A stretch of 42,575 nucleotides of DNA from Promethearchaeota archaeon (GTDB lineage Archaea; Asgardarchaeota; Lokiarchaeia; Sigyniarchaeales; SOKP01). This document shows positions 1 to 42,575 of the stretch, piece by piece (position 1 is the stretch's first letter; each line of letters opens with the position of its first letter). The stretch lies in the NCBI GenBank assembly GCA_048940645.1, contig JBHLOI010000031.1, positions 1 through 42,575 on the forward strand, in the 5' to 3' direction. A program made the translations under genes and the position numbers. The notes under the pieces are model-generated. The model was given only the letters and a program-made list of their open reading frames with translations, did not search any database and was not told the DNA's origin.

Positions 1-177
1 TATAAAGCCTTAAAACAACAATTAGATTTTAATGACGCTGGCATCTCAATTGTTGAACAAGATCCTTCCATTTTAAAAGTTGTTACTGGTAAGAAAATAA
101 TTTTAAAAGTACTTAGAAAAGGGTTTGAATTAACAAAGGAAAAATTACTTGAAGAATTAGATATTATTTTTAATTAA
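1..177 (+). CDS. 3' end of an unidentified protein (partial, runs off the left edge)
   Basis: Frame 1 is open from base 1 (YKALKQQLDFNDAGISIVEQDPSILKVVTGKK...EELDIIFN) to TAA at 175-177. Confidence 0.6.
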   Translation, partial: YKALKQQLDFNDAGISIVEQDPSILKVVTGKKIILKVLRKGFELTKEKLLEELDIIFN

Positions 178-221
178 TTTGGTTTTTATATTAAAATTAA
201 AATACAAATTCTGGTTTTATT

Positions 222-1790
222 TTGAAAGAAAGAATCATAATGAAGGCAAGTGATATTACAGAGCACAGCAATATTAAGAGAATGATTTTTGTTAACATTC
301 TTATTGAAATCTTTATTATTATGTGTTATTTTTCCATATCAGAGCTTTTTGGTTCTATTTCTAGTTTTTATATTCTTAATAATGAATTTACAGTGACATT
401 TGGAACAAGTTTATTGCTGTTTACTTTTTTTTCTGTATTAGCAGGACCAATTCACGGATTTGTCTCTGGCTTTTTTGGTGAATTTCTGTATCAATTATCT
501 TTTTATTCGTCAATCCAATTAAATTGGATAATTATTATAGCGCTCTATGGGTTAATGTGTGGTTATTATAAATATAAACCATTAAAATATCAAAATCCCA
601 CTAAATTATTCTTTACTATTGTTATTCTAGCAATCTCATCGATAATTGTATTTGTATTAATAATTTTATCACAACTTATTTCAGATCCAGGAGCATACAA
701 TCTTAATATGATACTAATTAATTATGGAGCGAAATTTTTAGTTCAATCATTTATTTCTGTTGTTGTTTTGGTTCCTTTATTATTATTCATTTATGATAAA
801 TTTTTAGGTTTTCAAGAACGCCATATTTATCATTTATTTTTAACTCATCATCCACTATCTGCGAGTGATCATACTTTTTATTTACAATTTGGAAGAACTA
901 AAATATACTTTTGTTCGAGATGCTCGGGTATAATTCTTGGGGGAACAATTTCTATTTTTCTTACCCATTTAATTGATTTAATATTTAACTTTCGTTTAAG
1001 TCCTGAAATTGCATTAATAGGAATAATTTGTGTTCCAATCCCGGGATTGATAGATTGGGGTACTCAAAGATTATTGTTGAGAAAAAGCACTACAACTTCA
1101 CGATTAATTACAGGATTTATAATAGGTGTTGGACTTCATTTAATTAACTTTACTTACAAATACTATTTTATAACGATAACAATTATAACCATATACTTTT
1201 CGATTCTTTTTTTGTTAATGTATATTGGTCTTAAAAAACAAATGAGGTCATTTCGTGAAGATTTAATTTCGATTTCTGATGAAGAGTATAATATTATTTT
1301 TATTCATGGACTTGAAAGCTCTGGTAAAGGATTTAAGGCTCAATATTTAAAAGAAATGTTTCCAAATATTCTTACTCCAGATTTTATAAAATTTGACCCA
1401 AAAAAGGGCTTAAAATCATTATTATTTGAAAGGATGGCCCAATTAATTACAATATTAGCAGAAAAGAAAAATTGGATAATAATTGGTTCTAGCTATGGAG
1501 GATTAATGGGAGCTTTATATGCTTTACAATATCCAGAGAAAGTAGAACGTTTAATTTTACTAGCTCCATCTTTTGATTTTGATAAATTTGTAAGTATGAA
1601 GTTAAATCCAGTTGATATTCCAGTTGTAGTTTACCATGGGAAAAACGATGATGTAGTTCCTTTGAATAAATCAAGAGAAAGAGCAAAACAATTTTTTAAT
1701 AATCTTGAGTATAATATTGTAGATGATGACCATTATCTTCACTCTACTGTTAAAAATATAAACTGGAAGGAAATCTTACATCTTAATTGA
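222..1790 (+). CDS. Membrane protein (ECF S-component-like + DUF2085-like) fused in frame to a YqiA/YcfP-like alpha/beta hydrolase
   Basis: N-terminal TM helices with GPxxGxxxGxxG (ECF S-component-like); CSRCSG and PxxIDW..Q..R..TG (DUF2085-like); C-terminal IHGLESS, GSSYGG nucleophile elbow, HGKNDDVVP and late His. ATG at 240 is an alternative start. Confidence 0.7.
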   Translation: MKERIIMKASDITEHSNIKRMIFVNILIEIFIIMCYFSISELFGSISSFYILNNEFTVTFGTSLLLFTFFSVLAGPIHGFVSGFFGEFLYQLSFYSSIQLNWIIIIALYGLMCGYYKYKPLKYQNPTKLFFTIVILAISSIIVFVLIILSQLISDPGAYNLNMILINYGAKFLVQSFISVVVLVPLLLFIYDKFLGFQERHIYHLFLTHHPLSASDHTFYLQFGRTKIYFCSRCSGIILGGTISIFLTHLIDLIFNFRLSPEIALIGIICVPIPGLIDWGTQRLLLRKSTTTSRLITGFIIGVGLHLINFTYKYYFITITIITIYFSILFLLMYIGLKKQMRSFREDLISISDEEYNIIFIHGLESSGKGFKAQYLKEMFPNILTPDFIKFDPKKGLKSLLFERMAQLITILAEKKNWIIIGSSYGGLMGALYALQYPEKVERLILLAPSFDFDKFVSMKLNPVDIPVVVYHGKNDDVVPLNKSRERAKQFFNNLEYNIVDDDHYLHSTVKNINWKEILHLN

Positions 1791-1943
1791 TTTAAAATAT
1801 TCCAAGTATACCTTAAAAATTGGACTCCAACTTTTTTTTAATTGATTGATTTTATTGATAATTTAAGAAGTAAAGTTAATACAGCTTTTTTGACAAATGA
1901 AAAAAAATTAATAAAATCATAAATATATAAATGTGAGAATTAA

Positions 1944-3572
1944 ATGGTAAAAGAAAAGTTATATATTTGTCGTGGATGCGGATATGTTTTTCCAAAGGAA
2001 TTATCTGAACTTATTGAAAATAAAGTTCAAGTCTATTGTGAGATGTGTGGTACTCCGTTTTCTTTAGAAGGAATAGAATTCAAACAACAGACTGTGAGAT
2101 ATCTAAAAAAACCTAGTCCTAAATATTCAACATATGTTATAACTGAGGAAAGTAAATCAAAATTAAATAAAGCTATTAAAAAGCTGGATAAATTTGCTTA
2201 TATACCAATACTTATATTCTCTGGTATATCTTTTGGTCTTTTATTTCTAATCTTTTTTTATACAGATAATTGGGTTAATTTTTTAGTAAGTCAATTATCA
2301 CTAGGAATTTATGGATTATTAATTGCTCTTTACGATATTAATTATATTTCAACAAAAATTGAAAATGAGCAATATGATGATATATTGCTGGATGCATTCT
2401 GTTTTGGTATTTTGGGATGCATTATTTACGGAGTAGGAGTCCTACTTTTAATTAAAGGTTTTCTTATCATAATGTATAGGATTTTTAATCCTAAACAGAA
2501 GACTCATAAGGTTTATAATTTTGGTGTGAATTTAAAAAATTCATTAAATGAATTTTCAGCTAAAGCTGGAATTGTTATAGCTTTTATTGTTTTATTTAGA
2601 TTTTCTATAAATGATTTTGATGCAAAATTTATAGTTTTAGGTATAGAATTCGTTTCTCAAAGAATTAGCACATTAGATCAATGGTTAATTTTTACAATAA
2701 TCTCAGTTATATTGGCAGGATTTTGTCTAATTCCAATAATAATCCTCATTATTGATGCAAGAAGAAAGCAAAAGATAAGAGCGAAACTAAAATTATCTTT
2801 TAGTGATGCAATCATTACCTTCATTCTAGGTATAATCGGAACTATTTTTTTCGCTCTTGGAATTTTTATTTTATTAAAAGGAATTCTTATGTTTTTCTTA
2901 GTGGCTGCAAAGCCATCAGATTTTCCTAAATCTGAGGAGATTATAGAAGAGAAAAAGATTGAGTTCCCAGAATATAAAAAAGAAGAACCACCTCAAAAGG
3001 TAATTCCTCCAAAAATCGAGGCTATAACATTAAAAGAAGAACCTGAAGCACCTAAAGAACTACCTGAAAAAATTGTAATTGAAGAAGCCAAAATTGAAGA
3101 AGAGAAAGGGTTTAAACCTGAATTAGAAGAAGAAGTAGAAATTCAAGAAAAACTAGGAGAATCTAAACAAATTTTAAAGAATCAAGAATCAGAAAAAATG
3201 GAATTAAGGCTCCATGATTCATTATTACCAGTTAAAGATGAAAAAGACAAAAAAATTGTTAAAGAGTATTTTTCAAAGATCTTTGCTTTAATATCAAAAG
3301 ATATTAGAAAACAAATAAAGGCGCTTAAAATACCTAATAAAGAAAAAAAAGATATTTTGAAGGAGTTAGCTTTTTTAACTAAAGAAGAACAAGCCAAATA
3401 TATTGGAGCCTTAGCAGAGCTATATAAAGCGCTTCCACGCAAATTAATTGAAAGAATAAGAAAACTTCCTAATGTAGAGCCTCGGTACTATGACAAGATT
3501 ATTGAACAATTAAAATATATGGACGCTGAGGAACAGATTAATTTTATCCAATTTTTAGAAAAAAATGCCTAA
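1944..3572 (+). CDS. Zinc-ribbon multi-pass membrane protein with Glu/Pro-rich linker and C-terminal helical repeat
   Basis: CRGC...CEMC; internally duplicated TM block; low-complexity linker; two C-terminal helical repeats. Confidence 0.7.
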   Translation: MVKEKLYICRGCGYVFPKELSELIENKVQVYCEMCGTPFSLEGIEFKQQTVRYLKKPSPKYSTYVITEESKSKLNKAIKKLDKFAYIPILIFSGISFGLLFLIFFYTDNWVNFLVSQLSLGIYGLLIALYDINYISTKIENEQYDDILLDAFCFGILGCIIYGVGVLLLIKGFLIIMYRIFNPKQKTHKVYNFGVNLKNSLNEFSAKAGIVIAFIVLFRFSINDFDAKFIVLGIEFVSQRISTLDQWLIFTIISVILAGFCLIPIIILIIDARRKQKIRAKLKLSFSDAIITFILGIIGTIFFALGIFILLKGILMFFLVAAKPSDFPKSEEIIEEKKIEFPEYKKEEPPQKVIPPKIEAITLKEEPEAPKELPEKIVIEEAKIEEEKGFKPELEEEVEIQEKLGESKQILKNQESEKMELRLHDSLLPVKDEKDKKIVKEYFSKIFALISKDIRKQIKALKIPNKEKKDILKELAFLTKEEQAKYIGALAELYKALPRKLIERIRKLPNVEPRYYDKIIEQLKYMDAEEQINFIQFLEKNA

Positions 3573-3597
3573 AAAAATAATGTGATATCTGAAAAAA

Positions 3598-4497
3598 ATG
3601 TCGCTTGAACGAAGAAGAGAAACTAAAGGAGCTGTAAAAGAAGAAGTGTTACAAGATAGCAAATTTAGGCGTTTAGATTTTACTCCCTTGGAAAAAAAGA
3701 AAGAAACAAAAGGGAAAAAAAAAGAAATTCAGATTTTTGTTGATGAATTAACAGAAATTGAAGAAGATGTTTTAAAAATTGCACAAGATATTTTAAAATT
3801 AAAAAGGTATGATGCAGATTTTGATTTAGAAGTTGAAACTGAGGCAGAATTACAAAAATACCCAATAATTGAAAAATTATATGCCAAATGTATCGCAAAA
3901 TTAGCATACAAAAAAGGATATAGTAAAGAGGATATTTTCTTAGCTATAAGAGGTTTAGAAGAAAAAAACTGGATTGTTACAAACGAAAGAAGGACAAAAT
4001 TAGAAATTTTAAATAATGAAAAATTAGTCTCAATACTTAACTTTATAAAATTAAATCCTGGTATTCATGCAAGAGATGAAAAGATCGAAAATGAGTTGAA
4101 TATCACGAGAACTCCATTTTTAAAACATATTATGACTTTAGAGAGGTTTAAACTTATACGTTCAAAGAAGCTGGGAAAATCATTACATTACTTTTTAACA
4201 GATGTCCCAGAAAGTTTTGATGAATATAAAGTTATATTTAGCAATCCCCTAATTATTGAAATCTTAGAAGAACTTGTTAAAGATGAGAGTATTGCAATAT
4301 CTAAAATTGGAGAAAATCTAGATGTTTATTCTGGAACCATTCAATATCATATTAAGAAAATGAAAGAGATAGATTTAGTAAAATCAATTAAAAAACAAAA
4401 CAATCAAACCATTCATTTAGTAAATATTGAATTATTAAAGAAATATAATGAAATTTTTAAGGAACCTAACTTCTCTAAATTTTTGGAAGGGTTATAG
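3598..4497 (+). CDS. Winged-helix transcriptional regulator (tandem ArsR-like wHTH)
   Basis: ILNFIKLNPGIH...HIMTLERFKLIRSKK.G..HYF and ISKIGENLDVYSGTIQYHIKKMKEIDLV. Confidence 0.75.
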   Translation: MSLERRRETKGAVKEEVLQDSKFRRLDFTPLEKKKETKGKKKEIQIFVDELTEIEEDVLKIAQDILKLKRYDADFDLEVETEAELQKYPIIEKLYAKCIAKLAYKKGYSKEDIFLAIRGLEEKNWIVTNERRTKLEILNNEKLVSILNFIKLNPGIHARDEKIENELNITRTPFLKHIMTLERFKLIRSKKLGKSLHYFLTDVPESFDEYKVIFSNPLIIEILEELVKDESIAISKIGENLDVYSGTIQYHIKKMKEIDLVKSIKKQNNQTIHLVNIELLKKYNEIFKEPNFSKFLEGL

Positions 4498-4515
4498 GTT
4501 ATAATCAAAGATAAA

Positions 4516-5403
4516 TTAAGTATCAATCAATACTGATTTTATTCTTGGTAAAGATTCAATTACGACTTTTATGGCATCCTCAATCCCTTTCTCCATATTG
4601 GGATGTATCTCATTAGATTTAAGTAAACCATATTGAGCATGTCCAGGCAAATCAGACACTGAAAGAATCGAAACGGTTTTTAAGTTAAAAAGTTCTCCCA
4701 ATAAAAATAAAATTGAAGATTCCATATCAATGGCATTAATATTGGCTGCTTTAATGGCTCTTATGAATTCGTATGTTTCACAGAATAAAGCATCTGTAGT
4801 CCAAAGATTAACTTCTTTAATCTTATTAGTAGTTAATGTTGATAAACCTTCATTTAACAATATTTCTTTTAAAATCTCGTTTGGTTTAGATATAAATACA
4901 GTTTGATTTCCAGTTAGTAAATTATGTAATACAGATAAAGGATTTTTAACAGATTCCAATTTATTTGATAAAGCAGGATATGTACGAATATATTGAGGAG
5001 TAGTTCCATCATCACAATAAGCTGATTTTGGAATGAGTATATTGCCTATATCAATTTCATTAGTTTCGTCCTGAATACCTCCACATAAGTCAATTCTTAT
5101 TATAATTTTTGTTTTACATCGTTTTAAACTTTCTACTATAAGGCTGACATTGGGGCATCCAATTTGAGACTGAATGATACTTACTCTTACTCCATTTAAA
5201 AAACCATTATAAACTCTTCCGTGCACAATTTTATTTTGAAGTTTTTTTATTAATTTTTTCATAACCATTTTTACTGCTGGTAAAATAACTATCTCATTTA
5301 GGTTTGAAGAAGCAGTCTCTAAAATCATTCTAACAATTTTATCATCAATACTTATAAATTTTAATCCAAAATTCAGTAATTCACTTTTGATTTTATTGAG
5401 CAT
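4516..5403 (-). CDS. Nucleoside phosphorylase (PNP/UDP family 1)
   Basis: IGCP, IRIDLCGG, DDGTT, WTTDALFCET, DMES and VSD motifs. Confidence 0.85.
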   Translation of the reverse strand: MLNKIKSELLNFGLKFISIDDKIVRMILETASSNLNEIVILPAVKMVMKKLIKKLQNKIVHGRVYNGFLNGVRVSIIQSQIGCPNVSLIVESLKRCKTKIIIRIDLCGGIQDETNEIDIGNILIPKSAYCDDGTTPQYIRTYPALSNKLESVKNPLSVLHNLLTGNQTVFISKPNEILKEILLNEGLSTLTTNKIKEVNLWTTDALFCETYEFIRAIKAANINAIDMESSILFLLGELFNLKTVSILSVSDLPGHAQYGLLKSNEIHPNMEKGIEDAIKVVIESLPRIKSVLIDT

Positions 5404-5700
5404 TTTCTATACAAAAATTTATATTTTGAATATGAATTAACTTAGATCTTATAATATTTAAAGATAATAAGAATTGTATCAAAATTGCTAAAGAAGATTA
5501 AACTGATTCAGTGGAATTAATCTTAATAAAAACTTCTTATTTGTATTACTAATTTAATCCTATTTATTTATAAATTATAAGTAGTTCCCTAATTACATGA
5601 TTACTTATATTTTTTAAGAACAATTTTTAATATCTTAATAAAATACATTTATCTATAATAGGAAATTAATAAAATAGTTCAAAAGATTTGGTACTTTAAG

Positions 5701-6990
5701 ATGAGAAATCGATTTATCATTGACAATAAGATTACAAATGAATTTGTTGAGACTTACACTAAAACAACATATCGGATCATAGGAAATAACAAACATTCTG
5801 CGATCAAACCATGTCATTGGCTTGAACAGAGATTAATGACAGGAAGAGATAATAGAAATTGCTATAAAGGAGTTTTTGGGGTTAAAAGTCATAGATGTTT
5901 ACAGAATACACCATCTCTACCTTTCTGTAACCATCAATGTGTTTTTTGTTGGAGAGATATTGAAGTAGGAGGGCTTGGAAACGAGTTCATAGTTAAACCA
6001 GACGATCCCAAAGAATTAATTGAAGAAATGATCCGTCATCAACAGGATATTATTAAAAATCACTTACCATTAAGAAGATATCTTGATAATTATGAGATAA
6101 TGATCAATTTGCTTCATTTCATGGTTAAAGCTAATACAGACCAAAATCTAAATTCCCTTTCAAAAATTCTTCAAGTTAGTAAGAATAAAATTGAAAGGGC
6201 TCTAAATCTCCTGAAAAATCAACACTTTATCAAACCAACTGATGAAACATTAAAGAGTTTCAGAATAGATGAAGAAATCTCATGTTGCATAGATTCTCGA
6301 GAAGAAATTGAAACTTTAATTAATAGAGAATTAACTAATCCTGATGATATTATGCAAACGCATAGTGAGGCGATGTATCCAAATCATGCAGCCATATCTC
6401 TTGACGGTGAACCATTACTTTATCCATTGATGAGCGATCTTGTTAGAGAATTCCGAAATAATGGTATGACTTCCTTTATTGTCACTAATGGTACTTTACC
6501 TAAAAAATTAGAACAATTAGATTCATTACCAAGCCAATTATATCTTACTTTGCCAGCACCAGACGAAAAATTATATAAAAAAATTTGCCGTCCAATGATA
6601 AGAAATGGTTGGAATAGGATCATAACAAGTTTAGACCTACTAGAATCATTATCTTGCCGAAGTGTAGTACGATTAACTGCTGTTAAAGAGTTAAATTTGA
6701 ATGAGAATTTAATTAAAGATTATATTAAATTAGTAGAAAAAGCGAACCCAAACTTCTTTGAATTAAAGGGCTTCACACTCCAAGCAAAAGCTTTACTTAT
6801 TAAGAATAGGTTAAAAAGTGAGACACCAATTCAAGACTATTTTCCAGAATATGATTACTTAGAAAAAATTGCTCATAAATTTGAAGTAATGGGTAATTTT
6901 CCATTAATTTATAAGAACAAGTCAAGTAGAGATTTCTTGTTTGCCGTTAATTGGGAAAAAGGTAAAGACCCCATAATTAAAAATCCATAA
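5701..6990 (+). CDS. taw1: 4-demethylwyosine synthase (radical SAM), with internal insertion
   Basis: HSAIKPCHW, CYK...SHRCLQxTP, CNHQCVFCWR (CxxxCxxC), HAAISLDGEPLLYP, FIVTNG, QLYLTL. Confidence 0.92.
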   Translation: MRNRFIIDNKITNEFVETYTKTTYRIIGNNKHSAIKPCHWLEQRLMTGRDNRNCYKGVFGVKSHRCLQNTPSLPFCNHQCVFCWRDIEVGGLGNEFIVKPDDPKELIEEMIRHQQDIIKNHLPLRRYLDNYEIMINLLHFMVKANTDQNLNSLSKILQVSKNKIERALNLLKNQHFIKPTDETLKSFRIDEEISCCIDSREEIETLINRELTNPDDIMQTHSEAMYPNHAAISLDGEPLLYPLMSDLVREFRNNGMTSFIVTNGTLPKKLEQLDSLPSQLYLTLPAPDEKLYKKICRPMIRNGWNRIITSLDLLESLSCRSVVRLTAVKELNLNENLIKDYIKLVEKANPNFFELKGFTLQAKALLIKNRLKSETPIQDYFPEYDYLEKIAHKFEVMGNFPLIYKNKSSRDFLFAVNWEKGKDPIIKNP

Positions 6991-7035
6991 ATTAATATTG
7001 GCAAATAAATGGTTCAATATTAAGAGGTTTTTCTT

Positions 7036-8385
7036 TCACTTTTTTATGAGTGTTTGAGTAAATCTTTTTAAATATTCTATTACAGATATTTCGTTATTAC
7101 TAATCATTTGAAATATTTCTTTAAATTGATCTAAATTATTTCGGAGGATTTCATTAAATTTTTCAGAATCTAGATAATGATAAATTACATTTTTTACATT
7201 CAATTTTTCTTTATCAAACTTAGCTTCTTCTGGTTCAAACAAGTTAACTTCACCCTTGAATTGCTTTATATATGAATATAACTTTTCACAAAAATCATCG
7301 AATTCTTTTTCATTATATTCATGACCAAGCAATCTATCTAAATTATGCTCTCTTAGGTCCCCCCAATTTACATCCTTACCTTTTATTGGAATAATTTGAA
7401 TACTATGTTTGCGTGCTAATTCAAGTTCATGCACACAATCTATTGAATTGAACACGGATTTATTAGACGCAAAAAACAATAAGAGTTGGCATTTTGGAAC
7501 TGTTTCATTCATAAAATCATCAATATTTCCTGTTAAATCTGTTTCACAGTAGAATGCACTATATATTTCCTCTTGGTTCTGCAAAAATTCAGAAATTTCT
7601 TTTATGTGAAAATAATCAAAATCGGCAACAGCATGACTAAGAAATATATTTATACTTGCTTTTTGTTGGCAGAATTTTAATATCGATGGCAGATCTCTAG
7701 TTACTAATTTTTCCCATTCATCTTTCCAAAAGTTATTATCCAAATGAAGAAAGTTTAAATTTTTCAATTTCCATATCGTCCAAGGTAATTCGGATAAATT
7801 GTTATTACCCAATATTAATGATTCAATATCATTAAGTTCACCTATTGATTCAGGAATGCTATTCAATTGATTTGCTTTTAAATTTAACTTTTTAAGAGAG
7901 TTTAAATTACCAATATTATTAGGCAGATTTTTTAAATTATTTTCACTCAAATTTAATTTTTTTAATTTTTTTAAATTTCCAATAGATTCGGGTAATGATT
8001 TTAATTGATTCTGCTCCAATGTAACATTTTTTAGAAATTCTAATTTTCCGATAGATTCAGGAATTGAATTTAATTTATTCATACTTAAATTTAATTTTTT
8101 AAGATTTCTTAATTCCGATATTGATTCAGGGATTGTTTCTAATTTATTATCCGCTAAATTTAGCTTTTGAAGTGATTTAAATTTTAAAATTTGTTCTGGA
8201 AAGTTTGTTAATCCACAATTAAATAACCCAATTCCAATTACCTTACCGTTTTTAACCTCAATACCACATGTATCCATACTAATTTCATAAACTTGGCCAA
8301 AAGTTTTCATAATTATACTTTCTAAATTACAACAAGTCTTGATATCTTCAGAATTTAATCCTAATTTTTCATACTTTTCACTCAT
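7036..8385 (-). CDS. Leucine-rich repeat-TIR domain protein
   Basis: About 7-8 23-aa LRRs (LKKLNLxxNxLxxIPESIGxL); TIR from about aa 247 (IFLSHA...LLLFFAS..S..CVHEL..A...IIPI) with Glu320 at the catalytic position. Confidence 0.88.
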   Translation of the reverse strand: MSEKYEKLGLNSEDIKTCCNLESIIMKTFGQVYEISMDTCGIEVKNGKVIGIGLFNCGLTNFPEQILKFKSLQKLNLADNKLETIPESISELRNLKKLNLSMNKLNSIPESIGKLEFLKNVTLEQNQLKSLPESIGNLKKLKKLNLSENNLKNLPNNIGNLNSLKKLNLKANQLNSIPESIGELNDIESLILGNNNLSELPWTIWKLKNLNFLHLDNNFWKDEWEKLVTRDLPSILKFCQQKASINIFLSHAVADFDYFHIKEISEFLQNQEEIYSAFYCETDLTGNIDDFMNETVPKCQLLLFFASNKSVFNSIDCVHELELARKHSIQIIPIKGKDVNWGDLREHNLDRLLGHEYNEKEFDDFCEKLYSYIKQFKGEVNLFEPEEAKFDKEKLNVKNVIYHYLDSEKFNEILRNNLDQFKEIFQMISNNEISVIEYLKRFTQTLIKK

Positions 8386-8418
8386 TTTTTTATTTCAACC
8401 CTTAATTTAAGAAGGAAA

Positions 8419-11400
8419 TTAAATTAGATTTATTAACTTCTTGAAATCTTCTTTTTCTATAAAATTTTCAGCTTCTCGTCGTGTATCAAACATAGTATAC
8501 CCCGCAATTGCAATTATTAATGGATCTCCTTCACGAGTAGGTTTCTTAATCCAATAACCAGAAGAGGTTAGCATTTTATTTATGATATCTCGATCCATAT
8601 AATTAAAAATAAGCTCACCTACATTAGGAACTAAAGGAGTACCAAAAGGAATTAAAATGTCAACTTTTTTCTTAGGAGCAGCAGGTTCAATAGTGACTGT
8701 TGCATTAATTTCGTGTAAAATCTTATAATATATTTGATTTGCTGAGAATAAATCACCAGCACCACTAATAATATGAACCTTTAATCCTTCTGATTTAATC
8801 ATTGATCGAATCTTCTCATTAATTTCGGAGATTTTTGTATCAAATTTTTTTTTTTCATCCAAACGGTTCAATATTTCAAGAATATAAGAAATCTTTGATA
8901 AATAATCTCTAATATTAAAGATATGATGTTCATATGGTTCTAATAATTTAATTGCTTCATTATAATATTGAAATGCATTATCAAGTTTATTATTTAACTC
9001 AGACACTTCAGCGAGCCATTGTATTTCAGCGGCTGCCCACGATTTATTAGTTCCCATAAATGCATCAACAAGGATTTTTCTAACTTCATTAGCTTTATCA
9101 TATCTATTTGATATTTCGTGTTTATCTTGATTTGTCGCAAATAAAGCAGCAGCCTTCCATTGCCAAGAAGCTAATTCGACAGTACATTTGTTTTCAAATT
9201 TATCAATATTAGTTTTCAAATCGTCCATTAATTTGTTGTATAATTTTCCATTTTTAAAACGATAATCAGATGAATCTATTTTCTGAACTTCTAGAAGATG
9301 ACAGCCTATATTATAATAATCTGTAGCTGTAAGAAGATTTTCGGATTTTTCATGATAATTGCCAATAAATAGGTATAATTTAGCGATTGATTCAATATTA
9401 TTTCGCGCATAAAAATCAAATACAAGACGCTCGAGATCAGGAATTAAAGTTCTCTGAATATTTAGATCCACACTATTTAAATATTCAAGCACCTTGTCAA
9501 TATATTCTGTATTATCAATATATTCAGTTGCAGAAAGAAAATAGAATCGTTGAAGTACATTCTTAAGAAAAATTTTCAACCTTTTAATATTCGAAATCTC
9601 TTTTGCTCTTTCTAAATTTTTATTTAGTTCTACTTCAATTTTGTTAATCAATTCTAAAGTAAACTCATCATCATATTTTTTTTTGGGAGTGACTTCGTAA
9701 TATATGTCATGAGAAAGAGAATAAATATAACTATCTTTATCTCCAAGTATACCTCCATCGCCTAAGATAATCTCATCTTTTTCTTCTATAATTAATTTAT
9801 CTTTTAGTAATTCATGTAATATCTCGTCAATACTAGATATATCTACATTTAGCATATTCTTTAAGGTTGTTTTTATAAGCCATAATGGCGGATTTAATTC
9901 AAATGTCTTATTAAGACTAACAATACTACTCCAAATATTTCTTTCTGCTTCTGTTCTTATGTTATACACAAGATTTTTAACTGTGTCGATGATATCATCA
10001 CTAATTTGAACATTTTCCATATCATCTGTAGTAAATTGTTCCTTCCGATTTTTTTCTAAATAAAGTAAAAAATTATCTGCGAAAATTGGATATATCCATC
10101 CTCTACTCGAGATTCTCTTTATTAGGGTGTTATACGCAGGTTTTGTAAAATTATCATTAGATAAATTATGAATTTCAAAAAATTTTTCTACTGATTCATC
10201 TGTTAAGCTTATTCCTTCAAGCCAAGTTTTCTGCACTTTCCAATGGTGTGGTATCTTTCCTTCTTTAATGATGCTTTTATATGATTTTGTGCGTAAGAAC
10301 ATTAAAACCCTTAAATTTTCCTTTAACTTTGTTGGACAACCAGATTCAAATAAATTATGAATGATTTCTATTAAATTTTCAACATTCATATCAGATCTAC
10401 TTTGTTCTTCATCAAGGACCAATACGAGATGACGATGTTTTTCTGCCAATGTTTTCAATTCCTCATGCATTCGCAATATAAATTCTGTGTTATTAATTCC
10501 CTTTAGAAACCTTTTATCTATTTCAACGAATTTGATATCTCTATCATTTTGAGATAACAAATATTTTAAGTTAGTCTTTCCCATTCCTGCAGAGCCTAAA
10601 ATGATATTAAATTCATCATCTTGAATTTTTTTAAGTAATAAATCTTCAATTCCGAAATAAATAAGATTATTAATAATTTTTGGATCTACAACAATTGGTA
10701 TAATAATAGGATCGTTTTTTAAAGCTCTTAATTGAAATGGTTGTTCAATTGGTTGTATAATTAATTTTTCAACATTATTTTTTAATTCATTACTAAATGA
10801 AAAAGGTATAGTGTTTGGATCTCCAAACATCAAAAAAGATGCCCAAGCATGTGAACTTTTAGAATTATATAATTCATTTTTAGATTCAAGCATACATTCT
10901 CCTATAGTTTTATCTTCTTGTAATAAATTTTGGTAAAAAGAATAAGCGAAATTTATAGCATCTTTATTATCAATTGGCCATATAGAACCGATAAATGTTT
11001 TTGTTCCTGCCTGAATAAATGCTTCTGCCAATCCAGATACTTGCTTTTCTCCTTCCAATTCTATATTTGCTTGAGCACTTTCACAAGCATTTATAAAAAC
11101 AATTTCAGGTAAATGTTCAGTGTATTTCGAAATCTCTTTTGCAGTTATTTCTTTATCGGCTAGTTTTATTCCACTCTTTTCTGGCATTTTTTCATCAAAA
11201 AAAGCATGACCGGAATAATGAATAATGTCAAATTCATTTTTTTTCATTAATTCGATTATATTTACGGTCGTAGCTTCAGATCCTATTAATGTTGATGTTT
11301 TTATATAACCTTGGTTGATTGCTGTTTTTAATTCTAACTTTATATTTTTAATTTCTTCAATAGAAGATTCCAAATCACCTGACGGGTCACCAATAAATAA

Positions 11401-11862
11401 TATGTGAATTATATCTTTATCTTTTTTCTCAAATTCAACACCTATAATCTTGCCAGTAATAATTCTTCCGATTGAGTTATTTAAACATGCAGGTTTATTA
11501 TCAATAGAAAGTAATTCCCAGGGAACACCTGGATCATTCGTTAAAATTAATAAATTATGATATTTTTCAAGTAATTCCTTTAAATCCTTTACACATTGTA
11601 TTCCCATTAATTTTTGTATTGAAATACCGAGTTTTATTAAAAAGTTGTGCATATAATCTTCAGATTCGGTTAAAAGCTCACCAAGAAGTATCTTTTTTCG
11701 AATATCCATTACCTTATTAATTACTTTTTCTCTTTCATCTTGAGTATTTAATCTTTCATAGGGTTTGATTATGGTCATAGATGGTGGTTGAATTTTAAAT
11801 ATATATGAGCCTTTAAATCCATCTATATGGAATTGGATTATATCGTTCATTTTGATTCCCAT
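8419..11862 (-). CDS. CHAT (caspase-like) protease-P-loop NTPase-TPR-like helical repeat protein
   Basis: CHAT motifs VPWELL, FDIIHYSGH (His219), VFINACES (Cys260), GLAEAFIQAG, FIGSIWPI, WASFLMFGDP; Walker A GSAGMGKT (423-430); Walker B LVLVLDEE; C-terminal TPR-like helices (AFQYYNEAIKL). Confidence 0.88.
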   Translation of the reverse strand: MGIKMNDIIQFHIDGFKGSYIFKIQPPSMTIIKPYERLNTQDEREKVINKVMDIRKKILLGELLTESEDYMHNFLIKLGISIQKLMGIQCVKDLKELLEKYHNLLILTNDPGVPWELLSIDNKPACLNNSIGRIITGKIIGVEFEKKDKDIIHILFIGDPSGDLESSIEEIKNIKLELKTAINQGYIKTSTLIGSEATTVNIIELMKKNEFDIIHYSGHAFFDEKMPEKSGIKLADKEITAKEISKYTEHLPEIVFINACESAQANIELEGEKQVSGLAEAFIQAGTKTFIGSIWPIDNKDAINFAYSFYQNLLQEDKTIGECMLESKNELYNSKSSHAWASFLMFGDPNTIPFSFSNELKNNVEKLIIQPIEQPFQLRALKNDPIIIPIVVDPKIINNLIYFGIEDLLLKKIQDDEFNIILGSAGMGKTNLKYLLSQNDRDIKFVEIDKRFLKGINNTEFILRMHEELKTLAEKHRHLVLVLDEEQSRSDMNVENLIEIIHNLFESGCPTKLKENLRVLMFLRTKSYKSIIKEGKIPHHWKVQKTWLEGISLTDESVEKFFEIHNLSNDNFTKPAYNTLIKRISSRGWIYPIFADNFLLYLEKNRKEQFTTDDMENVQISDDIIDTVKNLVYNIRTEAERNIWSSIVSLNKTFELNPPLWLIKTTLKNMLNVDISSIDEILHELLKDKLIIEEKDEIILGDGGILGDKDSYIYSLSHDIYYEVTPKKKYDDEFTLELINKIEVELNKNLERAKEISNIKRLKIFLKNVLQRFYFLSATEYIDNTEYIDKVLEYLNSVDLNIQRTLIPDLERLVFDFYARNNIESIAKLYLFIGNYHEKSENLLTATDYYNIGCHLLEVQKIDSSDYRFKNGKLYNKLMDDLKTNIDKFENKCTVELASWQWKAAALFATNQDKHEISNRYDKANEVRKILVDAFMGTNKSWAAAEIQWLAEVSELNNKLDNAFQYYNEAIKLLEPYEHHIFNIRDYLSKISYILEILNRLDEKKKFDTKISEINEKIRSMIKSEGLKVHIISGAGDLFSANQIYYKILHEINATVTIEPAAPKKKVDILIPFGTPLVPNVGELIFNYMDRDIINKMLTSSGYWIKKPTREGDPLIIAIAGYTMFDTRREAENFIEKEDFKKLINLI

Positions 11863-11967
11863 TTTCAGTAACGTATATTTCTTATTTTACAAGGTTATAA
11901 AAATTTATGTATTGTCTAAAAATCTGAGTTGTTTTTTATAAGAGAATCTAAAAAGAATTATTTATTT

Positions 11968-12612
11968 TTAAGATTTATCTGTTTTAGATAAATATAGATG
12001 AATAAAATTATTTATTTTACCCAGATTTGTTTTTTTCAGAGCAGAAAATTCTAAATAAGGGATTTTAATTTTATTTTGATTGTTGATAAAATCATCTAAA
12101 TTCGTTATATCAATTCTATAGTATTTAGCGTTCTCTATGAAAAAGGTAATTATTCGTTTTTTATCAATATTTGAAACTTTATCTATCTTATTGATAACTA
12201 TTAGGAGTGGAATGCTAAATTCTTGTATAAACTTTATCAATTCAAAACTCAATGGAATTGTTATTTGGCTTTTAATAAAATATTTAGTAATTTCATCTTC
12301 AATTCTTAGAATATTAATAACAACTAAAGCAAGAAAATAGTCGAAATGATGCTTTTCAATATGAGTTACAATTTGCTGTTTAATGTGTTCTTGTCTTCTA
12401 TGACTCGAATGCCTGATATATCCAAAACCAGGTAAATCGATAATTTTATAAGGCAATTGAGGTTGTTCAACTTGTTTTATTAATAATGTACTTCCAGGAT
12501 CTTTACCAGTTTTTCCTTTATATTTACTTGGTTGAGGGAGTAAAAGTCTTGTTATTGAGCTTTTTCCTGCATTTGAATTCCCAATAATCAATAGAGAAGG
12601 TTTTACTTTCAT
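11968..12612 (-). CDS. engB: EngB/YihA-family GTP-binding protein
   Basis: GNSNAGKS, PGST, DLPGFG, NKIDK, FSA. Confidence 0.85.
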   Translation of the reverse strand: MKVKPSLLIIGNSNAGKSSITRLLLPQPSKYKGKTGKDPGSTLLIKQVEQPQLPYKIIDLPGFGYIRHSSHRRQEHIKQQIVTHIEKHHFDYFLALVVINILRIEDEITKYFIKSQITIPLSFELIKFIQEFSIPLLIVINKIDKVSNIDKKRIITFFIENAKYYRIDITNLDDFINNQNKIKIPYLEFSALKKTNLGKINNFIHLYLSKTDKS

Positions 12613-12627
12613 AATATTAACACTTAA

Positions 12628-13536
12628 TTAAATATCCTTAAAATCTTCTTTAAGAAAGTTAATAAACATCTTTTTCTTTTCCTCCTCTTTTAGAACTGGT
12701 TTAGTAATTATTGGTTCTCCAGATTGTTCTAACAATTCTTTCAATATTTTTACTCCAATATTTATTTTGAATTTTCCTCCCTTTATGAAACGAACTATTT
12801 GCTTCTCATTGAGGGTTAACCTTAAAATATAACCTAATCCAAAATAGAATTGATGTTCCGGAATAGGGTCTATGGGGCTTTTACTTGTATGTTCCTTTAA
12901 CATATCATAAAGTAGTTCTTTACTTGCTATATGGTCTTCAGCTTGAAATACTAAATAATAAAGCACATGATACCAAATTTTATCTCTTTTGAGTTTTATA
13001 TATTCCAAGAACTTTTCTGGGGTTATAATCTCTTTCTTTTTCTCAATTTTACGTTCTAAAAGTTCTTGTTTGATTTTTTCTTCCAGTTCAGAGGAGATTG
13101 CTTGCGTAGATTGGGTTTGGGCAAATTCTTCAGATGAGCCTTCGAATTGCTCTTTCTTTACAGATTCAATCGCATCTTGCATATCTTTTAATTCTTCAAA
13201 TTCTATTTCCTCTAAATCTGAAAAGTCTGAAATCATTGCTTCTCTTTGGGCTAAGTATTCATCTAATTGAGTTCCTTTGGTTTTTATTTCAATTTCTTTT
13301 AACTCATCTGAAATATTCAAATCAATAACTTCTTCAGTATGTTTAGATTTCATTTCTTTGACTTTAGAGATGGCTTCCTGCATTTCCTTCAATTCTTCAA
13401 GATCCATATCATCTAAATCAGAAAAGTCGGTCTCTAAACTCTTCATTTCAGAGTAATATGCCTCTAAATCTTTTTCTTTTTGTTCTATCTCGTGTTCTTT
13501 GGGTTCAGTTTCTTCCTTATTATGATTCTCAGTCAT
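12628..13536 (-). CDS. Hypothetical protein with duplicated acidic motif and possible C-terminal winged helix
   Basis: 302-aa ORF, 15 bp upstream of engB and co-oriented; two DFSDLxxxxxEELKxMQxAIxxVK repeats. Confidence 0.7.
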   Translation of the reverse strand: MTENHNKEETEPKEHEIEQKEKDLEAYYSEMKSLETDFSDLDDMDLEELKEMQEAISKVKEMKSKHTEEVIDLNISDELKEIEIKTKGTQLDEYLAQREAMISDFSDLEEIEFEELKDMQDAIESVKKEQFEGSSEEFAQTQSTQAISSELEEKIKQELLERKIEKKKEIITPEKFLEYIKLKRDKIWYHVLYYLVFQAEDHIASKELLYDMLKEHTSKSPIDPIPEHQFYFGLGYILRLTLNEKQIVRFIKGGKFKINIGVKILKELLEQSGEPIITKPVLKEEEKKKMFINFLKEDFKDI

Positions 13537-13792
13537 AATTCAATTATTTAAAAGAATTTTAATTAATATTTTAAGTATCTCCAATATTAATAATAATTCT
13601 TTAATTCTATAAATTTTAAGATTCATAAAAAGAATAATAATTTGAAACCTTTCTCTATTAAAACTGTAAAAAATTGAGTTAAAATTTTATAAAGGTATAA
13701 ATTCGATTATGAATTATTTGCTTAAGCTATTTTTATAATATATGAGAATAAACGTACATATTATTAAATGAATGTGTGATTATTAAAATAAA

Positions 13793-14359
13793 ATGGAAAA
13801 AATCAAGTATAAATTTAAAATCCCTATAATCGGAGATGGAGCTGTAGGTAAAACATCACTTATTGAAAAATATACTAAAGGAATATTTCAAGAAGAATAT
13901 ATCTCTACTCTAGGAGCACAATTTACTCAACACGAGGAATTAATTGATGGAATTGAATTCAAACTTATTTTTTGGGATATTGCTGGCCAACCTGCATTTG
14001 AGAGGATGCGGCAAAAATTTTACTCAGGTAGTAATGGTGCTATCATTGTCTTTTCACATTCACCCGATGAAAGAAAAAGTTTTGAGAGTGTAGATAAATG
14101 GATCTCTGAAGTTAGAGAACATTGCGGTAGAATTCCAGTTATTCTATTTGGAAATAAAATAGATTTGGTAAATGAGGAAGTTTTAGCTACAAATGGAGAT
14201 TTAGATACATCCGATGCTAATATAGAAAAATACATTAAAGAACATGGAATTGTGGATTATTTCAAAACAAGTGCATTAACAGGTCAGAGAGTAAATCAAG
14301 CTTTTCATACATTAGTAAAAAAAATACAGTCTTTGGAAGAATTTTTAAGAAATTTATAA
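13793..14359 (+). CDS. Ras-superfamily small GTPase (Rab-like), copy 1
   Basis: [25 protein letters not shown], KTSA. Confidence 0.92.
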   Translation: [188 protein letters not shown]

Positions 14360-14420
14360 AGTAAAAGAAAAAGTAGATATGATTTAATTTGAGTATTTAT
14401 TACTATTGTAAGGAATAAAG

Positions 14421-14951
14421 ATGGCCGAAATTAAATTCAAAATAGTAGTTGTTGGAGATGCAGCAGTAGGAAAGACATCCTTAATCCGAAAGTATACAAA
14501 GGGAGCATTTGAAGAGGATTATATTGCTACACTTGGTGCACAATTTACTCAGCATGAGGAATTAATCGATGGGGTAAATTTTAAACTTATTTTTTGGGAT
14601 ATCGCAGGACAACCGACATTTGAAAGGATGCGACAAAAGTTCTACTCTGGTAGTAGTGGAGCAATCATAGTTTTCTCTCATTCATCTGATGAGACAAAAA
14701 CTTTTAAGAGTGTAGATAAATGGCTCTCTGAAGTTAGAGAACATTGCGGTAAAATTCCAGTTGTTCTATTTGGAAATAAAATAGATTTAGTCGATGAGGG
14801 AATATTAGCTACGGATGAAGGCTTAAAAACAAGCGATTCTAATGTTGAAAAATACATTAAAGAAAATGGTTTTATGGGGTATTATAAAACCAGTGCATTA
14901 ACCGGTCAGGGAGTAAACCAAGCTTTTCATATGTTAACAAAAAAGATATAA
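14421..14951 (+). CDS. Ras-superfamily small GTPase (Rab-like), copy 2
   Basis: [25 protein letters not shown], KTSA. Confidence 0.92.
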   Translation: [176 protein letters not shown]

Positions 14952-15040
14952 AAAATAACTCAAATTTTTATTTTCTATTTCTAAAGATTTAAAAAATCCG
15001 ACTATTACTATAAATTCAAATATTTTGATAGGTAATTTGA

Positions 15041-15580
15041 ATGGCTGATATTAAATTTAAGATAACAGTAATTGGAGATGCTGCGGTAGGGAAAACTTCT
15101 CTTATTAAAAAATACACTAAAGGTGAATTTCAAAAAGAATATATTTCTACTCTTGGAACTCAATTTACTAGACATGAAGAAGTAATTGATGGGGTTTCTA
15201 TTGAATTGATTCTCTGGGATATAGCAGGACAAGCAGCATTTGAGGTTATGCGGCAAAACTTTTATACTGGTAGCAGTGGAGCAATAATTGTTTTTTCACA
15301 TTCACCTGATCAAAGAAAAAGTTTTAATAACGTAAATAAATGGCTCTCCGAAGTTAAAGAGCATTGTGGGAATATCCAGATTTCACTATTTGGAAACAAA
15401 ATTGATTTGGTAAATAACGAAGAATTGCAAACTTCAGAATCTCGTGATTCCAATGTAGAAGATTACGTGAAGGAACATAATTTTCTAGGTTACTATAAAA
15501 CCAGTGCTTTAACAGGTCAAGGTGTAAATGATGCCTTTTATACGTTGGCAAAAAGACTATATTCTTTAGGAAATTATTAG
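15041..15580 (+). CDS. Ras-superfamily small GTPase (Rab-like), copy 3
   Basis: [25 protein letters not shown], KTSA. Confidence 0.92.
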   Translation: [179 protein letters not shown]

Positions 15581-15620
15581 AATTGTTAATAAAATAAAAG
15601 AAACAAGTAAAAAATAAAAC

Positions 15621-17873
15621 TTAGGTACGTTTATAAATAAATCGCTCAAAAGATTTAGATGATGGCATCTCTAAGGGCATACCTTTACGTTTCCGTATGT
15701 CTAAGATAACTTCTTCTTCTTGAGAAGGAGGTACTTTTTCAAAACCCTTGAATTCATATCCAAAAAAGGCTCTACCTTGGGTCGAACTTCTAATTTCATC
15801 TGCGATCCCAATAATTTCAGCAGCAGGAATTTGACCTTGAACCCTTACGTACTCTCCTTCGGGAATAACGTTATTTATCCGCCCTCTGTGCTTATTAATA
15901 ATCGAGTTAATAGATCCTTCAGATCCTTGGGGAGTCTTTACATCTATTCTTTGAATTGGCTCAAAAAGATGAGGATCTGCATTCAACATCGAGAGAGCTA
16001 AAGCTGAATAAGCCATACCTGCGGTTTGAGCATACTGGGTATGTCTGGGGTCTTCATGGATAACCATATCTGTAAAAGTAGCTTTAATTCCCAGAGCGGG
16101 TTCTTTAGCTATAATACATTCACTAAGCCAACTTCGAAAAGCGCTAATAAGATCATTTTTAACTCTATCGAATCTCTGTAAACCAGATGTTCCATTCACA
16201 AGTATATTTCCTTTAAAAACATCAACAATGCGTCGAGCTTCCTTCGTATCCCATCCTGCTTCTTCTCTTAATATTTGGGCACGTTCTTTTTCATTTTGTA
16301 AATCGGTAACTTTACCATCATCAAGTAGTTCTTCAGTTTTCTCATCTAAAGGTTCAATATATAATAAAATTCGATTGTGAGAATTAGATGATTTAGTATG
16401 AAATTCCTTGCTTTTTTGAGTAATCTTCTCTCGATATACTATAATTGGTTCTCCAATATCAATTTTTACTTGATTATTAATCCTTTTAACCAGAATTTCG
16501 ATTTGGAGCGGGTCTATTCCAGAGAGAATATATTCTTTACTCTCCTTATCAAGACGGAATTCTGCAGTGGGATCTGCTTGTAACCATTTCTCCACAACCT
16601 CCCCCAATTTACCAAGGTCATGGGGGTCTTGTGGTTTGACGCTTCTTGACACTACAGCTTTGCATGCATAATGTATCTTTTCAAAAGATGGAATTTTAGA
16701 TTTCTCATCTTTATCTTTAGGAACTGCATCTGCATGAATAAATGTTTCCCCTGAAGGACAAATAAATCCATATAATGCAAATAAATTACCAGCAGGTATT
16801 TTTGGAATATCAAGAATATCTGTAATCTCCATAACACCTAATCTTTTGACTCTATTTGCTGTACGACTCCCAATTAAATAAATACTATCCGTTTGATCAA
16901 ATGTCCCAGAAAATACTCGACCGATTAAAGTAGCTTGATAATTCCTTTTTGGATCTAAGAAAATCTTTGTTATCATACCATATAAAGGGCCATTAGGATC
17001 ACTTTTTGCTAATGCATGTCCGAGCTCTGAATTCATATCTCCGCCCCAGAGATGAGGAATTCTATACTTTGCGGCTGATATTGGATCTGGTAAATGATCG
17101 ACGACCATTCTTAACATCGGTTCATCAAGAGGTAAGTTCTCTCTTAACCATTGAATATCCCCTTCATTATATTTTTCGAAAACAGTTATGGGAGTAAGCC
17201 CTTTTTCTTTCAAAATTTCATAAGTAAAACCCCAGCCATGTTTTGCTGAACCAACTGCTACACTATTTTTAGCGAAATCTGCACCCCAATCTGAATCTGC
17301 AGGTCGAACCTTTTTAATTAATTCATTTACCTGTTTTGTTATATCATCGATTTTAGCATATGTATCTTTTGGACTTAATTTTAGTTCACTAATTAACCTA
17401 TCAACTTTATTAATAAAAAGGACTGGTTTACAGAGCTCTTCACCCACAGCAAGGCGAATATTTGTTTCAGTTTGAGTCATAACTCCTTCTAAAGCATCAA
17501 CAAGGATTATAGCACCATCTGAACCCCTTAAAGCACGTGAAACCTCTCCAGTAAATGAGATATGTCCTGGTGTATCATTTAATTGAAAAATATAAGGTTC
17601 TTCATCATCTGGATTTCTTGGATCGTTAAAAGCGAGCAAAACAACTGAGGTAAAGATGGTAATACCTCTCTCTTGCTCCTCATCATCAGAATCTGTCATT
17701 TGGAGCTGTCCAGCATCTTCTTCGCGCATTAATCCTGCCCTTCTTAATAGGTAATCTGTGGCTGTAGTTTTACCATGATCGATATGAGCTGTGATGCTAA
17801 ATATTCTTTTCTTCTCATATGAGCCAGAAGTCACCAGCTTCGCGATTTCTTCCGGGTTCTTAACTTTTACCAT
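15621..17873 (-). CDS. fusA: Archaeal translation elongation factor 2 (aEF-2 or paralog)
   Basis: AHIDHGKTT, ERGITI, DTPGH, NKVDRL, EPIIVYRE, IRSSTQGRA, IRKRKGM. Confidence 0.92.
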   Translation of the reverse strand: MVKVKNPEEIAKLVTSGSYEKKRIFSITAHIDHGKTTATDYLLRRAGLMREEDAGQLQMTDSDDEEQERGITIFTSVVLLAFNDPRNPDDEEPYIFQLNDTPGHISFTGEVSRALRGSDGAIILVDALEGVMTQTETNIRLAVGEELCKPVLFINKVDRLISELKLSPKDTYAKIDDITKQVNELIKKVRPADSDWGADFAKNSVAVGSAKHGWGFTYEILKEKGLTPITVFEKYNEGDIQWLRENLPLDEPMLRMVVDHLPDPISAAKYRIPHLWGGDMNSELGHALAKSDPNGPLYGMITKIFLDPKRNYQATLIGRVFSGTFDQTDSIYLIGSRTANRVKRLGVMEITDILDIPKIPAGNLFALYGFICPSGETFIHADAVPKDKDEKSKIPSFEKIHYACKAVVSRSVKPQDPHDLGKLGEVVEKWLQADPTAEFRLDKESKEYILSGIDPLQIEILVKRINNQVKIDIGEPIIVYREKITQKSKEFHTKSSNSHNRILLYIEPLDEKTEELLDDGKVTDLQNEKERAQILREEAGWDTKEARRIVDVFKGNILVNGTSGLQRFDRVKNDLISAFRSWLSECIIAKEPALGIKATFTDMVIHEDPRHTQYAQTAGMAYSALALSMLNADPHLFEPIQRIDVKTPQGSEGSINSIINKHRGRINNVIPEGEYVRVQGQIPAAEIIGIADEIRSSTQGRAFFGYEFKGFEKVPPSQEEEVILDIRKRKGMPLEMPSSKSFERFIYKRT

Positions 17874-18140
17874 AATAGATTCACATTAAACTAATTTTAA
17901 TTCGTTAACATGTTGTAATTGTGAAAAAAAATACGTCAAATCATAAAAATTTTATGTTTTAAATGTATAAATTTAAGATTTTTGAGAATTTATTGTATTT
18001 TCAGCATATTAGGATAAGAAAAAAATAAAATAAATTATCTTATAACTTCTATTCAGAAGTACGTTCCAATTTTAACCAACCAAATATTCCTCTTTTATTG
18101 AAACATTTACAATTAGTGAAAAAGAAATAAATATTTACTT

Positions 18141-18620
18141 TTGTTAATAATAGATATGAATTATTGTCCAAATTGTGGTACTCCAGTAGAACCTGATTGG
18201 AAAGTTTGTGCAAATTGTGGTCATAGACTATCACGTGAGCAAATTTCTATATTGCCTCAGAAAGAACCAGAAACTCAAGTTAAAACAGTTGAAACTGTTA
18301 GAACTAAGCCATATCCTGGTTATTTTGAGCCACAAAAAACGAATGGAATCTTTGCTTTTTCATTCGGAATTATGGGACTTAGCTTATCTTTTTTTATTAT
18401 GATACTCAGATCTTATGGTTATAGATTATTATCTCTCATGATGATTTTTAATGTAATAATTATTGGATTAAGTTTTATAGCAGTTATTTTTGGAATTGTT
18501 GGAAGTGCTAAAGATGATTCAAAAGTTCTGGCGGTTTTAGGGTTGATTTTCGGAATTGGTAGCTTTTTACTATATCTAATCAGGTACAACCTATATCTCT
18601 TGTATTCCCCAATTTATTAA
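18141..18620 (+). CDS. Zinc-ribbon membrane protein (DUF4190-like TM region)
   Basis: YCPNCG...VCANCG, then three TM helices (AVLGLIFGI); likely start ATG 18156. Confidence 0.75.
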   Translation: MLIIDMNYCPNCGTPVEPDWKVCANCGHRLSREQISILPQKEPETQVKTVETVRTKPYPGYFEPQKTNGIFAFSFGIMGLSLSFFIMILRSYGYRLLSLMMIFNVIIIGLSFIAVIFGIVGSAKDDSKVLAVLGLIFGIGSFLLYLIRYNLYLLYSPIY

Positions 18621-18774
18621 ATTGGGAAAACTTTTTTTGTACTTTATTTAGATCGGAAGAATTTCAAACTACTATAACAAACTTTTTCTAAAAATATTAT
18701 TTTAGAAACGTCAAACGTTATATGTATAAATTAAGGATTTTTGAGGATTTATTGCATTTTCACCATATTGAGAT

Positions 18775-20229
18775 TCAACAAAAAGGTAATATAAAATTAT
18801 TCAATACATATATTGCTTTTTTAGCTGTTTTAGACTTAGCATTAAGAGCCTTAGATATATTTAAAATTTCTAAATTTTCAGGAATTTTATCTTTTATAAA
18901 ATCTTTAAGGAAACTTAAAAATTGAGTATATTCTCTATTAGTTTCTGTCCATAAGAAATTATTCTTTTCAATAAAGTTCGGATTTTTCTTTTTAAATTTC
19001 TCTACATGAAACTTTGATATTACAGGAGGTCCTTTTCTCAAATAAGTTTTAGAGATATTAGATTTTTCGCTATAAATCGCTATGTTATATTCATTTAACT
19101 TATCTTCAAAGTATAATTCAAATTCAATTCTACCAAACCTATCAACGTGAGAGAATTCTTTTTCACCATGGAGCTTCATACCTTGACCGAGAGAATATAG
19201 TTTATCGCGAATTATAGTGTAATGTGTTTTAGGATCTTTATTTTTAAATTCAATTATATAAATATTTGAAAGAATAGGGTTATTTTCATTAGAAAGATCT
19301 TCTTCTGGGATTGGCTTAATTTTAAATAATTCCTTACTAGGCTTTTTTAAAAACTCTTGGATTCTATAATTACAATATTTATAGGCGCGATCTGAAATTG
19401 CCGAAGCTACATTTCTATTTTTATCTATAGGATCCACAATAATAAGAAAATCATTTTGAAAATGAGAAATTTTCTTTAAATCTTCAATGGATCTATTATA
19501 ATAATCTAATGGAGTATTTTTAAGAGATTTAAAGTTATTGAATAGATTAAAAAGAGAGCTATAATAATAAATTAGGAGTTCTGCGCTATATCCAAAAAAA
19601 CCCATCTTACCCACAACACTTTTGTCTCCATAACAGTGACTTGCCTTAAAAAATTGTTTTAATAATCTTACCTCATTTTTCTGTTTAGGAGATAATTCCT
19701 TTTTAATAAATTGACCATGCCAAGGGGATCTATCAACAGCAGTAATAGGCCCATTTCGCTGTATATAATTTAAGTCCAAATCGAAGTATAGAACTATGTC
19801 AACTTCAATTTTAAGATCATCAGTAAAATAATCTACAGTTACATAAGGATGTTCAGAATAAAGTAATCGAGGATTTTGAAACTCTTTTGAGGCTAATGAT
19901 TTTATTATCCATCCTTTACACAATTCAAGAAAATCTTTTTTAGATTTACTTTTTAACTTACTTTTAGTCAAACCTCGATAATTTGGTTTGTAAAAGTTGT
20001 AATCTAATCCAATAAATAGATCAATATCATAATCTCCTTTTAATTGGGTTTGTTTTATTCCTGTAGATCCTTGTGCTTCAATATTAGTATAATGAATATC
20101 TCGCTCTCTGGCAGTGTAATATAATAATTCCTTCAATTCATTAATAATATTTTTAGTAATATTAACTTCTTCAGCATTAGGAGTTATTTCCTTAAGCACA
20201 CTACTAAAAACATCTTTTATTGAATTCAT
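18775..20229 (-). CDS. cca: Archaeal class I CCA-adding enzyme
   Basis: QGS...TQLKGDYDIDLF, YSEHPYV, TAVDRSPWH, EVRLLKQF, GYSAELL, DPIDKNRNVASA, GPP. Confidence 0.93.
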   Translation of the reverse strand: MNSIKDVFSSVLKEITPNAEEVNITKNIINELKELLYYTARERDIHYTNIEAQGSTGIKQTQLKGDYDIDLFIGLDYNFYKPNYRGLTKSKLKSKSKKDFLELCKGWIIKSLASKEFQNPRLLYSEHPYVTVDYFTDDLKIEVDIVLYFDLDLNYIQRNGPITAVDRSPWHGQFIKKELSPKQKNEVRLLKQFFKASHCYGDKSVVGKMGFFGYSAELLIYYYSSLFNLFNNFKSLKNTPLDYYNRSIEDLKKISHFQNDFLIIVDPIDKNRNVASAISDRAYKYCNYRIQEFLKKPSKELFKIKPIPEEDLSNENNPILSNIYIIEFKNKDPKTHYTIIRDKLYSLGQGMKLHGEKEFSHVDRFGRIEFELYFEDKLNEYNIAIYSEKSNISKTYLRKGPPVISKFHVEKFKKKNPNFIEKNNFLWTETNREYTQFLSFLKDFIKDKIPENLEILNISKALNAKSKTAKKAIYVLNNFILPFC

Positions 20230-20331
20230 AGCGTTAAAGTGATATAATGGCTTTTAAAAAATCCATATATATTAAAAAATATTACTTCCAATTTATTTGT
20301 AGTTGTTGAAATTTGTGAAGCGTACTTATCT

Positions 20332-21045
20332 TTATGATTTAAAGTTTATTTCTGAAAAGTAAATCTTATTATTCTCCTTTATTTCCTTAATTGAAACGTA
20401 AATATTATTGCAAAATTCTTTAATATATGATTTAAGAACTTCAATTTTAGTTTGAATTTCTTGTTCTGCTCCCTTAAATCTATTCATCTCATTTAAATGA
20501 AATCCCATGAAAAGATTTTCAGTTTTTTGAACTTTTGATGCAAACTCTTGACAAACTAATTCAATCTTATCTTCTATCATTGCGTTAATTGGAGTGTTTA
20601 AAACAATACTAACCATTAGCATTTCTTTATTACCTCGAGACCAATTGGAATCTATTTCAAAATAATAATTCATTGAAGAGAAAAAGATAGTTTGATAAGT
20701 GAAAAACTTCTCATCAAAAGCTTTATCCATGAGGTTACAAGCAAAATTCCTTTCTCTCTCACTAAACGCATCTTCCGGGTAGGAATAAAAAACAAGTGGA
20801 CCTAATTTTCTATCGAAATAGCTTAATATGACTCCAGATTTTGAAGTTACTCTTGCTTCTGGAACTAAAATAAGAGTGTATGGTATTTCTGGATTTATCA
20901 ACTTATCTTCAAGATATACTTTACTAATTGTAAATTTAGCACCATTTTTATGTACCCGGAGTAATTGCCCTCTAAGCCCTATTCCTCCATATTTTTTTGC
21001 GTCTGTAATTATTTTATTTCTGTTTCGCTCACGCATTATTTCCAT
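20332..21045 (-). CDS. Hypothetical protein with longin/uDENN-like domain
   Basis: GVILSYFDRKLGPLVFYSYPE hairpin, then helix, three strands and helices; ATG 21045 lies 6 nt after an SD-like AGGTG. Confidence 0.6.
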   Translation of the reverse strand: MEIMRERNRNKIITDAKKYGGIGLRGQLLRVHKNGAKFTISKVYLEDKLINPEIPYTLILVPEARVTSKSGVILSYFDRKLGPLVFYSYPEDAFSERERNFACNLMDKAFDEKFFTYQTIFFSSMNYYFEIDSNWSRGNKEMLMVSIVLNTPINAMIEDKIELVCQEFASKVQKTENLFMGFHLNEMNRFKGAEQEIQTKIEVLKSYIKEFCNNIYVSIKEIKENNKIYFSEINFKS

Positions 21046-21198
21046 TTTGAACACCTTTTGATATATAATAGATTAATGGATATTTAAATATTATGTACAC
21101 TTTAATGAACAAATTCTGAACATTAATTAATATTGATAATAAGATAATATATACGAATAATTAAATGGAAGAAATAGAGGAGGATTTAGATAATTATA

Positions 21199-23016
21199 TT
21201 ACATACCCCACCAAGGGTGGTTAATTTTTCTCATTAAAATGATATACTCTCTTAATGCCTCTTTTTGATCAGTAGCTAGCTCATCTATGAATTTCCCCAT
21301 TAATTGTCTGACATGAGATTCTGGAACATTCACATATAAAGTCTCATCTTTCCCAATATCTCTCCCTATTTCAATACCACGAATTGAAATAGCGACTTCA
21401 GCATCTTTACTGGCTTTTTCTATAGTTTGTCCTTTATCTTGAATTTGATGAACCCTTCTTGCTTTCTTTCCTTCAGAAGTTATTAAGGATACTTTCGGAT
21501 ATAAAGTACCGGCTTCAACATGGATCCCAAATACCGCTGGATCAGAATTTCTAAAAACGAAGTCAGGCATCATTTTAATTTTTGCTGGTAAAATTAATTC
21601 ACTTAGTCCTTTAGCAGTGTCTTCTGCCTTTCTAGTTTCAGCATATTCAATATAATCTTCTAATAAGCGATAAATTACATCGTTTGTGAATATTCTAATA
21701 TTATCAATAATCGCTTGTTCTCTAGCTTCAGGTAATATAGAAACATTAAAACCTAAAACGGCAGCTGAATATGGATCGAGATGTTTAACGATATTTGCAT
21801 TTATAACATCCTCTTTTTTAATGGAACCTACATCAGTGATACTAATCTTAACACCATTTTGAGAAAAGTGGTTATTTAAGGCTTCAAGAGAACCTAGAGT
21901 ATCTGCTTTTAATACAACTCCAGCTTTTTCAGTTTTTATTCTGATACTTTGCACTTCTTCTTCAATTTCGTTATAAACAAGCTCTTCTTCAGAAGGACTT
22001 CCAATGCCTCTAAAAGGTGAACCAGCAACTACTTCATCTATATTAGGAGCTAAAATTTTTACTCCTGCCGCAGCACTCACCAATTCTTCATGATCAAATC
22101 TTTGACGAGGATCCCTAATCTCATCTAATGGTTTGGGTCTTAAAAGTGCTCTCACTTTAGATTTAATGGGTTTTTCCAAGCCTCCAACAATGAATTCATC
22201 TCCCTTTTTAAGTATACCATCATAAATTAAAACGTCTAAAGTTATCCCTTGTCCCTTCTCCTTTTTAACTTCCAGGACAACTCCTCTTGCTGGACCTTCA
22301 GAGAATTTAAGGTTTTCAGTTAGATATTGTTGCACCAAACCCATCAAAACCAAGAGTAGTGTCGAAATTCCCTCACCCGTTTTGGCGCTTGTGGGTATTA
22401 TTGCTACTTTTTTAGTAAAATCTTTAATCTTGTCATATCTTTCTATACCTTTAAATCCTTCTTCCAAAAAGTTTCCCATTATTTGTAAAATTTTTTCATC
22501 TAGAAAGTCTTTTACATGCGATTTTTGAGAATTATATGTATCAAGGAAATCAGCATCTTTTTTAGGCTTCCAACCAGAGATTCTATCAATTTTATTAGCT
22601 GCGATTACAAAAGGCGTCTTACGCTCTCTTAATATTCTCACAGATTCCCAAGTTATAGGTTGTGTTCCAGCTGTAACATCGATCACTAAAATAGCAATAT
22701 CTGCAACTGCACCTCCTCTACGTCTAAGATTTAAAAATGCTGCATGACCAGGAGTATCAACAATTAAAATTCCTGGGAGTTTTATTTTTTTCTCAGCAAA
22801 CTCTTGTTTTGACTTTTTTAAAAATTCTTTAATATCTTCAGTAGGAAAATAAGAGGCTCCAATATGTTGAGTTATCCCTGCTGCTTCTCTTTGTTGAACT
22901 ACCGTACCGCGAATATAGTCAAGAAGGCTGGTTTTACCATGATCTATATGTCCTAAAATACACGCTATAGGTGCTCGTATAACTTTAGATTCTTCGATTT
23001 CTGTCACTATTAACAC
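21199..23016 (-). CDS. infB: Translation initiation factor aIF5B (IF-2)
   Basis: RAPIACILGHIDHGKT, GITQHIGA, DTPGH, NKID, KADTLGSLEAL; likely start GTG 23007. Confidence 0.96.
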   Translation of the reverse strand: MLIVTEIEESKVIRAPIACILGHIDHGKTSLLDYIRGTVVQQREAAGITQHIGASYFPTEDIKEFLKKSKQEFAEKKIKLPGILIVDTPGHAAFLNLRRRGGAVADIAILVIDVTAGTQPITWESVRILRERKTPFVIAANKIDRISGWKPKKDADFLDTYNSQKSHVKDFLDEKILQIMGNFLEEGFKGIERYDKIKDFTKKVAIIPTSAKTGEGISTLLLVLMGLVQQYLTENLKFSEGPARGVVLEVKKEKGQGITLDVLIYDGILKKGDEFIVGGLEKPIKSKVRALLRPKPLDEIRDPRQRFDHEELVSAAAGVKILAPNIDEVVAGSPFRGIGSPSEEELVYNEIEEEVQSIRIKTEKAGVVLKADTLGSLEALNNHFSQNGVKISITDVGSIKKEDVINANIVKHLDPYSAAVLGFNVSILPEAREQAIIDNIRIFTNDVIYRLLEDYIEYAETRKAEDTAKGLSELILPAKIKMMPDFVFRNSDPAVFGIHVEAGTLYPKVSLITSEGKKARRVHQIQDKGQTIEKASKDAEVAISIRGIEIGRDIGKDETLYVNVPESHVRQLMGKFIDELATDQKEALREYIILMRKINHPWWGM

Positions 23017-23169
23017 CGGGTTAAATTATTTTCTTTCGATTAATGATCTAAATGTTTTTTATAATATAAAATCAGATATAAGTTAAATTACTTTAACTAT
23101 GATTAAGGTATTTTTTAAGGTATTTTGCTGTTTAAGATTTTTTAGAAGAAATTACATCTTCTAGAATTG

Positions 23170-23217
23170 TTTTTCCTTAGGAAAAAAAAAGTCATGTTAT
23201 TGGGGTAAAACCCCAAT
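23170..23217. repeat. Two adjacent short inverted repeats in divergent intergenic region
   Basis: TTTTTCCT-T-AGGAAAAA (23170-23186) and ATTGGGGT-AAA-ACCCCAAT (23199-23217). Confidence 0.6.
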
Positions 23218-23394
23218 TAATTTCAATATAGAAATTATTCTTTGAATTCTTTTTGTTGAGATATAATATTAATTGAATCAAATAACCTTATAGATTTACA
23301 AACTTGTCACATTTTACTTTTAAGATTAATATAGAACTAAATATAACTTAATTATAAGAATTGAAATTCAAAAATTAAGAAGGTTTTAAATCTA

Positions 23395-23937
23395 ATGAAT
23401 AAAAGAATAATATATGAAGAATATGACCCAGAATCTCAGTATGTTCTTATTGCAACAGGCTCCCAAGTAGCACAAACTGCTTTAACGGGAGTTCCTCCAC
23501 TGAAGGAAGAGGAGCGTATTTATTTTTATTCAACATGGTTAATCATTCCCGAAAAAGGTAATTCTGGATTTGATAGCTTACTAGAATATAATATAAAGGA
23601 TGTTTTAAAAGTTAAAGCGCTTACAGCGAAGAAAAGCCACTATGCTCTTTTTACAAGCATAGAAAACCTTGTAGAACCGCTTTTCCATCACGGTTGGGAG
23701 TCTAGGGGGTATATAGCTTTGTTGGGGCAGAGAAAAGAAGGAGAGCTTAAAGGATTCTTATTATGGATCGGTCAACCTGCATATGTCATGGGTATCTGGC
23801 CAATTGAAAACCACACTCATTATAAACAAACTGATAAGAATAAGCTTCAAAGTCTATTACAAAAAGATATAAAAGATTTCACAAACCCAAAACTCTGGAA
23901 ACAGGTTTATATGTTTAATCACCCATCTGAAAAATAG
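23395..23937 (+). CDS. Hypothetical protein
   Basis: 180-aa ATG-initiated ORF filling the gap between infB and uvrA; no recognised motif. Confidence 0.7.
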   Translation: MNKRIIYEEYDPESQYVLIATGSQVAQTALTGVPPLKEEERIYFYSTWLIIPEKGNSGFDSLLEYNIKDVLKVKALTAKKSHYALFTSIENLVEPLFHHGWESRGYIALLGQRKEGELKGFLLWIGQPAYVMGIWPIENHTHYKQTDKNKLQSLLQKDIKDFTNPKLWKQVYMFNHPSEK

Positions 23938-24074
23938 AATTAATCCGAAAAATTTTATCTTGGGATTTAATTCGTAAAAAGTGATCACCTCTTCAAATTC
24001 TTTTCTAAAGGAGAGATCGGTTTCTTCTTTTATTAATATTCTACGATATAAAATAAGATAAAAGTAAATTTAGG

Positions 24075-26954
24075 TTAATTATGATTAAGATATTGCTTAA
24101 GATATTTTCCAGTATAACTTTTCTTATCATTAATTATCTCTTCTGGAACGCCTTCTATTACAACACTACCGCCTTTCTCTCCGCCTTCAGGTCCAAGATC
24201 GATGATATAATCTGCTGATTTTATTATATCCATATTATGCTCAATAACAACTACAGTATTGCCTTTATCTACTAATTTTTGAAGTACGTTTAATAAGAAT
24301 TGGATATCGTACATGTGCAAGCCCGTTGTTGGCTCATCTAATATATAAAGGGTATTCCCAGTACTTGTCTTTCTCAATTCTCTTGCTATTTTCAGTCTTT
24401 GAGATTCTCCACCGCTTAAGGTAGTGGATGATTGTCCTAGCTCTAAATAACCTAAACCTACATCTACTACTGTTTTTAAAGTCCTTTTTAAGTTGGGATA
24501 ACTGTCAAAAAACTCAAGAGCTTGAGTGAAAGTCATTTTTAAAACTTCATAGATATTTTTATCGCGATATTTAATGTCAAGAGTCTCAGCATTGTACCTT
24601 TTCCCTTTACATAAATCACATTTAATATAGACATCTGGCAAAAAATACATCTCCTTAAGGATATATCCTGTGCCTTTACATTTCTTGCAATGACCTTGTT
24701 TTGTGTTAAAACTAAACCTTCCCTTTTTGTAACCTCTTTCTCTTGATTCGGGCAGCCCAGCAAATATTTCTCTAATATAATCCAAAGCTTTTGTGTAAGT
24801 TGATGGTACAGAGCGAGGTGTTCTACCAATTGGAGATTGATCAATGTTTATGATTTTATCAATTTTTTCATCTCCCTTTATCTCTTTAAAATCTCCAGTA
24901 GCTATTTTTGAGCTTCTTTTATTAACTAAATTATGGAGCCCTTTATACAAACAATCAATAATTAAACTAGTTTTTCCTGCTCCTGAAACTCCAGTAATAC
25001 ATGTAAATATGCCTAATGGAATTTTCACATTAATATTTTTCAGATTATTCTCTCTTGCTTCTCTAATTTCAAGATATTCATTATTAGAGATACGCCTTTT
25101 TTTTGGAAGACTTATCTTCTTTTTACCTGATAAATATTCTCCTGTTATAGTATTTGATTTTATAATTTTCTCAATGGAGCCTTCAGCTACTATTTCACCT
25201 CCTCTTTCACCTGCTAATGGACCTAAATCAATTATATGATCTGAACTTCGCATAATTGCATCATCATGTTCTACAATAATAACTGTATTACCCAAATCTC
25301 TTAATTTTTGTAACATTTTTATAAGGCGATCGATATCTCTTTGATGTAATCCGACACTTGGCTCATCTAATACATACAAAACACCAACTAAACTTGAACC
25401 AAGTTGAGTTGCTAGACGTATTCTTTCTGCTTCCCCTACAGATAATGTGTCTGATCTTCTACTTAATGTAATGTAATCCAAGCCTACATTTTCTAAAAAT
25501 GATAATCTATCCGATATTTCTTTTAGCACTTCTTTAACTATAGATTTCTGAACTTCATCAAGTTCTAGTTTGTTAAAGAATTTTATTGATTCTTTAACTG
25601 ATAAATTAGATAAATCAGAAATATTCAAATTAGTGATAGTGACCCCTAAACTTTCAGGCTTTAATCTCTGACCATTACACTGAGGGCATTTAACTTTATT
25701 CATAAAACTTTCATATATTTCCCTTGCCCATTCTGAACTTGTTTCCATATATCTTCTCTGTAATGAGGGAATAATTCCTTCATACGGTCTGACAACATGC
25801 CAAGAAGCGGTATTATTAGATATAGTATTATTATTTCGATATCCGTTATTTTCACTTTTAAAATGAAACTCAATTTTTTCATTACCAGTACCGTACAAAA
25901 TTTTACTCAATTTTTCTGGAACGATATTTTTAATGGGAGTTTCGTCAGTATCGAAACCATAATATTCAGCAACTTGATCTAATAGCTGCCAAGAATAAGC
26001 AGTTAAAGATCCAAATCCAGGTATATCTCTTATTGGGGTATCTTGGAGTGGAACATCTAAATCATCCCCCAATATTAAACTATAATCTAATTCCATAACA
26101 GTACCTAAACCACTACAATACCTACAGCTTCCATGTGGAATATTAAAAGAAAACATTTTGTGATCTAATTGTGGAAAAGAAATACCACAATCAATACAGG
26201 CAAGATGCTCAGAATAAATCTGCTCCCCCTCGTCAATAATTTCAACAGAAACTATACCCTCAGTTAAATCTAAAGAAGTTTCAATAGAATCTGCTAACCT
26301 AGTTTTAATATCCTTCTTCATTACAAGACGATCAACGATAACGCTGATATTATGCTTCATATTTTTATCCATTGGAATTTCTTCATCAAGAGTATATTGG
26401 ATATTATCGACTTCTACTCTTACATAACCTTGCTTTTTAAGATCCTGGAGGAGATCCTTATACTCTCCTTTTCTGTCCCTTATTATAGGTGCTTTAATTA
26501 TAAATTTTTTATTTTCTGAAATTGATTTTAATATTTGCTCAATTATCTGTTGAGGTGTCTGGGGTTTGATTTCTTTACCACAATTAGGACAATGAGGAAT
26601 TCCAATATTTGCAAATAATAATCGGTAATAATCATAAATTTCAGTTACGGTACCTACCGTACTTCTTGGATTTTTAGAAAGTGGTTTCTGCTCAATAGCT
26701 ATTGCAGGGGATAATCCTTCTATAGAATCTACATCAGGTTTATCCATTTCACCTAAAAATTGTCGCGCATAACTAGAGAGTGATTCTAAAAATCTTCTTT
26801 GCCCTTCAGCATATAATGTATCCATTGCTAAACTTGATTTTCCACTACCACTAATTCCAGTGATAACAACTAATTTATTGCGTGGAATTACCACGTCAAT
26901 ATTCTTCAGATTATTTTGTCTTGCTCCTTTAATGGTTATAGAATCGCTATTCAT
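24075..26954 (-). CDS. uvrA: Excinuclease ABC subunit A
   Basis: GARQNNLKN, GISGSGKSSLA, two ABC ATPase modules, CxxC zinc fingers, LSGGESQR, LDEPTTGLH. Confidence 0.98.
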   Translation of the reverse strand: MNSDSITIKGARQNNLKNIDVVIPRNKLVVITGISGSGKSSLAMDTLYAEGQRRFLESLSSYARQFLGEMDKPDVDSIEGLSPAIAIEQKPLSKNPRSTVGTVTEIYDYYRLLFANIGIPHCPNCGKEIKPQTPQQIIEQILKSISENKKFIIKAPIIRDRKGEYKDLLQDLKKQGYVRVEVDNIQYTLDEEIPMDKNMKHNISVIVDRLVMKKDIKTRLADSIETSLDLTEGIVSVEIIDEGEQIYSEHLACIDCGISFPQLDHKMFSFNIPHGSCRYCSGLGTVMELDYSLILGDDLDVPLQDTPIRDIPGFGSLTAYSWQLLDQVAEYYGFDTDETPIKNIVPEKLSKILYGTGNEKIEFHFKSENNGYRNNNTISNNTASWHVVRPYEGIIPSLQRRYMETSSEWAREIYESFMNKVKCPQCNGQRLKPESLGVTITNLNISDLSNLSVKESIKFFNKLELDEVQKSIVKEVLKEISDRLSFLENVGLDYITLSRRSDTLSVGEAERIRLATQLGSSLVGVLYVLDEPSVGLHQRDIDRLIKMLQKLRDLGNTVIIVEHDDAIMRSSDHIIDLGPLAGERGGEIVAEGSIEKIIKSNTITGEYLSGKKKISLPKKRRISNNEYLEIREARENNLKNINVKIPLGIFTCITGVSGAGKTSLIIDCLYKGLHNLVNKRSSKIATGDFKEIKGDEKIDKIINIDQSPIGRTPRSVPSTYTKALDYIREIFAGLPESRERGYKKGRFSFNTKQGHCKKCKGTGYILKEMYFLPDVYIKCDLCKGKRYNAETLDIKYRDKNIYEVLKMTFTQALEFFDSYPNLKRTLKTVVDVGLGYLELGQSSTTLSGGESQRLKIARELRKTSTGNTLYILDEPTTGLHMYDIQFLLNVLQKLVDKGNTVVVIEHNMDIIKSADYIIDLGPEGGEKGGSVVIEGVPEEIINDKKSYTGKYLKQYLNHN

Positions 26955-26996
26955 ATCAAATACATTTAATATTCAATTTATTATAAAAGAAAAATT

Positions 26997-29015
26997 TCAC
27001 GCTTTTACTCCATAATCTTGTTTATATTCCTTAATTTTATCTCGTAAATACGCAGCATCTTCAAATCTAAGTTCTTTAGCAGCTTGAAACATCTTGTTTT
27101 CAAGGTAATGAATTATTATATCAATATCTCCTTCTGTCTCTAATTGTTTGACTTTTTCCTTAACAACTTTTTTTAATCTCTTTACTTCTTTTTCTTTAAA
27201 TTCCTGTTCTTCAGAGAGAGAATTAAGAATATTCTTTTTTATAGTTTGAGGCGTTATATTGTTTTTTTCATTGTATGTTTGTTGTTTAGCCCTTCTTCTA
27301 TTGGTTTCATCAATTGCGGCTTTCATTGCGGGTGTTATCTTCTCTGCGTATAGTATGGCTCTCCCTTCTACATTTCTCGATGCTCTCCCAATAGTTTGAA
27401 TAAGAGATCTTGTATCTCTTAAGAAGCCTAGTTTGTCTGCATCTAAAATAGCAACTAATTTGACTTCAGGTAAATCTAAACCCTCTCTTAAAAGATTTAT
27501 TCCAACTACTACATCAAAGGTGCCGTCTCTTAGTTGTCGCAAAATATCAAACCTCTCTACAGTGTCCACCTCCGAGTGAAGATAAGCAATTTTGATGCCT
27601 AATTCTGAATAATATTCGGCAATGTCTTCTGCCATTCTTTTAGTTAAGGTGGTTATTAAAATTCTTCCTTTGGTTTCAATAACTGCTCTAATTTCACCTA
27701 AAAGATCATCAATTTGATTTTTAGCTGATCGAATTTCAACTTCAGGATCTACTAAACCAGTAGGTCTAATTATCTGTTCTGCTGATATTCCTTCACTTTT
27801 TCCTAGTTCCCAATCTCCTGGCGTAGCACTCATAAAAATAATATATTTAATTTTACTTTCCCATTCTTCAAATGTTAAAGGTCTATTATCATAAGCACTG
27901 GGCAATCTCCATCCATATTCCACGAGATTCTTTTTCCTAGATCGGTCACCTCCTATCATACCATGAATTTGAGGTATTGTAATGTGAGATTCATCAACCA
28001 CAATTAAAAAATCATCAGGAAAGTAATCAATTAAACACATGGGAGGGGATCCAGGAGGTCTACCATCCAAATGCCTTGAATAATTTTCAATTCCTTTACA
28101 CCATCCTAGTTCACGCATCATTTCTAAATCAAATTTAGTTCTTTTCTCAATCCATTTTGCTTCAGCATATCTCTTTTCAGCCATAAACTTTTTGATTTGT
28201 TGTTCCAACTCTAGCTCTATTGACTCTAATGCTTTAATCTTGTTCTCCTCTGGAATGATGAAATGAGTTGCTGGAAATATCCTACAATTAGTAAGCTCTT
28301 TTATAACTTCATTTGTTAGTGGATGGATTTCTTGGATTGATTCAATTTCATCTCCAAAAAGTGATATCCTAATAGCTGTTTCCAAATATGCAGGAAAAAT
28401 ATCAATGATATCACCTCTTACTCTTACAATTCCTGGCTTAAATTCTATATCTTTACGTTCATAATTCATTCTTACTAATGCTTTAATGATATTCTTTCGA
28501 TTTATATTTTGGCTAATACTTAAAGAGATAGAGACTTTTTCCCACTCTTCAGGAGATCCTATCCCATAAATACATGATACAGTCGCCACAATAATAACAT
28601 CATTTCTTGTCCTAATTGCATGGGTCGCTGCAAGTCTAAGTCGTTCAATCTCTTCATTGACGCTAAAATCTTTCTCAATATATTGGCTGGTGATCGGTAA
28701 GTATGCCTCCGGTTGATAATAATCATAATAAGAAACAAAATAATGAACAGCATTATCAGGAAATAAGTCTTTTAGCTCATTATAAAGTTGAGCGGCAAGA
28801 GTTTTATTAGGTGCCATAACTAACGTAGGTTTTTGAATTTCTTGAATAATATTGGCGATAGTGAATGTTTTACCAGTCCCAGTGGCTCCTAATAAAGCTT
28901 GGAATCGCTTTCCCTTCTCAATTCCTTTTTTGAGGGCCTCTATTGCAGACGGTTGGTCACCTTGTGGTGAAAATTCAGACTGTATATTAAAACTGACACT
29001 CATGAGGCTAATCAC
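26997..29015 (-). CDS. uvrB: Excinuclease ABC subunit B
   Basis: GATGTGKT, YFVSYYDYYQPEAY, DESH, GINLLREGLDLPEV, C-terminal UVR motif; likely start ATG 29003. Confidence 0.98.
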   Translation of the reverse strand: MISLMSVSFNIQSEFSPQGDQPSAIEALKKGIEKGKRFQALLGATGTGKTFTIANIIQEIQKPTLVMAPNKTLAAQLYNELKDLFPDNAVHYFVSYYDYYQPEAYLPITSQYIEKDFSVNEEIERLRLAATHAIRTRNDVIIVATVSCIYGIGSPEEWEKVSISLSISQNINRKNIIKALVRMNYERKDIEFKPGIVRVRGDIIDIFPAYLETAIRISLFGDEIESIQEIHPLTNEVIKELTNCRIFPATHFIIPEENKIKALESIELELEQQIKKFMAEKRYAEAKWIEKRTKFDLEMMRELGWCKGIENYSRHLDGRPPGSPPMCLIDYFPDDFLIVVDESHITIPQIHGMIGGDRSRKKNLVEYGWRLPSAYDNRPLTFEEWESKIKYIIFMSATPGDWELGKSEGISAEQIIRPTGLVDPEVEIRSAKNQIDDLLGEIRAVIETKGRILITTLTKRMAEDIAEYYSELGIKIAYLHSEVDTVERFDILRQLRDGTFDVVVGINLLREGLDLPEVKLVAILDADKLGFLRDTRSLIQTIGRASRNVEGRAILYAEKITPAMKAAIDETNRRRAKQQTYNEKNNITPQTIKKNILNSLSEEQEFKEKEVKRLKKVVKEKVKQLETEGDIDIIIHYLENKMFQAAKELRFEDAAYLRDKIKEYKQDYGVKA

Positions 29016-29129
29016 AAATTTATGAAGTAATTAAAGATAAGAATAAAATGAATATATAAACAATAAGACTACAAATATACTAATGTAACAAAGTTTAAGA
29101 TTTTTACGAAAAGTAAAAGAAAAATTATT

Positions 29130-32100
29130 TTATGAGCTTACCGTTTCTTCGTGTACGTCTTCAGCCCCTTCCACCGTTCGAACAATTATTACTAATATAT
29201 CTCCTTGATCGATAGTTCCGATTATTGCTTCAAGGTTAATCATGCTTATTGTTAATTCAATTGAACCACTAGTTCCAATTTCATATGTTGTTTCAGTAAA
29301 ACTAGAAAGAGGAATATAGGTACCGTTAATATACACTGAATTTACACTTACATTTAGTAATCCTAGGTTATTTATATTAATAATTAAACTTCCTGAATTT
29401 GATGCAGAAGTATCTTCGTCAATCTGTATATTATAACGAGTAGAATCAACATATGAACTAAGACTTGCATAAGCAACTGCGGTGGTATTCGTTGTGACTT
29501 TTAAATTAAGTGTATTTGAAGCATTAATTTCTAAATTTGCTATATTAAATGATATTAGAGCACACTCTTGAAAATCTAAATTAATATCTCCATAAATGAA
29601 ATTTGTATCATTTTCAATAGATATTACGGTTGTTTCATTAATGTATAAATTTTCTAATTTAATTGGCGAAATTCCAGTATTTTTTATTAGAAGCCGGGCT
29701 GTTTCATTAGCTGCAATATATGAAGCTTTTGTTCCAAGAACGTTCTCTATAATTTGAATATCCGCAGTACTGTTAATGCTTTGAACAAATCCAACATCCG
29801 AAGTTTTTGTTGACCCATCGAAAAGAGCAGATACAACTATACCTATCTCATCATTTACATCGATGTCAAGGTAGTCTGAAGCTATAACTTTTATAGTTTT
29901 ATATTTATTTGGTAGAATTGTACCTTTTTTAGGATTGAAATCAACTTCGGTCCACACGTCTGATTGGGTTATATATACTGAATCAAGAGCTAAAACTATA
30001 TTCCCTGTATTTTTTACCTCAATATTCAATATTGTCGTTCCGTTATCATAAGTATAAGCATAAGTTTTATCTAACTCAACAGGGATGTATTTTCTTAAAG
30101 AACTATTTGTTAATAATGATGCTTCTGGTGAAAGTATCCTAGAATTCCCTTGAAGTTTAATTTTGTAATTCTCAAAACTCGATGTCATCAATATTTCATC
30201 CGTAATACCCCCAGGTGTGATAACACCTATCTTATGTACAGGTGGCGTTGTCCCTACTGGCGAAAAAGGTACATCTGTAGTTGTCATTTTGACATAAGCT
30301 TTTTCTCCTGGGTTCAATATGGGTGATCCACTTAAATATTCTTTTTCACTAAAGATATTGCTTTTAGAGTCGGCATAATACTCATCTAAAACTATTACTG
30401 AATCGCCAATATTTTCTACTTCAAGGAATATATCAGCTTGATTTTCATTAATTTGAATAACTTCGCTATTAGCTTCGTTTATTCTGATTTTACTTGGTAA
30501 TGCTTCTTTTACAAAGAATTTAGGTGTAGAATTTGTAAATGTGTATTTCTGTCCCTCTAAAGCTTCAGATCTCGCTTCCACAGTTATATCCACAACATCA
30601 TTTTTAGTAAAATTAGTGCCTCCAGATTTAATATCCACCCATACTAAGTCATCATCTTCTGCAGGTACTATATTTGTATCTAACGCTTTACCTAGATAAT
30701 AACTATAACTTTGGTTATTTATTTTAACATTAGTAATTGTTAAATTCTTTGTGCCCGTATTCTTTAGGTTAAATGTGGCATAACCAGTATCAAATACTTC
30801 TGGACTTTTTATTCGGAAAGAAGATTCTAATGCAGTATAATCCATTTTATACATTTTAACAAATCCATTTCTAGAAGTATATCCCCCGTATGGATAGGGT
30901 CGAAACACTTTAAAATCATAGCGCCCATTGCTTGGTATATTAGTTACCCATTTATCTCCATCATCATCTAATCTACGAGTATTAATTTGATCTCTATAAT
31001 ATTGATCAAAAGTGGTTATCTCTCCAGTATAAGGATCTGTGTTTACACCATAAAACATCATTTTTACTATTTGAGCATCAAACCATTTCTTTTCTGGACG
31101 CCCAGAAGTATCATTAAAGAATGCGGACTCATCAAATACGGAATTTGCTGCCCAATTATCTTCCTCCAAACCCCACTTCTTATAGGTTTCATAATGATCA
31201 TTGCAGATGCGTAGCATCCAAGGCCACTTACCCTCGTCACCACCTAAAGGATTAAAGAGATAGGCGAAATATACTAGAACATAATCTGCTTTTAATATGC
31301 GAAATATTTTGGCACTATATAACTCATCGGTTTGCATCATTGCCATACCTGTTAATCCAATTCTAGTTGAATTAATAGTCCCATTGTCATTAACAGTTGT
31401 CATATTTCCAATGGGGGTTATCCAATATCCATAATCCCACCAACTCACTACCACTGTAGACCCTGGTAAATTATTCTTCATCCATGTTAACGATTCTTCC
31501 CAGTCATGATATTCACCAGCAGGAGCTATTTGACTTTGAGCTGCTTGGAACGTTGCATAATCTGCAGCGTGCCAAACTTGAGCAAGGCACATAATTCCAA
31601 TGATAAAATATACTGCTGTAACCTCAGATTTACCAACCATCTGTTTTAATTGCCTTTTTCTTTTTCTGCTTATACTTATTCTTTTTTCTCCGTAAAAACT
31701 ACCAAATATTTTTAAAATATTGACTAAGCCATAGGCACCAACTAAACAAGCTGCTGGTGCAAACAATAAAATTATTCGAATCATACTTCCTGTAAAATAA
31801 AACAACAATAATATAAATACTATCAATAAAATGTCTGCGGGATTTGATCTCCTGAATAAAAAGAACAAACCGAGAGGTATTAACATTAGAGGAATTAGCG
31901 TGTTATAATAAAACACGCCCCATGCGCTAGGAGCATGTTCTGCTACAGAAGCAGTAATATTTATAGTATCACGTAATAATGGACTAAGTATACTTTGTAA
32001 TCTTCCTCCAAATCCGAAAGGAATTAAATCAGGTTCAATCCAAATGATAACGGCAAAAATCAGAATAACAGGAATTAATCCCCATTTTACAAAATTAATT

Positions 32101-33017
32101 AATTTATTAAAGAATCTTGGATATTGATTTCTTTTTGTATAAATTAGATGGTAAATTACTAAAATAATAGTGAAGAAGAACGTTCCTCCTAAAGCTAAAC
32201 TAGTAAAAAAATCAGAAAAATGGAAATTTATATATAATGAAAAGACAAGTAGCCCCATTCCTTCTATTCCAGCATAAGCTATTAAAACATTAGTATTATA
32301 TTTTTTTGCAAGAATTATGATAAAAACTACAAGCGGTATTAAATAAAAAACAAAGTAATAGCCACCCCAACTAAGAGATAAATATCCTAAGAATAAGCCT
32401 CCATAAATTGCATGGCGTATTTTTCCTGTACGCATTGTCTTGACAAAGAAATAAAGAGTCATTATAGTACTAAAAACCCCAATGGTTTCATTATCAAAAA
32501 AACCTGCAACTGTCCGTTGCATAAAACCAGGAACAAGTGCCATGAAAAAGGCAGCTACTAATCCTAATCGTCGATCTAATGTTTCTTTTCCTAAAAGATA
32601 CGTTGCATAAACCGTTAATCCGCCCATAAATGCAGGAAAGTAAAAACATATATCATATAGTGAAACTGGGATGCCTAAAAATTGAAATACATTATAAATT
32701 GCAACAACAGTAAATGTTAATCCTGGACGTAGCTTAAATCTATCAAATCCTCCAGGAAACCAACTTTTATAATCATGCCAGTGGAAATAGTCGTATATTG
32801 AATGGGTTGAGAGATATTCAGCGTTGTAATATTGAATCCACGGATCAAATGCTTTGATTAAATTATTACCCAAAAAAACAGGAGATAATCTAATAATGAT
32901 TGCCAAGATTACAACTAAGGAGAGAGCAACAAAAAATAACATATTATGAGGTTTAATTGTTACACTAGCTCTAAGGCGATCACGGAAATTTTTAATTGAA
33001 GAGAGTATTTTAGTCAT
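29130..33017 (-). CDS. aglB: Oligosaccharyltransferase AglB/STT3 with extended C-terminal beta-sandwich repeats
   Basis: FDPW, GFFDNE, SWGGY, SVAEH, WWDYG, DNGT, DEGKWPWM. Confidence 0.93.
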   Translation of the reverse strand: MTKILSSIKNFRDRLRASVTIKPHNMLFFVALSLVVILAIIIRLSPVFLGNNLIKAFDPWIQYYNAEYLSTHSIYDYFHWHDYKSWFPGGFDRFKLRPGLTFTVVAIYNVFQFLGIPVSLYDICFYFPAFMGGLTVYATYLLGKETLDRRLGLVAAFFMALVPGFMQRTVAGFFDNETIGVFSTIMTLYFFVKTMRTGKIRHAIYGGLFLGYLSLSWGGYYFVFYLIPLVVFIIILAKKYNTNVLIAYAGIEGMGLLVFSLYINFHFSDFFTSLALGGTFFFTIILVIYHLIYTKRNQYPRFFNKLINFVKWGLIPVILIFAVIIWIEPDLIPFGFGGRLQSILSPLLRDTINITASVAEHAPSAWGVFYYNTLIPLMLIPLGLFFLFRRSNPADILLIVFILLLFYFTGSMIRIILLFAPAACLVGAYGLVNILKIFGSFYGEKRISISRKRKRQLKQMVGKSEVTAVYFIIGIMCLAQVWHAADYATFQAAQSQIAPAGEYHDWEESLTWMKNNLPGSTVVVSWWDYGYWITPIGNMTTVNDNGTINSTRIGLTGMAMMQTDELYSAKIFRILKADYVLVYFAYLFNPLGGDEGKWPWMLRICNDHYETYKKWGLEEDNWAANSVFDESAFFNDTSGRPEKKWFDAQIVKMMFYGVNTDPYTGEITTFDQYYRDQINTRRLDDDGDKWVTNIPSNGRYDFKVFRPYPYGGYTSRNGFVKMYKMDYTALESSFRIKSPEVFDTGYATFNLKNTGTKNLTITNVKINNQSYSYYLGKALDTNIVPAEDDDLVWVDIKSGGTNFTKNDVVDITVEARSEALEGQKYTFTNSTPKFFVKEALPSKIRINEANSEVIQINENQADIFLEVENIGDSVIVLDEYYADSKSNIFSEKEYLSGSPILNPGEKAYVKMTTTDVPFSPVGTTPPVHKIGVITPGGITDEILMTSSFENYKIKLQGNSRILSPEASLLTNSSLRKYIPVELDKTYAYTYDNGTTILNIEVKNTGNIVLALDSVYITQSDVWTEVDFNPKKGTILPNKYKTIKVIASDYLDIDVNDEIGIVVSALFDGSTKTSDVGFVQSINSTADIQIIENVLGTKASYIAANETARLLIKNTGISPIKLENLYINETTVISIENDTNFIYGDINLDFQECALISFNIANLEINASNTLNLKVTTNTTAVAYASLSSYVDSTRYNIQIDEDTSASNSGSLIININNLGLLNVSVNSVYINGTYIPLSSFTETTYEIGTSGSIELTISMINLEAIIGTIDQGDILVIIVRTVEGAEDVHEETVSS

Positions 33018-33191
33018 TTTGTTTTTAAATCAATTAATAATCAAAATTTTCAAATAAATTTAGATATAAAAAAAATCCTTATCATTAAAAGATTATTTTT
33101 TAATATATTAAATGGTCTTGATATTATAACAAGAGATAATGTTGACTTTTTATCTCATCAAATTAATATTTCAATTATTTTAGCTCAGATA

Positions 33192-34052
33192 GTGTATGCA
33201 ATGATATCAGAAAAGAGTAAATATCTTTTTAAATTTTATTATATTGGCTCAAAAAAGTATTATGGTTCTCAAAGACAATTAAATACTCCTACTATTGAGA
33301 AACTTCTAATTAATGCTTTACTAAAAAAGGGCTATATAATTGATTTAAAAGAGGCTAATTTTGAAGTTGCAAGTAGAACCGATAAACTCGTATCAGCAAG
33401 AGGTGCTTCGTTTTCCATCATTACTAACAAGCAACCCATTTTAATGGAAATAAATTCTGAGTTACCTCATGAAATTGGATTATGGGCATACACAAAGGTA
33501 CCATTAGATTTTTCTTCAAGATTCAATGCGTTATATCGCCACTACAAATATATCCTTGCTTTAAAATATGGTCCTTTTAAAAATGGGCACTTAATTAATA
33601 TAGATCTTATGAAAAAGGCATGTAAAGCACTTGAAGGAAACCATGATTTTAAGAATTTTGCCAAGAAAGAAAACAATAACATAAAAACTATAAGAACATT
33701 AACGTTAGCTTCAGTTGATTCAAAACCTAATTATTTAATATTTGATTTTAAAAGTAAGTCTTTCTTAAGGCAACAGATTCGAAGAATGGTTGCAAAGTTA
33801 ATTGATTTGGGGATGGAAACACTATCTTATGACGAGTTTTTATATTTGTTAAATACGTCAACTTTTATATCTTATCAACCAGCAAATCCAATTGGATTGA
33901 TTTTATGGGACGTAATTTATGAAAACAAGTTTAAATATCAAATCGATACTAAATCTATGGATAGAATGATGAATTTCTTTTATAGAAGAGAAGAAAAAGC
34001 AAATCTTAAAAGATTATTATTTCATATCTTGCAACATAACAATGTTAGCTAA
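33192..34052 (+). CDS. truA: tRNA pseudouridine(38-40) synthase
   Basis: YxG..YYGSQRQ, ASRTDKLVSA, RHYKY, GNHDFKNF, FLRQQIRRMV. Confidence 0.92.
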   Translation: MYAMISEKSKYLFKFYYIGSKKYYGSQRQLNTPTIEKLLINALLKKGYIIDLKEANFEVASRTDKLVSARGASFSIITNKQPILMEINSELPHEIGLWAYTKVPLDFSSRFNALYRHYKYILALKYGPFKNGHLINIDLMKKACKALEGNHDFKNFAKKENNNIKTIRTLTLASVDSKPNYLIFDFKSKSFLRQQIRRMVAKLIDLGMETLSYDEFLYLLNTSTFISYQPANPIGLILWDVIYENKFKYQIDTKSMDRMMNFFYRREEKANLKRLLFHILQHNNVS

Positions 34053-34988
34053 AAGCGCTTTTAATTGAATCTCTTCGGTTCCTCCTTGACTTAATCTATA
34101 TTCAAACTCCGCTAATAATTTTGAAAGCTCTATTTTAATCTTTTCAGATATATTTAAATCATAAATCTCTCTATGAATATTTTTTATAACATTAATTCCT
34201 GAAAGTCCATACTCTTTAATGACGTCGTTTAATAGATTTATTGAGAAGTCTAATTGCCCTTGAATTGCTGTTTGTAGTATATTTTTTATTCTTTCAGGAG
34301 GTACTTCACCAGCGACTTTAAAAACTATATCTTGATCAATTTTTTGAGAAATTGTACTGCAAGATTGCAAATAATTTATTGCTCTCCTGCAATCTCCTCT
34401 CGAAACTTCCACTAAAGCATTTAAACCATCATTAGTTATAGAAATATTTTCCTGTTTAGAAATAAATTTTAATCTTTCTTTGATATCGCTACTATTTAAT
34501 GAGGAGAATCGAAAAACGACACATCTTGATTGGATAGGAGGGATTATCTTATTCGAATAGTTACAAATTAAGATCATTCTACAATTTTGAGTATACCTTT
34601 CCATTGTTCTTCTAAGTGCTTGTTGAGCAGGGGCAGTCATATTATCAGCTTCATCTAAAATTAAAATCTTAAAAGGAATATTTATGGGTGGTTTCGCTTT
34701 TGCGAAATCTTTAATAAAAGTTCTTATAACATCTATTCCTCTAGCATCACTTGCATTTAACTCTAAATATGTTGTATTTAAAGCCATTTTCCTGCCATAT
34801 AATTCTCGAACTATAGCTAAGGCAGATGTTGTTTTTCCTGTACCTGCTGGACCAGCAAAAATAAGGTGTGGCATTGATCTATCATTAATAAATTGTTGAA
34901 GTCTATTAACAATTCCTTTTTGATTTACCACCTCTTCTAGCTTACGTGGTCGGTATTTTTCAACCCAAGGTCTATTACTATTTGACAT
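34017..34988 (-). CDS. rfcS: Replication factor C small subunit
   Basis: PWVEKYRP, GPAGTGKT, LELNASDARG, LDEAD, AQQALRR, SRC. Confidence 0.96.
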   Translation of the reverse strand: MSNSNRPWVEKYRPRKLEEVVNQKGIVNRLQQFINDRSMPHLIFAGPAGTGKTTSALAIVRELYGRKMALNTTYLELNASDARGIDVIRTFIKDFAKAKPPINIPFKILILDEADNMTAPAQQALRRTMERYTQNCRMILICNYSNKIIPPIQSRCVVFRFSSLNSSDIKERLKFISKQENISITNDGLNALVEVSRGDCRRAINYLQSCSTISQKIDQDIVFKVAGEVPPERIKNILQTAIQGQLDFSINLLNDVIKEYGLSGINVIKNIHREIYDLNISEKIKIELSKLLAEFEYRLSQGGTEEIQLKALLANIVMLQDMK

Positions 34989-35106
34989 ATAAATACAAAA
35001 ATTTTATGGTTACTTATAATAATATTAAAAAATACAATTTAAGAATTAAAATTTCTTTCTATAATAATAATACTAAATTTTAATAAGCAAAAACAAGTTA
35101 AAAAAG

Positions 35107-36411
35107 ATGTCTGAATTTCAAATAAGTAAATTAAAAGCAAGATGGATATTAGATTCACGAGGTAATCCAACTGTTGAAACTGAAGTTTATGCTGGTGATG
35201 TATATGCTCGTTCAGCCGTTCCTTCAGGTGCTTCAACAGGGGCCTTAGAGGCATTAGAACTTAGAGATGGAGGGAAGAATTTTTTAGGTAAGCATGTAAC
35301 TAAAGCAGTAGTTAATGTGAATGATATTTTAGCTAATAAATTGAATGGATTTGATGTCAGAGAACAACAAAATATAGATGAGGAAATGATTTCGATAGAT
35401 GGTACTGAAAATAAAAAAAATATAGGCGCAAATGCTATTCTTTCAGTATCTCTTAGTGTTGCTAAATTAGCAGCAAAGCTCTTGAAAAAACCACTCTTTT
35501 CACATCTTTATGAACTAAGTCATAATAAGTCAAGGGATGATTTTTTATTACCTTTGCCTTCTAGTAACATTATCAATGGAGGAGAACATGCTGGAAATAA
35601 CTTAGCAATACAAGAGTTTATGATATTACCGATAAGAGCGCCTAAATTTTCAATAGCACTTCAAAATGTGTCAGAAGTATATCATACATTAAAAAAGATA
35701 TTAAGCGAAAAACATGGACCTTCCGCTGTTAATGTAGGTGATGAGGGTGGTTTTGCACCAAATTTATCTGAAACCAGAGAAGCATTAGATATTATTATAG
35801 AAGCAATTGAAGAAGCTGGTTTTGTGATGGGAACTGATTTTGTATTGGGAATGGATGCAGCCGCAAGTGAATTCTTTAAAAAAGATTTATATTTTATTGA
35901 TGGGAAAAAACTATATGAAGAAGAATTATTACAATATTACCTTGATTTGATTCATGATTATCCATTAAATTCTATTGAAGATCCATTTGATGAAAAATCA
36001 TTTCGAGGTTTTACTAACCTTACAGCAAAAGTGAATAAAACAATTCAAATAGTATGTGACGATTTAACAGTTACCAACATTAGACTTTTAGCAAAAGCGG
36101 TGGAAGAAAAAGCAGGAAATGCTTTATTACTTAAAGTAAATCAAATAGGGACCTTAACTGAATCTATAAATGCGTGTAAATTAGCGTTTAAGAATGGATT
36201 CAACGTAATGGTTTCACATCGTTCTGGTGAAACTGAGGATCCTTTTATAGCCGATTTAGCAGTTGGCTTGTGTACTGGACAAATTAAAAGCGGAGCACCA
36301 TGTCGCAGTGATAGAACGAGTAAATACAATCAACTATTAAGAATTGAAGAATTTTTGGGAGAAAAGGCAAATTATCCAACTGATTTTACTTCATGGAAAA
36401 GGTATCAGTAA
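35107..36411 (+). CDS. eno: Enolase
   Basis: ILDSRGNPTVE, VPSGASTG, GDEGGFAP, LLKVNQIGTLTE, SHRSGETED. Confidence 0.98.
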   Translation: MSEFQISKLKARWILDSRGNPTVETEVYAGDVYARSAVPSGASTGALEALELRDGGKNFLGKHVTKAVVNVNDILANKLNGFDVREQQNIDEEMISIDGTENKKNIGANAILSVSLSVAKLAAKLLKKPLFSHLYELSHNKSRDDFLLPLPSSNIINGGEHAGNNLAIQEFMILPIRAPKFSIALQNVSEVYHTLKKILSEKHGPSAVNVGDEGGFAPNLSETREALDIIIEAIEEAGFVMGTDFVLGMDAAASEFFKKDLYFIDGKKLYEEELLQYYLDLIHDYPLNSIEDPFDEKSFRGFTNLTAKVNKTIQIVCDDLTVTNIRLLAKAVEEKAGNALLLKVNQIGTLTESINACKLAFKNGFNVMVSHRSGETEDPFIADLAVGLCTGQIKSGAPCRSDRTSKYNQLLRIEEFLGEKANYPTDFTSWKRYQ

Positions 36412-36420
36412 AATAAAAAT

Positions 36421-37062
36421 TTAATAATTTTTTATAAACCTATAAATATTTACATCAATTTCTTTTGTTTTTTGAGCATGGAATTCAAATGACTTCTCAA
36501 GTTTTAATTTAAATGGGAAGTAATAATCAACATGCCAATGGAAATCCTTTATAAAACTAAGAATAAATTCATGGACTTTTTTATTGGCCAGATGGATAGA
36601 ATATACTACATTAGAAAATTCAAATGCTTTTTGTAAAAAATTCCTATCTGCTTTATTCTTTTGAACTCCAAAAGGAGGATTCATTATGGTGGTTATTTTT
36701 TCTTTTTTTGGGAGCAACATTGGTGAAACTTCAAATCTGCTAATATCAACGCATAGTGGAAAGATCAAATATTCAAGTTGAAGATTTTTAATATTTTTTT
36801 TTAATATCTGTATTGCAGATATATCAATATCAATGCTTATGATATATTTTGGTTGAAAATAAGAGCTTGCGATAGATAATCTTCCGGTACCAGCCCCAAA
36901 ATCAAAAATTAAATGGTTTCTAATATCATTAAATTCAAACCCAGCGAAAAAAACAATATCTACTGCACTAATTGCATCAATACAATATTGTTCTAATTCA
37001 ATTTTAGGGCTAGAAAAAACTGCTGTGTTTTGAATAATAGAACTTATTTCTTTTTTCTTAAT
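36421..37062 (-). CDS. METTL5-like rRNA N6-adenine methyltransferase; longer than the ORF track call, probable ATT start
   Basis: Manual translation shows the frame open upstream of 36768: IKKKEISSIIQ...PKIELEQY...DFGAGTGRL...IDID, continuing into IMNPPFG and VYSIH. Confidence 0.85.
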   Translation of the reverse strand: MKKKEISSIIQNTAVFSSPKIELEQYCIDAISAVDIVFFAGFEFNDIRNHLIFDFGAGTGRLSIASSYFQPKYIISIDIDISAIQILKKNIKNLQLEYLIFPLCVDISRFEVSPMLLPKKEKITTIMNPPFGVQKNKADRNFLQKAFEFSNVVYSIHLANKKVHEFILSFIKDFHWHVDYYFPFKLKLEKSFEFHAQKTKEIDVNIYRFIKNY

Positions 37063-37176
37063 CTCAAACGCCCGGTAATTAAATTCAGTTAATTCTTTAT
37101 AACTTATTATGGATAAATTTAATTAACTTACATAATAATAATTAAATAGTGAAAATAAAAGAATGTTGGGAAATAT

Positions 37177-37773
37177 ATGAAAAAATCAATTAAAAATAAA
37201 GATATTGTTCTTACTGGTCAATATCTAGGTGTTGTTGAGGAATTTCTACCAGATAAACAATCTTCCTATATAAAAGATGGTAAAATTTTTGCTACAAAAA
37301 CAGGTATAATTCTAATTGACAAAGAAAAAAAAGAAATAGAAATTAAGAGCCACCAAGAAAAAGATCGGAAAACAGTGAAAGTTGGAGATATTGTTATTGG
37401 GACTGTTCTTTTTTTAAGGCAATATTCTATTGGAATAACTTTTCATACCATAAATAATAAACTTCATTTTAATAGTTCCTATTTTGGAAATACTCATGTC
37501 TCACAAATTTCCCATAAATATATTGATAAAATCTCTGATGCTTTTCAAATTACTGATATACTTAGAGCAAAAGTAATTGAACAAACTAGTAACGAGTATA
37601 AATTAAGTACTGTTGGAAAAAATCTTGGTGTTATTCATGCTGATTGTGTTATTTGTGGAACTGCTTTAGAAAAAGTGGGTTATAATAAATTAAGGTGTTC
37701 AAGATGTGGTAATATTGAAACGAGGAAATTAGCAAATGATTATAGGGACGTTAATGAAATTTTGAGGTATTAA
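37177..37773 (+). CDS. csl4: Exosome complex RNA-binding protein Csl4
   Basis: VLTGQYLGVVEEF, S1 domain (VGDIVIG, HVSQIS, DILRAKV), LGVIHADCxxCG...CxxCG..ETRKLA. Confidence 0.92.
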   Translation: MKKSIKNKDIVLTGQYLGVVEEFLPDKQSSYIKDGKIFATKTGIILIDKEKKEIEIKSHQEKDRKTVKVGDIVIGTVLFLRQYSIGITFHTINNKLHFNSSYFGNTHVSQISHKYIDKISDAFQITDILRAKVIEQTSNEYKLSTVGKNLGVIHADCVICGTALEKVGYNKLRCSRCGNIETRKLANDYRDVNEILRY

Positions 37774-37848
37774 TATATAATTTTTTTAGTATTTTAAGTT
37801 AATTTTTATAATTATAGTATTTTAAAAAATAAGTAAAGGGAATAAATT

Positions 37849-38073
37849 TTGGTTAGAAAGGGTGGAAAAAGAGTAATCCACTTTTATAATTCAAGTGGTG
37901 ATTTAGACAATACAATAAAATTCCTTGAAAATATCCAAAAAAAGGTTAATTATCTTAATTTAAATTGTGTAGTAGAGGGTAAATCTATTAAAATTACCTT
38001 ATTTGGACCAAGAGATCTTCAGTATCTCGCAATCGAGAGGTTGAGGGAGTTGGCTAACCAATTCTTATCATAA
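37849..38073 (+). CDS. Small protein resembling the N-terminal part of the archaeal DUF2067 family
   Basis: Position between csl4 and rpoL; pattern V.GKSIKITLFG......AIERLREL. Confidence 0.5.
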   Translation: MVRKGGKRVIHFYNSSGDLDNTIKFLENIQKKVNYLNLNCVVEGKSIKITLFGPRDLQYLAIERLRELANQFLS

Positions 38074-38168
38074 AAATTGATGGCAAAAATATCTGGTTTT
38101 TATAAACCAAAAAAAATTTATTTTACTTTAAATTAGAATTAATAGATTTGAAGCTTTTGGTGTAAATT

Positions 38169-38660
38169 TTGGCAAAAAAAAAATCTGAACCTAAAGAAGA
38201 GGATGAGTTTGAGGAATTAGATGATGATTTACTAGAAGATGATGAGAGTATTTATCCAAGCTTAGGTAGAAAAAAAAGCAAAATTGAAGATGAAGAACAA
38301 TTTAACATTGAAGATGACGAGATTCTTGAAGAAGAATATGAATATGAAATAGAAGAACCACCTAAACAACCAGAATATAAATATTTGAACTTAACTCTTA
38401 CAAAGGGAAAGAAAGAAAAGGATTATAAATTGGCGGTAGAAGGCCAGTCTCATGGATTTTTAAATATTCTCGTTAAGCATCTTTTAACTATTGAAGGCGT
38501 TAAATCAGCAGCATATAAGGTGACACGGATAGACCCCCCAGAAGTATTTATCCGCATGGAAGATGGTTATAAAATCAAACAAGTTCTTCACAAAGGAATA
38601 CAGTTATTAAGGAATGATGTTAATGAAGTACAAAAAGTGTTTAAAACTCTAATGAAATAA
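38169..38660 (+). CDS. rpoL: DNA-directed RNA polymerase subunit L (Rpo11) with acidic N-terminal extension
   Basis: VEGQSHGFLNILVKHL...GVKSAAYK; conserved archaeal linkage to csl4. Confidence 0.78.
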   Translation: MAKKKSEPKEEDEFEELDDDLLEDDESIYPSLGRKKSKIEDEEQFNIEDDEILEEEYEYEIEEPPKQPEYKYLNLTLTKGKKEKDYKLAVEGQSHGFLNILVKHLLTIEGVKSAAYKVTRIDPPEVFIRMEDGYKIKQVLHKGIQLLRNDVNEVQKVFKTLMK

Positions 38661-38713
38661 TTTTTCCTTATTTTATATAAAATTTATAAGACTTTAATTC
38701 TCAACTAAAAGTA

Positions 38714-39172
38714 ATGGCTTATGATATTATTATTAGAGATTTATCTTCGAAAGAATCCCAGAAAGCCATAGGAACTGATAAGGGCTTGGCTAAAATTGGG
38801 GATGGTATTGTAAATTTTGCTTATTCTGTGGCTAAATCCATTTTCTTAACCAAAAATAGTTTAAATAAAAAAGTTATTCGAACTGGAAAAAAAGTTAATA
38901 AAAAAATTTTAGCAGATGCTTTAAGGAAGGCAAATTTGAAAATATATGCAAAAACGAGAGCTGATGCTCATGATTTAGCAGATACAGTTGAGGCATTAGT
39001 TGCATATGTTTGGTTAACTGGAAAAATGAATCTTGAATCAATGATTAATATCATTAGTGAGAATCTTTCTGGCGATCTTCAATCAAGAACTGAGGAAACA
39101 AAGAATGCAACTATCGCATTTATAAAACTACTAGATTATATAAAAAATTATCTTCCAAAATCTAAAACATGA
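38714..39172 (+). CDS. Archaeal RNase III-like protein
   Basis: DKGLAKIGDGIVNFAYS and ADTVEALVAYVW. Confidence 0.8.
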   Translation: MAYDIIIRDLSSKESQKAIGTDKGLAKIGDGIVNFAYSVAKSIFLTKNSLNKKVIRTGKKVNKKILADALRKANLKIYAKTRADAHDLADTVEALVAYVWLTGKMNLESMINIISENLSGDLQSRTEETKNATIAFIKLLDYIKNYLPKSKT

Positions 39173-39729
39173 AAGATTTTCCTATTACAATAGGATTTGA
39201 TGATGCAAGATTTGAGTTAAAATCAAAAATAAAAACAACTCAATTAATAGGTGCTGTTTGTCAAGGGACAAGACTAGTCAGTGTAGTGAAAAAACCCATT
39301 TCTATTGATGGAGATGATGCTACGGAAGTTTTAATAGAACTTGCTAAGCAAAATCAAAAACACATTCAATATATCCTAACCGATACCATAACGTTTGGAG
39401 GCTTTAACATTATAGATTTAGGTGAGATTTATAATAGTTTGAAAAAGCCTATTATATCAATAACAGAAAGAGAAGTTGACCTTGATTCCGTTAAAAAAGC
39501 TTTAATTAAGAAATTTCCGAACACTTACAAAAACAAACTCCAATATATCATAAATGCGGGAGAGTTATATGAGACAAATATCAAAACTGCCGGAGGCTCT
39601 TCTAAAATATATTTTCATTTAAAAGGAGTAGATTTTGAGGAGGTTGATGATTTAATGCAAAAGTTGTGTATTGATTCAAAACTTCCCGAGCCTGTGAGAA
39701 TTGCTCATATCATCGGTAAGGCGTTTTAA
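39169..39729 (+). CDS. DUF99 family (endonuclease V-like) protein
   Basis: IGFDD, IDGDDAT, TFGGFNIID, KLPEPVRIAHII; ATGA overlap with the upstream gene. Confidence 0.88.
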   Translation: MKDFPITIGFDDARFELKSKIKTTQLIGAVCQGTRLVSVVKKPISIDGDDATEVLIELAKQNQKHIQYILTDTITFGGFNIIDLGEIYNSLKKPIISITEREVDLDSVKKALIKKFPNTYKNKLQYIINAGELYETNIKTAGGSSKIYFHLKGVDFEEVDDLMQKLCIDSKLPEPVRIAHIIGKAF

Positions 39730-40211
39730 AACGTAGCGACTTCGTATTCTAATATCTCTTTCATTCTCTGACGTAGTTCAGGGCGAATTGCAGTCATTCC
39801 ATAAGTTTTTAATCCACCTAACCTTTTTTGAATATCTTCTGCGCTCATAGCTCCTGGTAAGTCTTGTTTGTTTGCTATTGCAATGATTTTAGTCCCTAAA
39901 CTGCGTTCAAATCGATCATATATCTCTTTTGTTTTTTCAACCCCCTTCTTTGTGGAATCACAAACTAATACTGCTAAACCTGCGCCTCTTAAAAAATCCT
40001 TCCACATGAACTTAAATCGTTCTTGACCCCCTAAATCCCAAATACTAACCTTTTTTCCATTTAAAACAGAATTTTCAACTTCCAATCCTACTGTTGGAAC
40101 TCTCTTTCGTGGAATTTTTTTACCTTGTAGTAATGATAATAAAGATGTTTTTCCCACGCCTCCTTCACCAAGCAGGCAAATCTTCGATTTTGTTGTAAAA
40201 ATCCTTAACAA
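39726..40211 (-). CDS. Arf-like small GTPase
   Basis: GEGGVGKT, PTVG, WDLGGQERFKFMW, ANKQDLP. Confidence 0.9.
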   Translation of the reverse strand: MLRIFTTKSKICLLGEGGVGKTSLLSLLQGKKIPRKRVPTVGLEVENSVLNGKKVSIWDLGGQERFKFMWKDFLRGAGLAVLVCDSTKKGVEKTKEIYDRFERSLGTKIIAIANKQDLPGAMSAEDIQKRLGGLKTYGMTAIRPELRQRMKEILEYEVATF

Positions 40212-40375
40212 CCCCTTCTACTTCATATTTGCTATAAATAGAAAGGATTAACAACACTTCAAAAATTAAAATAATATTGACATGATATGTTAATTTTAAA
40301 GTATTATATCTAATAGACCCAATTGGAAAGGTTAAGTATTAATTTGCAAATTTAAGATATTCTTTATCCATATCT

Positions 40376-40430
40376 TTTTAAATTTTCTTATCATCTTTTC
40401 ATATTGGAGAAATAAAGATTAATGAATCCT
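40376..40430 (+). promoter_or_regulatory. Upstream element shared by the two solute-binding protein paralogs (copy 1)
   Basis: TTTTTAAATTTTCTTATC..CATATTGGAGAAATAA..AATGAATCCT, near-identical to 42273-42328. Confidence 0.55.
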
Positions 40431-40466
40431 TTTAGGAAAACTCCTAATTAAATAATTTAATCTGAT

Positions 40467-42176
40467 ATGGGTAAAAAAGACATAATAATCTCAATTTTAA
40501 CCACATTTTTGATTGTTTCGGGTGTTGGAAATGTTTATTTTGCCCTGAATAGACCATTCTCATTTAGTTATGGCGAACCTACGGAATTAAAATACGCAAG
40601 TAGGTATATTGCTAGGGATGTTGACCCTCAATGGGCGTGGGATTCAGCCTCCTTTGAATTTGCTGCCCAAATATGGGAAGGTTTATTTGCGATAGATTTA
40701 TCAGATCCTCAATTTAGTCTCGTCCCCCGATTAGCCACCTCACTAGGGTCATATTCGTCTGATGGGAAAGAATTAACAATACCACTAAAACGAGGAGTTA
40801 AATTTCACGATGGCACGCTGTTTAATGCTGAAGCTGTTAAGTTTAGTTTTGATAGGTTAGCCTATTTAATGAATGTTTTTGGTACTCTACCCCCAACTTG
40901 TTATTATAACATTCCAACTATTATGCATTCACTATATGAATGGTCTGATGGCACTCCTATTATTAATCATACTGAAATGATTGATTCTTATACAATAAAG
41001 TTTGTACTAAATAAACCATTTGGACCATTTCGGCATCTTTTAGCATTTCCAGGTTCCTGTATTTTATCTCCTCTCTCAACTCCTTCCGATGATTATATCA
41101 TACCATCTACGGCTGGTCCTGACAATTGCGTTGGAACTGGACCTTTTATATTAGAAGAATTTGGACCATTTGACATACGATTCCATGCCTATGATGGTTA
41201 TCATCTAGGTAAGTCTAAGATTGATAATTTGGTATTTATTAAAATCTTCGATCATGAGGCTAGAAATATAGCTGTATTAAGCGGTGCTGTTGATATTATA
41301 ATAGGTGGTCTTTATTCTTATTATGATGATTTTGAGGAAAACGACAATATTGTTCTTTTTGATGATCTTCCCAGCTGGTGGTTTGAATTTATTAAAATTC
41401 TTAATCAAGATATAAACTCTACTTGGAGAAAAGCAATTTCATTTGCTATTAATTATTCATGTATCATTAATTTATTGACTAACAATCACTCCTTTAGATT
41501 AAATGGTATTTTAGCACCCTGTATCTTCGGATATGATCCAACCATTAAACCAATAAATTATAACCTAACATATGCTAGAGAAGTTATGGTTAATATGGGT
41601 TTTGGAAATGAATTTTGGACTGATATTCAATGGCGAGCTTCAGAATTTGCCTCTTGGAATTTTACATATATTTCAAGATCAGATGCTGAGCAAAAAATAT
41701 ATGAAGTGCTAAGGGATAACTTAGATTTAATTGGAATTAATCTTACTGAAGGAGAAAAAACTTATTATGAGTGGATTCGTGACAAGATTTGGAGTCCACC
41801 TCCGCCTAGTATTGATTGGTGGTATAGTAGGCAAAATTTCTTATTTCTGGGATGGGTTCCGGACTATCCTGATGCATATAATAGTTTTCTTCCCTATTTT
41901 TCGACCACTGCTTCTAGTACATGGTTCCCTCAACATCTCAATCCAATTACCGATCCTTGGATTGAACAAAAGTTAGAGCAAGCCTCACAAGAGTTTAACG
42001 ATACAGCAAGAGCCGCGATTTATTCAGAAATTCAAAGGTATAATAATGAAGAACTATTTCCACTGATATATTTATATCATAATCCTGTGACGTATATCCA
42101 TAATATACATCTGAAAAATGTTCCTTATAACCCAACAGGAGTATTTTATGCTTATCCCATCGAATTTGAGGAATAA
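40467..42176 (+). CDS. ABC transporter substrate-binding protein, family 5 (OppA/DppA-like)
   Basis: N-terminal hydrophobic anchor, LKRGVKFHDGTLFNAEAVKFSFDR, VGTGPF, RKAISFAIN, GWVPDYPD. Confidence 0.92.
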   Translation: MGKKDIIISILTTFLIVSGVGNVYFALNRPFSFSYGEPTELKYASRYIARDVDPQWAWDSASFEFAAQIWEGLFAIDLSDPQFSLVPRLATSLGSYSSDGKELTIPLKRGVKFHDGTLFNAEAVKFSFDRLAYLMNVFGTLPPTCYYNIPTIMHSLYEWSDGTPIINHTEMIDSYTIKFVLNKPFGPFRHLLAFPGSCILSPLSTPSDDYIIPSTAGPDNCVGTGPFILEEFGPFDIRFHAYDGYHLGKSKIDNLVFIKIFDHEARNIAVLSGAVDIIIGGLYSYYDDFEENDNIVLFDDLPSWWFEFIKILNQDINSTWRKAISFAINYSCIINLLTNNHSFRLNGILAPCIFGYDPTIKPINYNLTYAREVMVNMGFGNEFWTDIQWRASEFASWNFTYISRSDAEQKIYEVLRDNLDLIGINLTEGEKTYYEWIRDKIWSPPPPSIDWWYSRQNFLFLGWVPDYPDAYNSFLPYFSTTASSTWFPQHLNPITDPWIEQKLEQASQEFNDTARAAIYSEIQRYNNEELFPLIYLYHNPVTYIHNIHLKNVPYNPTGVFYAYPIEFEE

Positions 42177-42272
42177 TCGCTCCATTTCTCTTTATTTTTA
42201 TATGAGCCTGTTAGGCTCAGTTGAAATGATAAGGCATTAATTTACTACTTTAAAATGTTATTAATCAATATA

Positions 42273-42328
42273 TTTTTAAATTTTCTTATCTTCTCTTCAT
42301 ATTGGAGAAATAAGACCAATGAATCCTT
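42273..42328 (+). promoter_or_regulatory. Upstream element shared by the two solute-binding protein paralogs (copy 2)
   Basis: Near-identical to 40376-40430. Confidence 0.55.
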
Positions 42329-42361
42329 ATAAAGTCTTACAATTATATAGTTTAACTTGAA

Positions 42362-42575
42362 ATGGATAAAAAAGACATAATAATCTCAATTTTAACTGCA
42401 TTTCTTATAGTTTCAGGTGTTGGAAATGTTTATTTTGCCCTGAATAGACCATTCTCACTTAGTTATGGCGAACCTATGGAATTAAAATACGCAAGTAGGT
42501 ATATTGCCGAGGATATCGACCCTCAATACTCTTGGAGTTCGCCTTCCTTTGAATTCTCAGCACAAATATGGGAAG
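42362..42575 (+). CDS. Second family-5 substrate-binding protein, tandem paralog (partial, runs off the right edge)
   Basis: MDKKDIIISILTAFLIVSGVGNVYFALNRPFSLSYGEPMELKYASRYIAEDIDPQYSWSSPSFEFSAQIWE, nearly identical to the N-terminus of 40467-42176. Confidence 0.88.
   Translation, partial: MDKKDIIISILTAFLIVSGVGNVYFALNRPFSLSYGEPMELKYASRYIAEDIDPQYSWSSPSFEFSAQIWE

Follow-up and report, generated by a model that had tools for sequence, protein, structure and literature searches.

Toll-like receptors and SARM1 carry a repeat domain N-terminal to their TIR domain, and a repeat-held, Glu-dependent NADase is the logic of SARM1; CHAT and catalytic TIR domains both act as defense effector domains. In protease-STAND modules, the protease cuts a latent effector encoded by a neighboring gene, as caspase-Avs12 does with EACC1 in Ktedonobacter and trypsin-Avs2 with MBL in Vibrio (10.1101/2025.11.14.688446). 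The survey of Evans et al. (10.1101/2025.11.14.688446) covers ten families of such partners (MBL, alpha/beta hydrolase, Pepco, EACC1, PCaspase, gasdermin, CATASP, MPE, CalpT, and Csx30); the terms "TIR," "LRR," and "CHAT" are absent from its text. Type IV Thoeris (Rousset et al., 10.1101/2024.10.24.620036) joins, near defense systems, a short TIR protein to a protease that has neither a STAND module nor TPRs and that responds to N7-cADPR made by the TIR.

We analyzed a 42,575-nucleotide stretch of contig JBHLOI010000031.1 from a Promethearchaeota archaeon (the window), in which two genes on the same strand, 33 bp apart, lie between taw1 and engB. ORF coordinates and matches to TIGR03972 and NF003255 agree with the original prediction on this arrangement (Table 1). 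Gene A encodes a CHAT protease, a STAND NTPase, TPRs, and a conserved C-terminal domain, in that order, and gene B an N-cap with seven LRRs, a TIR domain, and a helical tail. Together they are a real, mobile, and undescribed two-gene cassette that looks like a putative antiviral or cell-death module. The true start of gene A, judged from its homologues, is likely Met5 (position 11850), which would give a protein of 1143 aa.

Table 1. Positions of the two cassette genes, their domains and key residues, and the flanking host genes in the window
Feature	Position	Strand	Description
taw1/TYW1	5701-6990	+	TIGR03972, E 1e-78; flanking host gene, outside cassette
Gene B	7036-8385	-	449 aa ORF
Gene B three-helix tail	7039-7245	-	residues 381-449, 69 aa; common to many unpaired LRR-TIRs
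Gene B TIR domain	7246-7656	-	residues 244-380; TIR_2
Gene B E320	7426-7428	-	TIR catalytic Glu
Gene B LRR solenoid + linker	7657-8385	-	residues 1-243; LRR profile E 1.7e-26; seven repeats in model
Gene B W202	7780-7782	-	only in paired copies
Gene A	8419-11862	-	1147 aa ORF
Gene A C-terminal alpha/beta domain	8422-8796	-	residues 1023-1147, 125 aa
Gene A TPR-like solenoid	8797-9672	-	residues 731-1022; candidate sensor
Gene A STAND NTPase module	9673-10710	-	residues ~385-730
Gene A Walker A K429	10576-10578	-	
Gene A CHAT module	10798-11862	-	residues 1-355; pseudo-protease half + caspase-fold half
Gene A C260	11083-11085	-	CHAT dyad Cys
Gene A H219	11206-11208	-	CHAT dyad His
engB	11968-12612	-	NF003255, E 3.5e-29; flanking host gene, outside cassette

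The rest of the window is occupied by housekeeping genes (Ras-like GTPases, an EF-2-type GTPase, IF2, UvrAB, STT3, and enolase), and profile scans and PADLOC detected no defense island or mobility gene near the cassette; the neighbors at homologous loci are housekeeping genes too. Since the GC content of the cassette (0.26 to 0.28) is close to that of engB (0.25) and of the genome (0.30), the cassette is not a recent foreign insert. Matches in a sigma-70 promoter scan were at chance level (35 vs 37.8), the sigma-70 model being unsuited to archaea. Elsewhere in the window, three tandem Ras/Rab-like small GTPase genes (13793-15580) adjoin the EF-2-type GTPase gene, where relatives have one or two, and TYW1 (5701-6990) contains an internal insertion of ~100 aa with a winged-helix signal (weak Lrs14/Sta1 matches) that is kept across the genus.

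A caspase-fold protease with intact His and Cys had been proposed for gene A, and the CHAT profile match (E 1.2e-31) bears this out. Residues H219 and C260 are invariant in 17 homologues, as are G423/G426/G428/K429, D484-E485-E486, R524, P592, and H718. The caspase-hemoglobinase fold with its His-Gly and Cys dyad places gene A among the CHAT/clan CD proteases, and D163, which is invariant within a PxxDL motif like that of separase, presumably confers Arg/Lys specificity. The P-loop NTPase called at the outset stands as far as K429 and the motifs are concerned, with the correction that it is of the STAND type. It has a Walker B DEE, sensor-1 R524, the conserved P592, and a winged helix with H718. 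Foldseek searches with the gene A model returned 6mfv STAND-TPR (best, E 6.6e-10), SAMD9, Avs3, and Apaf-1 as top matches, and Atlas places residues 385 to 730 with STAND families at 0.93 to 0.96 (NPHP3_N/AAA_16/nSTAND3/NB-ARC/NACHT clusters). Motifs, Foldseek, and Atlas thus agree on the STAND NTPase superfamily, with HD1 (587-625) poorly modeled. The predicted TPR-like repeats were recovered as matches of the model to STAND-TPR and TPR structures; a Pfam scan of gene A left both the NTPase and the TPRs uncalled. Positions of gene A that are specific to pairs concentrate in the NBD and are inseparable from phylogeny.

The candidate repeat sensor of gene A consists of the TPRs and the C-terminal alpha/beta domain and is not a WD40 array. 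All parts listed in the original prediction were found, but it had passed over this conserved 125-aa domain and the 69-aa helical tail of gene B. The C-terminal domain is the most conserved part of gene A (64% identity to proteins encoded without an adjacent gene B), is confined to the gene A family, and has no Pfam match; a weak resemblance to an S-layer outer domain (0.83, under the 0.9 mark) is a lead only. Gene A, the TIR part of gene B, and the C-terminal domain had no significant match in PDB sequence searches, an EcoRV match (E 0.06) being dismissed as chance. No sequence-level relatives of gene A were found outside a small Asgard family.

For gene B, profile and model alike confirm the LRRs, which are similar to Leptospira/SHOC2/Rsu1-type repeats. 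The TIR domain was detected only when scanned alone (TIR_2, E 6.3e-6; 27.1 bits against a cutoff of 28); TIR_2 is matched in 13/15 gene B homologues, with a best E value of 1e-9, and the model has beta/alpha alternation in this region. Glu is found at E320 in all 57 of 57 aligned family members, so that profile and catalytic residue both support the TIR with catalytic Glu that had been predicted. Fold searches with the gene B model returned LRR matches alone, and the sequence has no evident signal peptide or membrane helix. No site in the alignments stands out as a cleavage site that paired copies alone possess. R230 was considered as such a site and rejected, K/R being common there in unpaired LRR-TIRs, and the basic residues at 241-242 likewise occur in unpaired proteins. 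Fusions in the TIR family of gene B (P0058, P0077, P0079) include a Ras/Roc GTPase with LRR, a GNAT acetyltransferase with LRR, and a multi-pass membrane domain.

Like the modules of Evans et al., gene A fuses an N-terminal protease with intact catalytic Cys to a STAND-repeat sensor and is accompanied by an adjacent, co-evolving second gene of toxic potential, with both linkage and tree congruence found. Unlike those modules, its partner is an LRR-TIR, outside the ten effector families, and lies downstream in an Asgard host; gene A itself differs in its complete, two-lobed CHAT and its additional C-terminal domain, and cleavage of the partner would follow by analogy. The effector-STAND-sensor architecture is shared with Avs, but the defense-island context of Avs is replaced here by housekeeping neighbors. 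PADLOC 2023, a release that predates the 90 families of PMC13581612, gave no Avs profile match to gene A, which may belong to a clade among those 90.

With type IV Thoeris, the cassette has in common two genes, one for a TIR with catalytic Glu and one for a caspase-fold protease with His and Cys. It differs in its 449-aa, 7-LRR TIR protein with a tail, in its 1147-aa CHAT-STAND-TPR protein, and in that each gene is also found alone. Gene B itself has no ThsB profile match. Csx29 (TPR-CHAT, Craspase), SAVED-CHAT, and separase differ in that the cassette has no CRISPR or SAVED link and its activation would come from the STAND switch. Gene B resembles Toll-like receptors and SARM1 in having its repeats N-terminal to the TIR; unlike Toll-like receptors it is soluble, with no transmembrane helix, and we claim no homology to them. 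Borvo (BovA) shares the CHAT domain and is the best PADLOC match of gene A (E 4.2e-9, 34 bits), but membership was rejected because the match spans profile positions 529 to 652 of 711 (124/711), the generic CHAT core. The cassette would work like a protease-STAND/effector module and is a member of neither type IV Thoeris nor Borvo. PADLOC returned nothing for gene B and no system fitting the pair, and we found no paper on the pair itself, or on LRR and TIR in Lokiarchaeia, in a search of literature other than subscription papers, in keeping with the earlier remark that the pairing is not a named system. CHAT and LRR are unmentioned in a survey of TIR signaling (10.64898/2025.12.03.692087), as are caspases and Avs in one of Asgard defense (10.1101/2023.09.13.557551).

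Gene A is followed by gene B at 17/17 Loki-type loci with readable DNA downstream of A, with gaps of 19 to 57 bp (duplicates merged: window, L071-L076, L078-L080, L082-L085, L087, L088, and L096). Homologues are thus neighbors over 54 to 91% gene A identity and at several sites, a check proposed with the original prediction that came out in its favor. At least five sites, spread over two families of the order, hold the cassette: besides taw1-engB, its neighbor is an M1 peptidase in L078, a beta-propeller gene in L071 and L088, and alanyl-tRNA synthetase in L083 and L085, and L087 represents a site in another family. In most members of the genus the taw1-engB interval lacks the cassette, so that a second check proposed at the outset was favorable as well; 19 members have both host genes adjacent and 10 have unrelated inserts. 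Carriers at this site are an 8-member clade and the distant L080, with empty relatives in between. The cassette transfers between genome sites as a unit. The idea that taw1-engB is a defense hotspot was rejected, the other inserts being HAD phosphatases or PadR plus methyltransferase. A pair of genes for a PadR regulator and a PEMT/ICMT methyltransferase inserts at the engB site whether the cassette is present or absent (L074:6546-7860, L077, L079, L136, L137).

Gene A was found in 6/400 Asgard species genomes, all from one sub-clade of the window's genus (6 of its 42 members), and reaches down to 46% identity outside GTDB representatives. NCBI labels of Odin, Hod, and Hermod on relatives at 87 to 90% clash with placement in the same genus and were excluded as host range. 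The cassette was not found in IMG/VR contigs. Six Helarchaeales-type loci carry a full-length gene A with intact motifs and no adjacent B (orphan A); three are named Helarchaeota, one has a ribosomal neighbor that maps to another order, and these hosts fall in the same class, Lokiarchaeia, as that of the window. Orphan loci have housekeeping neighbors, with synteny kept among them. Because A persists alone, an adjacent TIR is not needed by A. B-type TIRs occur in 67/400 Asgard genomes, nearly all of this order, often in several copies and mostly without A, and so pairing is not obligate. The term "two-component" is therefore too strong for the family as a whole.

The neighborhoods of orphan A contain several other genes. 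A co-oriented 213-aa gene lies 53 to 55 bp upstream in two Helarchaeales-type loci (L067:7304-7948, L068:7305-7946; 71% identical, no Pfam family) and may be a different partner of A or a neighbor by chance. A divergent gene of ~390 aa with no Pfam family adjoins orphan A at L069:6638-7810, L070:6608-7771, and L095:10-1182. In L070, a Peptidase_C14/C13 gene follows 5 kb downstream, and in L065 a 994-aa Cas12f1-like/TnpB gene (4851-7835) is directly upstream.

We examined 20 unpaired LRR-TIR loci, which have unrelated neighbors and no CHAT-STAND; among 10 neighbors scanned out of these 20 loci there was no known Thoeris effector. The same layout without such a protease nearby indicates that A is dispensable for switching on this architecture. 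The soluble LRR-TIR-tail family is expanded in Lokiarchaeia (L111-L134, L147-L166; ~440 to 1300 aa, invariant Glu), with as many as 7 matches in one genome; most members are lone genes, and some are tandem (L157, L160). In three genomes (L148:5735-11645, L150:5269-11553, L154:2948-8878), an LRR-TIR of ~820 aa is followed by co-oriented genes for a WD40 protein of ~795 aa and an isochorismatase/nicotinamidase-fold protein of ~290 aa, a set that is possibly a second LRR-TIR module; in L088, WD40 and isochorismatase genes are near the cassette on the opposite strand. Two TIR proteins with a receptor-like layout are encoded on contig C92 of the window's own genome, one of 1404 aa with a beta-helix and a periplasmic-binding-protein domain (L166:12932-17146) and one of 663 aa with a hydrophobic stretch ahead of the TIR (L166:5350-7341).

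Trees of gene A and of the TIR part of gene B match on the main paired clades, and pairwise identities of A and B correlate (rho 0.93, kin not being independent). Partner LRR regions fall on one side of a branch in 15/15 cases (support 80, which is modest and not starred), W202 is present in 15/15 paired LRRs vs 0/37 unpaired, and partners hold one length (443 to 457 aa where whole), unlike most unpaired copies. In L084 and L096, the TIR has drifted to 43 to 44% identity, and the LRR still groups with other partners. These data point to the LRR as the portion of B that is linked to A. A and B are likely functionally coupled. It is rather unlikely that they are two autonomous sentinels that are co-transcribed and move jointly, with A cutting host proteins and B depleting NAD+, or that the LRR of B is a brake or guard on A and not an output. 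Each gene does occur alone with all catalytic residues, and a single linkage event followed by co-transfer accounts for order, spacing, and tree congruence; against this, no Loki-type A lacks B in 17 loci spanning 46% divergence and at least five sites, and neither the constant length nor W202 of partner LRRs is shared by most unpaired copies.

A signal passing from B to A is unlikely as well. In this Thoeris-IV-like direction, B would sense through its LRR and its TIR would make an ADP-ribose-type signal; binding of that signal by the C-terminal domain or TPRs of A would lead to STAND oligomerization and killing by CHAT. Signaling from TIR to caspase is established (10.1101/2024.10.24.620036), lone LRR-TIRs fit a sensor role naturally, B-type TIRs weakly match ThsA/ThsB profiles (best E 1.5e-4, 1/15), and the most conserved part of A, its C-terminal domain, is still without an assigned function. 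However, that domain is equally conserved in orphan A, which has no adjacent TIR, and in L084 and L096 it has no change to match the strongly altered TIR and BB-loop. A diffusible signal also leaves the pair-specific LRR residue unexplained, and type IV Thoeris itself pairs a short TIR with a separate caspase that has no STAND.

Purifying selection acts on A and B alike (dN/dS 0.15 to 0.25). Values for the TPRs (0.11 to 0.23) are similar to those for taw1, with no sign of diversifying selection; those for the LRRs (0.20 to 0.35) are the highest among all domains, a point in favor of B as the sensor that signals to A. At two loci B is broken next to an A that is intact or unbroken, a pattern that a toxic output would be expected to produce: in L071 a stop codon interrupts the TIR frame, and in L084 the tail is missing. 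The stop in L071 (B homologue at 3580-4950) is a TAG at the conserved Trp341 codon and may be a sequencing error; a DUF4062 (TIR-like) gene of 1021 aa is 3 kb from this homologue.

Given that there is no defense island and no diversifying selection, we allow a small probability that the cassette is a host signaling or proteostasis module (stress, cell-cell contact, or development) with patchy inheritance and no link to viruses. Such a role is quite improbable in view of presence in 6/42 of the genus, gain or loss of the cassette at a single site by two lineages split by empty relatives, movement from site to site, and broken B, a pattern typical of conflict genes, and because CHAT and catalytic TIR are both defense effector domains. 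In its favor are the housekeeping surroundings in the window and at orphan loci, the conserved orphan synteny, purifying selection on the sensor repeats, vertical inheritance in the 8-member clade at taw1-engB, and the many non-defense STANDs, 198 of 589 clades being classed as defense (PMC13581612).

What is established for the cassette is its architecture, the integrity of its catalytic residues, purifying selection, and the linkage of both genes with their movement as a unit. We tentatively favor an Avs-like sensor-protease A and a dedicated latent TIR effector B that is cut by A, a reading that we rate at a little less than an even chance. A is placed upstream and B as the recruited output because A stands alone, the LRR is tied to pairing, and B is found broken. 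Points against this reading are the lack of a pair-specific cleavage site, the unpaired LRR-TIRs of like layout, the housekeeping surroundings, the TPR dN/dS values, the failure to find the cassette in IMG/VR contigs, and the fact that one ancient co-inherited linkage would also yield congruent trees. Going by its fold and by what is known of Avs, A would use its TPR and C-terminal regions to bind a trigger, probably a viral protein. The STAND, whose nucleotide-binding motifs are intact in sequence like the catalytic ones of the protease, would then exchange nucleotide and oligomerize, joining CHAT domains and turning on the His/Cys protease. In the weakest step, the LRR of B would dock to A and restrain the TIR until the protease cuts B, and the released TIR-tail fragment would self-associate, destroy NAD+ via E320, and arrest the cell. 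Complex prediction with A(388-1147) and B(1-240) gave no answer (score 0.00), which speaks neither for nor against docking. Where A has no B, in Helarchaeales-type hosts, it would act on other substrates.

What is known of Asgard immunity comes mostly from matching profiles of bacterial systems, and such profiles miss this cassette, which joins four modules of eukaryotic cell-death signaling: a caspase-fold protease, a STAND switch, an LRR, and a catalytic TIR. As two soluble genes in 4.8 kb, it is amenable to expression and mutation, and natural controls are available: A or B occurring singly, a pair whose TIR has diverged, and broken copies of B. Cleavage of B by A would make TIR a further protease-licensed effector; signaling from B to A would mean that a nucleotide gates a STAND-caspase via a domain of no known family. 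It is possible, with the balance leaning against it, that a Toll-ordered LRR-TIR and an apoptosome-like STAND-caspase form an Asgard circuit, either the first protease-licensed TIR NADase or a TIR nucleotide signal gating a STAND-caspase via a new ligand-binding domain; such a circuit would be a TIR-NLR-caspase cascade in prokaryotes, within the lineage nearest to eukaryotes. Lokiarchaeia are archaea close to the ancestor of eukaryotes; being rare and patchy, the cassette has little to say on the direct ancestry of eukaryotic pathways and represents a parallel assembly from the same parts.

Follow-up and report, generated by a model that had tools for sequence, protein, structure and literature searches.

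A predicted caspase-armed STAND protein and its LRR-TIR neighbor in an Asgard archaeon

Genes and features of the locus

The window, i.e. the whole stretch of 42,575 nucleotides that was analyzed, derives from a Loki-type Asgard archaeon and carries, at 8419-11862 (-), one intact open reading frame for a protein of 1147 amino acids. The coordinates and motifs given in an earlier note on this DNA are exact (Table 1). Translation may start at Met5 (11850), which is used by most homologues, instead of the annotated start. One chain combines, in this order, a caspase-like protease, an NLR-type STAND NTPase, an arm, TPR-like repeats, and a C-terminal α/β domain. The full-chain predicted model has a mean pLDDT of 77.8 and a pTM of 0.47. 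A hydropathy scan gave no transmembrane segment (best 19-residue value 1.43), and tblastn found no paralogue of any of the domains elsewhere in the genome. A sigma-70 promoter scan, which is unsuited to archaea, stayed at chance level.

Table 1. Features of the CHAT-STAND locus (aa, residues of the encoded protein)
Feature	Position	Strand	Basis or remark
CHAT-STAND-TPR-CTD protein gene (P0001)	8419..11862	(-)	single intact ORF, 1147 aa; start possibly 11850
N-terminal α/β extension of CHAT module, aa 1-105	11548..11862	(-)	model; least conserved part, 47% mean identity
CHAT caspase-like protease, aa 106-352	10807..11547	(-)	Pfam, structure match, conserved dyad
His219 codon	11206-11208	(-)	putative catalytic dyad
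Cys260 codon	11083-11085	(-)	putative catalytic dyad
STAND nucleotide-binding domain, aa 385-551	10210..10710	(-)	motifs, model, fold search
Walker A GSAGMGKT, aa 423-430	10573-10596	(-)	motif
Walker B LVLVLDEE, aa 479-486	10405-10428	(-)	motif
Sensor-1 Arg524 (in LRT 523-525)	10291-10293	(-)	motif
Helical domain 1, aa 552-620	10003..10209	(-)	model; Pro592 (10087-10089) in GxP position
Winged-helix domain, aa 621-728	9679..10002	(-)	model; His718 (9709-9711); 2qen alignment
Helical arm, aa 729-820	9403..9678	(-)	boundaries taken from model
TPR-like solenoid, aa 821-1020	8803..9402	(-)	presumed sensor; weak Pfam, structure matches
C-terminal α/β domain, aa 1021-1147	8422..8802	(-)	S-layer-anchor / glycosidase-domain-2-like fold; model
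LRR-TIR gene, 449 aa	7036..8385	(-)	co-oriented, 33 nt downstream of STAND gene; co-inherited with clade A
TIR domain	7231-7659	(-)	TIR_2 E=1.7e-5; 1.5e-8 in a homologue
Invariant TIR Glu320	7426-7428	(-)	within TIR domain
EngB-like GTPase gene	11968..12612	(-)	upstream flank of insertion site, outside system
Radical-SAM gene	5701..6990	(+)	downstream flank of insertion site, outside system

The neighborhood is made up of housekeeping genes, among them those for EF-2, IF-2, small GTPases, and UvrAB. Such flanks, instead of a defense island, were found in the window and at most other loci. None of the nine window proteins tested with PADLOC, LRR-TIR included, gave a match, nor was there a match to an Avs profile in PADLOC 2.0, which predates most Avs families.

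Protease, NTPase, and sensor modules

The N-terminal module had been assigned in the earlier note as a CHAT protease with His219 and Cys260, and this is borne out by the Pfam match (PF12770, E=1.2e-31, residues 112-348, 110.7 bits against a cut-off of 24) and by conservation of the dyad. His219 is kept in 18/18 and Cys260 in 19/19 homologue rows covering them; our conservation set comprised 20 homologues (46-100% identity), and motif counts use only the rows covering each residue. The module thus combines a profile score above the cut-off, a predicted caspase fold, and the His-Cys dyad of a CHAT peptidase. Its closest protease structure is SAVED-CHAT (8tl0; Z 18.7, rmsd 2.8, 185 residues aligned), a defense protease whose structure was obtained in the activated filament. 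The anti-sigma factor DdvA ranks second among the protease matches (Z 15.8).

For the central region, the earlier note had listed a set of STAND motifs. K429, D484, E485, E486, R524, P592, and H718 are invariant across the 20 homologues, so the motifs are more than chance. Walker A and Walker B can be accepted as such. The LRT proposed to be sensor-1-like indeed ends a strand in the model, with R524 directly following strand 517-523, and the His of the MHD-like segment SLSHDIYYE (715-723) comes after strands 691-695 and 712-716 of the wing. The GxP-like reading of the YP (IYP, 590-592) holds for its proline, which opens helix 591-604, but not for the glycine, since the residue two positions before P592 is Ile or Met in all 20 sequences. 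Sensor 1 is likewise degenerate, R524 being preceded by Phe-Leu/Phe without Thr or Ser (not Thr-Thr). At the hhGRExE position before Walker A, G404 is invariant, residue 405 is Ile, Val, or Ser instead of Arg, and E406 is present in 19/20. In STAND proteins, the winged-helix His replaces sensor 2, and of the GxP signature it is the proline that is emphasized (PMC2323615).

The best Foldseek matches of the predicted model are STAND ATPases, i.e. PH0952 (2.9e-11), SAMD9 (5.7e-10), and Avs3 (1.7e-7), followed by Avs5 and CED-4 (both 1.1e-6) and MalT (2e-6, rank 10). A central region of some other fold, which would have spoken against the earlier note, is therefore not what the model gives. The archaeal STAND 2qen was aligned over residues 392-727 (Z 11.3) and Avs5 over residues 383-978; together with the model, these alignments place nucleotide-binding domain, helical domain 1, winged helix, and helical arm in the STAND order. 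The ESM-feature neighbors of residues 360-735 are the NPHP3_N, AAA_16, nSTAND3, NB-ARC, and WHD_MalT clusters (0.93-0.96). Fold searches and protein-language-model neighbors thus agree with the effector-NOD-sensor layout originally suggested, with an arm leading to the TPR sensor.

Neither of the Pfam profiles that mark NLRs in the strict sense, NACHT and NB-ARC, was listed for the NTPase at E<=0.1 in 17 members; the only hits were weak ones to nSTAND3, AAA_22, AAA_14, and AAA_16, which unrelated P-loop proteins get too. We set aside the weak nSTAND3 matches as evidence, because UvrA and Ras score likewise. Relatives of the NTPase outside about 20 Asgard proteins were found neither by phmmer among 1.84 billion representatives, nor by a word-limited profile search of longer proteins, nor among PDB sequences, and viral contigs yielded no relative. 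Judged by sequence, the proteins appear to form an Asgard-only, deeply diverged STAND family, in which Pfam annotates nothing beyond CHAT. The literature searched, without supplements and most subscription papers, holds no description of it, but it may be included, without a name of its own, in the 359,879-sequence STAND set of PMC13581612. The reading of one protein (P0021) as a CHAT-less form was rejected, since its reading frame is still open at the contig start.

The TPR-like helices noted earlier were found again at about residues 821-1020, with weak Pfam TPR_1 matches in 10/20 members and TPR structures matching residues 820-1029 (Z 10-13). They do not reach the end of the protein, though: the last ~125 residues form a separate α/β domain in the model (pLDDT 89.5), and this is the most conserved part of the protein (67% mean identity). 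Its fold matches 9fsa (Z 9.4) and 1k9d (Z 9.7) equally well, with 9fsa on top in Foldseek (E=1.3e-3). Residues 1021-1147 match no Pfam profile, and an S_layer_C ESM-feature score of 0.83 is a lead only. The domain was found on no other protein, and neither the database searches nor the literature consulted gave a STAND precedent for such a tail domain.

Distribution, LRR-TIR partner, and selection

The CHAT-STAND gene is present in 6/400 genomes of the Asgard phylum. In same-genus genomes without it, the two genes flanking the insertion site lie no more than 100 nt apart in 23 of the 35 that could be scored. The STAND gene, in clade A together with the LRR-TIR gene, is inserted, patchily distributed, and relocated within genomes. 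Of the distinct clade-A loci, 16 can be read downstream of the STAND gene; they are spread over five different genomic sites, and at every one of the 16 an LRR-TIR gene follows directly within ~20-60 nt. Relative to the pair in the window, identities of STAND and partner drop in parallel (82/77, 74/64, 66/65, and 55/42%), and within the genus the full-length partner occurs solely in STAND carriers. The seven clade-B loci encode the same four-part protein, including the C-terminal domain, without an adjacent TIR gene (adjacency being all that was scored), and lie in stable, syntenic non-defense neighborhoods. Stand-alone LRR-TIR paralogues are common among STAND-less relatives, and the partners are not resolved as one single clade in the TIR tree. 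At L041, a further STAND-like gene lies close by; the LRR-TIR partner at this locus carries an in-frame stop within the TIR, and the STAND gene is intact. A complex prediction of STAND residues 729-1147 with LRR-TIR scored 0.00 and is informative neither way.

The dN/dS ratio is 0.18 for the whole STAND gene and 0.23 for the TPRs, compared to 0.14-0.26 for the neighbors. The gene is under uniform purifying selection, and an arms-race signal was not seen.

Proposed mode of action and comparison with known systems

With a probability of roughly one half, we read the protein as a cytoplasmic single-chain defense sensor of the NLR/Avs type. To the observed domain order, STAND fold, intact dyad and nucleotide motifs, purifying selection, patchiness, and relocation, this reading adds switching steps taken from STAND biology. 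At rest, His718, the arm, and the TPRs would keep the monomer closed on ADP. The TPRs and the C-terminal domain would bind a foreign molecule, most probably a fold conserved among viral proteins, ADP would be swapped for ATP, and the NODs would oligomerize. This would bring the CHAT domains together, so that host proteins are cut and the cell is arrested or killed. Ligand-induced oligomerization, as already proposed in the earlier note, would most likely be what activates the fused protease. An apoptosome-like ring is not implied, because filaments (Avs5) and dimers (SAMD9) as well as non-immune regulators (PH0952, MalT) are among the nearest structures. The STAND could presumably act alone, as the clade-B loci lack an adjacent partner; in clade A, the LRR-TIR of the same cassette would serve either as an additional immune component or as a substrate further down the pathway. 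The STAND fold matches, the invariant motifs, the likeness to SAVED-CHAT, rarity and insertion, the LRR-TIR neighbor, and the lack of a transmembrane segment speak for defense. Against it stand the missing island, PADLOC match, and arms-race signal, the stable surroundings of clade B, and the top structural match PH0952, which is MalT-like and not a known defense protein. STAND clades have been graded as defense-associated through immune-type effector domains (PMC13581612).

Part of the evidence fits other readings. Housekeeping surroundings with conserved clade-B synteny, uniform purifying selection, the Foldseek ranks of PH0952 and MalT, the DdvA match of the protease, and a C-terminal fold also found in S-layer and glycan-active proteins would suit a non-immune switch, in which a metabolite or envelope-derived ligand triggers limited regulatory proteolysis and not cell death; defense and non-defense STAND clades are, moreover, interspersed (PMC13581612). 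We consider such a switch unlikely, as the gene is rare, inserted, and relocated together with LRR-TIR, and there is neither a DNA-binding output domain nor a regulon or substrate gene conserved across both clades. Very improbable is an AAA+ module like Clp NBD1 or Cdc6/Orc1, i.e. an ATP-driven protease or remodeler instead of a STAND switch. Three STAND motifs are degenerate, Clp/Hsp104 NBD1 align with residues 382-621 at Z 11-12.6, level with the STANDs in VIA-align, and Cdc6/Orc1 appear from Foldseek rank 16. But most Clp matches break off at about residue 620 and do not reach the winged helix, and only STANDs extend through winged helix, arm, and TPRs (Avs5, 2qen). AAA+ proteins carry their arginine finger in the segment from strand 4 to strand 5, and this segment of the family lacks a conserved Arg. 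In addition, the invariant winged-helix His is the STAND substitute for sensor 2 (PMC2323615).

The two clade-A genes might also form one pathway. Either LRR-TIR senses the invader and produces an NAD-derived signal, and the STAND, perhaps through the C-terminal domain, reads it and turns the protease on, like type IV Thoeris plus an intervening STAND switch, or the activated protease cleaves the LRR off the TIR and releases the NADase. The constant adjacency at five sites, the parallel identities, the restriction of the full-length partner to STAND carriers, the invariant TIR Glu320, and the precedent for TIR-to-caspase signaling (bioRxiv 10.1101/2024.10.24.620036) favor this coupling, which nevertheless seems doubtful in view of the seven complete clade-B proteins without adjacent TIR gene, the interrupted TIR at L041, the common STAND-less paralogues, and the TIR tree that does not unite all partners. 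It is a tentative and rather improbable proposal that LRR-TIR and the caspase-armed STAND act in series in an as yet undescribed immune pathway: the STAND would respond to a signal made by the TIR, or its protease would set the TIR NADase free, and the S-layer-anchor-like domain would be a new type of STAND input module.

In STANDs, mutation of the winged-helix His can turn the switch on (bioRxiv 10.1101/2022.07.19.500537). The output is therefore testable in a laboratory host without a known virus, a direct route to whether regulated cell death of the caspase-like kind exists in Asgard archaea and whether the TIR is coupled to the STAND there.

Single chains that unite a protease, a STAND, and a repeat sensor have already been described in bacteria and fungi (bioRxiv 10.1101/2020.01.06.895854), as have caspase-bearing bacterial Apaf-1 orthologues (PMC13581612). 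The layout as first noted is therefore not a discovery. These CHAT/caspase all-in-one NLR-like proteins have the same parts in the same order, but their NTPases belong to NB-ARC, NACHT, or AP-ATPase, whereas the Asgard NTPase fits no such Pfam family above the cut-off and is without detectable relatives by sequence outside Asgard; the Asgard protein also has an extra α/β end domain. Avs3, Avs4, Avs5, and human SAMD9 (8dgc, 8dgf, 9jap, 9zjs) share the effector-NOD-arm-TPR layout and are among the best fold matches. They differ by an identity of only 10-12% and by effectors such as nuclease and SIR2, whereas the Asgard protein has a shorter TPR region (~200 aa) and no defense island. The TPR-sensor STANDs PH0952 and MalT (PMC6468293) resemble it in NOD, arm, and TPR, PH0952 (6mfv) being archaeal and the best Foldseek match, but identity is 13%, and MalT is a transcription activator, whereas the Asgard protein carries a protease and lacks a DNA-binding output. 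Apaf-1/CED-4 apoptosomes and NLR inflammasomes share the NOD fold (8jol, 3j2t, 1z6t) and a caspase-fold protease as presumed output; they recruit a separate C14 caspase via CARD/PYD, whereas the Asgard CHAT is part of the same chain and TPRs serve as the presumed sensor. Nothing shows that eukaryotic apoptosome proteins descend from the Asgard family, and the likeness is not evidence of apoptosome ancestry.

In type IV Thoeris, a TIR gene likewise lies beside a gene for a caspase-fold protease, which is activated by TIR-made N7-cADPR (bioRxiv 10.1101/2024.10.24.620036). This system, a TIR and a caspase-like effector without NTPase, has no STAND switch, and neither has SAVED-CHAT, whereas the Asgard protease is fused to a STAND, the TIR of the neighboring gene is joined to LRRs, and in one half of the family, clade B, no TIR gene lies next to the protease gene. 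The C-terminal domain shares its fold with an archaeal S-layer anchor (9fsa, PMC11410804) and domain 2 of GH20/67/84/115 glycosidases (Z 8-9.7, ~110 residues aligned), but at 7-19% identity, and here it caps a predicted cytoplasmic STAND sensor. Beyond the known layout, the value of the locus lies in the apparently Asgard-only, diverged STAND family, its conserved tail domain, and the TIR partner moving with it. If true, the serial pathway would echo both the plant relays from TIR to helper NLR and the caspase platforms of animals, in the prokaryotes closest to eukaryotes.

Architecture and predicted fold

The window corresponds to contig C46; the genome measures 3.83 Mb (completeness 89.6%). 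With its nearest relatives labelled Promethearchaeota and a group of Ras-like GTPase genes on board, it belongs to a Loki-type Asgard archaeon. All motifs named in the earlier note were located in the gene exactly where it had placed them. Pfam recognized CHAT as the sole domain of the protein (E=1.2e-31), and a search for transmembrane segments found none. In the AlphaFold2 model (mean pLDDT 77.8; pTM 0.47, which makes the domain packing unreliable), the CHAT domain is followed by the NBD, a helical domain, a winged helix, an arm, a TPR solenoid and, last, an alpha/beta domain. The structure closest to the protease domain was SAVED-CHAT (Z 18.7, rmsd 2.8). Foldseek searches with the model returned PH0952 (2.9e-11) on top, followed by SAMD9, Avs3, Avs5, CED-4, MalT, and Apaf-1. 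In VIA-align, the NBD and helical domain also matched Clp NBD1 with Z values similar to those of STANDs, but these matches mostly stop near residue 620, whereas the alignment extends over 383-978 for Avs5 (Z 13.5) and over 392-727 for 2qen, an archaeal ATPase (Z 11.3). Since STANDs rank first in Foldseek and these two alignments run past residue 620, the earlier proposal of a STAND-type fold for the central region withstood the structural check. The language-model neighbours of residues 360-735 are likewise STAND-type clusters. The NTPase is very probably a STAND, placed at superfamily level without a named clade; the protein is a member of the STAND and CHAT superfamilies, and its assignment stops short of Avs, NACHT/NB-ARC NLRs and Thoeris components.

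Among 5.8 billion proteins searched, 20 homologues align along most of the protein (46-100% identity), and those with a taxon name are all Asgard. No sequence relatives of the NTPase-TPR part were detectable outside the family. K429, D484-E486, R524, P592, and H718 are invariant in the alignment, and the protease dyad is complete in every row covering it. Three STAND signatures are degenerate: hhGRExE lacks the Arg, GxP lacks the Gly, and the sensor-1 Arg lacks the preceding Thr-Thr. All domains are under purifying selection (dN/dS 0.15-0.23, compared to 0.14-0.26 for neighbour genes and 0.05 for EF-2).

The best-conserved part is the tail, residues 1021-1147 (mean identity 67% versus 59-64% in the other catalytic and repeat domains), for which Pfam gave no match. 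Modelled alone (pLDDT 89.5), it resembles the S-layer anchor domain of Methanococcus (9fsa; Z 9.4; ranked first by Foldseek, E=1.3e-3) and, at Z 8-9.7, domain 2 of glycosidases from families GH67/84/115. These values are modest, and function cannot be read from a shared fold. In the S-layer anchor, the 9fsa domain acts as a dimerisation module (PMC11410804); therefore, the modelled tail may serve in dimerisation, capping or ligand binding.

Insertion site and LRR-TIR partner

The gene occurs in six of 400 genomes of the phylum, all of one genus. Its flanks, the EngB-like and radical-SAM genes, lie ≤100 nt apart in 23/35 scorable genus genomes without it; in nine of the other genomes, those whose gap was read, unrelated small genes separate them. 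Neither a defence island around the gene nor a copy on viral contigs was found.

Coordinates of genes and intervals (L, locus; G000, genome of the window; C, contig)
Location	Strand	Length	Feature
Window 8419-11862	-	1147 aa	gene under study; single uninterrupted ORF
Window 6991-11967; L022-L032, L034, L037, L057			EngB-like/radical-SAM gap; recurrent gene gain and loss; by genome empty, or with HAD-like gene, ICMT-like + PadR pair, membrane proteins or STAND cassette
Window 13793-15580	+		EF-2/EngB-like interval; Ras-family small GTPase genes, three in tandem; two in L001, L003, L004, L012, thus one extra copy in this genome
L041:3580-4950	+		LRR-TIR partner split in TIR domain by one in-frame TAG; pseudogene or assembly error
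L041:7779-10844	-	1021 aa	DUF4062 (TIR-like) protein, Walker A motif; probable second STAND, 3 kb from cassette
G000:C36:25346-27931 (L040)	-	861 aa	only other CHAT-like gene of genome; helical N-terminus; both catalytic residues apparently absent; directly 3' of gene judged actin-related by eye
L006:6851-9835	+	994 aa	C-terminal Cas12f1-like/TnpB domain; directly upstream of clade-B member; 214-aa gene instead in L008, L009
L010:18641-19870	-	409 aa	Peptidase_C14/C13, hydrophobic N-terminus; 5 kb from clade-B member, beside actin-like genes

The family forms two well-supported clades, A (including the window) and B. In clade A, a co-oriented LRR-TIR gene follows about 20-60 nt downstream in 16/16 distinct loci with readable downstream DNA. 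The pair occupies five different genomic sites. One is the gap between the EngB-like and radical-SAM genes, another lies ahead of an alanyl-tRNA-synthetase-like gene (L044, L061, L063), and the others are those of L041, L045, and L056. These relocations weigh more than the locus count, because the 16 loci are kin and not independent events. In the TIR tree, 13 partners group together (96/94), with the two most distant left unresolved. None of seven clade-B loci (Helarchaeota-labelled and others) has an adjoining TIR gene, and two stable housekeeping neighbourhoods are kept there.

A large Lokiarchaeal family (L071-L090, G000:C92 and C28; ≤15 matches per genome) has the TIR domain at the C-terminus, joined either to LRRs or to proteins (395-1400 aa) whose N-termini are hydrophobic and which look like membrane receptors. 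Three clade-B genes (L006, L008, L009) converge on the same downstream neighbour, encoded on the opposite strand: a KaiC-like ATPase of 605 aa that carries two V4R domains. Records L002 and L004 bear the titles Odinarchaeota and Hodarchaeota, which look wrong: identity here is 89-90%, and the matching contigs belong to G257 and G260 in the window's genus.

Proposed mechanism and competing readings

Architecture, fold, intact active-site residues, conservation, insertion, and co-inheritance are established. By analogy to STAND biology (PMC6468293, PMC2323615), the protein would rest as a closed, ADP-bound monomer; an inducer would bind the C-terminal sensor, an ATP-bound oligomer would form, and the clustered proteases would become active. 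Control of proteolysis by the STAND switch is, on this analogy, quite probable, and a role in defence is likely.

Among mutually exclusive readings, an autonomous defence sensor receives a probability of roughly 0.5. A TIR-coupled pathway is unlikely; clade B does without an adjoining TIR gene, and LRR-TIR paralogues without a STAND are common in genomes of the genus. In a special form of such coupling, LRR-TIR and STAND would act in series with the tail as a new STAND input module, which is doubtful. A non-immune regulator, which the housekeeping neighbourhoods of clade B would suit, is likewise improbable. An AAA+ machine, to which the Clp matches would belong, is very improbable given where these end.

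Relation to known systems

The earlier observation is real and was correctly read, and the overall design is already known. CHAT fused to NOD and repeats in a single chain is reported from multicellular bacteria (bioRxiv 10.1101/2020.01.06.895854). Bacterial Apaf-1 orthologues bearing a caspase (PMC13581612) and bacterial NACHT proteins with peptidase effectors (bioRxiv 10.1101/2022.07.19.500537) are on record too; one weak match in our homologue search was fungal, with Pfam hits to CHAT, NACHT, and TPR. A literature search of limited coverage found no paper on the Asgard family. Three features make it of interest: restriction of the lineage to Asgard, the tail domain, and the LRR-TIR partner that travels along. 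Type IV Thoeris signals from TIR to caspase, but without a STAND. In its way of working, the Asgard protein would resemble Avs and NLR proteins.
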